Of a DNA stretch of 64,000 bases, positions 1 through 64,000 are shown piece after piece. The DNA is from Oopsacas minuta (Eukaryota; Animalia; Porifera): NCBI GenBank assembly GCA_024704765.1, contig JAKMXF010000299.1:940556-1004555 (forward strand). Direction: 5' to 3'. Position numbers and translations under genes: made by a program. The first letter of the stretch is position 1, and each line of letters begins with the position of its first letter. Under the pieces are notes generated by a model. The model made no database searches. It was not told the DNA's origin and worked only from the letters and a program-made list of their open reading frames with translations.

Positions 1-542
1 TACCATCCGCCTGACTTACAATATCCTTATAATACATTTTGATGTGATGACTCTTGCCATTATGGACTAATCTTGAATGTGCCCATATATTGCCATTTTT
101 GAGATTCCGCAATAATTTATGGGTAGCACCTCAAAATATTACAAGGATATGAGAAGTTGGGTGTATAATTTTAATGGCTATCCTGATTTGACCATTATTT
201 CCTTGTTTATCAAGTTATACGAGGATTTTCACAAAATACGTACGATCCATGGTCTGTGCCATAACTCAGAAACGTTGGAACTTTATCTTATCATTATTTT
301 ATATTTTGTACAGATAAGGTTTTAGATCATTGTTATTTCATAATTTTGAACATAAATGAATAATTCGCGTTCTACGTGGTTTCAAAAATTGAGCATTTTT
401 TATACACACTTACCAATTACGCTAATAGATGACATCATTCTGGTCTCAAAATTTTCATAAATATGGCTTTTTTGGATTCTTACATATCAGGAATACATTT
501 ACTTCAGTTAATTTGTATCATTTCATATTATTCACGATTAAT

Positions 543-2643
543 GGGGCCCCTGCATTAGTTCGAATTTGGAAAGTTGTTATAGATCGAATTTGGACAGTTG
601 CTGTTCGACTGTAATTTCAGACAGTTGGCGTTAGTTCGACAGTACTTTCAGACAGTTGGCGTTAGTTCGGCAGTAATTTTATAGTTTTCATTGGAATTAC
701 TCGTAGCTGTGAATTATATACTATTATTATTCCATTGAAAATTTGTAGGTATTCTTAAGGTTACGGATATCATTTCGCATACCTTGAGGTATTAGCCAGC
801 TACAATCTTTCGTCGATTAGTATAAATAATACATAATAATATAATTATCAGACAACTCCATGGAATACAAATTCGCAGATTATCGACGCCAGAATGGAAG
901 GATTTTCAAACTCCAGATGGTCAGAAATATTACAAGTCTAAAGTTAGAGAAAATAATGTTTATCTAAGATGTGTTCTTTACAGAAATGGATGTAATGCTA
1001 TTGCGAGGTTAAATCTAGTCTCAAATATAATTACTCCTGCTATAAACCATAATCATGGCATCATAGAATATCAGTATGACGTCTATGAATTAGAATCAAA
1101 ATGTAAGAATCGTGCACGGAACTCACAGGATAACCTTAGAAAAATTTTCGATGACGTAAATCGTGAAGATGCTGCAGCGTTTCATGTGTCGTTTACTGAA
1201 TGCGAATCCTCAATGTATCGTTCGAGGAGAGAATTGCAACCAAAGATTCCAACATCTCCTGCAGAAATTTCTGATATGTTGCCAAATTTAACATATGGAG
1301 CGTTTTATAGATGTACTGTCTCTATCAATGACCACACGCCTATCATATTTTTCTCACAGAATATCCGAACATTTTACCTCAAATAACCAACATCTAGTTT
1401 GATGGAACATTTTATACCGTTCCAGTCTTTTTACCAGCTTTGGACTATATTTCTGACTGTTGATCGACATGCTTTACCGGGCATACACTGTCTATGACTG
1501 GTAAGAATGAAGAACTATACAAAGCAATACTAATTCACATACGTCAACTTCAACCCACTACATCCATGTCCGATTGGGAAGCTGCTCCTCGTAAGGCTCT
1601 GAAAGAACTCTTTCCTAATATAAACTGTTTGAATGCTGGTTTCATTTTACGCAGCGAATATAGTATAAAACTCAGGAACTGGGACTTAAAGAGAGTTTTA
1701 AAGATAATATAGAAGTTGTAAGATATATACGTCAATTAATTAGCATTCCATTCCTTCCAGCTAGTCTCGTCCATCCAACCTACACACTACTTCAATTTCC
1801 TGCGACTATCATACCTACAGAAGCAATGAAATTGGAGAAACTAAACTTACTTCAAAAAGAGATGGATAACCCATGTGTCAACCCAGAAGAATTATCAATT
1901 TTTGACTCAAAATTTAGACAAATAATGGAGCTGAATTTTACCACGCAAGGCTTAAGGATAGAATTAGGGCTAATCACCCCAGAATATGGAGTTTTATGAC
2001 CCATATTAATGAAATAACAATGGATTTAGATAACGAATTTGGGATGCTGTCCCTGGGTAAGGATATAACAAGACCGAGAAATAAGACAAACATTCTGACT
2101 GATGAACGCCGTAGTCGTTGTAAACAAAAATTTCAATCCGGATGCTATATCCCGTGGGAATATATAAACGCAGTAAATCAAGCCATTGGAAATATTCGTG
2201 ATCCACAAGGGGAATTGGAATTCTCTGACTGTTCAGAAGATTCAGAAACAGATCATATTGATGATGATAATAACAACCACCAAAAATGTGTTGTTTGTCT
2301 CACTCACGAACATCCACTTGAATCTTTCTACCTCGCAAGCATGCCCAGTGCTGTATGGAATGTTGCAAACAAATCGAAGAACTTGGATAATCGTGTCCCG
2401 TCTGTGTGTCTCCAAAAGAAAGGAGGTTTGAAATATTTACCCATTAGCTTCACTATTGATACATTCATAAAATATTTGACTATTTGTTTAGGACTCATTA
2501 AATTCTTTCCAAATAAACATAGATTCTACCTTTTGGTGTAAACAACGAAGGTCGGCCAAAATCTTTCTCCAGCTAACGCCAACTGTCTGAAATTACTGTC
2601 AAGCTAACGCCAACTGTCCAAATTCGAACTAATGCAGCGCTCT
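543..2643 (+). mobile_element. Decayed Mutator-like (MULE) DNA transposon, FLYWCH + MULE transposase with C-terminal Cys-rich/RING-like remnant
   Basis: Inverted termini (CTGCATTAGTTCGAATTTGGA at 550 and its reverse complement ending ~2637) built of ~31-bp subrepeats. Degenerate flanking duplication cgattaat/cgattgat. Frameshifted frames from ATG 860 give YLRC..GC..HNH (FLYWCH-like), FDGTF, MSDWEAA and CWFH motifs. Confidence 0.8.
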
Positions 2644-5526
2644 CGATTGATGAATTTCAAATCAAAATTTATTCACTTCCTTTTATCCCTGGTTGTTAAA
2701 AATAGTGATCAGGCCTTACATTTTGTAGGCTATGATAGGTCCAACAGATTTTCGATTTTTTACTCCCTTAGATTTACAAATAGTCCGATAAGACAAATTT
2801 CCAGAAGTGAAAAGGCAAAACCCCCTATTATTTTATATGTGAATTCCGAATATTTTACTTTTGCACAGAATTGGTTCTAAAAGCCAGATTGGACTCAAAA
2901 CCTGACGCCAAAATAATTCATTTTCAACTGTACTTATACAGTTGCTGATGCGGAAATCTATTCCCTAGTCCATAATTCACAGGTTGATTTGGATCATAAT
3001 GGCCACCTGTGTATAACGTTCACCTGAAGATAGTAATTCTCATTATACTGACCACTGTATAGCTGTCACCTGTTCATACCGTCCAGCGGACATCATTTTT
3101 GGTCCATTACTTGCACTAAACATTTCTATAGTGGCCACTTTATTTAACTATCACCTTCTTATTAAGTCCCCGTTGTCTTGGCTGTCAATAATTAATCGCA
3201 TCCACTGTACTGTGATATTTAACATCAGTCATTTTTAAACACCTCTATATTACGGCATTGAACATTGTTATACTTTGGTATAATCATTTCTTATTATCTA
3301 GAAAAACCCTGGTATATATTTGATATCCAACATTTCGTTTATTTATTTTCTCAATTGTTTACATAATTGTGCTATATAGCTATTATCATTGTTTAAACTA
3401 TTTATCAAATTATAAATCATTATTGCCCTTTTAATATATAATTGGATCTATTCGGACACATAAATTGCCTCAAAACTGTATCTGAAACAGTTACCGGAAG
3501 TGAAATCTTAACTATGGTATAGCATTCGGGAGATTTCGGGAACCTAAATTTCTCCTTTTTACATTATGGATTTGCGTGTCTTTTCAGAATGTGGCAAGTT
3601 TCTTTTACTTACCATGTGTTTCCTTGAAATTATTGACACTTATCTGTCAGTGAATACCATAATTCGCCAAATATTTTCAAGTTTTCCAATTGCTGAGTGA
3701 ATATATTTTAAGAGATTTTTTGTTAACATTTATGTATTAGATTTCTGAACTTATTCTCTACCTCAATCAATTTTGTACAAATTGAAATAAGAACAACATT
3801 TATAGCCACTAGGAAAACTCTGAATCCATGACGAAATTTCAAAATTACCATGTCTGAACTCCATGACTATATAATTTATTGATTTGAACTTTAAATAATC
3901 AATGGTATGTGACAATGACTAACGATTCACAAATTTTGAAGAATTTTGGAGGATGTTGGTTAAATGACTGTTTGAGTTGACCTGGAATTCGCCTAATAGT
4001 ATTTTTTCTTTTGTTTACTTTATTTACATATTATCATTTTGTTTAGCTAAAATTGAAGCCTTATCTCAGTTCTACCTTGGGGAATCCAGGTTAAACAATC
4101 TAGAGAAAATTTTAACCAATAAATATTTGGAAATAAACGGATATATACACGGTGATTGGAGAATTTTGTTGAAAACCTCTATGAGGAGGATGGAGTTGTT
4201 CAGCTTGCTGTACTATATTGTAGATTAAATTGTCCATTAATTGCTTTTTGTATATTCAGAGTTTCAAGCACTAAGTTTCTGCAATCAATTTCGAAATCTC
4301 GAGAGAGTGTATAGAGTGTATAGATTTCACATGCATTTATATTCGCATTTCAGCAATTCGTTTCATACCAATAACCGCCTAATAGCTAGTAACTTTCTAT
4401 TGACAGTAACTTATAATTCGTCTATTAGTAGGAAACTCTTACAAATGTTCGTGGGGACTTGTAAGGTAATATCTGTTTTCTTCATGTTTCTTTTTGTCTT
4501 CCTCTTAATCTATGTTATTGAATTGCTGTTTTTGTCAGTTTTTCCGTTGTCAAGGAAGCGATTTTGGAATTTTGTATACATTTCAAATTCCTTTTTCTGA
4601 GATGTCGCATATTTATTTTAACGTATATACCAAGGGAGTAAACAGTATTCACTCTAACTTGACTAATTATATCGAATATGATGAATCTGTTTTCACGCTT
4701 TTGAATTAGTCTTATTTAAACTCTGTTTTTGTTTTTATTTGTATATAGCAAACAAATTACCCGGATCTTAAAATACTGCCAGAGACTTGCTCTCAACGAC
4801 TACAATGATGTAAATAAATAGACTGAAACCAAATTTCACATTTTCAACTTTCTCATATCTAAATTTATTGTTGTTTGTATATATATTGTAAGCAACTTTC
4901 TAAATAGTTCCCGGAACTTTGTTTCAATTGTTATTGTAGGCACTAGAATAACCTTTGAAACAAAATAGGATCTGGGTTAATGGAGAACACTGACTCCAAA
5001 TATGATTTGTAGCAATTTGTTGTTGTTTAAAAGTGAAGAAATTTCTAAATAGTCTTAGAAACTTAGTTTCGACGTTAATAAAGGGGCAATCGCGTACCCT
5101 GATTCCACATTTGAATGTACTCACGTCTAAATAATTGTTCTTATGAAAATATCGAAGCACGAAGTGCATAGTTACCTGCGAAAGTGTCCGAAAGCCACGC
5201 ACCGTGAGCAAGCTAAACTGATTTTGACATTTTAAGGAGAATCTATATAAAACGACACTTCATTTTATTCAATTCCCACACCCTGCAGTATTCTGTTAAT
5301 GGATAAAGCTGGGATTAAATCTCTGTTTGTTTTTCCATAGACATATAACATGAAACCAGGAAAATAACAGTTTTCCCTATAACGGGCTAATTGGGACTTT
5401 TTTGTTGATTTTACCGGAAATTTGCTGAAAATTTTATTTTCAATGTGTTCGAATTTTATTAGGAATTTACTGTTGATATTTGTCACTTAAACGGTGCTCA
5501 TTGATAAAGTGAAATACCCACAACTG

Positions 5527-7300
5527 GTAACAATACCAGCGTTTGCCGAGCGGTCTTTGCGTTCACGCATCTGAGACAGCCTAGTGCCTCAGGTTAGCTT
5601 AATTATTAAACAGCTAAATTTCTTGATGGTTTGGGTCGCTACGCGCCCGGGTATTTACTTGACACTGTGGGGTACCTGTGATTCAAATTTCAAACTTTCA
5701 TCATGTCTATTGGCTGAGCAGTGGTCAACATTGTAATTTTTCGTGCGTCCAAAAAGGTGACAATTCCGTTATCATTTCGTCATATATGTGGATTTTCGTT
5801 CAAGACTCGAACTTGCTAAATTATCTTACATCTTTGCATTTTATGAGTTAGATAACTTGTATTAGCCACATCTACTTAAAATATTGTATCTCATTAGTAC
5901 TTTTTTTAATTGGGAATACATTTCCCCTATATTTTTAAAAAATTTTGGTGCATATTTATTGTTGCATCATCTTGACACGAACACTTTTTTATAATCACAT
6001 ATTTCTGTAGTTATATTCTGATTTAATAGCATTTATTATTCCCAAGTCTCAGACTGAGGAAGGGAAGCACGCAATTATACTTCTGAAGGCGAAGAAACAC
6101 TCTGTTAAGGAAATATCTAGAATTGTAGGGGTCTCTTTATCAACGGTTTACAGCCTAAAATCCCGATTAAGTGATGTTTGCCAATTGAACGAAGAAAAGG
6201 GAGCGGGAGACCAGGGAAAATACTCCAATTAATAACGAACAGTATCGCACAATAAATCAAGAGAACCCTACATTTCTCTTAGAGCTATGGCAGATAAGTT
6301 TCCAGTTACTACCTCAAAGAATACGGTTGCACGTGCTTTAACGAGGTTAAAGTATACTAAGCCATACCCTAGCCCCATTCCTCTACTATCTGAGAAAAAT
6401 CCTATATGACGACTTGAATGGGCAGAGAAAAATCTTAGTAACGACTGGCAACATGCTTTATTCGCCGATGAGGCTTCGATTTGGATCGCATGTGGACCAA
6501 GGAAGGTACTGAGTGGCTGAGAACAACAGTGAAACATCACCAAAAAATCAACATTTGGGCAGCTTTTTCGTCTGTAGGAACGTTTCTATTATGTATTTCC
6601 AAGAAATACCCACAGTAGCTCTCTTTGTGAATATATTAGGGGGGGCAATTGATAACACAAGCAACTGTTTTTCAAGGGTCTGAGTGGTTTTTGTGCAGGA
6701 TAACGATCCAAAACACACAGCCAAACTAACCAAGGCATAAATTGACAAAAAATATGAAACAAAACAGAGTAGACTGGCCAGGTCAAAGTCCAGAGGTAAC
6801 CCTATTGAATCTTGTTCGCCTGAATTAAGTTAGAACTAATCAAACGCAAACGTAAGAATATTCGAGACCTCAAATTACAATTTTGAAAATTTGGGTGGGG
6901 ATAGATGCAGATTTTCTTCGACATTATTGGGCTTCAATGCCAAAGGCTGTCAGCTGTTTCTGGAAAGTAACGGTTATAAGATAAAATACTGAAAACCTAC
7001 TAAATTACTTTATATATTTCGGAAAACATTGGAGTGATCTTTAAATTAATATAATTTGAAATGATTTATCTATTCCAGTTTTTAATGGGACATATTGCAT
7101 ATGTTTGTATGTCAGTTATTGGAGAAACTGGAAGACCCCAGGGCTGATCTTTCACTCCTATGACCTATCGACGTCATGGCCACCTTTTTGTCTTTCGAAA
7201 AATCACACTCTTAACTACTGCTCAGCCAATCTACATTATTGAAGTTTGAATTTAGCTGTTCGATTCTTAAGTAACTTGTGCAGCTAAGCTGTCTCGCTGA
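5527..7300. repeat. Long-inverted-repeat non-autonomous element with a Tc1 relic in its middle
   Basis: ~5570-5760 is an imperfect reverse complement of ~7170-7300 (GAGACAGC..AACAGCTAAATT..CAAACTT..ATTGGCTGAGCAGT). Confidence 0.5.
6040..7100 (+). pseudogene. Tc1-like transposase relic
   Basis: Frameshifted + strand motifs FADEAS (~6460), QDNDPKHT (~6697) and WPGQSP..NPIE (~6775-6810); many stops; ends approximate. Confidence 0.75.
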
Positions 7301-9716
7301 AAGGGTTGGGGTCAATTACATTTGTTCAATTACACTGTGTGGATATTTACTTTTAATAATGAATGCAGTAAACAAGATAGGGCATAGATTAAGACAATCT
7401 TAATAACTAACCAAATTATGAGACGGATATTATACTAATCTACTATTTAAGAAGGGTGATGCTATTTCCAACTCAAATTGAATTCTTAATGGTAACTAGA
7501 GTTGCACCTTATGAACATTAGTTCTTCAAACCGATTATCTGATATCCGACATCTCTCCGGTTTGAAAACCTTTCCGGCTATCGAATACAACCTTCAACAG
7601 GGGCTGAAGAAGTGGGGGTTGCAAGATACCACAAGGCAACTTTAGTAAGCTGAGGAAATTCTTCCTGGTGTTGCTGCCAATAGATTAGTGGCTCAGCATC
7701 CTATGATATCGTTGGTTGAGAGAGAGAGATCTCCACCTGGGTTTGTGACGGTTCCTTTGAATTCGATATTGGAGTACTTTGAGATACCATAAAGTTGAAT
7801 AGTTTGCATCTTTTCCTTGCAGGTGATGATGTTGTCTCCAATTCATCCATTTCATCCATTTCATTTGGTCCATATTGTAATGAGACTTTTCAATAAGGAG
7901 ATTAATATAACGAGTAACTTCATCAGGTCTACACCAGTCTAATTTCCACCTTGGATCAAGGATTGGTACAATTTGAAATCTTTCATTTTGTTCTTATCAT
8001 GCAAAACGGGTATTAACTGATGATATTAAAGTTGCAACAAATTGTGATTTGTATTTGGAAGAAAGAGTGGTAGTATAAGACTAGCTGTGACGAAGTCCTG
8101 ACCTTGGCACTGATCTGTTGCTATCTCAAAGGGAGTGAGTATTTCTGTGATTTCTTTGAGGATCTTCATTTCGTACTTACTAAGTTTGCCATAGAAATCT
8201 AACATTTTCATTTTCGCAGGATCCGCTTGAAGAATAGACTTTAGCTTCTTATTAATATAATTCCACCTTGTATCATTCTTTGCTTGTAAATTATATCATT
8301 TTCAAATAACTCTGTATCCAAGGTTGAATGGCGGATGTGGCTAACCAGGTTGGACGCTTTATTAATAGTATTCGATATTGATCTTATCTCCTTCAGTCTA
8401 TCCTTAACTACTAGTTGAAGAGTATGTGCAAAGCAGGGGCGTGTTTAGGGCGGTAATCCAAAATATTGAAACCAGGAAGGAATTCCATTTCATTGTCCTC
8501 CTCATCACTGTCATTATCACTTACGTTATCTTCTTCAAATCCAGAAAGAGTTGCAACGCTTTAATCATATTTACAGCATCGTCAGTGATTATTGTAGTAA
8601 TCTTTCTCTCAATATTGAAACTACAAGTGACTTGTTGGTAGTTTAGAAGTATGTTTTCAGCAGTGTGAGGACCCTTAAAGCGACGACAGGCTAACATGAC
8701 ACTCTTGAGTTTGAAATCTTCAATAAAATGTCCTGTTATGCCAACATAACTTCTCATATCTCTACTCGACCAGAGGTCTAATGTCAAACAGATAGCATCA
8801 ACTGCGTTGAGACACGTAAGATTGTTGGCATGCAATTGAGTTGTTCTCTCAGGTAGGAGCCTGGTAAGATGTTTGCGGCTAGGTAAGATGTAGGCTGGTT
8901 GAGCTTTATGTAATAGTGTACGGAAATTCGGATCATCAACTCTGGAAAGTGATTGTAATGAGCAAGCATTAAAGTTTACAGCACTTTTTGTAAGATCTAT
9001 TCGCCCAGGGTCTTTAAAACTCCAAGTGTCTGATGTAACAGAAATAAATTTCATAATACTCTGATCGGAAGGTGAACCAGGCTCGGGATTTATGTCAACT
9101 TCTGGATGATGCCTCTAGTGATTAGAATAAGAGTAATTTGACCTTTCAATGGTGAAAATGTAACTACTTATTTTGAAACTTACCTTCATGTGAGTATGGA
9201 AGTTGGAGGTTGTATAGAAGCCAGATACCAATTTGTTACAGTGTTTACATTTCAATTTAAATGTGCGCTAGTGTGATTTTCAAGAGGATCAAAGTGATTA
9301 AATATAGGAAGAGACATTGTAAATGAAATTTTGATGTGAATACTACGTTGCAAGTTGTTATAACAAATGAAGGTTCTAATTTATATTATATTTTGACAAT
9401 GACTAGTATATTTGGCTTCTTTGTTAAATGAAAATGTTAATCGTTTCATTTGTTTTTTCACAAGTTCCATGCATTTTTTAGTATTCATGCTGTAGTGGTA
9501 TTTATAGGAACTTTGTGTTTCCGGACACACAGAATTTTATAATTTACTGGAACATTTCACACCCATGAAAAACCAAAAATGTAATTGAAATATAATTGAA
9601 CTATTACACCAAATTGGAAATCAATTACGATTAATTACGATTATAAGACTCCTGAAATTTGCAATTACAATTAAATTACTATTACACTATTATAATTGTA
9701 ATTGACCCCAACCCTG
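7301..9716 (-). mobile_element. Decayed hAT (ZBED-type) transposon
   Basis: TIRs (C/A)AGGGTTGGGGTCAATTAC at 7301 and 9716. Minus-strand BED finger (KCKHC..H ~9190-9250), ORF 8521-9054 with DLWSS, GITGHFI, HTAENI and TDDAVNM, and ORF 8026-8211 (LTPFEIATDQCQG..TASLILP). No matching TSD. Confidence 0.85.
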
Positions 9717-10849
9717 CCCACAACTGAGCTTCAGATGTATTCAAGAAATAATAGCTATTCTAATCAGACTTTCACTATCAATACAATCACTGACATCACT
9801 TTTCAAATTGTTATACACTGTTAAATCAGAGTCAGATGATGCCCACACAATAGGAAGCCTATCGTCTCGTAACTCGAATTCAAGTGTCGATAAATCTAAG
9901 TTATGTAATCAGAATGCATTATAATGCATACTGGCTTCGCCTCATATACCTACAATTATACGTATATGAGGCGAATTACTGAAGTTTTCATTTAGTATTA
10001 TATTCGAATACACTCAATGTAAATATCTTGATCATATACATCTACAATAAAATTCTCCCAAATACAGATGTTTCTTTAAGATATCTGGAAACAATTGAAG
10101 AATTTTGGGATCCAGAGTGCAAGATCTAGTAAAAGAGCTCTGAATGATCATTAAGTTCAAGCGAGCTTTTAGTCAAAATCATCTAGTTCATTCTCAACTC
10201 ACAAGATCGTTTTAAACACTTGATGTTAATTTCAAAAATTCATGTGAATTACTTCTCGTGATAGTTCAACCTAATTATTTGAATTAGCAAATATATTGAC
10301 TCTATCATGAATCAGCACAATTAGCCAACTCAAATCCGAAAATAATGTATATTTATATCAAAATCATTTGAATCCATCCTGAACCTACTACAGAAAAACA
10401 CTTGCATTAGAAACATGTATTTTCCTCGTCTTAACATGATAGTCGCACGGACTATACTTTGTTAATGCCTAGAGTCCTAAGTTCAAAAGAATAAAGGTTC
10501 AAAATTCTAAAATTCAACCATTATGGACATACTCTACATTTTAGAAGTTTAGGCTTACAATATGACCTTATTCTTGCAAATCAGTTGAGAACTATTGAGT
10601 TATTGTAGGTATATAGTTGCTCAATGGTTCTCAAACGACTTAATAATTTGCATCATGTTTAATGGTAGAGGGCCCATGGACCCCATAATATTGACCAAAT
10701 GGATCCACTGTTGAAAGAATGATTAAAACCATATCAGTAGCTAGTTACAAATCATTATATTTATTGGAATGCAGCACCGAAATTTCGTGGGCCTACTAAG
10801 TGTTTATATAGAAATATATTACAGTTGTGGAATTGTCGCACCTATACCG

Positions 10850-11340
10850 AACCCTCGTGCTGCCCTGGTTCCGTGTATTACCCAGACTAAACTTGATGCT
10901 CCCATCAATGGATAATTTTGGATACACTTTGGAATCTGGCAATCATAGACATCTTATTGTCTTCAGTATTTGATATTAGGCTTACTTTCATAGTTTGAAA
11001 TTCGAGACACCACGTCAATTTCTGGTGGACTGTGTGGAATAGTAAACTTGGCATTCGGTAAAATAGATGGTACTGCACCTTCGTTCAACTTTCAAGACTT
11101 GCTAGGGGCTTTTCATCAGTCTTCGCTGATACGCTATGTGCGAACTGAAATTTTCACTGTGATGCCTGGAATCTCCGGTATATAGTCCGATGCTATGAGT
11201 GTCTGATTTCATCTAGCTTGTATGGCATCATTAATATCGGCTATTGTTCCTCATTGTTATCTGGTCAGGACAGGTATATGTGTATGATATGTGTACGAGA
11301 GGACACTCGAAAGGTTATTACTTTCGTATACTTCTGAAAT
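10850..11340 (-). pseudogene. Possible THAP-domain relic of a DNA transposon
   Basis: Minus-strand KLNEGAVPSIL (~11070-11100) resembles the THAP AVPTIF box; the rest is too decayed to confirm. Confidence 0.3.
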
Positions 11341-12380
11341 TGACACTTTATATATTGTTATTTCTTTGTATCAGAATACTCATTATTACAATATAGCATT
11401 TGTGTTTATCCATGTAATATTTATCATCACAATTAATTTTCTATGGTTATGATTTTGATTTGCAATAAATTTGAGAAGCTCCCCATCTAGTTAGTATTTT
11501 TATCTTAATAAAGCAACCATTCTTTGGGCATAGAAATTATTATCCGAAACACGCAAGGGATATCTTCAAGCCAGTAGAATGGCTAAAAGGCGTAACTATA
11601 AGTGAAATCTTGTAAAAACTCAAGTTTTTATATGCGGGCTGCAATTAGCTTTACCCCAATGTAGAGTAAAATCCATCATTCCCTGGTTGTGTTTCGGTTA
11701 TTTTGGCTCTTTAGGTAGCCAAAAGTAGGAATCCGAATTAATAGGAACTGGGCTTCAACTTCTATTAAGATTATTTATATGAACCTCTAACATCGATAAA
11801 ATGTTGAGCACCGCTGTTTCCTGACAGGTTAAAACTTCAATTGCTTTTTTGGAACCATTACCTTTGGTTGCATCCACTACTTGGATTATTATGTATTTCA
11901 TTGCGAAAACGGAGTATTTCAGTTTGTTCTTATGCTAGTAACTCAGAAAGAATCATTGATAATTGAGTGATACATATGTCAAAATGATCGCAAAAGTTTA
12001 TTACAGACTTCAAGAATCAGACAACAAAGATTTCAGGATAGTTATGGGACAAGGCCTACAGAGAAAGAAATTCTTAATTATTGTGTTGGTAAATGTTGTA
12101 AAAAGAATTTTGATTTTGGCTCAATCCAAGTATGTATTACACCAGGATTCATTATCACTTCTCTATTAATGTCTGTACTTTTGGGATATTGAGTGGAAAT
12201 TTGTATCTTCAATGCCTGCCTGACCTTAAAAATGGTGTGATAAATGCTAAGTTGTTACGTCTTTAACGAAAACGTATTAAGTATACTCGCAGTTTATAAT
12301 ACATCATATATTTTATATCTACAATTTTAGATGGTAAATTTTTCCTGAATTGCTATTGATATTTTGCATCAAAGCAGTAC

Positions 12381-12522
12381 TAGGGGGTAGCTACCATTGA
12401 GGCCGAGGAGGCAGTTGCCTCCTCGCTTTTTCGGGCGTTGCTTCATCTCCTTTTGTAATCGCCATTATACTGATGCAAATATCCATCCTTGCCTCCTTGC
12501 TCTTGGGCTCTAATTACGCCCC
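12381..12522. mobile_element. Small hAT-type MITE
   Basis: Degenerate GGGG(C)GTAGCTA/TAATTACGCCCC termini; flanks agcagtac/agcagtag (7/8 match to an 8-bp TSD). Confidence 0.55.
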
Positions 12523-13126
12523 AGCAGTAGCTCTCGAATTGTTAATGAGAAATCTCTCAACATAGTTGACCAAATTATATAATACTTCATAATTATGTGA
12601 TATTCAGGTCTGACTATGTTTCGTCTACTATTTCGGAGTTATCCCAGACTTCTTTTACGTTAACGCGTTTTATACAACTTGGGATAAATGGTTCATTCAT
12701 TGTGCGATCTTGGTATTAATCTCAAGAATTAATTACACTCGTCGAAATTTCCTTTAAGTTTCGTACTTTTCTAGACACGTATTATAGATATACAACAAAT
12801 AATGATCATGACTTTATATGGACATTTATCAAGGTGAAAGTCTGATTAGGTGGTCCTCAAAGCCATAGTTATCTAACACAAAGTTATTCGAAAACATTAC
12901 GAGGTAACAGAATGATTATTTTCAATGTCACTTTTGAGGCACGTTAGAAATGGCTGACTCGTGTGTTAGAGGTATATAGATGTTATGTGGATAGTTTCAT
13001 GCATTTTGAAAAATGCACACAAGCAGATAATTCGGACCTTAACAGTTCTATTATAATAGACAATAATTGTATTTATGTATATCTTAGAATTTTTTCACTC
13101 CACATTCTTCATTCAGATTCATTCTA

Positions 13127-14478
13127 CAGTGCCGGTCAAAAAGAATTGCCCAGAATAAATTTACCTCAAATTCTTATATCTATGACTGATTTTAACAATA
13201 ATGCTTTATTATAATCAAGTAAATTGTTGTTAGTATTTAGTAGTACCTCCTCTTGCTTGAATTACGGCTTTACATCTTTGCGGCAACTCTCAATTAGAGT
13301 ATGGAGCCTGTTAATGTCGATGCTATCCCAAGTGCTTAATATGGCATTCCACAACTTTGAGTGGTTGGATGGGCTTTTCTCTTGAATTCTGAGGGAAATG
13401 TGATCCCAGAGATTCTCAATCGGATTTAGATCAGGTGACTGAGCAGGCCAATTCATAACCTCTATTTTTTGCTCACCAAACCATTGCTTAGTACCCTTTG
13501 ACTTATGGCATGGGGCGTTGTCTTGCTGAAAGGTCCAGTCAGAATGTAGAGAATGCAAATCAACGCTTGGGATTAGTGCATTTTCCAATATATCAATGTA
13601 GGAATTTGTCTTGAGGTTCCCAGATACTTTCCACAAGAGTCCTACGCCACTCCAGCAAAAGCATCCCCAAACCATGATGCCACCTCCACTAAACTTGCAA
13701 GTTTTTTGAAGACACTTCTCTGAGAACTCCTCCCCTTTCATCCTCCTGACGTAGGCTCTCCCGTCATTAGTATACAGAAAGAACCTAGATTCGTCACTGA
13801 ACACAACTCTTGCCCATTCTTCAGTATTCCAATTCTTGTGCGATCTTGCGAAGGAAAGTCGGTCTCTTTTGTGCTGGTAGTAAGGCGGGGCTTCCTTCGC
13901 GGTTTTCGTCCGAACAGTCCAGCCCCTCGTAATCTTCTCTGAACTGTTGAAGTGGAAAGTTTTATCGAATATTCTGATAACACTTCAGCTTTGATCTGAG
14001 TAGCAGTCTTAAATCGATCCTTTTTGCATTTTCTGACCAATAAATTGTCTTGCCTTTTGGTTGTGACACGAGGCCTACCCGGAATAGCGAGGTCTCTTAC
14101 CGTGCCAGTCAGCCTGTGTTTCTTGAGGATCTCGGCTACACTTTTTTGGCTACACCCAACCATTTTAGCTACCTCCCTCTGAGTATGGCCACTTTCTGAA
14201 AGTAGGATCAGGTTGGCTCGATTTTCAATGGTAATTCGGGGTTTAGAAGGCATCGAAAATTCGATAAAAACAGATAAATTGGAAAAAAAGAATACAAAAT
14301 AAAAACTGTAGGTTGTGCAAATATAATAAATGGATTAGCTGTGTTGGTGCGTTACTTGTCAAAATACATATGCCTGAGTATGGTTTCGCAAGAATTCAAC
14401 TATCTGGTCAGTGTATACAATTTGACATTTGCTATACTGTATACATTCATTTTGAGCAATTCTTTTTGACCGGCACTG
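13127..14478 (-). mobile_element. Full-length Tc1 (DD34E) transposon, transposase broken by one frameshift
   Basis: TIR CAGTGCCGGTCAAAAAGAATTGC at both ends with TA TSD. ORFs 14253-13738 (paired HTH) and 13804-13262 (FSDESRF, QDNAPCH, SPDLNPIENLW) join with a 1-bp shift near 13870. Confidence 0.95.
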
Positions 14479-14642
14479 TATATTCATTGTCATATCTTCA
14501 TTGTTAATGTTACTGCTTTCGCATTTAAATTATGTATTATACCATTTGTTTATGGAACATTGTTATTTGGGAAACCTGTAACATATATTTGGTTTCATTT
14601 TCTAATTCTTGGACCATTTTATATTTCACCTGTTACTTTTAG

Positions 14643-14812
14643 AATATGCTGTATGTATGTTCATTTGACTGATACTTCACAATATACTATCCTTTTCTCC
14701 CATGGAAATGCTGTTGACCTTGGCCAGATGTCCAGTTTTTACGTTGCTCTTGGTACCAAGATCAATTGTAACATTTTTTCTTACGACTATTCCGGCTATG
14801 GCGCTAGTAGTG
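14643..14812 (+). CDS. ABHD17: ABHD17-family depalmitoylase, internal exon ([58 protein letters not shown])
   Basis: Hallmark [13 protein letters not shown] and [11 protein letters not shown] motifs. Acceptor ttttag ends at 14642; donor gtgagt at 14813 (phase 1). Upstream exon(s) not located. Confidence 0.95.
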
Positions 14813-15214
14813 GTGAGTTGTAATACCTTATGTGCATATCTACTTACTTCCAATCATTATTGCGAGTTATAATCTAGAAACGCCTGACTCCACCCCAATT
14901 CCCCGAAAACCGTTCGGGCTGGGCTGAGTTTGTGCTTCTGTCTTCTGGCCCTATACTTAGGGTCCAGGATAAACCTGAATTCACATTTTGAAATTATTTC
15001 CTTTCTTTCTAAATATTTGTATTTATCATCATTGAAATTGGTATTCAATCACATTATCCAATTTCATATACTATGCTAACCCAAGTTGTAGCTATGCGTC
15101 GTGCCTCTGTGCTTCGCCTGGACCAGGCTTAGGGCCCGAATTCCTCTTGCCGGCCATCTTCGGGCCGAAAACTCGAGTAGGGCTCGACACAACCTCACTT
15201 TGTTGTGAGGAAAT

Positions 15215-15580
15215 TATGCAGTGATCTTACGAGATGGAGAACACATTAGAGCAGATGAATGAGTGTGGAGTTAACGCAAGACTTTCTTGAGCACACGTCA
15301 GTTGTAAATTTGATGCACTTCTCGTTGTTGGATTTTTATAAAAATTGGAGACCAAGTAGAAGGCATAGAGACGTTTATGAATATTAAAAATGATTTTGAA
15401 TTTTGAATTTGTTTTACATTTTTTTAACATTACAAAAAATTATTTTTTCACATATTTTCGAAATCAAAATTTCAACTATCTAAACATGTTTCAAAAATTT
15501 GAACGTTTGTTATATCAAAATTTGCATAATTTTGTTGACTTCCTGTGAGATATTGTTTGCCAAGGTTTCACATATTTTAC
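15215..15580 (+). repeat. ~350-bp repeat, inverted partner of 20130-20472
   Basis: Long imperfect reverse-complement match (e.g. TTCGAAATCAAAATTTCAACTATC, CATAATTTTGTTGACTT, CCTGTGAGATA); partial internal duplication at ~15605-15720. Confidence 0.7.
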
Positions 15581-16099
15581 CTTCACATACTACTATCTTT
15601 CATATACGTTGTTGAATTTGGATAAAAATTGCGAAACTAGTAGAAGACATAGGGACGTTTATGAATATTAACAATGATTTTGAATTTTGAAAACATGTAA
15701 TTTAATAATTTTTTCCCATCACAAAAAGATACTTTCAGTTGAAAAGTGAATTTCCATAATAACAACAACAATACTGAGAGATATTTGCGATAGACTACAA
15801 GAAATGAATCGATCACCAAATTACCATTCAGTCAATTGAATTAGAAATATTAGGTTATAATAACATCTTACTCATTTGTTCTTCCGTTTCCTCGGATTTA
15901 GAACTATATGACAAACTAAAAAACAAGTACTCAGCTGGATCCATTAACTATCAGAATAGCCTTGGGGAGCGGTTGTTACTTTCGTTGATTAACTATGAAT
16001 CAAAGTTGTGGCTAAATGGCTTTAGCTATTATAATCTAATTAGACCTAAAGTTATTTCCACCTTCTTGCAATATTTTAAAATTTGTCAATTTGAAGGTT

Positions 16100-19000
16100 G
16101 CAAAGTATTTGGAGAGTCATTCGGGAATTTTTCTCTGACGAGCTCATTGAAGAAGTCACATTACTTCGTTTATGGTTGATGTCCACATTAGAGCTTAATG
16201 ACCTAAATTATAAGTTAGTAGATAATTTATTCGACAAAAATTATTTATTATTAACTGTTGGAATGACAACAGATTTTGTTCATTAGGTAGATAAGGTAAA
16301 AAGTGACTTTAAAGAAAATGGTATTGAAGTATTGAATTTCATTTATACCAATAGCATTAGCATGTTAGAGAAAACTATGCAAAACCAATTTCAGAAATAT
16401 TGGATACATCTATAGATATGAAATACAATACTGATAATCACACAGATTTTCCAAGTTCTACTTAAACTTCTGAAAACAGCATGTTCATACTGATTCCGAT
16501 ATGTATCAGGTTTTTTCGTTCAATTTCACCTGTTACCACATATCCGCAGCGATTACGAAGGGGAATTTTGTCTAGAAAAGGACGTTTGGTACGTTATTAG
16601 TTATATAGATGAGAATGATACACATCGTATGAATAAAGGTTGGACTAATATCATAGCTGAAAGGTTTACTGAAATCAATCCGATTTGTGTACTGAAGTTT
16701 AAACACTACTGGTTTAGGAAATTGATAGTAATAACTTGAAATCTACATTCTTTCAGGCTACTGCTGTGTGTAAATTTCCTAACTGCATTTTTGTTACTTT
16801 TCACATACGAATAATCCTGCATCAATTAGTGATGATATAATTGTGAACTTCAAATCAGAGGTAATATTCATTCACACACCAAGATAGGAAAACTATTCAT
16901 GCACGTCAAGTTAGGTCTGACAATAGGAAAGAAATAGGTGCAAATTGATTCACGACTCAGTAAGTAATATATCCACCAGCAATTTTAGAAATGAGAAAGA
17001 TATAGAGCATGCAAGAGAGGCAATTTCACTAATCAAATCTCATAACAAACATTAAGGAGAATTAAATCGGATGTTAAGTCATTGGAACGATTTTCCAACG
17101 ATTATGAAGTAGACATTGTGGAAACTCAGAACCATTTCCGTTCGGTATTACCAGACGATCAAATACCTGGTTGCATACAATATATAGTACAAGACCCATT
17201 TCTAATTCATTTATTACCAAAAAAATAGATTGAAATGTTAAAACTTTTCAAACATAACAACATCGCTCTAAATATCGAGGCAACTGACTCCCTTATCAAA
17301 AGCCACCAACTTGGGATGAAACTATTTACTATACGCTCTTACATTGCAACATCCTGTATACTGTACTAGCCCTGTCCCTGTTGCAGAAATGATTAGTAGT
17401 GATCATGGCACGGCAGAGATAACTGATTTTTTAAATAAATGGGTACTAACTTGTAAGGCAGTTCTACATAAGGATTTGAAAATTGAACATGTTGAGATGG
17501 ACCATAGTTGGGCGATAATGCATAGCACATGCTTGGCATTTAATAGACTGAGTGTGTCATTATATTTAGTTCAATGTTGGGAAAATTGTAAACAACAATG
17601 CTACTACTACATCAGACATTCCAACTATTTTGAATCTCTGTTCAGCACATATATTGCATCGAATTAACTATAGATTAGATAGAATTAATAAATTAGACAA
17701 AAGGTAAAACGGTTAGTATTGAATTCATTCGGTACTATGGTGAAAAGTAACAATATTGAAGAAATAAGCTTCGTTTTCGAATCATTGTGTATTTTGCTGA
17801 CTACTGAATTGAGGTTATCTCAAGTTATTAAGGGGGGTTTAGTAGATTTGGAAAATTAGCGAAGGGAAATTTCGAAAGCAGGTGTTCAGAAACTTTATAT
17901 TGATGATTACCCTGAAAATGCTGAAGGTGATACTTATGGAAAAACGTCTCCCTTTGGAAGATACTTGGAAAAATGTTACTCTAACGCAATTGTAAAATTT
18001 CCAGAGCAAAAACAACTGGTACAAAATCAAAATGCGTGTTAGTGCCCTCAAATCCTCGAATATATTTTGAATTATTACATGCCATTGCTTCCTCTTTGGA
18101 GTGGGATCATTCTGAGTGAAGTAAACATCAATGCTATTTCAACTGATAGCAATGCAGGAGTCGACAATTGGTTTACATAGTCAAATACTGCATATTCAAA
18201 TCCCAAATAATATCGGAGTTGTTGATTTTATCCGCTGCATTTTTACACACATAGAGATAGATTGGCTTCATTTGAATTCGCATTTCAACCATTGGGTCAC
18301 AAAGTATTCAAAGTAAAGGAAAAAGTGCGATAGTCTACTAATGAGGAGGAACCTAGGGAAATTTAGGGGAAAAGAGGCGAAACAAAAGTATGTACAGTAG
18401 ACAAAGTATTTGAAAAATTGAAGGATTCTTATTTAGCAAAAACAAAATATCTACTTAAATCCTTTGAATACACATAAATCGATCAGATGTTCCAAAAAGC
18501 TACATTAGAAGTTTTGGAAGAAACAATACCAATACCAGCTAAAAATATTGAGACTGTAACAGACTTGTCTATAGTAGCATTGGGTACAATCGATGTTATA
18601 TTACCTCCCTTCAAGCAAATGTCATTCCTAAGTCAGGGTAATCTTTGTAATATATTAGGATTGCCTTTAACAAATCTTGTTTTATGTAAGATAAAATGCA
18701 TGAATAGCTGTAATTAGGAAGCGATCAGTTTAAATGAGCTAGAACCATCATTAACTTTCCATATTCCCAGGACGGGAATTGTTTATTCTCAAGTCTCTCA
18801 TATATGGTTCCAGGAAGCACAAGTCATAGCTCTATGATTCGAAAAATATTACCAGAAAGTATTGTGGGAAACTAAGTCAAATATATCTAAAGTTTATACA
18901 GAATATATTTCCTCTTACATATCGAAGCACAAAAGAGTACATTAGTAAGTCAAATATGAATATGGACAAAACGTGGGGTGAGACATCGAATTATTTTCTA

Positions 19001-19176
19001 TAGCTCTATTGTTTAATACAGATATTTGGGTAAGTACTACAGAGATGAAAAATAGTTGGACGGTGTATTCTAGTAAAGGCGCTAGTTTAATGGAAATAAT
19101 GAGTAGTCCTCCAACGAATGATGCTGAATTATATTATATGCAACATGTGATAAACCATTATGAACCAATATTATAA
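16100..19176 (+). pseudogene. Decayed NOF-FB/Mutator-like transposase with C-terminal OTU cysteine-protease domain
   Basis: Fragments KGWTNII..PICVLKFK, IEATDSLIK, FYYAL..PVPVAEMISSDH, VEMDHSWAIMHSTCLAFN and LCSAHILHR (CxxH). OTU motifs DGNCLFSSLSY (18771), WG-DIELFSIALLF (18974) and NHYEPIL* (19153-19176). Multiple stops and frameshifts. Confidence 0.75.
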
Positions 19177-19709
19177 TTAAATCATATTACAATTCATGTT
19201 TAGATTACAGAGAAAAACAATTATATACCACAAAATGGATAAAATGTATGCACACCTATAAAAGTTTTAATGAACAAAATTCCAAATAAATAGTTTGCTA
19301 TTCTCTATTATATACAATTATCTCTCATTATGATAAATTATTTTGGATTCTATTTCGCTGGAATGTCAGCCTGGTCTAATGCTACCCAGGTATCTCTTTG
19401 AATATCGCTTCTCTTCAACCTTGTTGTATTTGCTTGCTTTCAGTTTCACACAGCATTAATCGAAGATCATCTAGATAACTCAGATTGCAAAGATAATATT
19501 AGATCTCATTATGTTTGTATGATGGTCAGAAAAACTTATAAATTTACTGTTGTACTACTAATACAGGTTACAAAATGAAAATCCAATGATAATTCTTTGT
19601 AAAACACCAATTAATGATTGTGTCAATCAATTCACGTTAAGGTCAAAAGGCTAATTCCAAATTCGGTTACTATTGGGCAACACCAATGTTCAGATTATAA
19701 TCAATCTTA

Positions 19710-19906
19710 CAATGCACAGTCAGGGTCGCTTATTATGAACAGGTTGAGGACCAAAAGTGAGTTCACTATAAAGAGACTTCATGTTATGCTAACTCGACTT
19801 AATACAAATCCTATGTAGATTGGTATACAGAGACTATATAGTTAGTTCGTAATAAGCGAATGTTCATATTAAGAGGGTTCATAATAAGTGACCCTGACTG
19901 TGCTTG
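19710..19906. mobile_element. MITE (~197 bp, TA TSD)
   Basis: ~31-bp TIR CAA(T)GCACAGTCAGGGTCRCTTATTATGAAC at both ends, flanked by TA. Confidence 0.7.
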
Positions 19907-20129
19907 TATGCATCTCTAATATTGGTATCGTCTAGTGGTACAACGTTTTGATATAAAATCCTTCGACAGTAATCATAAATTGGTGTTTCTGTAGTAATGG
20001 AGGAGAGCATTTTCAATGGACTATGATATGGTGTAGATCTTACTGTGCTTGCCAACACAATCGTAGTAGTATGTATATGATGCTTAAATAAAAAATAGTA
20101 GTATATGCGAGAGATGATATGAACGAAAC

Positions 20130-20472
20130 TATGTGAAACCTTTGCAAACAGTATCTCACAGGAAAGTCAACAAAATTATGGAAAATTTTGCCATAACAAA
20201 CGTCCAATGGTCTGAAACATGTTCAGATAGTTGAAATTTTGATTTCGAAAAACTTTTGAAAATATATTATATTTTTGTAATGCTCAAAAAATAATGTGAA
20301 AAATTTCAAAATCTTTAATAATATTGATAAACGTCCCTCTGCTTTCTACTTGGTCTTCAATTTTTATCCAAATCAACAACGGGTAGTGCATCTAATTTAC
20401 AACTGAAGTGTGCTCAAGAAAATCTTGCGCTAATTTCACACTTGTATCAGATGAATGGTGCGATTACTGCAG
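20130..20472 (-). repeat. Inverted partner of the 15215-15580 repeat
   Basis: Reverse-complement similarity over ~340 bp. Confidence 0.7.
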
Positions 20473-21560
20473 TTTAAACTTTTGGTAAACATATGTGCAC
20501 CAGTGCACATGAATACACTGGCATATATGCACTTTATGAACTATCTAGGCTACAAGCGTATATGAACCTGTGTATACCCACTTTATTATACTGTTAATGT
20601 CAATGGGTGGTTATGAATTCTTCACTATTTTGAATTCCTGTTTTCCAGTTATATATATATTTGATTCTAATTGATCTGGTATAATTGTAATCATTCAATC
20701 GATTTGATATTTAATTTTGATAAATATTATTATACGAGAAAGATGAAGCAAATATTATTATTTATAAGTGATTTTATTTAAAGAGCACATTCGTTATCTC
20801 TTATAATAACATCCTTGAATAGAGCAAAATATGTTCTTATATCCGATAGTACTTATAACAGATGTTCTTATAATCAATACCCACTGTAGCTAATTTTGAC
20901 TGTGCATGGATGATATTCGTGGTTATTCCTGAACATGCTCTGCCCTTATAGCATTTACAGTTGCACATCTAAGCTGCACTTTTCCAATAACATATATTAG
21001 TATGTTTTATAGCTATTGGTTTTTACATAAGTTATGACGACGCGTTAATTACTTTTAGTAATCATACAAACGATTAGAATTTCACATTGCAAATGTAGGA
21101 TGTATGCTAGATTATCTTCAAAGATTTTGTTTATTTTTGAAATGCATTGCATTATTAATTAATACAACTGTATCCCATCAATTTTAACCAAATGTTAAAT
21201 AATACTGGATATACAGTACGTGTTATTACTCTTAAGCACCCATTGATTGTATGTGTAACTAAAGTGCACTTACACTGGTGTACATACACTTGTGGTCAAT
21301 ATAGTTCATAAAGTCATATACACTATTTTATGTACATGCATGTACACCAAAAGTGCATATACACTGACGCGATTTGCTTTATTAAGTCCTCTCCCGAGCG
21401 ATATGTATACCAGTAGAATTTAGTGTGGTTCTTAAATACTATTCTGAAAATTGATGTCCAACCATTTGTATTTGTCTCTTTAGATGCAAATTGTATCTTA
21501 CTAAGGTTTCAATACAATCGGACCTTGTTTAGTTGTGAACAGTTTACGATAATATAACTA

Positions 21561-21965
21561 CAGTCAACTCCGCTTAATTGAATGAAATTCGTGACTCAAT
21601 CAAAATGAAATTTTTTTGATTCAGGAAATTCTAATATGCTTAGTACATGAACAATATTTGGATAAATAAAGGATAAATTTGGCATTAATATGACCGAATC
21701 AAGGTCTATTTACTAATAATTGTTTTCAACTTTTGTTCTCGGACGACACTAAACCATCCGAAAGTTCAAAAGTTTGTACTTTGGATGACTATGGCTATTT
21801 CTAAACAATAGAGTGGCCAACTTCTATTAGTGGACTCTGCGACTGAAAAAATAGAACTTGATGCACTTTAGTATCATTATGAGAAAATGTCCGTATAATT
21901 GGAACTCCGCTTAATCGGGACCAAAGAGCTGAAACCGATGTGTCCCAATTAAGGGGAGTTGAGTG
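21561..21965. mobile_element. pogo/Tigger-type MITE
   Basis: TA|CAGTCAACTCCGCTTAATTG ... CAATTAAGGGGAGTTGAGTG|TA. Confidence 0.7.
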
Positions 21966-22690
21966 TATGTGAAATGTGATTAAAATTTTGCGAATATCCA
22001 TTGTCGCGCTATTTGAGTGGCTAAATTCAAATATGTTGAATAAGCAAATCAGGTGCTTTAAGTGCAGTTCCCTGTCTGAAGATAATACATTTTCACGTCC
22101 TAAAATGTATTGTTTTGGAGATGTCGGATAGGAAAGTTTCAAGCAAAGTAACTTTCTTGTTTTGGATACTATCAAGTAATACACTCGCCGATATCTCAGA
22201 AACTATGCATTTTAGGGTGTGAAAAGTGTAATCTTCACACCTGAAACCGCCCTTAGAGTACCGATTTGTTATTCAGCATATTCGTGAATGTAATTTTATC
22301 AGTCCATACCGCGGACCATGGATAGTCCAAAGTTTTAGCGACATTCCACATGTTTATATTATCGAAAATTGTGCAACCCCAAAAAGACTGTGCTGTTAGC
22401 CCCGAAACCAGTGACGGCGCCAAGCTGGGGCTAGGTCATGGGTAGCTGGCCCAAACCAGGGTATATTTACCCCAGCACGAGCACAATTGGGGCTCAAACT
22501 ATATTTTTCCCCTAATTAGGTGGTAACTTCATTGAGATCTAATCCAATACTATTCGTATTTGTCTGTTAGTATTATTGTCACGAGTTTAACAATGGACTC
22601 TAGTGATATTAGTAAAGAGACAATCCAGATAAATTTCCACTAATATTTGTCTTGTGCTATTTTAAAAGATCTCAAACTCATCAGCTAGAT

Positions 22691-23594
22691 AATTGTAAAC
22701 ACATTTCTGTACTCTTCTACGGGGATGGATTTGAAATACTGGTACAGGTCCGTCCCGAGTGTTTGTAATGTGTTAAAATCTTTGCCTTGAAAGTAGATTT
22801 TAAGCTTGGGGAATAGCCAAAAATCACATGGAACTAGGTCTGGTGAGTATGGTGGATGGGGAAGTAATTCTAACCCTTCTACATCCAAGAGATCTTTGGT
22901 AAGCTTAGCTGTATGGGAACTGGCGTTATCAATTAAAATCTTCATTCCTCGAGTTCCGGTTTTCGGGCGGTACTTTCTATATTTTCTATCAAATTTGGAA
23001 GCACTTGCTTTGTAAAGAAGTAGCAGTAACAGCCTTGCCACACTCACAAGGTAAGTGCAAGACAATTCCATGACTACTGAAGAAGATGGTATACATAATC
23101 TTAGGTTTTCTAAAGTCGGGCCTAGGAATTTTCGCCGGTTGTTCGTCGCCCCTCACCTATGATCGCTTCTTATACTTGCTATATGGTGTTGAATAATTAC
23201 CCACGTCTCATCACCAGTAATAATCTCTGTTAGGCGTCTAGAATCGCAGTTGTCATAAGTTTCCAAGAGTTTCTTGGTAATATTCAGTCGTGCCAACCTT
23301 TGATTCTCACTGAGCTTATGCGGGACTCATTTCCCACAAATCGATCGGTAGCCAAGCTCAGTGGTCAGAATTATATGAATAGCTCCCGATGAAATCTCCA
23401 TACTTTCTTCTAACTGATTGACAGTAAGCACTGTCTTCCATGACCATACTTTCAATGAGTGCGATATTCTCTGAAGTGCTGGCGGATACCGGTCTTCCAG
23501 ATCGAGGCAAATCTGTGACATCAGCATCACCAGATCTCAAACGGGCAGCCCATCGCTCTACAGTATATCTGGAAAGGCAATCCACACACAATAT
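22691..23594 (-). mobile_element. Truncated inverted copy of the adjacent mariner
   Basis: Near-identical reverse complement of 23887-24792; ORFs 22685-23071 and 23358-23606 mirror the + strand copy; no TIRs of its own. Confidence 0.9.
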
Positions 23595-24922
23595 TAGGGC
23601 GTTCAATAAGTCTTGCGGGTCATGTTATACCTTAGGAATTAGTCAAGTAATATATCTAACTTTCATATATTATAAGTCATATAGTTAAACTCCATATACT
23701 GAAAGTTTCAAGCTTATTCAATACTTATTATCTATTTTTGAGATAGTCATATGTAGTCAATTTATACCCATGGTTGAATTTATTGCTTCAAAGGTTGATA
23801 ATTTCAACCTCAAATGGCGAGCTTATATAGAGTTTCGCACACTACTCAAGATCCACCCCGTACAGATCTTCAGTAAGTTACAGGAGATATTGTGCGTTGA
23901 TTGCCCTTCCAGATCTACTGTAGAGCGATGGGCTGCCCGTTTTAGATCTGGTGATGCTGATGTCACAGATTTGCCTCGATCTGGAAGACCGGTATCCGCC
24001 ACCAATTCAGAGAATATCGCACTCAATGAAAGTATGGTCATGGAAGACATGTGCATTACTGTCAATCAGTTAGACCAAAGTATGGAGATTTCATCGGGAG
24101 CTATTCATACAATTCTGACCACTGAGCTTGGCTACCGATCGATTTGTGGGAAATGGGTTCCGCATAAGCTCAGTGAGAATCAAAGGTTGGCACGACTGAA
24201 TATTGCCAAGAAACTCTTGGAAACTTATGACAACTGCGATTCTAGACGCCTAACAGAGATTATTACTGGTGACGAAACGTGGGTGTATTATTCAACACCA
24301 TATAGCAAGTATAAGGAGCGATCATAGGCGAGGGGCGATGAATAACCGGCGAAAATCCTAGGCCCGACTTCAGAAAACGTATGATTATGTATACCATCTT
24401 CTTCATAGTCATGGAATTGTTTTGCACTTACCTTGTGAGTGTGGCAAGGCTGTTACTGCTACTTTCTTTACAAAGCAAGTGCTTCCAAATTTGATAGAAA
24501 ATATAGAAAGTACCGCCCGAAAACCGGAACTCGAGGAATGAAGATTTTAATTGATAACGCCAGTTCCCATACAGCTAAGCTTACCAAAGATCTCTTGGAT
24601 GTAGAAGGGTTAGAATTACTTCCCCATCCACCATACTCACCAGACCTAGTTCCATGTGATTTTTGACTATTCCCCAAGCTTAAAATCTACCTTCTAGGCA
24701 AAGATTTTAACATATTACAAGCACTCGGAACGGGACTGTACCAATACTTCAAGCCCATCCCCATAGAAGAGTACAGAAATGTGTTTACAATTGGGTGGAA
24801 AGGTTAAAACTTTGTGTATCTACAGGAGGGGATTGCTTTGAATAAATATTATAGTTAATTAGTGTATATAGTGTTTGTATCATATTCTATGATATTACCG
24901 CAAGACTTATTGAACGCCCTAG
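23594..24922 (+). mobile_element. Full-length mariner (DD34D) transposon, transposase pseudogenised
   Basis: TIR (T/C)TAGGGCGTTCAATAAGTCTTGCGG with TA flanks. Transposase from ATG 23770 with WVPHKL, TGDETWV, IDNASSH and YSPDLVPCDF; stop at 24325 and frameshifts. Confidence 0.92.
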
Positions 24923-27482
24923 TATATGTATATTGGGGTGATCAGTTAGCCCTTTTGTTTGAAAACATACTTTGGGTGCTAATTTTGATGTTCCCTACAC
25001 AGTATTGATTCGACATATCAACTTTGATTCTATTCTAATATGATTTGTTTTTGTGACTTATGTCCGATTTTCTACTTATTTTGGATTTTGATTATGGGTA
25101 GAGACCTGAAAACTTGGAATTGTGTAGTTTGGGTGTGGTTTTATGACGGTCAACAATACACTTTTTGAACACCACTCTTGTACGGCTAGAACATTTTTGT
25201 GAAAATCCCTTCAATAGATCATAGGCATCTAACCAGCTCCGAGACCAACTATTTTGCTAATTTCTCCCAAACTATAAATGATTGGTTATCCATTAGTATT
25301 ATTCACCGACATGAACGCTCTCCAATACTACTTAATCTAACTTTTCAGATCTTTAGAAGTGACCGAACGACATTCTTTCATCAAAGTTTGACGAAAAGCA
25401 GACAAAATGCACTCAAATACAATCACATTTGCACTAATTTATTGTTGTAACACTAAATCTTTATGAATTTCATTGAGATAGTCCACGATGAATCTTTCGG
25501 TATAAAAAAGCGACGTTTTTTTCGACATAAAGGGGAACTAATGCATCCTAATTTACATTTGTGTAATTTCAATATTACATCCTAATAGTAAGAGATATCA
25601 TTCCCAAATGTATTCCAAACGTATAAATTGTCATCTTTCCATTAGTAGCTATCCATATTCGACAATAATTCTAACTATTATCGAGTTATATTTGGATAGT
25701 CAGAAAAATGTGTCATCCCATGTTTTACAATAACTTAAGAATGAACTAACTTTTGTTTTTCAAGTTTCTAAGGAATTATCTATAGCATATTTCATCTACA
25801 ATAGATCTTTTACATGAAATATGCATATCTGATAATTTACAAGGCATCGAATATTGACATCTTTTCCAAATAACTGCTTTTTTCAACATCTCTTTGTATC
25901 CTTCCTGAAATATTTGGCATATGAAACAATCTAATTTTTTCGACATAAGTGCATTATATTTATCGAGCAAGGATGAACCGTTTCTGAAATATAGGATTTT
26001 ATACAAATAGTTCGGTAGAAACATGTATACCTATTCAGATTTCCTGAAGGTGTTATGTGTCCTTATTTACAGGTGGTTATGATAGATTACATTGTCAACA
26101 GCAAATTTCATTCATGAACAAAGTATATTCCTCCGGTTCCTAGATGAATAATCAAGAGTCTAGGAAAATTGAAATGACAAAAAATGAACACCTATAAGTA
26201 ATGAAGAGAAACTGAGTATATATGATCAAAATCAAGATATCGACTATCTTAATTCCGAATATATTCTCAGTTTCTCTATCACTTCTAGCTTTTCAATTAT
26301 CGTCATTTCGATTTTAGGAATATTTTGGCATATTTTGGGGATTTTGTGACTCATGGGTTATTCGTCTAGGGCTTGGAGGAATATACTTTGTTCATGTACA
26401 AGATACGTTTGCATCACTCCTTGGCGCATTGCCTAAACTATTGGAACAGCCTGGCTAAATTGGCAGTTGGTACAAATATATTTGCCACTTTAGTTTCCTA
26501 AACTGAAATTATTACAAACATTTTTGACATAATTACATCATAAACAATGAGAAAAGGGCATTTTTCTTCACCTTCTCCTATATCCATTAAGGAATGATCA
26601 ATGTGTGATGAGTTGAAAATATTCACACTAAAATTTTCTAAATAGGAAGTCTGAATACCGAAGTTTTGAAACGCAGAATGCAAATGCAGCATAGGATATA
26701 CACTAAATCTCAAAATTTTTCCTGTATTGGCTCTCAAGAATGAACGAGATTTGTACTATTTGTATGGAAGTTTTACCAGTGGTTGAATACCTTTGTTCAG
26801 GAAGAGTATGCTATTTGTAATTTTCATATACTATCCAAAGTGGTTCGATATTATTATATCAAAATTCTAGAACAACACATCTATGCATCAGTTTTCTGAG
26901 ACTGTACACTTATGATTGGAGAACATGACCTACTTAGTATATGGATAAATATGTCCTAGAAAAGGCTGAATGAAAATGTGTAATCACCACATATGTCTTG
27001 AATTATGTAGTATAGTGCTTAAGAATGTATTAGTTACCCATAGGTATATGGTATCAAAGTATTCATTTCAATAACCTTGCAATATGATATCTCATCATGT
27101 GATTGTTCCAGAATTATATTGAGAGAGAAGAGTGCACCTTTCTAAGCTGTGTTAGAACAAGTTTTCAGTGTCTTATGTTTGACATTTTCATAGAATTAGA
27201 GAGGCGAATAGGGAAGAAGAAAATAATTTGTTATGATTGGAATGTGAACACAATTCTGTGTTGATAAGGAATGTGTTCTGTTTTTGAGGCAATACCTCAA
27301 AAACTATGAGCCCTCTGACTCTAAACTCCTTACCAGTAGTTCCGTAATTGACAACTTCATATTCAAAACAAATATAGTTCGTTTGATTTTTGATTATACA
27401 TTTTGATATATTTTAAATTTCTCATATTTGCACGTATATGATTGCCATCTAAGGATTGCATATGTCAAAAAATCTCAGAAAG

Positions 27483-30244
27483 TAGTGATCGACCGGGATC
27501 CTGATTTTAGTCCCGGTCCCGGGGAATATCCATATTTTCTCCAGGATTCCTACCCAGGAATGAACAACTCAAAAGTTGCTAATTGAATACATGCACGTAG
27601 AACGAGAAATATTTTTTATAATTGAATTTTCATTACATATTGTGAAGTGCTGTTTATGAAATGGGAAGCGATTTCAGTTTTTTAAACTTGTATATTATTA
27701 TGGATGGAAATATATGTTTAACTAACATGTGAATTCTGAATTCTGTTCTACTAAGACAACTCATCTAATGAAAAGTAACTATTCATTGTCACTTTCTTCA
27801 CTGTCACGGCTTTGATTTTCTACTTGATAAATGTCGCCATCCTGGTTTGCCTCCACATTTCGATGGTTAATTCATTGGGTTGACTGAATGATTCCGGTGG
27901 CTGTGAAATCTGAGTGTCCCATCCAATAGCTCGCAGATTTTACTTAAGAAATAGTAATTTTTAAGTGTTTGTAGGGAGTAGCCTGAATCGGTCGATTGTT
28001 TGTGATTATTCCAGCTATACTAAATACTCTTTCTGATGTGTAGACGAGCTCACTGGTGGGCAAATATATGTGTATTGCTAAGAAACTTAAGATAGGAAAC
28101 TGTTTTTCAGTTACTTTCCGAAACATAAGACAGTCCCCATCAATGAGTATTCTTTTACAGTTTGAGAAATATTCAGTATATTCTTTCTCAATATCACTTT
28201 TCCCTTGCATACTTACATCTTCCTCATCCTCACTGAGAACACAGTCTTTCCATGGAAATGATCTAAGCTCATTGCCCTCATCCTCAACTGGATCAAGACT
28301 GTTTGGGGTAGGATCAGTTACTTCGGAGTTCCTTCAATCTAGAAAGTCTTTGGCAACACATTTAAGGCTTTGTTTAGCACTTTCAGCATTTTCTTTCTTT
28401 CGGAATAACAGTCCCTTGTATCGTCGATCTGTAGAGTTGCAAATGTGTGGACATCGCTTGTTTCAACGTTGACAAAATGGGCTCTGATATCGCCGCCCTC
28501 TAAATAATTGTGGATGTTTTCTAATAATTTACACTTGAACGTGGCTGTTCCAAATTCATGTACCTGTTCGAGCTCCATTTTCATTCGTTTTGTGATAGGA
28601 ATGATATCTGAAATTGAAACTTGTTCACCTTGAACTAACAAAGTGCAGTGTAAATAGGCTTAAGGAGTATCATTACTTTCGGTATTATATCCCAGTCATT
28701 GGGGGTTAGTTTACAATCTGTGGATATTTTTAGTTGAGCATCATCTCCAACGGCTCAATCACAATTTTAGTTCCTAAGCCCTTTCAAGCATCAAATAGTC
28801 GCTATTTCATCTGGTTTGTACACATAGAATCAAAGATTTTTCAGGAATGTTCATGCTGGATTTTTCTTGAAATAGTATTTTGCCTTTGGTTTGCAGAGTT
28901 TTTATTCGTTTTTTGTGGCGTTGTCTCATCAGCATCACACCACTTTGCTCTATTATCCCATGTTTCACAATGAGATGGAGGATGTGTCACATGCAACCAA
29001 TCGACTGTTGATTTGCAATATCTGAGGCTTTCATTAGGCCTATTGCATTGCCTCTAACAAGGCAATGGATATATTGAAGACTCCAACGTTTTCTATTTGC
29101 TGACAAGACCTTGGCGATGCTTTCTCCAGTATGTGCGCTATCGTAAGGCATACATCGTAGGAGTGCTATCTTCTTTTACCAATTGAAATTAATAGTGTAT
29201 GGTATAACTAATAAATGATCGTTGTCCTTTGCTAGACCAGATATCTGTTGTTATGGAGTATATTGTGACATAATTTTCGTCGAGACTGTTTTATCTTGTA
29301 TTGTACTTGTCTATACAAGTTTGGAATCAGTTTTTGTCGAATAGCCTTTTCTGATCGAACAATAAACCTTTTATTTATATGAGTAATCAATTTCTGTAAC
29401 TGATCATTGCTAACCTTTGAATATGGCAACAAGCCATCACACAGCTACTGCACCAATAGTTATTCACCAAAAATTTGTTCAGGTCTATCTGGATTCCATT
29501 TACTCGATTGGTCATTAGTTTCTGCTAATGTTGATTGTGTTGTTGAGAGTGAGTACACCTCTTTTTTATGTTCCATTTCAACTATCTTTGCTTGTTTTGT
29601 TGCAGCAGTCGCAATTTGCTCATCTTTGGCACTATTATATTCTTCTTTGTGCCGATTATTTAAATGGATCCAAAGTGCTTTAGTCGAGAAGTCTTTTCTT
29701 TCAGCTCACTCTTTTCTTCTACGTACCTTGGTATTTTTGCTTCCAACAACCATACAATTAGCAATAGATGGATTAGTGGGGTTCACAGTGAAATAGGACC
29801 ATACACTCGATCTGGGACGTTTACTCACAATCGATAAGATGCTTAATACGTTTCAAACAAGATAGCTTTAAAATTAGTGTTCAGTCACTTCAGTGTGATT
29901 TACAAAATGTAAGAAATTGTACCAGGGTTAAGTACTTGTATAATTCCTAATTCCTATCATCATATTGGTAAGAAGTCAACGGCTGACTAACTGGGGAAAT
30001 TTGATTGATAGAATCTAATTAGTTAATAATTACGTTTTGATTGTTGGCAGTGTTTTTTGTAATACAACACCGACAATGCGATATTTAGTGTAACTTTACT
30101 ATCTTGCGACTCTTCGCCCTATGGACTAAGTAACATTCACTGGGTGTAGTGGCCCCGATGGGAATAACTTTCTATTGGAAGAGCAATCAATTGATCTACT
30201 TCAATCCCGGTTTTAGTCCCAGTCCCGATCCCGGTCGATCGCTA
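27483..30244 (-). mobile_element. hAT (ZBED4-like) transposon, decayed, inserted into a palindromic MITE
   Basis: TIR TAG(T/C)GATCGACCGGGATC; 8-bp TSD tcagaaag/tcggaaag. Minus-strand BED-finger remnant (~29640-29770), LPYSKV..LIPNLY, HTGESIAKVL and C-terminal SERVFSIAG. Host MITE arms TCAAAARCTATGAGCCC at ~27300 and ~30340. Confidence 0.9.
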
Positions 30245-30479
30245 TCGGAAAGTATTAACAAAAGTGATTAAACTATATTAGTAGGGAATAGGAAATTGAT
30301 TCTCACGAATCTACTTGTGTAATGTATTGAGTCATAGGGCTCATAGCTTTTGAGTGATAGCATCAACAAACAGAAACACACTTTCTTAGCCATCACATGA
30401 ATGTAATCAGATTTAATTTATATTGACCATTATTTCAAATTAGCTCTTGACTTTGTCACTATATACAATTGTGAAGCAG

Positions 30480-31250
30480 TAAACACACTAAGAATACGGT
30501 TTAACCAGGCTTGAAATGCAGCATTTATAAAAATTGGAATTGCGAAACCCATGATGAGTCGCACATTTCAGGCAATTGCTACCCATACTTTGAGTGCTTC
30601 AATATTGCTACTCAGAATTCGGGTAACTCCCTTGAAATTCTACACATATTCTGCTGCCACTATCCTGTTACATGGCTCGAAACCGCAAAACCATATTCAA
30701 ATTGAATCTTGACTATAGTATCTCAACATATAAGTAGCAATATTATCGCTGAAATTCAGAAGATAATTTTTTTTTCAATTCTATGCGATGAAAACAAAGA
30801 TGTGACTATAAGAGAGCAATTATCTATATGTTTGCGCGATGTATTTGGGAACTCTTTCCATGAAGTATTTTACAAATTCGTAAAAGAGCAAATGCATTGA
30901 CTACACAATATCTAAAGTGGATGAAGGAAAGTTTTGTACTTTCACTAGATCAATCATATCCCATCAATACATATCTACTTCCTAGTCTCCCTCAACAGAA
31001 TTAGTGATTGGGCCTTATCTTCAGTAACTAATGCAAAATCAATGCATTTGAAATCGTATGATTTATCATGTTATCTAAACCTACCAAATATATTACGTTG
31101 AGCATTAAAATAACGTGAGTACTATTCACCTTCAATTTTATCATTGAATGTATCCTATTGCAAACAACATATTTCGTGAAAATTTGTCTAATAGTTTGGG
31201 CTGAAATATGGTACATGGCCTACTATATACACGGCTATTTAAGCAAAGAA
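30480..31250 (+). pseudogene. hAT transposase relic of PRKRIR/ZMYM1 type
   Basis: IIAEIQKIIFFSILCDENKDVTIREQLSICLR (30709-30900) matches the SILxDETxDxxxxEQLSxxLR motif of this group. Confidence 0.65.
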
Positions 31251-31304
31251 TTGCAAAATATTATCCAGGCCATTGATTATATTGTGTTTGATCATGAAAG
31301 ATTG

Positions 31305-31933
31305 TAGGTATCATTACAAATTCAACTGTCTATCGGATTCTGCATACGGCGGAGACATCTAGAATATTTTTGAACCCGTTTTCCAAGTTATTTTAACCAC
31401 AATGACGTAATCAAAGTTCATACCCATATATGGTCATTTTTTCATTTTATCAATTTTTCAGCAACTCTCAAAACTTAAACTAATCCTATTATCAAAATAC
31501 CTTCTATTTATTAAATGTTAGTTTAAGTAACCTAATGATGATCTTCATTTTCATAAGCACTCGTTAAATAATCATGTTAGTGATATTTGCTGTAAACACA
31601 GCATTAAATGGTCAATCCTAGAAAATCGAAGAATTCCATTAAAAAATGTATAACACAAATTAAGTCATAACAGTTGACCATTTTTATAAGTTTATCCAAA
31701 TACTGTCTTCTATTCTGTTTTCTGCTAAGTTAATACGAATCATGATTCATTCCATGAGATTTGTGGGTTTTTCGATAATATTGGTATTTATTCGTAAAAT
31801 GATCACCATTATTGAAGGTGAACTTTAATTGCGTCATTGTGGTTAAAATAACTTGGAAATCTGGTTCAAAGGTATTCTAAATATCTTTGCCGTTGCGGAA
31901 ACCTATATACAGTTGAATTTGTAATGATAGCTG
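31305..31933. mobile_element. MITE with ~120-bp TIRs
   Basis: TATCATTACAAATTCAACTG...CCAAGTTATTTTAACCACAATGACG at left and its reverse complement at right. Confidence 0.7.
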
Positions 31934-32763
31934 CAATTCCTCATGATTAAAGAGACTATATATTCAATAGCCCGAAATTATTTTGGCAATTCTTTACTTA
32001 GCTACCCATGTATATAGTAGGCCATGCATGGTATAAAAACTTGAGACTTTCATAGGTTTCGCATAATCATGCTTAATAATTCCTCAAACGCAATTCTATA
32101 ACTACATTTATTTGATAGAGGAAGTTCTTTTAGTTGGTCTGTTAACTTACTATTGGTAACTACAGGAATGTGGTTATTGTTCTTCAACTTTGATTTATGT
32201 TTAATGAAGTGTTAACAAGTTTTATATATTAAACAATAGCACGGAACAGACTCCAAATGCTTACAATGTATCTTTTTTAACACTGAATGTTGCGTTTCTA
32301 GGGAAAAACTTCCTTCAGTCTATGTGTATTTCTTACACTCCTTTAAATTTGATGCTGAACACGAATATGACTGTAATAAGCTTATGAGGAATTCATTTGA
32401 ATTAGGCACCCTGGAAAGATTATTCCACTGATTTTTATTAGGCACTAAGTTTTAACCCCAAGAATTTCTAGTGGTCTAATAGTTGTATACTTTTTCTGTA
32501 TTTCAATGTATCTAGTAGGTAACTTAAACTCATCAACTGTTTTGTTGGAAATGTTGGGGGCCAAACTCTATTAGACTCGGCTAGTTGTATGCCCAGGTTA
32601 TGTAAATTTGCATTTAGTCGTTCTCAATTATCTTTTCCTGGTTATTGTATAATGGTGTAAACTCTGTACTAGAACCATCGTTTTGATTGATTTTGGTAAT
32701 TTATTAATCAATACATAATGTCATTGTTGATCAATTTTCTATCTATATTATCACCATTTTCAG

Positions 32764-33007
32764 GTAAACCATCGGAAACAAATATCTATGCTGATATCAA
32801 TGCTGCATGGCAAGCCCTACGTACTCGATATAATATTCGTCCAGAAGAAGTTATTATTTATGGTCAATCAATCGGCACTGTCCCTACTATTGATATCGCT
32901 TCTACCATTAACTTTGCTGGAGTAATTCTTCATTCCCCACTTCTATCTGGGATGCGTGTTGCTTTTCCTGACACCAATAGGACATGGTGTTTTGATCCTT
33001 TTCCTAG
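32764..33007 (+). CDS. ABHD17: ABHD17-family exon with nucleophile serine ([16 protein letters not shown]...YGQSIGTVP...[27 protein letters not shown])
   Basis: Acceptor ttttcag ends at 32763 and completes the phase-1 Gly codon; GQSIG nucleophile elbow; donor gtaagt at 33008 (phase 2). Confidence 0.95.
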
Positions 33008-35255
33008 GTAAGTTTCCAATCACTGATGAATATGACTTATTCCATAAGTATTATTATGTACTCTCAGTGGTGTCATGCCATATGGGCAGGGGAAGTACTC
33101 GTCTCCCATTACTGCTTTTAATTCCTATTAGGTTTAATTCTGACTAATCTATTGTTCTAGTTTTACACTCATTAAAAGTTAATTATTTTGAACCTAAAGC
33201 CCATCATATACATGCAACTTTGTTGTATATAGCAATTGAGCTTGCATGATAAACAGAGTACATTCAACAATTTTATTTCATGAAAATATTCTTTTTCGCA
33301 CAATTTGCTTATATGAAGGTAAATTGTTGTGTATTGTATAAATATACAAATTTTAATCTATATATTTGTAATCTATAAGTACTTAGTTATTTTCAATTCC
33401 ACCAAGCTTCTCATTTCCGCATTCTTGATTAATTTCCTTCATGGATGATCTTACATTCCATCCCTCCAAGTGCACAGGGTGGCTCCAAAGTTCTGATACA
33501 TAATCACAATTAATATACAACCTTTATCAGGAAATATTCTCAATGATTTACTCTTCCATGACATACCTTATATGTTTCCTAACGAATATTATTCCAATAT
33601 AGTGTATACTATTTCGTAAAAAATTGTGATTGACCATGGAGTCTGAGAGGTCAGCAATTATTGAGTTGCTTGTGGCGGGGAAAAGACCTTCAGAAATTTT
33701 GTAACTGCTGAATATTGCAAAGGATGTAAGACATTTATCTACAGGACGATAAATCAATATAAGGAAACATGGGACACTGTAGGCAAGTAGTGATCTCGTC
33801 GTTCATGCTCTGTAACGATCCAACTCTCAAGAAAGTGGTGCGAGAACGGCTTTGGCTGAACTCACACCATTCGATGAGGAAAATGGCCTTAGGAGCTTAA
33901 TATATCTCGCCGAGCATACAAAAGGTTGTAAATGGGACCTAGGAAGGCGCTCTTTTAAACACAAAAGGTACAATTCCTATTTGGGACGGTGAAAGAAAAG
34001 AGAGTATCCCGGAGCAAGAACCTACTTGCTCTGCAATTTATTGGAGTTCTCGAGAATATCCTTTTCTCAGATGAGAAGGTTCTCACAATGGAGGAGGCTA
34101 CAAATAGTCAAAACGGCAGAGTCATCTCACCTCAGTTTCAGTGATCCCTGATAGTTCAGATACATCAGTCGGATGAAGAAACTGCTGTCGGTTATGATTT
34201 GTGTGGGTCTCTACTGTTGGCCGGACACCACTGCTTTTCATCGCTCAGGAGTGGAAATCAATGCCAAAACATGCCAAGAGCTTGTATTAGAGCCTGTGGT
34301 AAAAGTTCTAAGCCAGACCAAGTTTTCTGGACAGCCATTTCTCTTCCAACAAGATATGCTCCCGCCCATACTGCCAATATGACCCAAGATTGGATGAAGT
34401 ACAATACTTCCAATTTTATTCACAAGGAAGAATGGCCACCATACAGTCCCTATTTAAATCCCATGGGATATTCTGTATGGTCTATCTTGGAAAACAAGGC
34501 TTATTCTGTGTCACACAACACAGTTAACTCTCTAAAGATTTCCTTGTATCGAGAATGGGAGAAGATACCCCCAAGAAACCCTACCACAGTGGTTTAGAAG
34601 CAAAGAATAGACAAAAAATTGATTCCGTATTTGATGGTTTCTTTTCATTTTATATTGTTTAAATGATTCTCATTTAAAATATCTAAGCGATTGAGACTCT
34701 AGAAGCTGTAAAATTTCTTCATCAAAGATGCGAAATATTTATAGGAAAATTGCGGCTTCATGATTTCCAAATTTAGCCACAATTTCAAATGAACCTGTAA
34801 GAGTAATTACATAATCGAATGTTACTAATCTGGTATACTTTATATATTTCGACTATGCTAATTCTAAATATCTTGTTTCCATGCCGTATCTTGTATATAT
34901 TTCGTGAACATAAGATTTCTAAAATCTAGTAAAATCCATACAGAATTTTTACAAAGAGGAATACTTAAAGTGTCAGGAAAAATAAACAACACAAAACAAC
35001 AGCGCAAAATGAATCGGATACACGCATTACGATTCCTAAAAACGTAATCTAAAACCACAAAACCCGAAACAGTGCGCAACCTATAATTTTCAATGATATT
35101 CCATTACAACTTTTCGTTGCTAGGAATTCCCATTGTAGCATACTCCAACAATGGAATGAAATAGTATTGTATTTCGTTCTTGAAATTTATCATAGCGACT
35201 TATATATATAATCTACTGAATAATACAACATGTTTTTCGGAATTTCTTGAAAACA

Positions 35256-36685
35256 ATGACAGAAGAGTTAACTTTCCCAAAGGCCCGCCTCGAATTGGCA
35301 AGAATCCTGAAAGACAATAATAATTGTATCTTGAAAACGACAAAATATTTCAAAGAACACTTTGAAATAGACTCTGATAATACAAAACTCTTGGAAACGT
35401 TGCTGTTAAGAATTCGGAACAGAGTCAAGAAGGCGAAGAGATCTTTAGATTGCTTAGAAGGAAAATGGTGGCATTCTAGCATTTCCATGAAACCTGAGTT
35501 AAAGAAAAATCATGTTTCTGATTTACTAGAGTCGTCTTCTGATGATGGTGAAGTTCCCATTCATTCAGTGAGTCATAGGAAGCATCTTGATGATCTCTCT
35601 CTGCAACAACAGCGTACTCGATTGTCAAGTCTGCTAGAATGCATTAAGTCACTCTCAGTTATTGAGAATACTACAGAAATAAGCATTACAGCACTCTCAT
35701 TACAACTATTGGCAAATGAGGAGAATAATCGTCAGGTTGCTACGGTAGCCAGAGAGATTATTGTCAGTGGAGGATTCTGTAACCTCAGTAACAAGCATGT
35801 TCCAGTTGATAAAGCCTTATTCCTGCTGGATTTACTTGAAGTGGGCAGACGAAAATACACTCAACTACGTCAAACACTTCTACCAGACGATATACATTTC
35901 CCATCTTACAGCAAGCTAGCTAATCTGAGAGATGTCATGATTTCGCGATCCAGTATAACTTCATATCCTAATCCAGCTAAACCAATAGGTATACACGCAC
36001 CATATTGTCTTCAAGTTCAGAAAACCCTGGAAAGAATATTATCAATGGTAGATCGCCCCACAAGTGAAGAATTCCCACTCACATTTAAAATCGCAGATGG
36101 CTTAGATGGTTCTGGTTGTCACACTATCTACAACCAGCAGACAACTAATACTTTCACCAAAAACTTCATTCTGTTTTGTTTCAAGCCCATCTCCATCCAC
36201 ACTGTAACAAACAGGATTGTTTGGCAGAATAAATCCCCTAATTCACCCTTCTCTCAAAGACCTATTTTTCTCTGCGCTGCGACAGAATGCGAAGAAAATA
36301 TTCGTTCCTTCATGGAGACTATGATTAATCCCGATACAGCGATGTTGCAAAATGGGATTCCTTTAGAAAATGGTGTTGTCAATGTCGATATTATCCGCTC
36401 AATGTTTGATGGGAAGATGGCAGCCATTCTCTCTGGAGCTGGAGGAGCCAGTTGTCAGATGTGCACTGCCACACATAAAGATTTGAAGGACCGGAATTTA
36501 GTTCTTGAAGGGTTCCCCATCAACAGAAATATCACAGATGCAATCGAGTTATTTTCGCACATTGATGACATTGAGTCGTTCTTTGCTCTTTCGACTAATG
36601 AACGCTTCAATTTAACTCATCAACCAATTTCAGAGATTAACATACATCCGGCATCTCCACTTCATTCATACACAGGCGTATTTAG
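35256..36685 (+). CDS. RAG1-like/Transib transposase exon 1 (NBD-like, DDBD-like, first two catalytic Asp, zinc-binding CxxC)
   Basis: ATG 35256. HRKHLDDLSLQQQRTRL..LLANEENNRQ is similar to the RAG1 NBD. Also GLDGSG (D at 36105), PNSPFSQRP, MFDGK (D at 36408), CQMC and SPLH; ends at GC donor AG|GCAAGT. Confidence 0.92.
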
Positions 36686-36749
36686 GCAAGTAATCTAGTA
36701 CTCCATTAACCATTCAGAATTTGTCTTCACATAATTAAACCAATTTTAG

Positions 36750-37500
36750 GTGGTTCAATTTGCTGGTATATCATCTTCGCCTCGAAAAGTTTACCTGGTC
36801 CCCAACTTCACCAGTCATCAAGGAGTCAATGAAATTCCTTCAAACATTTATTCAGGAGAAGACAGGATTAAAGGTTGACCAGCCTAATTCTAGCGGTGGA
36901 ACCACCTCAACAGGGAATGTTGCTAGAAGAGCCTTTTCTGATGAAACTGAATACCTTGAATGCATTCTATCAACTGTAGCAATACAATATCGCCCAATCT
37001 TATCAAAGATACATACTCAGCTTTCAGCCATTCTTCGGGTTTTCAATTCAAGTCACAAGGTTAACACTTTGGAATTGGGGAAGTGGTGCAAGGATACCTA
37101 CCTTGTCATCTTAGATTCTTTCCCCTGGGCTAGCATGACTCCAACCCTGCACAAGCTCTTGGCCCATTCCGAGGAGTTAATACATGAGTCGAATTCTAGC
37201 TATGGCTTAAAGGCATTTTCAGAAGAAGGCACAGAATCATGCAACAGATTAGTTAGAAAATATCGGGAGAATTTAGCTCGTAAAGTTAGTTTTGAGACCA
37301 ATATTATGGATATCTTCATCAGATTAACTTCTCAAAGTGATCCAACCTTAGTAAACTATCGAAGAATTTTGACTTGTGAACGATGTGGTCAATCTGGACA
37401 CACAACGAGATCTAAATGCTGCAATGCTATGAACAGTCAGAAAACTAGTGTACAGACTTTATTCACGACTTTAACCTCCAATACAGATTACCTATCATGA
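36750..37500 (+). CDS. RAG1-like/Transib transposase exon 2 (zinc-binding His pair, catalytic Glu, C-terminal Cys/His tail)
   Basis: Acceptor ttttag ends at 36749. Motifs TGNVARR, TPTLHKLLAH, SEEGTESCNRLVRKYRENLARK (E at 37234), DIFIRL..SDP and CERCGQSGHTTRSKC; stop TGA at 37498-37500. Spliced product is 726 aa. Confidence 0.92.
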
Positions 37501-40500
37501 ACTTAAGAATGAATATAATGTATATTTTGTAAATCAATAAGATAAATTCCATCATAAGTGTGACGTCATAACTCTATAAATACAAGCGCTACAACAAAAT
37601 TTTAAGTTCAAGGTGATTGCCAAATACGGATAACCCATATGTAATCAATAGATTTCATGGCGATAAAGTCGAGTAAAATGTATTTATTGAAGAAAATTTA
37701 AAATTTCACATATATCAATGACGTCATAACTTGGAAATTTTAGGCCATATACTTGTTATGACAAGCTGTATTGGTTCCTTATATATAATAATCTATATGT
37801 AAATAATACATTTCATATGGCTATCTCACACCAAAATAGCTATTCTTTACTAACTGCCCTATTAAACCACTGTGCCTACGTGCCGCATGGAAGGATTCCC
37901 GAATAGACTCAGGGCTGTCATTTCCAAAATGGTGGTAATATTGAATAAATGACTAGGTAATCTCTTCCCAATAGTATGTATTAATTATTTATAGGGGATC
38001 AATGATATAGGTCATGCTGAAAAAACATTATATACAAAATGGTTTGTATCAGAACCTTGGATCCACCCTTGTAGTGCTTGGTTAATGGATTGTACAAAGA
38101 ATTGACTAGCATAAAGTGTATGTCATCAATCCCTAGGCTACCCAGGAATGTGGTAACATTCCATCCTCAAAATACTTTCTTAACAACATCAAGTGACCCC
38201 ATGTTCTACGAGGCTGGGCTATTTGAATCTTCTATTTATTCACATTTCAACTCTCTATATTGTATTTTAATACGAGGTTACAAGATCGCCCTCTGAAGTC
38301 TCCTAATCATCTTCTGTCTCCCCAGCTTTCTAACTACATCAATTGTATATAGTATCTACATAACAATTGCAATACAGTAGCTATTTTGAATAAGTTACTA
38401 GGCATTATTGATTTGTATAATTGTCATAATGTAAGTAGAATCGATTGATTTGCAAATACGTAATCAACGTGAAATTTATCGGTTTCGGGTCTTATGACCC
38501 TATTTTGAAAAGTTCCTAGACAAAAAATGAGTATACTACAATACATTATCAAAAGTGTTCGAAATATGGTCAAATGAAAATCATATTTTCGAAATTTGAT
38601 GCTATCACGATCTGGTAGTTAATAGTTGATTCGATGAGATAGGATTTGTTCATCGCGAATTCGTCGATAGCAGCTATATATATATATATATAGCATTTTT
38701 TGAGGGCATTATGTCATATCTCAGCGAAGTCACTTTATGCATTCTTCATACATTTGATTATCATGGAATCCTAAAGTAGAATTGCGTATTGAATATGCAT
38801 TACCGATTTGAGATACCCGCGAAAGAATAATGTAAATTGATAGATATATACTTTGATTGAGGCTTTTTCGGTAGGGTTTTGACCTCATTAGGATTTATCA
38901 GTTACCTCCACAAATTCATAAATGTCTGTAGGAAATCTTTGTAGCTTAATTCAAAGTAAGATGCATTATTTTATTAGCTATATAATTATCACTACATGTA
39001 CCTCAATATACTAGTTCAGAGTTGGAATCGGGTCCACTTTCATAATCCCACCCGACCGAACCCAAAGTGTAAATATGTGTCGATATTAACTGAATTCCTC
39101 TAAAATATATGTTTTGTTTACTTTTTAACTAATATTGTTCAACAAAGTTTTTCTATTGATGCTTTTTTTACATGGTGACCCTGAAATCATTTTGATTTGC
39201 GCATATTTGGGAATTACAGATTAAGGAGTATGTAGGATGTATGACAGATATTCCTATCCTAACTAATACTGTATTTAGTGGGAGAGAGTTTAATCCTAAG
39301 ATGTCTGCCAAATTGTTTTTCATTGGTCTCAATACAATTTATAAGTCCATATTCCTTGAATACTATATTCGAGTTTCATACCAAAATCAATTAATTTGAT
39401 AAACATTATTTAGTTGAATAAATATTTAGTAAGGCCAAGTATATTTTAGGTAATTTGCAAAATGCAAGTGGTTTTCATGTTTACTGAAGTTGTACAACCA
39501 CAATATGATCTTTTTTGAGTATTTCACAATCTAATACGTTCTTTGAGGAAATCTCTTAATTTTTCTGTTTATGTACATCTATTGGACCAGAATTTAATAA
39601 TTCAAAATTGCAGAATTTCTTATGTAAGCAATTGAGTCAATATGTTGAAGATGCTTTCGGAGAATTGATCCTACTAAATGGAGACCCATCAAGAAGATCT
39701 TTGAATGTTGTTGTCCAGCCTATATTCAAGTAAAATAGATAAGAAAACGAAGTGATATTTTCCTTAAAAGCTAATTCAAGGTTGTGCCAAGTCACTCACT
39801 GGTCATGTTGAAGATCCTTCTAGGTATATTCAACCTATTCTTTGCGACAATAGATACCGAAGAAAGAAGAATAATGTGTATCATCTTCTCATATCTTGTC
39901 AGTTTGCAAGATCTACAAGAGAAGTATTGGGCGGCTCAAATTGAAGAAAGTATAGTTACAACTTACCGATTATTTTGCTTGGGGACTAGGTACGTCGGAG
40001 AAATTTTCAAAATTATTTCGACCTGACATTACTGGTCATTCTTGTATCCGATTCAATACTGTCCAAAATATATTAAATTCTTTTAAGAGAATATTAATAT
40101 TGCTGAAGAAATTGGTGAAATTTTCTGCTTCAACGGGCTGAAAGGCCAATTCACCAGAAATCTCTGTTGATAATCTGCGTAGGAGGTCATTACATGCCCC
40201 TTATGGTTGTATGCATGTCCCAATCATAGACGATAATGAACATTTGAATTCAAGCAAGACCTTGCTATACAAACATTCTAAACCGGTCTTCAGTTACATG
40301 AGCCGAGGTTCTGTATCTCAAGTGTTGGATCTTCCACGAAGACTAATGACCTAAAGCATATGTGCGTCTACAAAATATTGATGGAAAACATAAGATAGTC
40401 CTTTTAAACTGCCCTTTTGCAGCCCTCATCCCAACCCAATAGAAAATCTGTGGTTCTGGATTAAATTTGAAATTGATTCAAACCTTTTTCTACTATGGGT

Positions 40501-42149
40501 GAACTTGAAGTAACAATTTTGGAACCTATTGAACAAAACTTTTGAGTTTTTTAATGACAATCAATTGCCAAACCTCGAAACTCTGTGATTTAGGAGAAAG
40601 TTTATATTTATTATTTATCTGTATGTAGGTCTCACCTTAACTTTCGATATTCAATAATTATATAAAAAATGGGACAGAGGAAGGCTAGGAAGTTGGTAGG
40701 AAATTTCATGGGCTATCTTCTTCAGTCTCTCTTTAATTTTACTATTTCGAGGTTTACATACAATATACTTTCAATAATTCGAGTACTCCTGCTGTGCTTT
40801 ACCGATTACTTATACAGCATAAGGATATTGATGTAGAATACATTGTAGATACATGTTAGCTTCTACAGGTACCGTAAATTGTTATGTATGCATTTACTCG
40901 CAATCCATGAAAATACATTCGAAGCTATTTCCTCTTACTTAGAAATACTCGCATTAAATTATAATGGCTCTATAATATGAGTTATGATCATTGGGGATAT
41001 GTTATACATGTTTGTAATTTAGTATCCTCATTAACCTGCAAACTATCCACTTCATGTAATTACTGCAATAGTAGGGTCTATAAATTGTTGATTTCATTCA
41101 ATGGACTCCGACCATACTTGAGTGCATTTTCTACCCAAAGTAAGGAATGGATATGTGATGAACTTCTTTGCTAAAATCAATCACTATAGATTCATTCAAC
41201 GCGATGTGCATATCAATCTTTTTATCTTATTACTCGAGGGGATATCGGTGTATGTTAAATCATTTGACTGCTGGTGTTACAGTCAGTTTTCGAAGATTCA
41301 ATTGACCTACTCTTTGAAAATTTGATTGTATTTCCATCTGTATGCATCCCTATATGTTGTAATGGGCGGTATTCACTCGAACAATTTATGTTATCTAAAA
41401 TGGAAATCTAAATAAAAGGAATTATTACTATTTCCAAACATATACAAGATGAATAGTTAGAAATTGTGAAGTATAGGGATAGATTAACTACTGTAACTAG
41501 AGATTCTAGAGAGGGGTGAATATTTGTCTCAGTTTGGTGGGGATTGCCATAGAAATATATAGCGAAACTCTGAAACTAGGGAGCAATTGCCTCCCTTGCT
41601 TCAATGCTAACTACGCCTATGGAGTAATAGAAAAATATATTGAAAGTAACTTGAGTAGTGTGCTGTATATATGTACTTGGTATACTTAATACAAATAAAA
41701 GTGAGAATTACCTGAATCAGATTTTCTTCATTAGATGATTTTTTGATCCCTTTTTGGTATTCCAGGATTACCTTGTACTCCCCCAATCATCAATAATGAT
41801 TAGATAATAACTACCCGGATGCTGTAATTCTACAAAACTACTTCTTCAATGTCTTGTGAAATGTGTAAACCAGATCTTTGAGCTTAGATCTTGATTTACC
41901 AGTTCTATGCCAGCTACCAATTCTTGCTCTACATTTATATTATACTTGCTTATTAAGTAATGCTATCTTATTCATATTCTGATTAACAGTTTTGATTATT
42001 ATTTGAATGGAATTGGATAGAAGCGATTTCCGAACCGTAATGTTTGATGACTTTTTGTGAAAGTTATCAACGTAGCATTGCTAGGATAATTTACTTGTAG
42101 CTTACCTTGGTTTTTAGTAGGAGAGAGAAGTTCCCTAAAAGAGGAAGTT

Positions 42150-42520
42150 CTCTAGATCTTGGCGACCTTCAATCGCCGTCACTCCAGAGAATATTGCAAC
42201 CGAAGTGTCGATAATCAAGGGGATAATTGTATTGCCTACCCATGAGCGATATGTGGGGGACTATTAATATCGGGAAAGCCGCCATAAATACTTTCTTACA
42301 TGATCACCTCGGTGTCAGTAAGCTTTCGGTCGTAAGAATCCCTCTATCTCTCTGAAATGCAATTGGAAGCAAGAGTTGAATGTTGCGAATTATGTTAACA
42401 AAGTTAAGGGAGGAGAGTCTAAATGCTCTCACGACATCCAAACATGTGATGAGACATGAATATGCCAATATGATCTAGAGCAATCGGAAATCTTCAATTT
42501 GGATTTTCGTAGCGAAGACT
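42150..42520 (+). pseudogene. Mariner transposase fragment
   Basis: Frameshifted RPSIAVTPENI, FLHDHLGVSKLS and (G/C)DET*I..YD motifs. Confidence 0.5.
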
Positions 42521-43071
42521 ATCTGAAAATTTTGCGAACTCGTAGTGTTAGGAATGAGATAGTAGCTGCTTATTCTATAAGACTGGTACAGTAGCCATAA
42601 TCAATCTTGTGGATCACTGTACAGTCAATGCTGATTGGTCTGATACTGATTGCCTACAGAAGGAATTCGATGCTTGGAGTTCTTGTCGCACTAAGACAGC
42701 CATTGGAGGTATTTGCTTCACCTTGATAATGCATCTACAGACTCGGCAGCCATAAACATTGGATTTCTTGCGAAAATTCGGTCTAGTTGGTTTCGTATCC
42801 CCTTTACAATCCAGATTTAGCAGATTGAGACTTACATTTCCCCAGTTGTCAAGGAAAAGATAAGTAGAATAAGCATCACAGTAGTGTTGATATATGAGTA
42901 TAAAATTCATATTATACAGATTTACATAAGGATGAAGATTGCGAATATAGAATTTAACTCTATCAATGTTTATGATGATCATGGAAGAGTTTGTTTGAAC
43001 AGCATACATGTAAATTTATAAAGTTACGTTTGTTTTAGTACAAACACATTCCATTTTGTTATACAAGTATG

Positions 43072-43256
43072 CAGTAGAGTCTTGTTAATACGAACACGGT
43101 TGTCGTCTAACTCCGGATAATGAGTACAAACTTTGGACACTTTATCAGACCCTTTCGATGCCTCTTCAATGTATATTAGTTCGGATAATACGTACTCCGG
43201 ATGAGGAGTACGAATTTTGGCAGTCTCCTCATGTACGTATTAACGAGAGCCTACTG
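43072..43256. mobile_element. pogo/Tigger-type MITE
   Basis: CAGTAGAGTCTTGTTAATACG ... CGTATTAACGAGAGCCTACTG|TA with internal TCCGGAT(A/G)A repeats. Confidence 0.65.
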
Positions 43257-45183
43257 TACTTGTTTTGGGTATGTTATTTTATATACACAGATCATAAACA
43301 AACAAACTAATATAAAATAGCCTGGTTGCAGCAATTTCTGGACAAGAAGATAATTGACTGTCTAATTGACCCCTTAGTCTTAAATCCTACTGAGAATTTG
43401 TCAGCCTGGATACGGTTATGGCTAATTCAACGAAAACCTAAAGGAGTATATGAGCGAAAAATTAATTGTTTAAGTTATCGAACGTGAAAGGTAAATATCG
43501 ATTGAATTCCTCACACCACTTGGCTAGCTGACTATAGTTTACTCATCCACATATCAATCCTCCAACAATATTTAAACATGATTTTAGGGGATCTTCCTGC
43601 AACACCTCCTAATTTTGTTTTTCTTCTATTACTTACAGATACATACTGTCATCGTCTGTTTGTTTAAGAAATATTTACTAATATATGGTTAAGATATAAT
43701 TAGAAGATTTGGGAGTCTTTACTTAGAATTGATCTATCATTTATACATTCTTCGTGCATATCTTTCGAAAATTGGCTAATATTTGCTAGGTTTAGCTACA
43801 ACTGAGTTCAGTTACTTCATGATGTTATCGTATGTTTCGTACGAAACATCACTATTTTCGTATCCCTAATATTTTTCATGATGCATAATACAATATGTAT
43901 TTAACTGTGATGTAAAATTTTTAAATTTGAATTTTCTACTATGTTGGATAATGGCATAGCGTTCTAAAGATCAGGTCTGTCACTAATTTGCTCAAGGGCA
44001 ATTAGAAGTGTCTATAATTTGACGGGAAATTCGAAAATCGCTGATAATAGTAAACTGGTACTTTTCAACGGAAAAGACGTATTATTCTTGATTTCATCAA
44101 ATCGCATTTTTATGAATATGTGACATCCAAAATCTTAACTCAAACTCATAAACGCTTAGATAACTTTACTGGACAAATTTTGTCTATTTTGTACATTCAC
44201 AGTATATTTAGTTTGTCTTCCCATATTTTGAACTTGAATCGACAATAAACTATTTACATGCTCTCAAAGTTTGAATTATAGAGTAGTATATTTTCTGATA
44301 ATCTGTCCAAAGATTGGGTGCCTCATACCCCTATCACTACATACATTGTCTACTTAAGTTCACATCATGTCTAATTACAGATACGCATGACCTTAAGATA
44401 CCCAATATCCAATTCTATCACCATGGACCCTGTACATTTTGAATGAGACATACATGCTACAGTTTATCTTATTGAATTTAGTTTCAATTTGATTTAGGTG
44501 GGATAATCTCCATCCGAACGTGAAGTTATTTTTAAATATTTACGATATGTAGTTACTTAACTATTAACTCTAATACAGCTTAACATCTATAACTTTGTCA
44601 AATGATGTGATTACATCTAAAGAATATTTATTATGCATTTAGAGCGATGCTTTCCTACGAACAATTTTGAAATGGAGGCCTATATTTTTCTATATATTGT
44701 TTTCTCCGTGAAAGCCCTGCAGTCAAAACTGGATAGAATTAAGGTGATATATGGTGTGAGAAACATTGAGGATATTCGCCGGGTGTGCTTTTTCCCTTTG
44801 CTAATCAATCGGACACCAAGTGCCATTATTTCACACTGGTCAAACTTTTGTCTGGCTTCTAGCAAAAGATTATAGAAGGAAAGGTACCAAAAATTTCACA
44901 CCATTCAAAAGAGAAATATTCTACACCTTCGTACTAATCTAGAATTTTTTTGTGTATTAGCTTTTCTATTTTCGTGGAAAGGTCATTTTTTCGGATCAAT
45001 GAATTTCACCTTTTCGAATGAGGGTAGGTGTTTTGTATTGCAAAATACTATACTATACTATAGCTCAGCTACTTATTGTTGCAAGTTTTCCCTATCATAA
45101 TATGGGCTTCAACTACGTTCAATTATGATGCAAAACTTCCTTAATTGCGCAATAATTTCATTGACAATTTGCAACCTTAACTA

Positions 45184-48100
45184 CACTGTGTGGTATAAGT
45201 TATGCCACAATATTATATGATTACTACCAATATTTCTTCCAACATTCAAGTCTTATTTGCCCCTTTGCTACATTGTATTATATGTTTGGGTGTTGTAATA
45301 CAGTAATATTTCTTCTGTGTCTATTATTTTAATTTAATTGTAATGGAACAAGATTAATCAATAATAATTTTATTATTTGAGGAAGGGAAATGTCCATTAG
45401 AAATATTCAAAATTCTAAAATTTCCCAATAGTAGAAGGAAGTAGGTATATAGAACTGCTAAGCGATATACGTAAACAGGAGGGATAATGACAAACCCAGG
45501 TCTTGTTGTCCACGCTCTGTTACCTCTTAAAGGCTTAAAAAGGTATTGAAACAACTGATACGCAAGAATCCCCGCGGTTCAATTAGGAAAATAGCCTCTG
45601 AACTTAAGATCTCTTGTAGATCTATCGGATGTGTTGTTAAACGAGACTTATAGATCCGTTCTTTCAATTGAAAGAGAGGGCAATATCTCTCGGATTTAGT
45701 AAAGGAAAAAAGAGTCGCGAGGAGAATGGGACTACTAAACCGGTACGTAATCCATGGTCTCGAATCTTTTGTATTCACTGATAAGAAATTATTCACCATA
45801 GAGGAAATAACTTCAATACGTTAGTCGGATACAAAACCTCTCTCACTGATGGTATGGGCGGGAATTCCGCAATTGGCCGGACACCACTCATTTTTCGCCC
45901 ACAGGATTGAAAATCAACACTCAGATCTACCGAGAGCTAATAATAAAGCTTGTTATAAAAGAACTGAGCCGTACAATGTTTTCTGGCAACTATTTGTGTT
46001 CCAACAGGGCGAGTGCTTCAGCTCATACTTCTAATGCTACATAAGCATGGCTTCGGGGCAATAATCCCAATTTTATTCGGAAGGAATGGCCACCCTACAG
46101 TCCTGATTTGAACCCAATGGACTATTCCATCTGGTCTATCTTGGAAACAAATGCCTGTTCTAAGTCTCACATTAATGTAGAATCATTGAAGAGGGCATTG
46201 TATGGAGAATGGTAGAGGATACCTCAAGAAACCCTACGTGCCGCTGGTGATGCTTCTCCCAAGAGATTGCACGCTGTCATTAAAGCAAAAGTGGGTATAT
46301 CGAATAATTATCTATAACATTGATAACACAGGCCTACACTTTTTAGTTGTATTGATTTTGTCAACTGATATATACTAATTCTGTGTTGTTGATTCCGATT
46401 ATTTAGTCAGTTTCTCCCTAATACGTCAAGTTATCTCACAATCCTATTACTACATTTATAGAACAAAATTGGTTTCAACCCTTACATGTTAGATTGGATC
46501 AATTAAATTTCTGAAAATATCAATATTTCATTCACTAAGATAATGATATAATTGTTACTAATATGAATGGAAGAAAGTGATACTATAAACATGTAATATG
46601 AGCACTATTCAATCTAAAATTTTTCTCTTGTTTGACTTTCTTGAATGTTGTTCGTTAGGACAATCTCTTTTTAGGCACCAACAGTAACCTGCCATCATAT
46701 GTGTGTCCCATCTTCCTTGATATCGCTGTTCCATCACTTTTATGTCTTGATGGAATCGTTCACCTTGTTCTTCACTCATATCGCCTAGATTATCCGGAAA
46801 TCAATCAAGGTGGTCTCTCAAATAATGAATTTTAATACTCATATTACAGCCAAGAGCATGAGAGCTGTCGACTAACTCTGTGACTAGTTCTTTGTAGTTG
46901 GATGCCTTTTTATTACCAAGGAAATTAGAAACAACATTAGAGAAAGCCTGCCACGCTTTCTTCTCCTCCTCTTCATTGAATCTTTGAAGCTGTTGTCCCA
47001 AAGTAACTTGCGAATCTGTGGACCTTCAAATATCCTTGCCTTTTTCTTCTCTTCACTGATTTCTGGAAAATAATTTCGGATATACTTGAAACAATATCTG
47101 TCTTTATCTAGTGCATTGATGAATTGCTTCATTAAACCAAGCTTAATGTGGAGAGGAGGTAGAATTATTCTATTTGTATGTACCAGAGGGTTATTAATTA
47201 CATTTTTGTCCCCAACTTTCAAACATTCTCTCGGAGGCCACTTTTCCCTTATCCAATGCTGGTTTCTATCTCTACTGTACCAATAACAAAGAAAACAGGG
47301 GTACTTAGTGAACCCAGATTGTTGTCCTAATAGAAAGTTGACCATTTTGAGATCAACACAGATGACCCAATCATGGGCAGAGTAGTTAATAATCTCTAAT
47401 TGTTCTTTCACATTATTGTACTCCTCTTTGAGTTTAACTGAATATCCTATAAGAATTGAACCGAATATATTTCAATTATGGAGTAGCACACATTTCAGAC
47501 TCCTTTTGGAGCTGTCAATAAACAGCCTCCAGTCACTTGGATTGTTGTTCGGAACTTCCATTGCCAGTAGAAGACCCTCAACATTTGGACAAAACACCAA
47601 ACCATTCTTTTCGCAGAAATGCTGTTGAAACTCTTGCTCCCTGTAACGATATAATGTTAGCTTTGTCCTTGATGGAGTAGATTCTTTTCTTTCAATCTAG
47701 ATGCAAGCAACTCAGAAGATTCTTTCGAGAGGTCAAGGTCACGAATTAAATCATTCAATTCCGCTTGGTTAAAGAGAGAAGGCTCCGAGGAAGGACCTTG
47801 AAAATCAACATCATATTCACAGTCATGATCATTGACTTCTTCCGAATTGGCACCATCTTCATCATCATAGAGTCCGAGAAACTCTGTGAATATTGGTACA
47901 GGTGGATCACTACAATGAGGGGCTGGTTGAATAACAGATTCTAAATTTGGGTAATTCAGCAGGTGTCTGTCACTCTTTTTGCAGCCCATAACATTTACCA
48001 TGCAGAAATAACAATCATCGAAATGATTTTTTGATTCTCTCCAAATCATAGGAATTCCGAAAGGGAGGTGTTTCTCTCTACCCTTACTCCAAGACCTCAA

Positions 48101-48675
48101 TAATTCTACACAAGATTTACAGACCTTATGAGGTGCCCAACTTTTGTCCTGGTCGCCCAGCTTAACTTTCAAATACGCATGGTAAGCTCTATTCACAAAT
48201 TCAGTAATATTCTGCATCTGAGGTTTCGGAGTATAGAAACCACAGATATAACAAAAAATGTCTGGAGAATTGAAACACTTTCTTTTCGACATATCAATAA
48301 AAAGAATAACAGGCTAGTTAAAACCCAATAAGCAAATAAGACTATTTGAATATATATACTATTTACATAATGTTATTGTTATAATATGTAGTCATGATGA
48401 ATTTTGGCAAAAAATCGAAATTTTTCTGAAAATGTTGCTATATGATTGTGAAAAAACCTGACGTGATAAGAAAAAACTGAATAGATATTCAGAATCAGCG
48501 CACCTAAATTAGTCTAAATCAGTGATCAAAATATAAACAACTGCAATATAATATTTTTTGTAGGCCTGTGTAATGAATGAATTTGGTATTCACTTGAAAA
48601 GTATCAGTATGATACTGTGCTTATTGGAAATTATATCAAAATTTAACCTTATGGTAGAACTCATGCCCCGCCCGG
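45184..48675 (+). mobile_element. Second decayed maT (DD37D) copy, split by a Chapaev3-type insertion
   Basis: Degenerate TIRs at 45184 and 48675 resemble those of the 52365 copy; WPPYSPDLNPMDYSIW at ~46087-46135; ~1.25 kb after removing the insertion. Confidence 0.8.
46327..48570 (-). mobile_element. Chapaev3-type (CMC) DNA transposon, complete ends, transposase pseudogenised
   Basis: Termini CACAGGCCTACA with ~120-bp degenerate TIRs and 3-bp TSD TAA. CDS 48292-46609 contains FCYICG, PFGIPMIWRE..DDCYFC, WRLFIDSS, CVDLK, PPLHIKLGLMKQF and SEEQGERFHQDI, with two frameshifts and one premature stop. Family name is from recalled motif/TSD signatures. Confidence 0.8.
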
Positions 48676-49455
48676 TATATTCTAGTCCTAATGGTCCACA
48701 ATATACAGGAGATGGAGAAATTCTTATAGCATATTCGCAATCTAAGGGTATCTATTACCCCGTGGCAATTTTTCGAACTGATTAGAGCAAATATTTTTGA
48801 CATATTGGTAGTTTCATATTTGTGCCAAAATTGACAGAAGTAGCACACCACTAGAATATTTGCACAAGAAAGGAACTCTGTGTGAAATCATTTGAGGCTC
48901 TAAAACAGATTCAGAATTTCTATAGTTGAGAATACGTCGATTTTTAAAAGATATTAATAAACATACAAAATGGTGCACACATGCTTCGAATGTGCCACTT
49001 CTGCCACTTGTACCACAAATAGTTATTTGAGGGATATCTTTGTATGCATAATCATATATTCACCATATTTCCATGATTTACAATTGTATATATTGGGGAG
49101 TGCAAGTAATTGTTTCGATTAATGTACTACTGTATACATATATTCTAGATAAATTAACAGAATACATATTAATTAACAAAAAATGCAAAATGTCGAGGAA
49201 AGATTTTTGCACAGCTTAATACTGCGAATCAAGTAGCTTAAAACGAACTACTAGTTTTAGCATTTCGTAATTAAAATCATTGTTGTTGCATGTTGTTTAC
49301 ATATATGCTTCTCAATAAATGAATTATAAGATTATACTTGTACGAAGAGACCTGATCTCAAAAGGTAGTATCTTCCGCAGTGCGAAGTTTGGGGATCGCC
49401 CCTCAGTTATCAAATAGAAATAATGAAGAAATAGGTTTTTGAATCAATGAAGTTA

Positions 49456-49938
49456 CAGTAGAGCCTCTATAAGTTGGGGCGGTTTGCCGGCATATCTACT
49501 CATAAGCACCATTTCACATTAAGAATTTGAAGTGTAAATCTCCTTTGAGTGAATATGTATAGCCACTTTCCAACAACTGTTTTTTCAACGATATTACATT
49601 AATATAATGGCCCCCTAAGGTTGTTGGTTGACTATGCAAATTTGTAAAAAGAGAATTTTTTCTGGGAAACCCAAAAATTTCAATTCATCATAGCTATAAA
49701 TATATGCTTTTCCGAAATTTAGCATAAAGATTGATTACTTATGATACATTTTCGTAGAATTCCCCATTCATAGAGGTAAATTTCAATGTGTTGAGCATAA
49801 TTTTTCTAAAGTATGCTCCATTCCCAACTCCACGCTTATATAGGTTTGTTTCTTTGGAAATGAATCATGGTGGACCAAAATTGCCCCGCTTATAGAGGTT
49901 TCCTAATTATGGAGCCTCTACTTATAGAGGTTGCACTG
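49456..49938. mobile_element. pogo/Tigger-type MITE
   Basis: TA|CAGTAGAGCCTCTATAAG ... CTTATAGAGGTTGCACTG|TA. Confidence 0.7.
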
Positions 49939-50543
49939 TAAATATTAGCATCAAACTGTCTGATACACATGTAGAGAATCGAAACAGCATATATCAAATT
50001 CTATAACATAACTGGAAATATAACTATGGCGTAACTTATCCGATTCTGTACTTTGATATAGTTCATCAATAAATAGCCATGGATAGTCATACTGTCAGCA
50101 AGTGTATTCAAGCAAAAAACAGATATTTCCCAATTTCATTGTAAAATTGCAAAGAATACAAATTGTCCCTACAAAATACATTAAGATAATGCAGCTTTTG
50201 AATAGAAGAGTAACCTAGTAATCATCTAGACAACTGTTCCCATAATTTCCCACCGTGGACCTCGTGTCAAAAACGCTGTGCAAACATTGAAATACTATAT
50301 GTATATTTTCGTCCGTGGGCAACCAATGAGTACACGTACATGGACCCCCTTGAAGGCGTCAGATTACCTGGACGGACATCATCAGCGTTGTTGTCCTCAT
50401 CGTAATTTTCTGGCTGATTCTTCCTGGATCCTATTCTCCGAAACCTATTAGCCTAGTATAGTGATATATCTTAATTCATCTCTTGTCTAAAGTAGGGAAT
50501 TTCCTAATTTATCTCCAATGTTTTATTGTTTATTGTTTATTAG

Positions 50544-50745
50544 CATCGATAAAATTCAAAGAATTCAATCACTGACACTTATTATTCATGGTACTGAAGA
50601 TGAAGTAATTGATTTTTCTCACGGTGTTACTTTGTATCAGAGATCTCTGAATCCAGTTGAACCTTTATGGGTTGAAGGAGCTGGGCATAATGATGTAGAG
50701 CTATATGGTCAATATTTGGAACGAATTCGAAAATTTATTAGTCAG
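50544..50745 (+). CDS. ABHD17: ABHD17-family exon with catalytic Asp and His ([28 protein letters not shown]...[26 protein letters not shown])
   Basis: Acceptor tttattag ends at 50543 and completes the phase-2 Ser codon; HGTEDEVI and GAGHNDVE motifs. Probable donor gtttgt at 50746; a final short exon was not located. Confidence 0.93.
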
Positions 50746-51218
50746 GTTTGTTGCACTGTTGTATTTGTACATAGTTTGTTCCTTCACTTCATATTTATTT
50801 TTGCTAATTTATGAATTATATTATTATGAATACTGGAAAGTTTTGATTTCAAGAAACTGCATTCCATTCTGTTCAACTTGAAATATACCGTAACTCTTTG
50901 TGAAATATATTGTAACTCTTGTTTTCAAACTGGATGAGTAGAGAACGATGAATTTCTGCTACAACCTCTCTTCAAGCTATTGATAGGCCATTACTCTCAT
51001 GTCCTCAACTTCCGAGTTAATTACCGAATTCATAATGAATTTGGCATTTTTGTAATTTTTATTGAGAGCACTTTGCGTACTTGAACGTCATGTTTATACA
51101 AATATGGTCCATAAAGGTAAACTTATCTGCTACCGTGGGGTTAAGTGAAACTAAATCAACATATATCTGGATAGTTTCCCAAATAATCTATTTTTATGAT
51201 TAAACTGGTCCATGTAAC

Positions 51219-51641
51219 CAGGGTGTAGTGCTCAAATTTCTAATCGGAGAACGCTTATGGTAGAATACATTACGCAAAATTTATAAAATAAAGTTATTTT
51301 CAGTCAACAAAACATTTTGTGACCCACGAGTAATATAAACCAATTGCACCGTTGTTATAATTGTCCAGAATATGCAAAATTGCCACACTGTTGATAGGAC
51401 CACTTGGCCAAAACAGTGCAGTGCGATGTTGAATAATTCCGGAGACCGAGCCAACACCTAACCCGTTTAATTGTTTGGAAATGGCTTGGTGCCGTTGTTA
51501 CCCCATTAAGCGGAGTTGACTAGAGTACTAAAGAAGGGCAACTCCGGAAAACTTAATCTACGTTTATTATAATTAAATAACGATAATCAAGTTAAGGTGA
51601 GGGAGCGCTGTTCCCCCCGCTCCCCCTACACTACACCCCTG
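51219..51641. mobile_element. hAT-type MITE
   Basis: TIR CAGGG(G)TGTAGTG; 8-bp TSD catgtaac/catgtagc. Confidence 0.75.
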
Positions 51642-52364
51642 CATGTAGCACATATTATTCGGCAAATGAATACATTTTACAAATTTAGAATGTTTTCCAT
51701 TCTGGATTGGGCAGTTAAATCACTAACTAGGATGCTTTACCTTAATTATTCTGAAATCTAACCAATAATTGATTTTGAAATAGTCTCATTCAACTCCATG
51801 GGCTAAGAGGAGTCTTTTCTTACCCTAACCTTCACGGTCCATTTTTAGAATAAATAATCAACTTTCAGATACGCAGTGAGATTTACTCGTACATAGTAGA
51901 ACAAAGAATTCTAAGATGGTTACAGAACATAATCTTATTGTAACTGTATGTTATGATTGACCTAAATCAAACCAAATAGAATTTAGGGACTTAAATCTGG
52001 AATGTTCTGTTTTATATAATGTGAGTACCGAATTTTGGAGGTTACTGGTTAATAACCATATTTCCTGTACCATGGATTACTTCAGGTCTAAATTTCAGTT
52101 ATTAACTTAAAATTTTGTATAAATTGACACATTTTGGCCAGAATTAATATTTATTATTGATAAAAAATGATTAGCACAAGCCATGTCGTCCAACTATTCC
52201 CATTTCGAGATGACATCATCTGCTTGGTTAAAAGGCTATATGTTGTTAAAATCCCCCATTTTTATTGCTCTCATAAGGATCACTAGTGGATCTTCGATTC
52301 CAGAATTAATTTCAAGTGATCTAAGGATGTTTATACCAAAAGTACAGAATTTTGGAATTATGTA

Positions 52365-53677
52365 CAGGGTTGGGCACAAGTTCTGCCACAATATTATAAT
52401 CCAGCCAAAAATTACTCCATTAGTTATTTGTTTCTGTCATTTAGCTCAAACTTTGTTATAATATATATTTTTCACTCTTTCCCTGAAATGTTATATTATC
52501 TTAGCCTTTTGAAGCGATAATTGGTCATGGAGTAAGAGAGGTCGAAGATCATTGAATTATTTCAAGCAGGAAATAATCCGTCAGAAATCTTCAATCTTCT
52601 GAAATTCCCTAATAGTAGAAGGAAGTTCATTACTCGAACTATTGAGCGATATGAAGTGACTGGCGGGATTACTGATAAGCCAAGATCTGGCCGTCCACGG
52701 TTTGTAATGACTCAAAGGCTTAAAAAAGTACTGCTTCAACGAATTCGCCAAAATCCCCGCCGGTCAATGGGCAAAATGGCCAAAGAACTAAGAGTTTCAC
52801 GTTTATCAATCGGACGAGTTGTTAAAAATAACTTGCATGTACACTCTTTCAAGAGAAAGAGAGTGGATCACATCACGACACTAGTGGAGGCAAAAAGAGC
52901 ATCGAGAAGCAAGGGACTTCTTAAGAGGCACGCGATCCATGGTCTCAATTTATTCCTGTTCTCAGATGAGAATTTATTCACCATTGAGGAAACAACGAAC
53001 CCTCAAAATGATCACATCATCTCATCCTCAATTTCAACTATCCCAGAAGAACTTCTATCTGTCAGCCGTATACAAAAGCCACTTTCAGTCATGGTTTGGG
53101 TGGGAATATCATCAATTGGCCGGACACCACTCATATTCGTGCCTGTGGGCGTAAAAATCCACACCCAAACCTACCGTGAGCTTATTTTAGAACCTGTAAT
53201 ACAAGATCTCTCTAAAACTATGTTTTCTGGGAAACCTTTCGTGTTCCAACAAGATGATGCTCCAGCCCACACATCGAATTCAACTCAGGCCTGGCTTCGA
53301 AGCAATAATCCAGATTTTAATCAAAAGGAGGAATGGCCGCCATACAGCCCCGATTTAAATCCAATGGATTATTCTATCTGGCCCATTTTGGAAACGAGGA
53401 CATGTTTGAAGTCTCACACCAATATAGACTCCCTGAAAAAGTCTTTGTGTCGAGAATGGAAGAGAATACCTCAAGAAATACTCCGTACCAAAGTAGAGGC
53501 CTTCCCTAAGAGACTAAAGGCTGTAATTGAAAGAAAAGGAGGATACATCGAATAATTAACGTATCTGCGAATCTATATACCATATTTAGTAGTACATACC
53601 GAATTTCTACACAATACAATATATCAATCGGAAAATATAGTTATTTAAATATGTGGCAGAACTTATGCCCAACCCTG
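52365..53677 (+). mobile_element. Full-length maT (DD37D) transposon, transposase 52527-53555 with one nonsense codon
   Basis: TIR CAGGGTTGGGCAYAAGTTCTGCCACA with TA TSD. FSDE, QQD and SPDLNPMDY, with 37 residues between the 2nd and 3rd Asp; TAA at codon 3. Confidence 0.95.
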
Positions 53678-53817
53678 TATATTCCCGTTACTGACTTATA
53701 TTAGATAGTATGTTTAACTCGATTATCGCGAAGGTTTTAGCCAAGTTAATCCAGCTTAATGTAAATATGCTTATTCTTCCTCTTCTTAAGTATATTTCCT
53801 TGGCGAATACTATATAG

Positions 53818-56190
53818 CAGGCTTCCGAAACATTCTCTCTGATTAGTCCGAAGGTCTTAAATTGTTTTCTTTCGGGCCGCAACCGATGTCAATAGCTCAA
53901 ATTCAATTTTAGTTGAAAATTATTATATATGGTATGTTTTCTTGATTCCTTCACTACGTATTTGATACAAATTACTTTGTAAGCTTTATAGAATGTACGA
54001 AGTTAAATATGTAATGTGAAATACATCAATTATTCTTGAGAGCTAAATGAATAATTTGATACTAATGTGATGGATGCACTTGTCCTTCTTTAGCGATAAC
54101 TTCGAATTGAGGTAAATATCTTTTCACTGCATCTTTTATTAGTTCTGATGTGTGTTGTGTTGTAAGACCTTTCTTTGTCTTCGATTTTACTGCATTCTCC
54201 ACAGAAAAGGTTTGTTCGCAACAATATTTTGATCCAAACGTTGACAACACAATTTTGTTATATTTCTCAGATTTTTCTGATATACCTGACTTCAGGATGA
54301 TGTCAAACTCTCAACTGTTGCATGCGTTCTTCTTAGTACATCATTTGACTGAATTTCAATCAACTCCATTTGGCATTTGGCAGGATTTCCTTAGTAATTT
54401 ATGGAGTGATTTCACTAACTTTCACCGGAAGAATACGCCAATGATCGGAAACCAAAGAGAATGTTCTTTTATGCTCTGAAATCACTGAAACGATTTTCAA
54501 ATTCATTTAGCAAATCTTCGATGCACTTGGTGTGCAGTTCCTGAAGTTTTTGTATACATTTCTTCCCTTTTGTAGATTGTAGCCTCTGAATAACAGTAAA
54601 TTTTCCGATTTTAACTGAATGAAAATAGAAGAAGTTTGTTTTTGAATGAAATCACATTTGTGAACATATCATTTATAATCTTATTTCCCCCTGCAGTTTC
54701 AAATTCGAATCATTTAGATGTCCAGTTTTGTCAGCCAAAAATGCCACATTTTCGACCCACTCTAAATTTTCAAATTTTGAAGGATATTGCTTATTTGGTT
54801 GAGCAGATCATTGAGCTCACATACATATCTCTTAATTAGTTCAATTAGATGGAAGGAATGATCAATTACTGCTCCTTTTGATGACTATCCCACTCGGGAA
54901 TGATACACCAATTCGATATAATGTACATCATAATCATTGAGTAATTCCCGGAATTGGCGATGATTCAAGGGATGTGAACGATTAAAGTTGATATTATTGA
55001 CGATGTCTTTCATCACCTCCTCAAACATCTCTGTGTGTAAGGATGCTAAGTTCTCTTGGTGTATAATACAATGGTAAGTAAGAACGTTATTTCGTATCTC
55101 GCCATGCTCTTTAAAGAGAGTACTCAACCTAGTCTTACCCGTCATTAAAGGAGCACCATCAGTTGTAAGAGTGCATATCTTTTGGACAGGCATATTGAAA
55201 TTGTGCAGCGTTTCCATAACACAGTTGAATATATCTTGGCCACGTGTTTGACCTGTCAGAGGATATAGATGTAGTACATCTTCAGTCAATTTGAAACTGC
55301 CATCAATGAAACGAACAAATATACAGCACTGTGCAATGTCTCTTATGTTTGTACTTTCATCAACAGCAATCGCTGTGGCATCACAAATGGCAACACCATG
55401 ATAGGTTTGTGCATTCACATTAACAATACAATATGATGTACGGCGTGTTGCAGTATCAGCAGACAGTGGAATTTATCTATCTTACTTATCAACTTGGTTT
55501 CTTTGTCATCAGTTATCTCTTCAACTATAACCCGAGCGCACTTCATGATTAAATCCACATCGGAGTATGCCTTCTTAGCTTGAGCTTCCATCTGGGCAAT
55601 TTTCACCAATGAAATTTTCACCGATGTAATAGTAGCACGAAGGATTGAGGCACCATTAATCGTCTTCATCATCAGCTTCTGGGCTGTTAATTTAGCTAAT
55701 TTAAGAGAAGCCAATTTGGCCGATCGGACAGCAGTGTACATTGGATAATTGTCATTGTACACAAGTTTGTGCCTTGCTGCATAATGATCCTTCAAATTGC
55801 TCCTCTTGATGGAAGATATCTGTGTATCACAAATTAAGCACAAACAGGAAAATTTATGCTCAGTTACAAAAGACTTCTTCGCATGCTGGGGTGGATTTCC
55901 GGAACTCCCCTTACATCTTCCTTTACTTAGCGATCATTCTTCTTCATATACTATTAAACCAAAATAAGTATTTAGAGGTACAATGGGATATTTCTACTTC
56001 ATATAACGGGGAATCAATAAATCCAAAATCTGAATGTGCCAATTTACTACTATTGTGGATTAATTGTTCAGTATAAGAAATTACATAGAGCACAGGGCGC
56101 ATACATTATCTGTTAAGCCACACGTCATAGGAAATTACATCGGTTTATTAGGCCGCATGCGACCTGAAAAAGCCAGTTTGCAGAGCCCTG
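53818..56190 (-). mobile_element. hAT (Buster/GTF2IRD2/SPIN-like) transposon, decayed
   Basis: Termini CAGGGCTCTGCAAAC (56190) and degenerate CAGGCTTCCGAAAC (53818); 8-bp TSD ctatatag/ctatatat. Motifs CLIC..KRSNLKDHY, AVDESTN, TTDGAP, HCIIHQE and CEQTFS. Confidence 0.88.
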
Positions 56191-57559
56191 CTATATATCT
56201 AATCAATAAGTGAGAGTTGTCGCCTAATTTACGTATAGCAGAGCATGAGAAAAGTCCGGGCCATTTTCCTATGGCTTTTATACTCCCTAAAACATAAAAT
56301 AATAACACTTATTGTGTTCAATTATTGGGAGGCTTAGGTCTGAAACGGGAATACCCGTAATTCATGCAGGGAACACTGACAAGTGAAGTGCATCTCAAAA
56401 GATTGTCGCTTGAATTTTGGCATAAACCCAAATCTGTACTTCATAGAATATCCGAATACATATGCCAAAACGCATATTTTAATGAATTGAGGAGAATTCA
56501 GATGGAACAGGTATCTGAATGTGGCAAATTTGCGAAATATTTATTTACCTTGGAATGTTTAGTTCAGCTTGGACAAATATATCAATTCGGGATAATATAG
56601 CTACGACGGTTAAGGGTAAGTGATAAATGAGACTAAATCGATAGAATTCTGACAAAGTCAGGAGAGTTGAATAGTATAAATAATGCAGTATGTCATGGGC
56701 CGGCTAAGTATTAGCCTCATTCACCATTTTAAGACTTTTATCGGGGCGCAAAATATCATCCTATATGATTGATTAACATCACAATATTGGAATAATTGAC
56801 AAGTACGCTGAATCCGAATTTTCAATTTATTGTTGTTTTAGGCTATAGTAAAGCAATATTTGGAATCTTGAAATCTCGTGGCGTCTCGGCTCAACGCCTG
56901 TACATCGGTCATTAGTGCCCAGTATTTTCAACATTCACACATGTATATTTTTGATTAAATTCATAACTTATTCTTTTGGTATTCTAGTTAAATTTAAGGC
57001 ACAAAGTGCAAGTCCAGTGTGAACACTAAATGTTAGCAAGCTGTTCAGCTCGAGCAGTGAATCATGCTTGTAATAATATAATACAAATACACAAAATAAA
57101 AATGTTTGAACACTAGTAACATTTGTGAAAACAATGTTATGGGATTTGTTGTTCTAGCGAGATAGCTAGATTATGTAAAGAGTATTTGAAGGTTCGGGTA
57201 GCTAAACCTTATCATGCAGACTACACTTTTCCGACCTTTTTGGATTATCCAAATTTCAAATTTTGTAACAGCTATAAAATATGCATCTAAGATTGGTCAA
57301 ATTTTACTTCAGATCCACAAAAAAGTGTAATTGTGCTGACATTATGGCTTTAAAAATACAAATTTTGATCCCCTAAGCAAGAGAATAACTGGGGAGGGTT
57401 CATGTTGGTTCCCTATTTTCAAATATTTTAATTTGTAATTTGCAATCTCACCCGTAAAGAATCTAAATATAAGTAAAATATGATATAATTGCTAATACTG
57501 AGCGAAATCTATCAACAAGTTAACAACCACTAAAGAAATATTCTATTTGATGATATCGA

Positions 57560-59520
57560 TCCTCCTTGAGTTGAATCATATTTAAACATCTGCCCCACTC
57601 GCCTCAGTCGTCCTCGGTCTGCATTTTGGCCATCTTGCGTTGGACGGCCAGCACTACAAGGTGTGAAATCCGTGAATCTAAATACTCACAACCTAGCCAA
57701 GTCTTTACACGACGCATGACGGATGCACTCGCTCAAAGCTCGCTATCTCCATTAGTTGCTTCCAATAGCGCGTACACAACCATCTTGTAGTGCGTTAACA
57801 GGTTGTTACGCTGGGTAAGACACCGAGGGTGCATTAATTCTGTGTCGTTGGCCTGATTCCTCGCAAAATGATTTTCAAAGTTACAAAGTCTCAGCAGCCT
57901 GTCTAATTAGGGGTACATTTGACCTTGTGGTCCTCCTCCATCCAAAACTACAGCTGTAGCCACCGATGAATTTCTGCGAGCACTTCGCACTGGCCTAGCC
58001 TTGGCGCGAGGAAGAACTAGTTCCTCTGTCCCGTTTCTGAACTTTTCCAGATATTTCTCAATCTTCACCGTGACCACCAGGTTGAGTTAACCCGTGATTC
58101 TTATCACCCAGTACTGAATGGTTACCTCTATAGTAACAGTAGACTATGGAAGAACCAAATCCACACCCTGAAGAGTCAAATGTAGCTATTTAATCTTAGC
58201 TAGGACGTTCTACATGACACAAAGCTCCATCACCCACACAGTGTCGATGAAAGTCAGGAATCGTCTGGCATTTGCAAGTGGATCTTGGGTTAATCCCTTT
58301 GTCGAGTTCATGAAGTGCGTCAACATCTCCATTATGTTGTCCAGACTTACCCTTATATACTGGCAAGCGGCATGTGGACACACTTATCTGCCTAGCCTCT
58401 GCATCTTCAGTCGGTTGGTGGATCCTCTCAACTGCTCATATATGGAGCAGGCGACAGAAGAGGATTGGTAGCCAAATAGAAGCCAACTGGTGGATTAAAT
58501 CAGACTCAGAAAGGTTCAAATAGTGTGCTGTCTGCAATTGACATATAGAGTTCTTCCTCAAGAGCGCTCACGCAAATGCGCTGGAACAGGCACCAGATAC
58601 CAAAGTAGCTCCATCGTAGCTCTGTGAAACGACTTGAGATAAAAATGAGTCGTCAATCCATACACCTCTCTATCTATATACCGTAAGAGAGGCTGCTGTG
58701 AGTGAATGTGCCCTTGCAAAAGTTAGGAAAGTTACTCTCAAAAGTCCGTCCATCCATCCAATAACGCACGTTAATAATGTGAACTGCGAGTCCTTGAAAA
58801 GTTCGCGATACTTATCGGCCATGAACGTAAGGTATCCAGCATCGCGAATCTCACAATATATGTCAGAGTAGATCAACCTTTCTTGGATGTAAATGTGCTA
58901 GTTCGTAATATGATATGAAGTGTAGAGGGGTCGCCCGTCCTAAAGCTTCTCTTTTGACGACTAATTATGATGGCCAACCATTTCCAGTAGCTACACAAGT
59001 ATGTCCGTTAATGCTCTTCTAAGATTCATCATACCCACGCAGAGGCAGTGCTTGATGAGCGCAGAAATTCACCACCTCAGCCATTCAGGCATTGTACGCG
59101 TGGTTAGACATAGCTGCCTTTACAGTGCCGGCCAGAATATTATTACAGATCCTTCGAGATTTTTGCCATTCCACGTGGTTAATGATAGCCCGATTTATGG
59201 GAAGTATGGTGATCTTGTTCTAGGAGCTTCTACCTGGCATTCTTCCACTGATTGAAGCGAAAACCATCACCTCACTAAGTGTTCAAAGTGCCATTCCCAA
59301 AGTTGCGGCACTGATGGAAACACACTTTAGCCACAAAAAAGATTATTCCACCTATTTGGGCTGAAAGTCCTACTACGCTGACCCACAAATGTTTTTGGAT
59401 AGCATTCGTTTGGAGATTTCGCCTCAGTTTGGAGGACATCATTTTCCTCCAGCTAATCGAGTACCCATTCCACTTCTCCCCAAATAGCTAAATAGCATCA
59501 AATAAAATCACTACCATACA
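57560..59520 (-). pseudogene. Highly decayed Gypsy-like LTR retrotransposon pol fragment
   Basis: Minus-strand YKGKSGQHNGDVDAL (end of RNase H region) and degenerate RT-like segments at ~58600-59200; no LTRs recognised. Confidence 0.5.
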
Positions 59521-62500
59521 CAGACATGGGGTCAAATATTTGTGAACTCTCAATACAATACAAATGCAAATACTCTTAGATGACAATGTGGTTAAATAAT
59601 TTAGAAGATTATATTTATCCCTCTAATTGTCTCCACCCCTAATCAATTACAAACTCAGATATTTATTATTGCATTATTTATTACTCACAAATTTATGAAA
59701 AGATCAGAACATCTAGTGATCGAACTGGATAAGATTTTCTACCCAAACGGAATCAAGCTGTGATTGTAGTTTTTGGCGGGATGTTAAAAGTACATAAGCT
59801 TACTTAATATACAAACGCAAACTATGATTCATTAAGTTGTGAACCATTGTCATATGTAATTGACCGCATTTCTGACTTGTTTCGTTTTAAACAGTTGCTA
59901 GAGTTTATCCTACTAGCGCAATTAAATAATTGAATAATAACGTTGAATGGTGAAATTCTTAACAATTAACAAAACTTTGAATATTTATTCATTCTGAGTT
60001 TCATTATATAATGCTGTTAGAATTTCATTGCGCTTGATCCTGGGAACAATTGCCCATCTCGTTCCAAACTGGATTCCCAATCGATCGCAATCTACAACTA
60101 ACCATCTTAGCACTATTAAGATTTGTGGTTTTGTACATCTGGAGGCATAGGTGCATATTTGTCAATTCTCATTGATCTGAAGTGAGTCTCACGGTTTTCA
60201 GCCAACTCTCACCTTAGCTTCCATTCTCACTTTAGGTTTCCTTGCCTACAACTCTACCAGAACTGCATGGCTGTATCAACTCATTTTAAGTTATCGAAAT
60301 CGACTTATTTTTTGAATGAATTTAGTGAGTTAGCAATGCCAACATAATTGTGTTGATATTCACTTGCTGTCCAGGAGTTTAACCGGAACTCTGGTGATTA
60401 TCCGGACATATCTTGATGCTGCCATCTTACATTAATTGATCTTTTCATATTTTCTCACTTCAACGTGTCCCTATGAGTGAGACTAAAATGTACGAAGTCC
60501 ATGGGGTTTAAGATATACTAATGGGGTTGCTCCTGGGTTATTGACAAGATCGAACAACCACTAGCTGTGAAAATGCACTATATGAAGTTATTTCAAATTT
60601 TCCATATATCTCATCCATAGGACAGTGATTCTCAACCTGGAGTCAGTGGGAAAATCAAGATTAATAGCCACTGCGTTAAGATGGTTACATGTCGTTTCAA
60701 GAAAACATTGTGTTCTGTGGAGAGAGTTTATGTATTCGAAAATGTTCAGGTCTAAATGACGAATACAAGTTCTCCAATGAATTGAAATTAGCAAGAAATA
60801 TACAAGGCATTTACTTTGTTTAGAAGGTGGATTGAGATGTGTCATCATTGTTAACTAAATTTGGGTTAGGATGTTTTACCTCCGCCCGAACCTGGCTTTT
60901 GGGGTAATTAAGTTATTGTAGCTTCTGCACAAACATGTAATTCGTTCTTGATTTATCATAGATATTATCTGGAACTTGTTGGATGTGATGACGTGCACAC
61001 TCTATTACAACAATCGTTTGACTTAAAATCGTTCTTTGCTCATCAGAAGATTTATCTATTAACATTTTGTCCATTTTACTTAGGAACTTTGAGAATTTCT
61101 TCACCTCTACTAGATCTAGGACTTTGCGGAGGAATCCTTTCCACTAATATTTATTCATTCACTTTAATATTTTTGCATTTAGGGATATAAGTATATGCTG
61201 TATAAGATGCACAAGTTTTAGAATACCTAGAATAATTGGTATCTTAGTTGTAAATTGTGGAATCTGGGTATCATTAACTACTTATTTTCTTCAGCATTTG
61301 ATATCAGAGATTCATAACTTGTGAGATGGACTGAGAATTCACTTGGTAGGAGACAACAATGCGATTAATCATAGATTGTGTTGGAGTAAACTAAGCTTCT
61401 AGGTCGAATAGACTGTGCCTCAATTCAGATTCTATACTCGCTAGACTTTTTTCAAAAAGTGCCATTTTAATTGGGCCTTTATGTGTTCGCAATGTAACCA
61501 TCACTGAAATGCTTTGAAAACGCTTAAAGAGTCTTCAAACCAGCATCATCTGTACGTTGGAGAGCCCAAAGAAGAGTTCCTGAGTTCGTATGGCTTGTGT
61601 GGTATTGTAAATATTGGTAATTGTTCCTCATTGTCATAGCAGGGTCAAAGGAACAGCACTTGACCATTGTAAATTCAGAAATATATTTATATACCTGGAA
61701 AATAAGCGTAAGATTTCTGTTCATAATTTGGAGATAAACACACGAAATGGCATTTATACCTGTAGTTGCATGAGCACCTGATTTTGAAATTATTCAAAAA
61801 GTGTAAATCTCACATATTTTAGGTGGTTACTCATAGTTTCGTACATGTCCATCTAAATTTCAAAACAACGCTAGAGATTTGGTTCGATATAATATGATAG
61901 CTCAACAGACATATTGAGGTAATCAAGTGCCCTGAATCCTAGTTTTTCATTTTCAGTTTTCTTATATGTACATTTCATTGTTGTTTTTATGAATATAAAT
62001 TTAATTTATACTTGAAATCTTGAAATAATCGTGAGCCTTACCAAAACAGAATGGAGGGTAAGCAAGTACACTGAATCCTAATTTTACCTTTTTCAGTTTC
62101 TCAAAGTCTGTAAATTTCGAAATTGATATGATCTTTACAACCTGTTCTCAGATCTCGATAAACTATATTCTGACAGCTTCTATTTATATTTTGTTATCAT
62201 ACCATTTTTATCATTTCCTATGCCTAGTGCTACATAGTGATAACATCTCCACTTCCCCTCAAGTGCTTCTTTATACATCTGTGTTTTAGCTTCCTAACTC
62301 ATATAGCCACAGTTTACCAGCCAATACACGAATTTTGTACTTGCAGCAGTTTAAATAGCTTACTTGAGGTAACATACCAAATATTTGAAGTGTGGGGCAG
62401 CCTGTTCTACTAATTTGGGAGTACAATTGCTTGAATACCCTAGGGCCACATATATGCAGTATAGATCTATATTTCCTGGAGGCATACTGTATATTTCTCA

Positions 62501-64000
62501 GAAAATTTGCAAAAATGTTTGCGAAATTGAAAAGAAAATTTCGGAAAATCAGACCTAATGGAGCTAATCTGAATATATTTTTGGAATCAAAATAATATAT
62601 AGTCCCTGATCGGAATGAAAATAATGTGTGGTTTGTTCATGCAACAAAATTGCCCATGATCAGTGTTATAGGAAAGTCAAACTGACATGATACTTTTGTA
62701 TCTATTTGAATAATTGCATCTTCTGATGATTCTGCTTCTGAGATACCAGCTCTGGTTTTGGAAGTGTTTAACCCGTGCTTATTGGAGATGTTATATGATT
62801 GAGAAGTTAAATTCTCGCCAAGCACAGATAAGCGAGTCTGTAGCTTCTGTAGTTTATAGTTTCAGTATTTGTTGTTGGTCCTGCCAGCTGTAATATTTCC
62901 GTCCCTTCCTTGTCCCCTTCAGAATACATTTTGTTTATTTTCGAAAAGTGTTAACCCGATTCACGATCTATATGCACGTATACATTATAATCTAGATATA
63001 TTTTGCATATATAATCAATTCCACGATGATATTATGGTTCTTCGGGTAACTGAATATGTAGAAATTCTCGCTTTGGCTGAAGAGGTAGAGAAACAGATGT
63101 TTGATTGTCCTCCAAGATTGATCTACAATTGCTGATGGTTTAATTATCCGTTTGAAATCAAGTCTAATGTATTTATGCTTCCTCCTGAGATGTCCATTTA
63201 AATTATGGTTATAATGCAAATATTTAGCTACAAATTGTTCTTTCATTAATTATTTCACATGATAAAAAACATTAATATAAAATACTTACCGTTCCCCTTT
63301 ACCAAATATAGTGCAGCCCCAGATAATTACATATATATTTTTTCTTAAATTAAGATTTTTTATATGTTCTAAATGGGTGACAATAGTCTACGATTGCTTT
63401 CCTAGTTCAACTTGGTGATGATCTCTGTAAGTACAAGGATGCTTCATTATGAATATGCAAAGAAATTGATAATTTTCCAATGCGTGGTATATACATTTTT
63501 AGAAAGAAGGATTACACTGCTGATTCTAGTATATAACCCAAACAAATATAAACTTCATGTGAAGGCTGGTTCTGCAGATTTGGTAGCCGTTGATGAGTTG
63601 ATTTGTTTAGTGTTCGTAGGTTTTTCGAAGTATAAGCTAAATCCCATATTTTGTTCAGACGAAACCGAGTGATAATTCAAAGTCTCTCCACTTTCACTTT
63701 AGATTTATTAAGAAACATGAAGAGCACGAGTTTGAGTGGATACATCGAGAATTACTCATTTACTGGTTGCTAATGCAGATGGTATTGACAAAATTGACTT
63801 GCTGATGATTCGTAAATGGAGAAAACGAGAGCTATTGAGAATAATTCCGATCCCACAGTTCATTATTTATCCAATTCTAGTCCTTGTATGGCTCAATTGA
63901 TTTTTTACTTCAAATCCAATACAAGTCCTTCTGTTTAACAATGCGACTTTCATTCACCTCAGGTCTCAAACTATGTGTGCGTTTTCTCTCATTGAGATAT

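Follow-up and report, generated by a model that had tools for sequence, protein, structure and literature searches.

A Transib transposon with RSS-like ends nested in an older Tc1/mariner copy of the hexactinellid sponge Oopsacas minuta

The DNA analysed here is a window of 64 kb from the genome of Oopsacas minuta, a hexactinellid sponge and thus an early-branching animal, the kind of host in which an earlier note on this DNA had expected its candidate transposon to matter most. ABHD17-like exon peptides are encoded on the + strand at approximately 14.7, 32.9 and 50.6 kb of the window, which places the transposon in an intron, as the note had proposed, with a length of approximately 17.6 kb. 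It should be noted that the Pfam support for these exons is sub-threshold and that the host gene is presumably ABHD17, a name given from its motifs.

The intron contains an old Tc1/mariner copy in the + orientation. Its left part occupies 33400–34579, with the start lying upstream of 33400 and a DDE_3 match in the open reading frame (ORF) at 34199–34597, and its right part occupies 37880–38074, with the depth dropping to the single-copy level at 38075. The contig depth of the mariner is ~40–100 times that of the single-copy flank (runs X1 and X3). Between the two parts lies a Transib element of 3,290 bp (34585–37874), bounded by inverted ends and a target site duplication. In insertion-free mariner paralogues, position 34579 is joined to 37890 and the target 5-mer is single, with the consensus TCTGC. 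These joints were considered as an empty allele of the locus and rejected, because the letters bridging them differ from the flanks in the window; they belong to paralogous mariner copies. No empty allele of the exact locus was seen in the sequencing runs of one sample.

The 5-bp target site duplication CCTAC is present at 34580–34584 and 37875–37879. Each end of the element carries the 12-mer CACAGTGGTTTA, on the + strand at 34585–34596 and, as the exact reverse complement, on the – strand at 37863–37874. The first seven bases of these perfect 12-bp inverted repeats, CACAGTG, form an RSS-like heptamer, and both the CACAGTG...CACTGTG termini and the perfect duplication read previously were thus recovered. 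A second block, AAAGAATAG, lies inside each end. At the 5' end (34602–34610, + strand) it stands 5 bp past the 12-mer and 10 bp past the heptamer, which makes this the short-spacer end, while at the 3' end (37840–37848, – strand) the distances are 14 and 19 bp, which makes this the long-spacer end. The 12-mer end is conserved across seven related elements, being identical in L001, L002 and L005 and having one or two changes in L003, L004 and L006. L001–L004 carry an RRGAATAG-like block at the same distances from the 12-mer, 5 bp in the 5' and 14 bp in the 3' end, and the 5' inner block AAAGAATAG is equally spaced in L002, L003 and L004, with protein identities of 52–60%. A search of the 64-kb window with the 12-mer matched the two ends only and revealed no further copies or miniature derivatives.

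The transposase gene lies on the + strand and consists of two exons. Exon 1 (35256–36685) encodes amino acids 1–476 and two bases of codon 477, and exon 2 (36750–37500) encodes the rest of codon 477 up to amino acid 726 and the stop. Joined, they give 2,181 nt, that is, 726 codons and a stop with zero internal stops, so the unbroken spliced ORF described earlier holds once the 64-nt intron is removed in silico. No second ORF longer than 91 aa was found on either strand inside 34585–37874. The intron (36686–36749, + strand, phase 2) has the acceptor TTTTAG and, in the window copy, the donor AG|GCAAGT. The donor is GT in three sister copies and in all contigs of the sequencing runs. In functional introns of the GC-AG type, the consensus donor is AG|GCAAGT.

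The intron is presumably spliced out, as its removal restores the ...FRWFNLL... junction found in intronless relatives and its retention would lead to a translation stop at 36696–36698. In run X4, which is of unrecorded kind, contig breaks fall precisely on 36687 and 36745, with a depth of 67 over the intron as compared to 281 and 322 over the exons. No spliced-junction contig was listed in the four element-bearing runs, which are of unrecorded kind and come from one sample. For O. minuta, an RNA-seq library is described in the genome paper (PMC10280926). Relative to the intronless elements, the intron is a gain of this O. minuta subfamily. In the protein its site falls after the second catalytic D and before the catalytic E. 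A further, rather unlikely reading is that splicing exerts control through a truncated product of 483 aa, by analogy with the P element.

The encoded protein contains an NBD-like region at approximately amino acids 100–165, followed by pre-RNase H/RNase H regions with D284 and D385, a CxxC motif (C400 and C403), the zinc residues H611 and H616, and E639 in SEEGTES, which aligns to E962 of RAG1. D284, D385, E639, C400/C403 and H611/H616 align to the corresponding residues of HzTransib, BbRAG1L and RAG1; the motifs GLDGSG, MFDGK, CQMC, LHKLLAH and SEEGTES, pointed out previously, are thus all kept at catalytic or zinc-binding positions. The spacing between C400 and H611 is 211 residues; the corresponding Cys-to-His spacing of RAG1 is ~210 residues. 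Approximately 35 extra residues follow the CxxC motif as compared to HzTransib, and they align with BbRAG1L (profile positions 406–455 versus HzTransib 241–255). The C-terminal tail at amino acids 686–701 has the pattern C-x2-C-G-x2-G-H-x5-C-C, kept in 11 of 16 aligned relatives. The NBD motif reads SHRK, in which R and K are kept and G-R-P is not.

The Pfam scan gave no useful match for exon 1, for which the local RAG1_RNase_H (PF26100) model was silent, and a sub-threshold RAG1 match for exon 2. Homologues are marked by RAG1_RNase_H (PF26100) in precomputed domain tables. No Pfam match to the RING or N-terminal zinc finger of RAG1L was obtained for the window protein or its homologues, and only ~100 residues precede the NBD-like region. 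A RAG2-like (kelch-propeller) gene was found neither between the ends of the window element nor in L001–L006, and there is no room for one either.

Three more full-length copies were found in the O. minuta assembly GCA_024704765.1, being 97.2, 95.2 and 93.9% identical to the window copy. They begin and end on identical bases, which supports the element boundaries. Their target site duplications are AAGAC, TAATA and AGGTG, and those of relatives are TAAAG and CTTCG; L003 has no matching duplication. The earlier note had called for a check of copy number and of different duplications, and there are at least four copies at unrelated loci, each with a 5-bp duplication of its own. The contig depth of the element is ~10–30 times that of the single-copy flank (runs X1–X3), which is a rough guide to the copy number only. 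The identity of 93.9–97.2% points to a Transib family that was mobile in the sponge lineage recently enough to leave such copies. The private divergence of the window copy, 46 substitutions (1.4%), exceeds that of L001 (0.8%), which is broken. Bases private to the window copy include C at 36687 and G at 37247. The description of the element as young thus holds in a relative sense only.

The private coding changes of the window copy, 8 synonymous and 18 non-synonymous, fit neutrality (P = 0.42), and this copy appears to have drifted neutrally after insertion. The dN/dS ratio between the window copy and L001 is ~0.6 (P = 0.053); it was rejected as evidence of selection, being indistinguishable from the neutral value. 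The neutral divergence also bears on the possibility that a transposase gene has here been domesticated by the host. Such a gene could well have an intron and an intact ORF, but the perfect inverted ends and duplication, the nesting in a transposon within an intron, and the presence of at least four copies at unrelated loci with separate duplications speak against it. With the insertion-free mariner joints, the multiple copies and the neutral divergence taken together, domestication was ruled out as extremely improbable. We are confident, instead, that the window contains one complete single-gene Transib copy of a multi-copy O. minuta family, inserted into an older Tc1/mariner in an ABHD17-like intron.

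Whether this copy encodes a working enzyme is another matter. Among the four full-length copies read, it is the sole intact one, the three sister copies all being broken, and stops and frameshifts are absent, as the earlier note had stated. Its claim of no visible lesion, however, has to be set against the GC donor, the replacement K643R and the total of 18 private replacements. K643R falls on a column that shows no variation among 16 relatives and in which HzTransib, BbRAG1L and RAG1 keep the residue too. Moreover, the computed share of neutral copies with 20–30 substitutions that retain an open frame is 33–47%. As approximately four in ten neutral copies would stay open by chance, the intact ORF is no evidence of activity.

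There is close to an even chance that the window copy is already dead, that is, a neutrally decaying relic whose frame is open by chance and whose protein or mRNA is disabled by the GC donor and by the 18 private replacements, K643R among them. The neutral pattern of the private changes, the broken state of all sister copies, the smaller private divergence of L001 and the GT>GC donor change, private to the window copy, all favour this reading. Nevertheless, the D-D-E and zinc residues are kept together with 134 of the 138 columns that 15 or more of the 16 relatives have in common, and the four departures are conservative. In addition, the donor fits the general consensus of functional GC-AG donors, and the 12-mer and the inner block are perfect at both ends. 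On the sequence, a working enzyme encoded by this copy is possible but doubtful.

The searches with the sponge protein pointed to HzTransib. Single-exon searches detected it with E values of 2e-7 and 2e-13, and the family-profile search gave 1.7e-46 for HzTransib, 7e-18 for RAG1, in an alignment that spans the NBD, and 7.5e-18 for BbRAG1L. Searched against the isolated RAG1 NBD (3gna), the family profile gave an E value of 2.5e-3. An AF2 model of the homologue P0003, which is ~60% identical to the window protein, has a pLDDT of 80 and matched HzTransib (9e-24) and RAG1 (1.5e-22) over ~650 columns. The 150 best representatives of the exhaustive profile search are proteins from metagenomes or assemblies, and a word-index search from one of them, P0141, returned one relative only.

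Terminal inverted repeats opening with CAC or an RSS-like heptamer, a 5-bp target site duplication, a DDE transposase that resembles the RAG1 core and has its zinc ligands in CxxC and HxxxxH motifs, and a single gene without a RAG2-like partner characterize Transib elements, and each of them was found here. The earlier description of a RAG1-core-like transposon thus holds in the form of a Transib with heptamer-like ends and RAG1/Transib catalytic and zinc residues. Of the features of Subgroup I Transibs, the element has asymmetric ends, with two blocks and unequal spacers, as well as the CTT1/CCGHC tail, the latter at the level of the motif, with a weak Pfam zinc-knuckle match.

Subgroup I Transibs are known from Mnemiopsis, Pleurobrachia, Hydra (Transib-9_HM) and bacteria (Tao 2022, PMC9435367), and Porifera is absent from the hosts given in those parts of that paper and its supplements that were available. 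Like the sponge element, they have one RAG1-core-like transposase without RAG2L, asymmetric ends and a 5-bp duplication, and they share with it a zinc domain longer than that of HzTransib and the CTT1/CCGHC tail. Their NBD-equivalent region with its GRPR/K motif may have a counterpart in the NBD-like region of the sponge protein, and the part of their zinc domain that is equivalent to alpha11-alpha12 (RAG2-binding) may have one in the ~35 extra residues. The sponge element differs from them in its host phylum, in the absence of the GRP triad of the NBD (SHRK) and in the gain of the 64-nt intron. Filed by these shared features, it appears to match Subgroup I.

HzTransib of Helicoverpa zea (PDB 6pqn and related entries), whose structures were reportedly determined by Liu, Yang and Schatz in 2019, is the best match of the sponge protein in both sequence and fold. 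The D-D-E, CxxC and HxxxxH residues are common to both, as are the 5-bp duplication, an end that resembles the heptamer and, presumably, the nick-hairpin mechanism. However, their identity is 22–23%, the C-terminus of HzTransib differs from the CCGHC tail of the sponge protein, and the NBD-like N-terminal region of the sponge protein aligns to RAG1, while the solved chain of HzTransib begins after this region.

ProtoRAG/BbRAGL of amphioxus (PDB 6b40) and other RAGL elements resemble the sponge element in the RAG1-like core, the CCGHC-type tail and the 5-bp duplication, and some RAGL families have asymmetric ends as well. An element of this type, or a direct Transib-to-RAG intermediate, which has lost its RAG2-like gene might thus be considered, as the NBD-like region, the zinc domain of RAG1 length, the CCGHC tail and the asymmetric ends are in accord with it. 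We regard it as very improbable. Neither a second gene nor room for one exists in the window element or in L001–L006, the RING and the RAG1 N-terminal zinc fingers are absent, the profile scores far higher with HzTransib (162 bits) than with RAG1/RAG1L (67 bits), and all of these features have already been reported in RAG2-less Transibs.

As for vertebrate RAG1 and its RSS, the likeness extends to the heptamer CACAGTG and a further, A-rich block that occurs at two distances, as well as to the NBD-like domain, the DDE residues, the zinc site and the equal C-to-H spacing. In contrast to the 12/23 RSS, the sponge spacers measure 10 and 19 bp and differ by 9, and AAAGAATAG takes the place of ACAAAAACC as the inner block. 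The sponge element also differs from RAG1 in being a transposon, multi-copy and without RAG2, and the identity of the homologue P0003 to RAG1 in the fold alignment is 15–17%.

Transib is accepted as the type of element from which the RAG1 recombinase descends, and the element by which RAG2 was later acquired is believed to have resembled those Transibs that combine an NBD, a CCGHC tail and asymmetric ends. The locus extends the host range of Transib to sponges. Because RAG2-less Transibs with these three features have already been published (Tao 2022, PMC9435367; Martin 2023, PMC10462144), the sponge Transib is a new host record and not a new kind of element. What the earlier note put forward as a possible member of the lineage behind the V(D)J recombinase is a RAG2-less Transib of a published RAG1-like type, neither a RAGL nor a new link to that recombinase, and the current model of RAG origin is unchanged.

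The value of the locus lies in a natural complete element. It has both ends, an open frame and the duplication, and the comparison with relatives supports a choice of key bases in the ends, so that the pairing rule and the function of the NBD-like domain can be put to a direct test. An explicit call for the biochemical study of further Transib transposases has been made (Martin et al. 2023, PMC10462144). By analogy with the biochemistry of HzTransib, BbRAGL and RAG, the transposase would act as a dimer that binds the CACAGTG heptamer with its catalytic core and contacts the inner AAAGAATAG block with its NBD-like domain, and the short-spacer 5' end would be paired with the long-spacer 3' end. 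A nick at the heptamer border would then yield a hairpin on the flanking DNA and excise the element, which would be reinserted with a 5-bp stagger. We think it rather unlikely, but worth stating, that members of the sponge family still transpose and that their RAG2-less transposase enforces a 12/23-like pairing with the NBD-like domain reading AAAGAATAG. If so, the coupled pairing of asymmetric ends would predate RAG2 and would have existed in a lineage at the base of animals.

The non-coding arms of the element measure 671 and 374 bp. In the 5' arm, the block CCCGAAACAGTGCGCAAC (35063–35080, + strand), ~180 nt upstream of the ATG, is near-invariant in four elements although the adjoining non-coding DNA is poorly conserved, and it is a candidate promoter or binding site. 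The 3' subterminal region (37540–37860, + strand) contains two units of ~158 bp, each with TGACGTCATAA (at 37561 and 37719) and a ATAACCCATATG-like block. In the window element, L003 and L004, this pair of motifs is located 155–156 and 312–314 nt from the 3' end, and it is found in L001 too.

The element is bounded by a perfect CCTAC target duplication (34580–34584 on the left and 37875–37879 on the right). The 12-mer CACAGTGGTTTA read at its 5′ terminus (34585–34596) recurs as the exact reverse complement at its 3′ terminus (37863–37874), and no other match with one mismatch or fewer was found in the 64-kb window. Two long ORFs are present on the plus strand (35247–36698 and 36760–37500). The removal of nucleotides 36686–36749 placed both of them in one frame of 2,181 nt, consisting of 726 codons and a stop codon and having no internal stops. 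The ORF search found no second gene that would fit inside the element. The ends, the CCTAC duplication and the spliced 726-aa ORF proposed in the earlier note were all borne out by the sequence.

The searches with single exons indicated that the Transib of Helicoverpa zea (HzTransib) is the best relative of solved structure (E values of 2e-7 and 2e-13), followed by the amphioxus ProtoRAG RAG1-like protein (BbRAG1L) and RAG1. A family profile built from 18 family sequences gave E values of 1.7e-46 for HzTransib, 7e-18 for mouse RAG1, 7.5e-18 for BbRAG1L and 2.5e-3 for the isolated nonamer-binding domain (NBD) of RAG1 (3gna), and its alignment with mouse RAG1 spanned everything between the NBD and the RNase H domain, both included. 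Residues D284 (GLDGSG), D385 (MFDGK) and E639 (SEEGTES) were aligned to D600, D708 and E962 of RAG1, and the pairs C400/C403 and H611/H616 to C727/C730 and H937/H942 (mouse numbering). For the structure, the AlphaFold model of P0003, a 60%-identical homologue, was used (pLDDT 80, pTM 0.69). It matched HzTransib with an E value of 9e-24 (TM 0.79 by target) and RAG1 with an E value of 1.5e-22 over ~650 columns.

Compared with HzTransib, the sponge protein has ~35 extra residues after CxxC, which align to BbRAG1L, and a C-terminal C-x2-C-G-x2-G-H-x5-C-C motif (aa 686–701). In its zinc site, the C and the H are 211 residues apart, close to the distance in RAG1. The NBD-like segment (SHRKHLDDLSLQQQRTRL versus GRPRQHLLSLTRRAQKHRL in RAG1) retains the helix and the basic residues but not the GRP triad. 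The CCGHC zinc tail is absent in five family members (P0061, P0068, P0074 and P0079 from Oopsacas minuta, and P0084), the rest being collinear; this tail appears to have been gained or lost inside the sponge family. Another relative, P0252 (1,174 aa), matches the profile at residues 368–1101 and therefore has an N-terminal extension of ~370 aa. Its cluster comprises 31 near-identical members on metagenomic contigs of 4.5–7.3 kb.

Interior to the 12-mer, both ends share a second block, AAAGAATAG, from which it is separated by 5 bp at the 5′ terminus and by 14 bp at the 3′ terminus (10 and 19 bp, respectively, from the heptamer). The same 5/14-bp architecture was found in three full-length relatives, L002, L003 and L004, which come from the ENA assemblies ERZ20067936 and ERZ25071281 and have perfect 5-bp duplications in two of the three cases. 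As it is kept there in spite of diverged spacers and a protein identity of 52–60%, the asymmetry of the ends is conserved and very likely functional. The ends of AanRAGL have 4- and 13-bp spacers, and the 9-bp difference is the same as in the sponge element (PMC9435367).

In the 5′ arm, the block CCCGAAACAGTGCGCAAC (35063–35080) is nearly invariant in four distant family members and may be a promoter or binding site. Further conserved blocks, ATTCCATT and GTTGCTAGG, lie downstream of it. The 3′ arm (37540–37860) contains a tandem pair of ~158-bp units, each having a CRE-like palindrome TGACGTCA (as TGACGTCATAA) and a ATAACCCATATG-like block. The two palindromes are the only TGACGTCA sites in the 64-kb window. 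Their distances to the 3′ end are 155–156 and 312–314 nt in the window copy, L003 (4679–5049) and L004 (4673–5164), and this spacing holds across elements with only ~52% protein identity. The paired units are also present in the sister copy L001, and L002 has a degenerate version of the pair.

Subgroup I Transibs have been defined by asymmetric ends, an α11–α12-equivalent region, CTT1 and an NBD-equivalent, their hosts being ctenophores, Hydra and bacteria (Tao 2022, PMC9435367). As sponges are not named in that paper or the supplementary files searched, in Martin 2023 (PMC10462144) or in Kapitonov and Koonin 2015, and the O. minuta genome paper (PMC10280926) mentions neither Transib nor RAG1, we conclude that the element is of a known Transib kind and that the sponge is a new host record. 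The earlier interpretation is supported in part: the element is a complete Subgroup-I-like Transib of a glass sponge, with only putative activity.

The closest protein match (95% identity) is an O. minuta protein, the locus of which (L001, GCA_024704765.1) holds a full-length copy with flanks unrelated to those in the window. Two more full-length copies, L005 and L006, come from the same assembly. The sequencing runs containing the element also contain the single-copy flank of the window with no differences. The element is nested in an old Tc1/mariner copy (DDE_3 match at 34199–34597; contig depth high up to 38074). Contigs of other mariner copies span the insertion point with one 5-mer (consensus TCTGC versus CCTAC in the window) and represent a paralogous "empty site". 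The contig depth of this mariner family (33400–34579 and 37880–38074) is ~40–100x single-copy in runs X1 and X3 and far higher in X2. The window is crowded with further Tc1/mariner fragments (DDE_3 and HTH matches at 13262–14253, 22685–23071, 23770–24327 and 52656–53555). ABHD17-like exon peptides lie on the plus strand at ~14698, ~32862 and ~50587, with only sub-threshold Pfam matches to alpha/beta-hydrolase families. The host gene is presumably ABHD17, a name based on sequence motifs, and a location of the element in an ABHD17 intron is plausible.

The sister copies have duplications of their own: AAGAC in L001, TAATA in L005 and AGGTG in L006, with identities to the window copy of 97.2%, 95.2% and 93.9%. 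Private substitutions number 46 (1.4%) in the window copy, 26 in L001, 96 in L005 and 131 in L006. The ORF is intact in the window copy, carries a frameshift and a stop in L001, and is broken in L005 and L006. The depth over the non-coding arm of the element is, as a rough guide only, ~10–30x that of the single-copy flank in X1–X3. L005 holds another, more distantly related Transib gene (467 aa; L005:7855–9258, minus strand) some 1 kb away from its copy of the element, and L005:7367–7469 matches the 3′ end of the window element over 103 bp (81% identity).

The intact frame had been read in the earlier note as a sign of possible activity. The 26 private coding changes of the window copy comprise 8 synonymous and 18 non-synonymous ones, the neutral expectation being 72.7% non-synonymous (P = 0.42). 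As 33–47% of copies are expected to keep a stop-free frame after 20–30 neutral substitutions, the open frame is what chance allows in a copy of this age and gives no evidence of activity. Of 138 columns that are conserved in 15 or more of 16 relatives, the protein retains 134. Among its departures, K643R is private to the window copy and lies four residues past the catalytic E, where HzTransib, BbRAG1L and RAG1 have K as well.

The intron boundaries are AG|GCAAGT...TTTTAG|G (36686–36749), and its removal gives back the SYTGVFRWFNLLVYHL junction, which is read without interruption in the full-length relatives. Since L002–L004 (723–725 aa) are each a single uninterrupted, intronless ORF in their contigs, the 64-nt intron was gained in the O. 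minuta lineage or subfamily. It is present in all three sister copies with a canonical GT donor, and base 36687 is T in every run contig covering the donor; the GC donor is therefore a change private to the window copy.

In run X4, the depth is 0–4 on the unique host-intron flank versus 234–371 on the element exons, and 67 across the intron versus 281 and 322 on its two sides. The X4 contigs stop at 36687 and resume at 36745, which would correspond precisely to the final and the initial base that a spliced and an unspliced form have in common; one X2 contig passes straight through the donor. This X4 pattern is compatible with X4 being the genome project's RNA-seq library and with spliced and unspliced molecules occurring together in it, and is taken as a hint only because no spliced junction contig is listed among the run contigs over the intron. 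The X4 depth also rises from ~70 to ~284 between 35191 and 35217, a step that could mark a transcript start.
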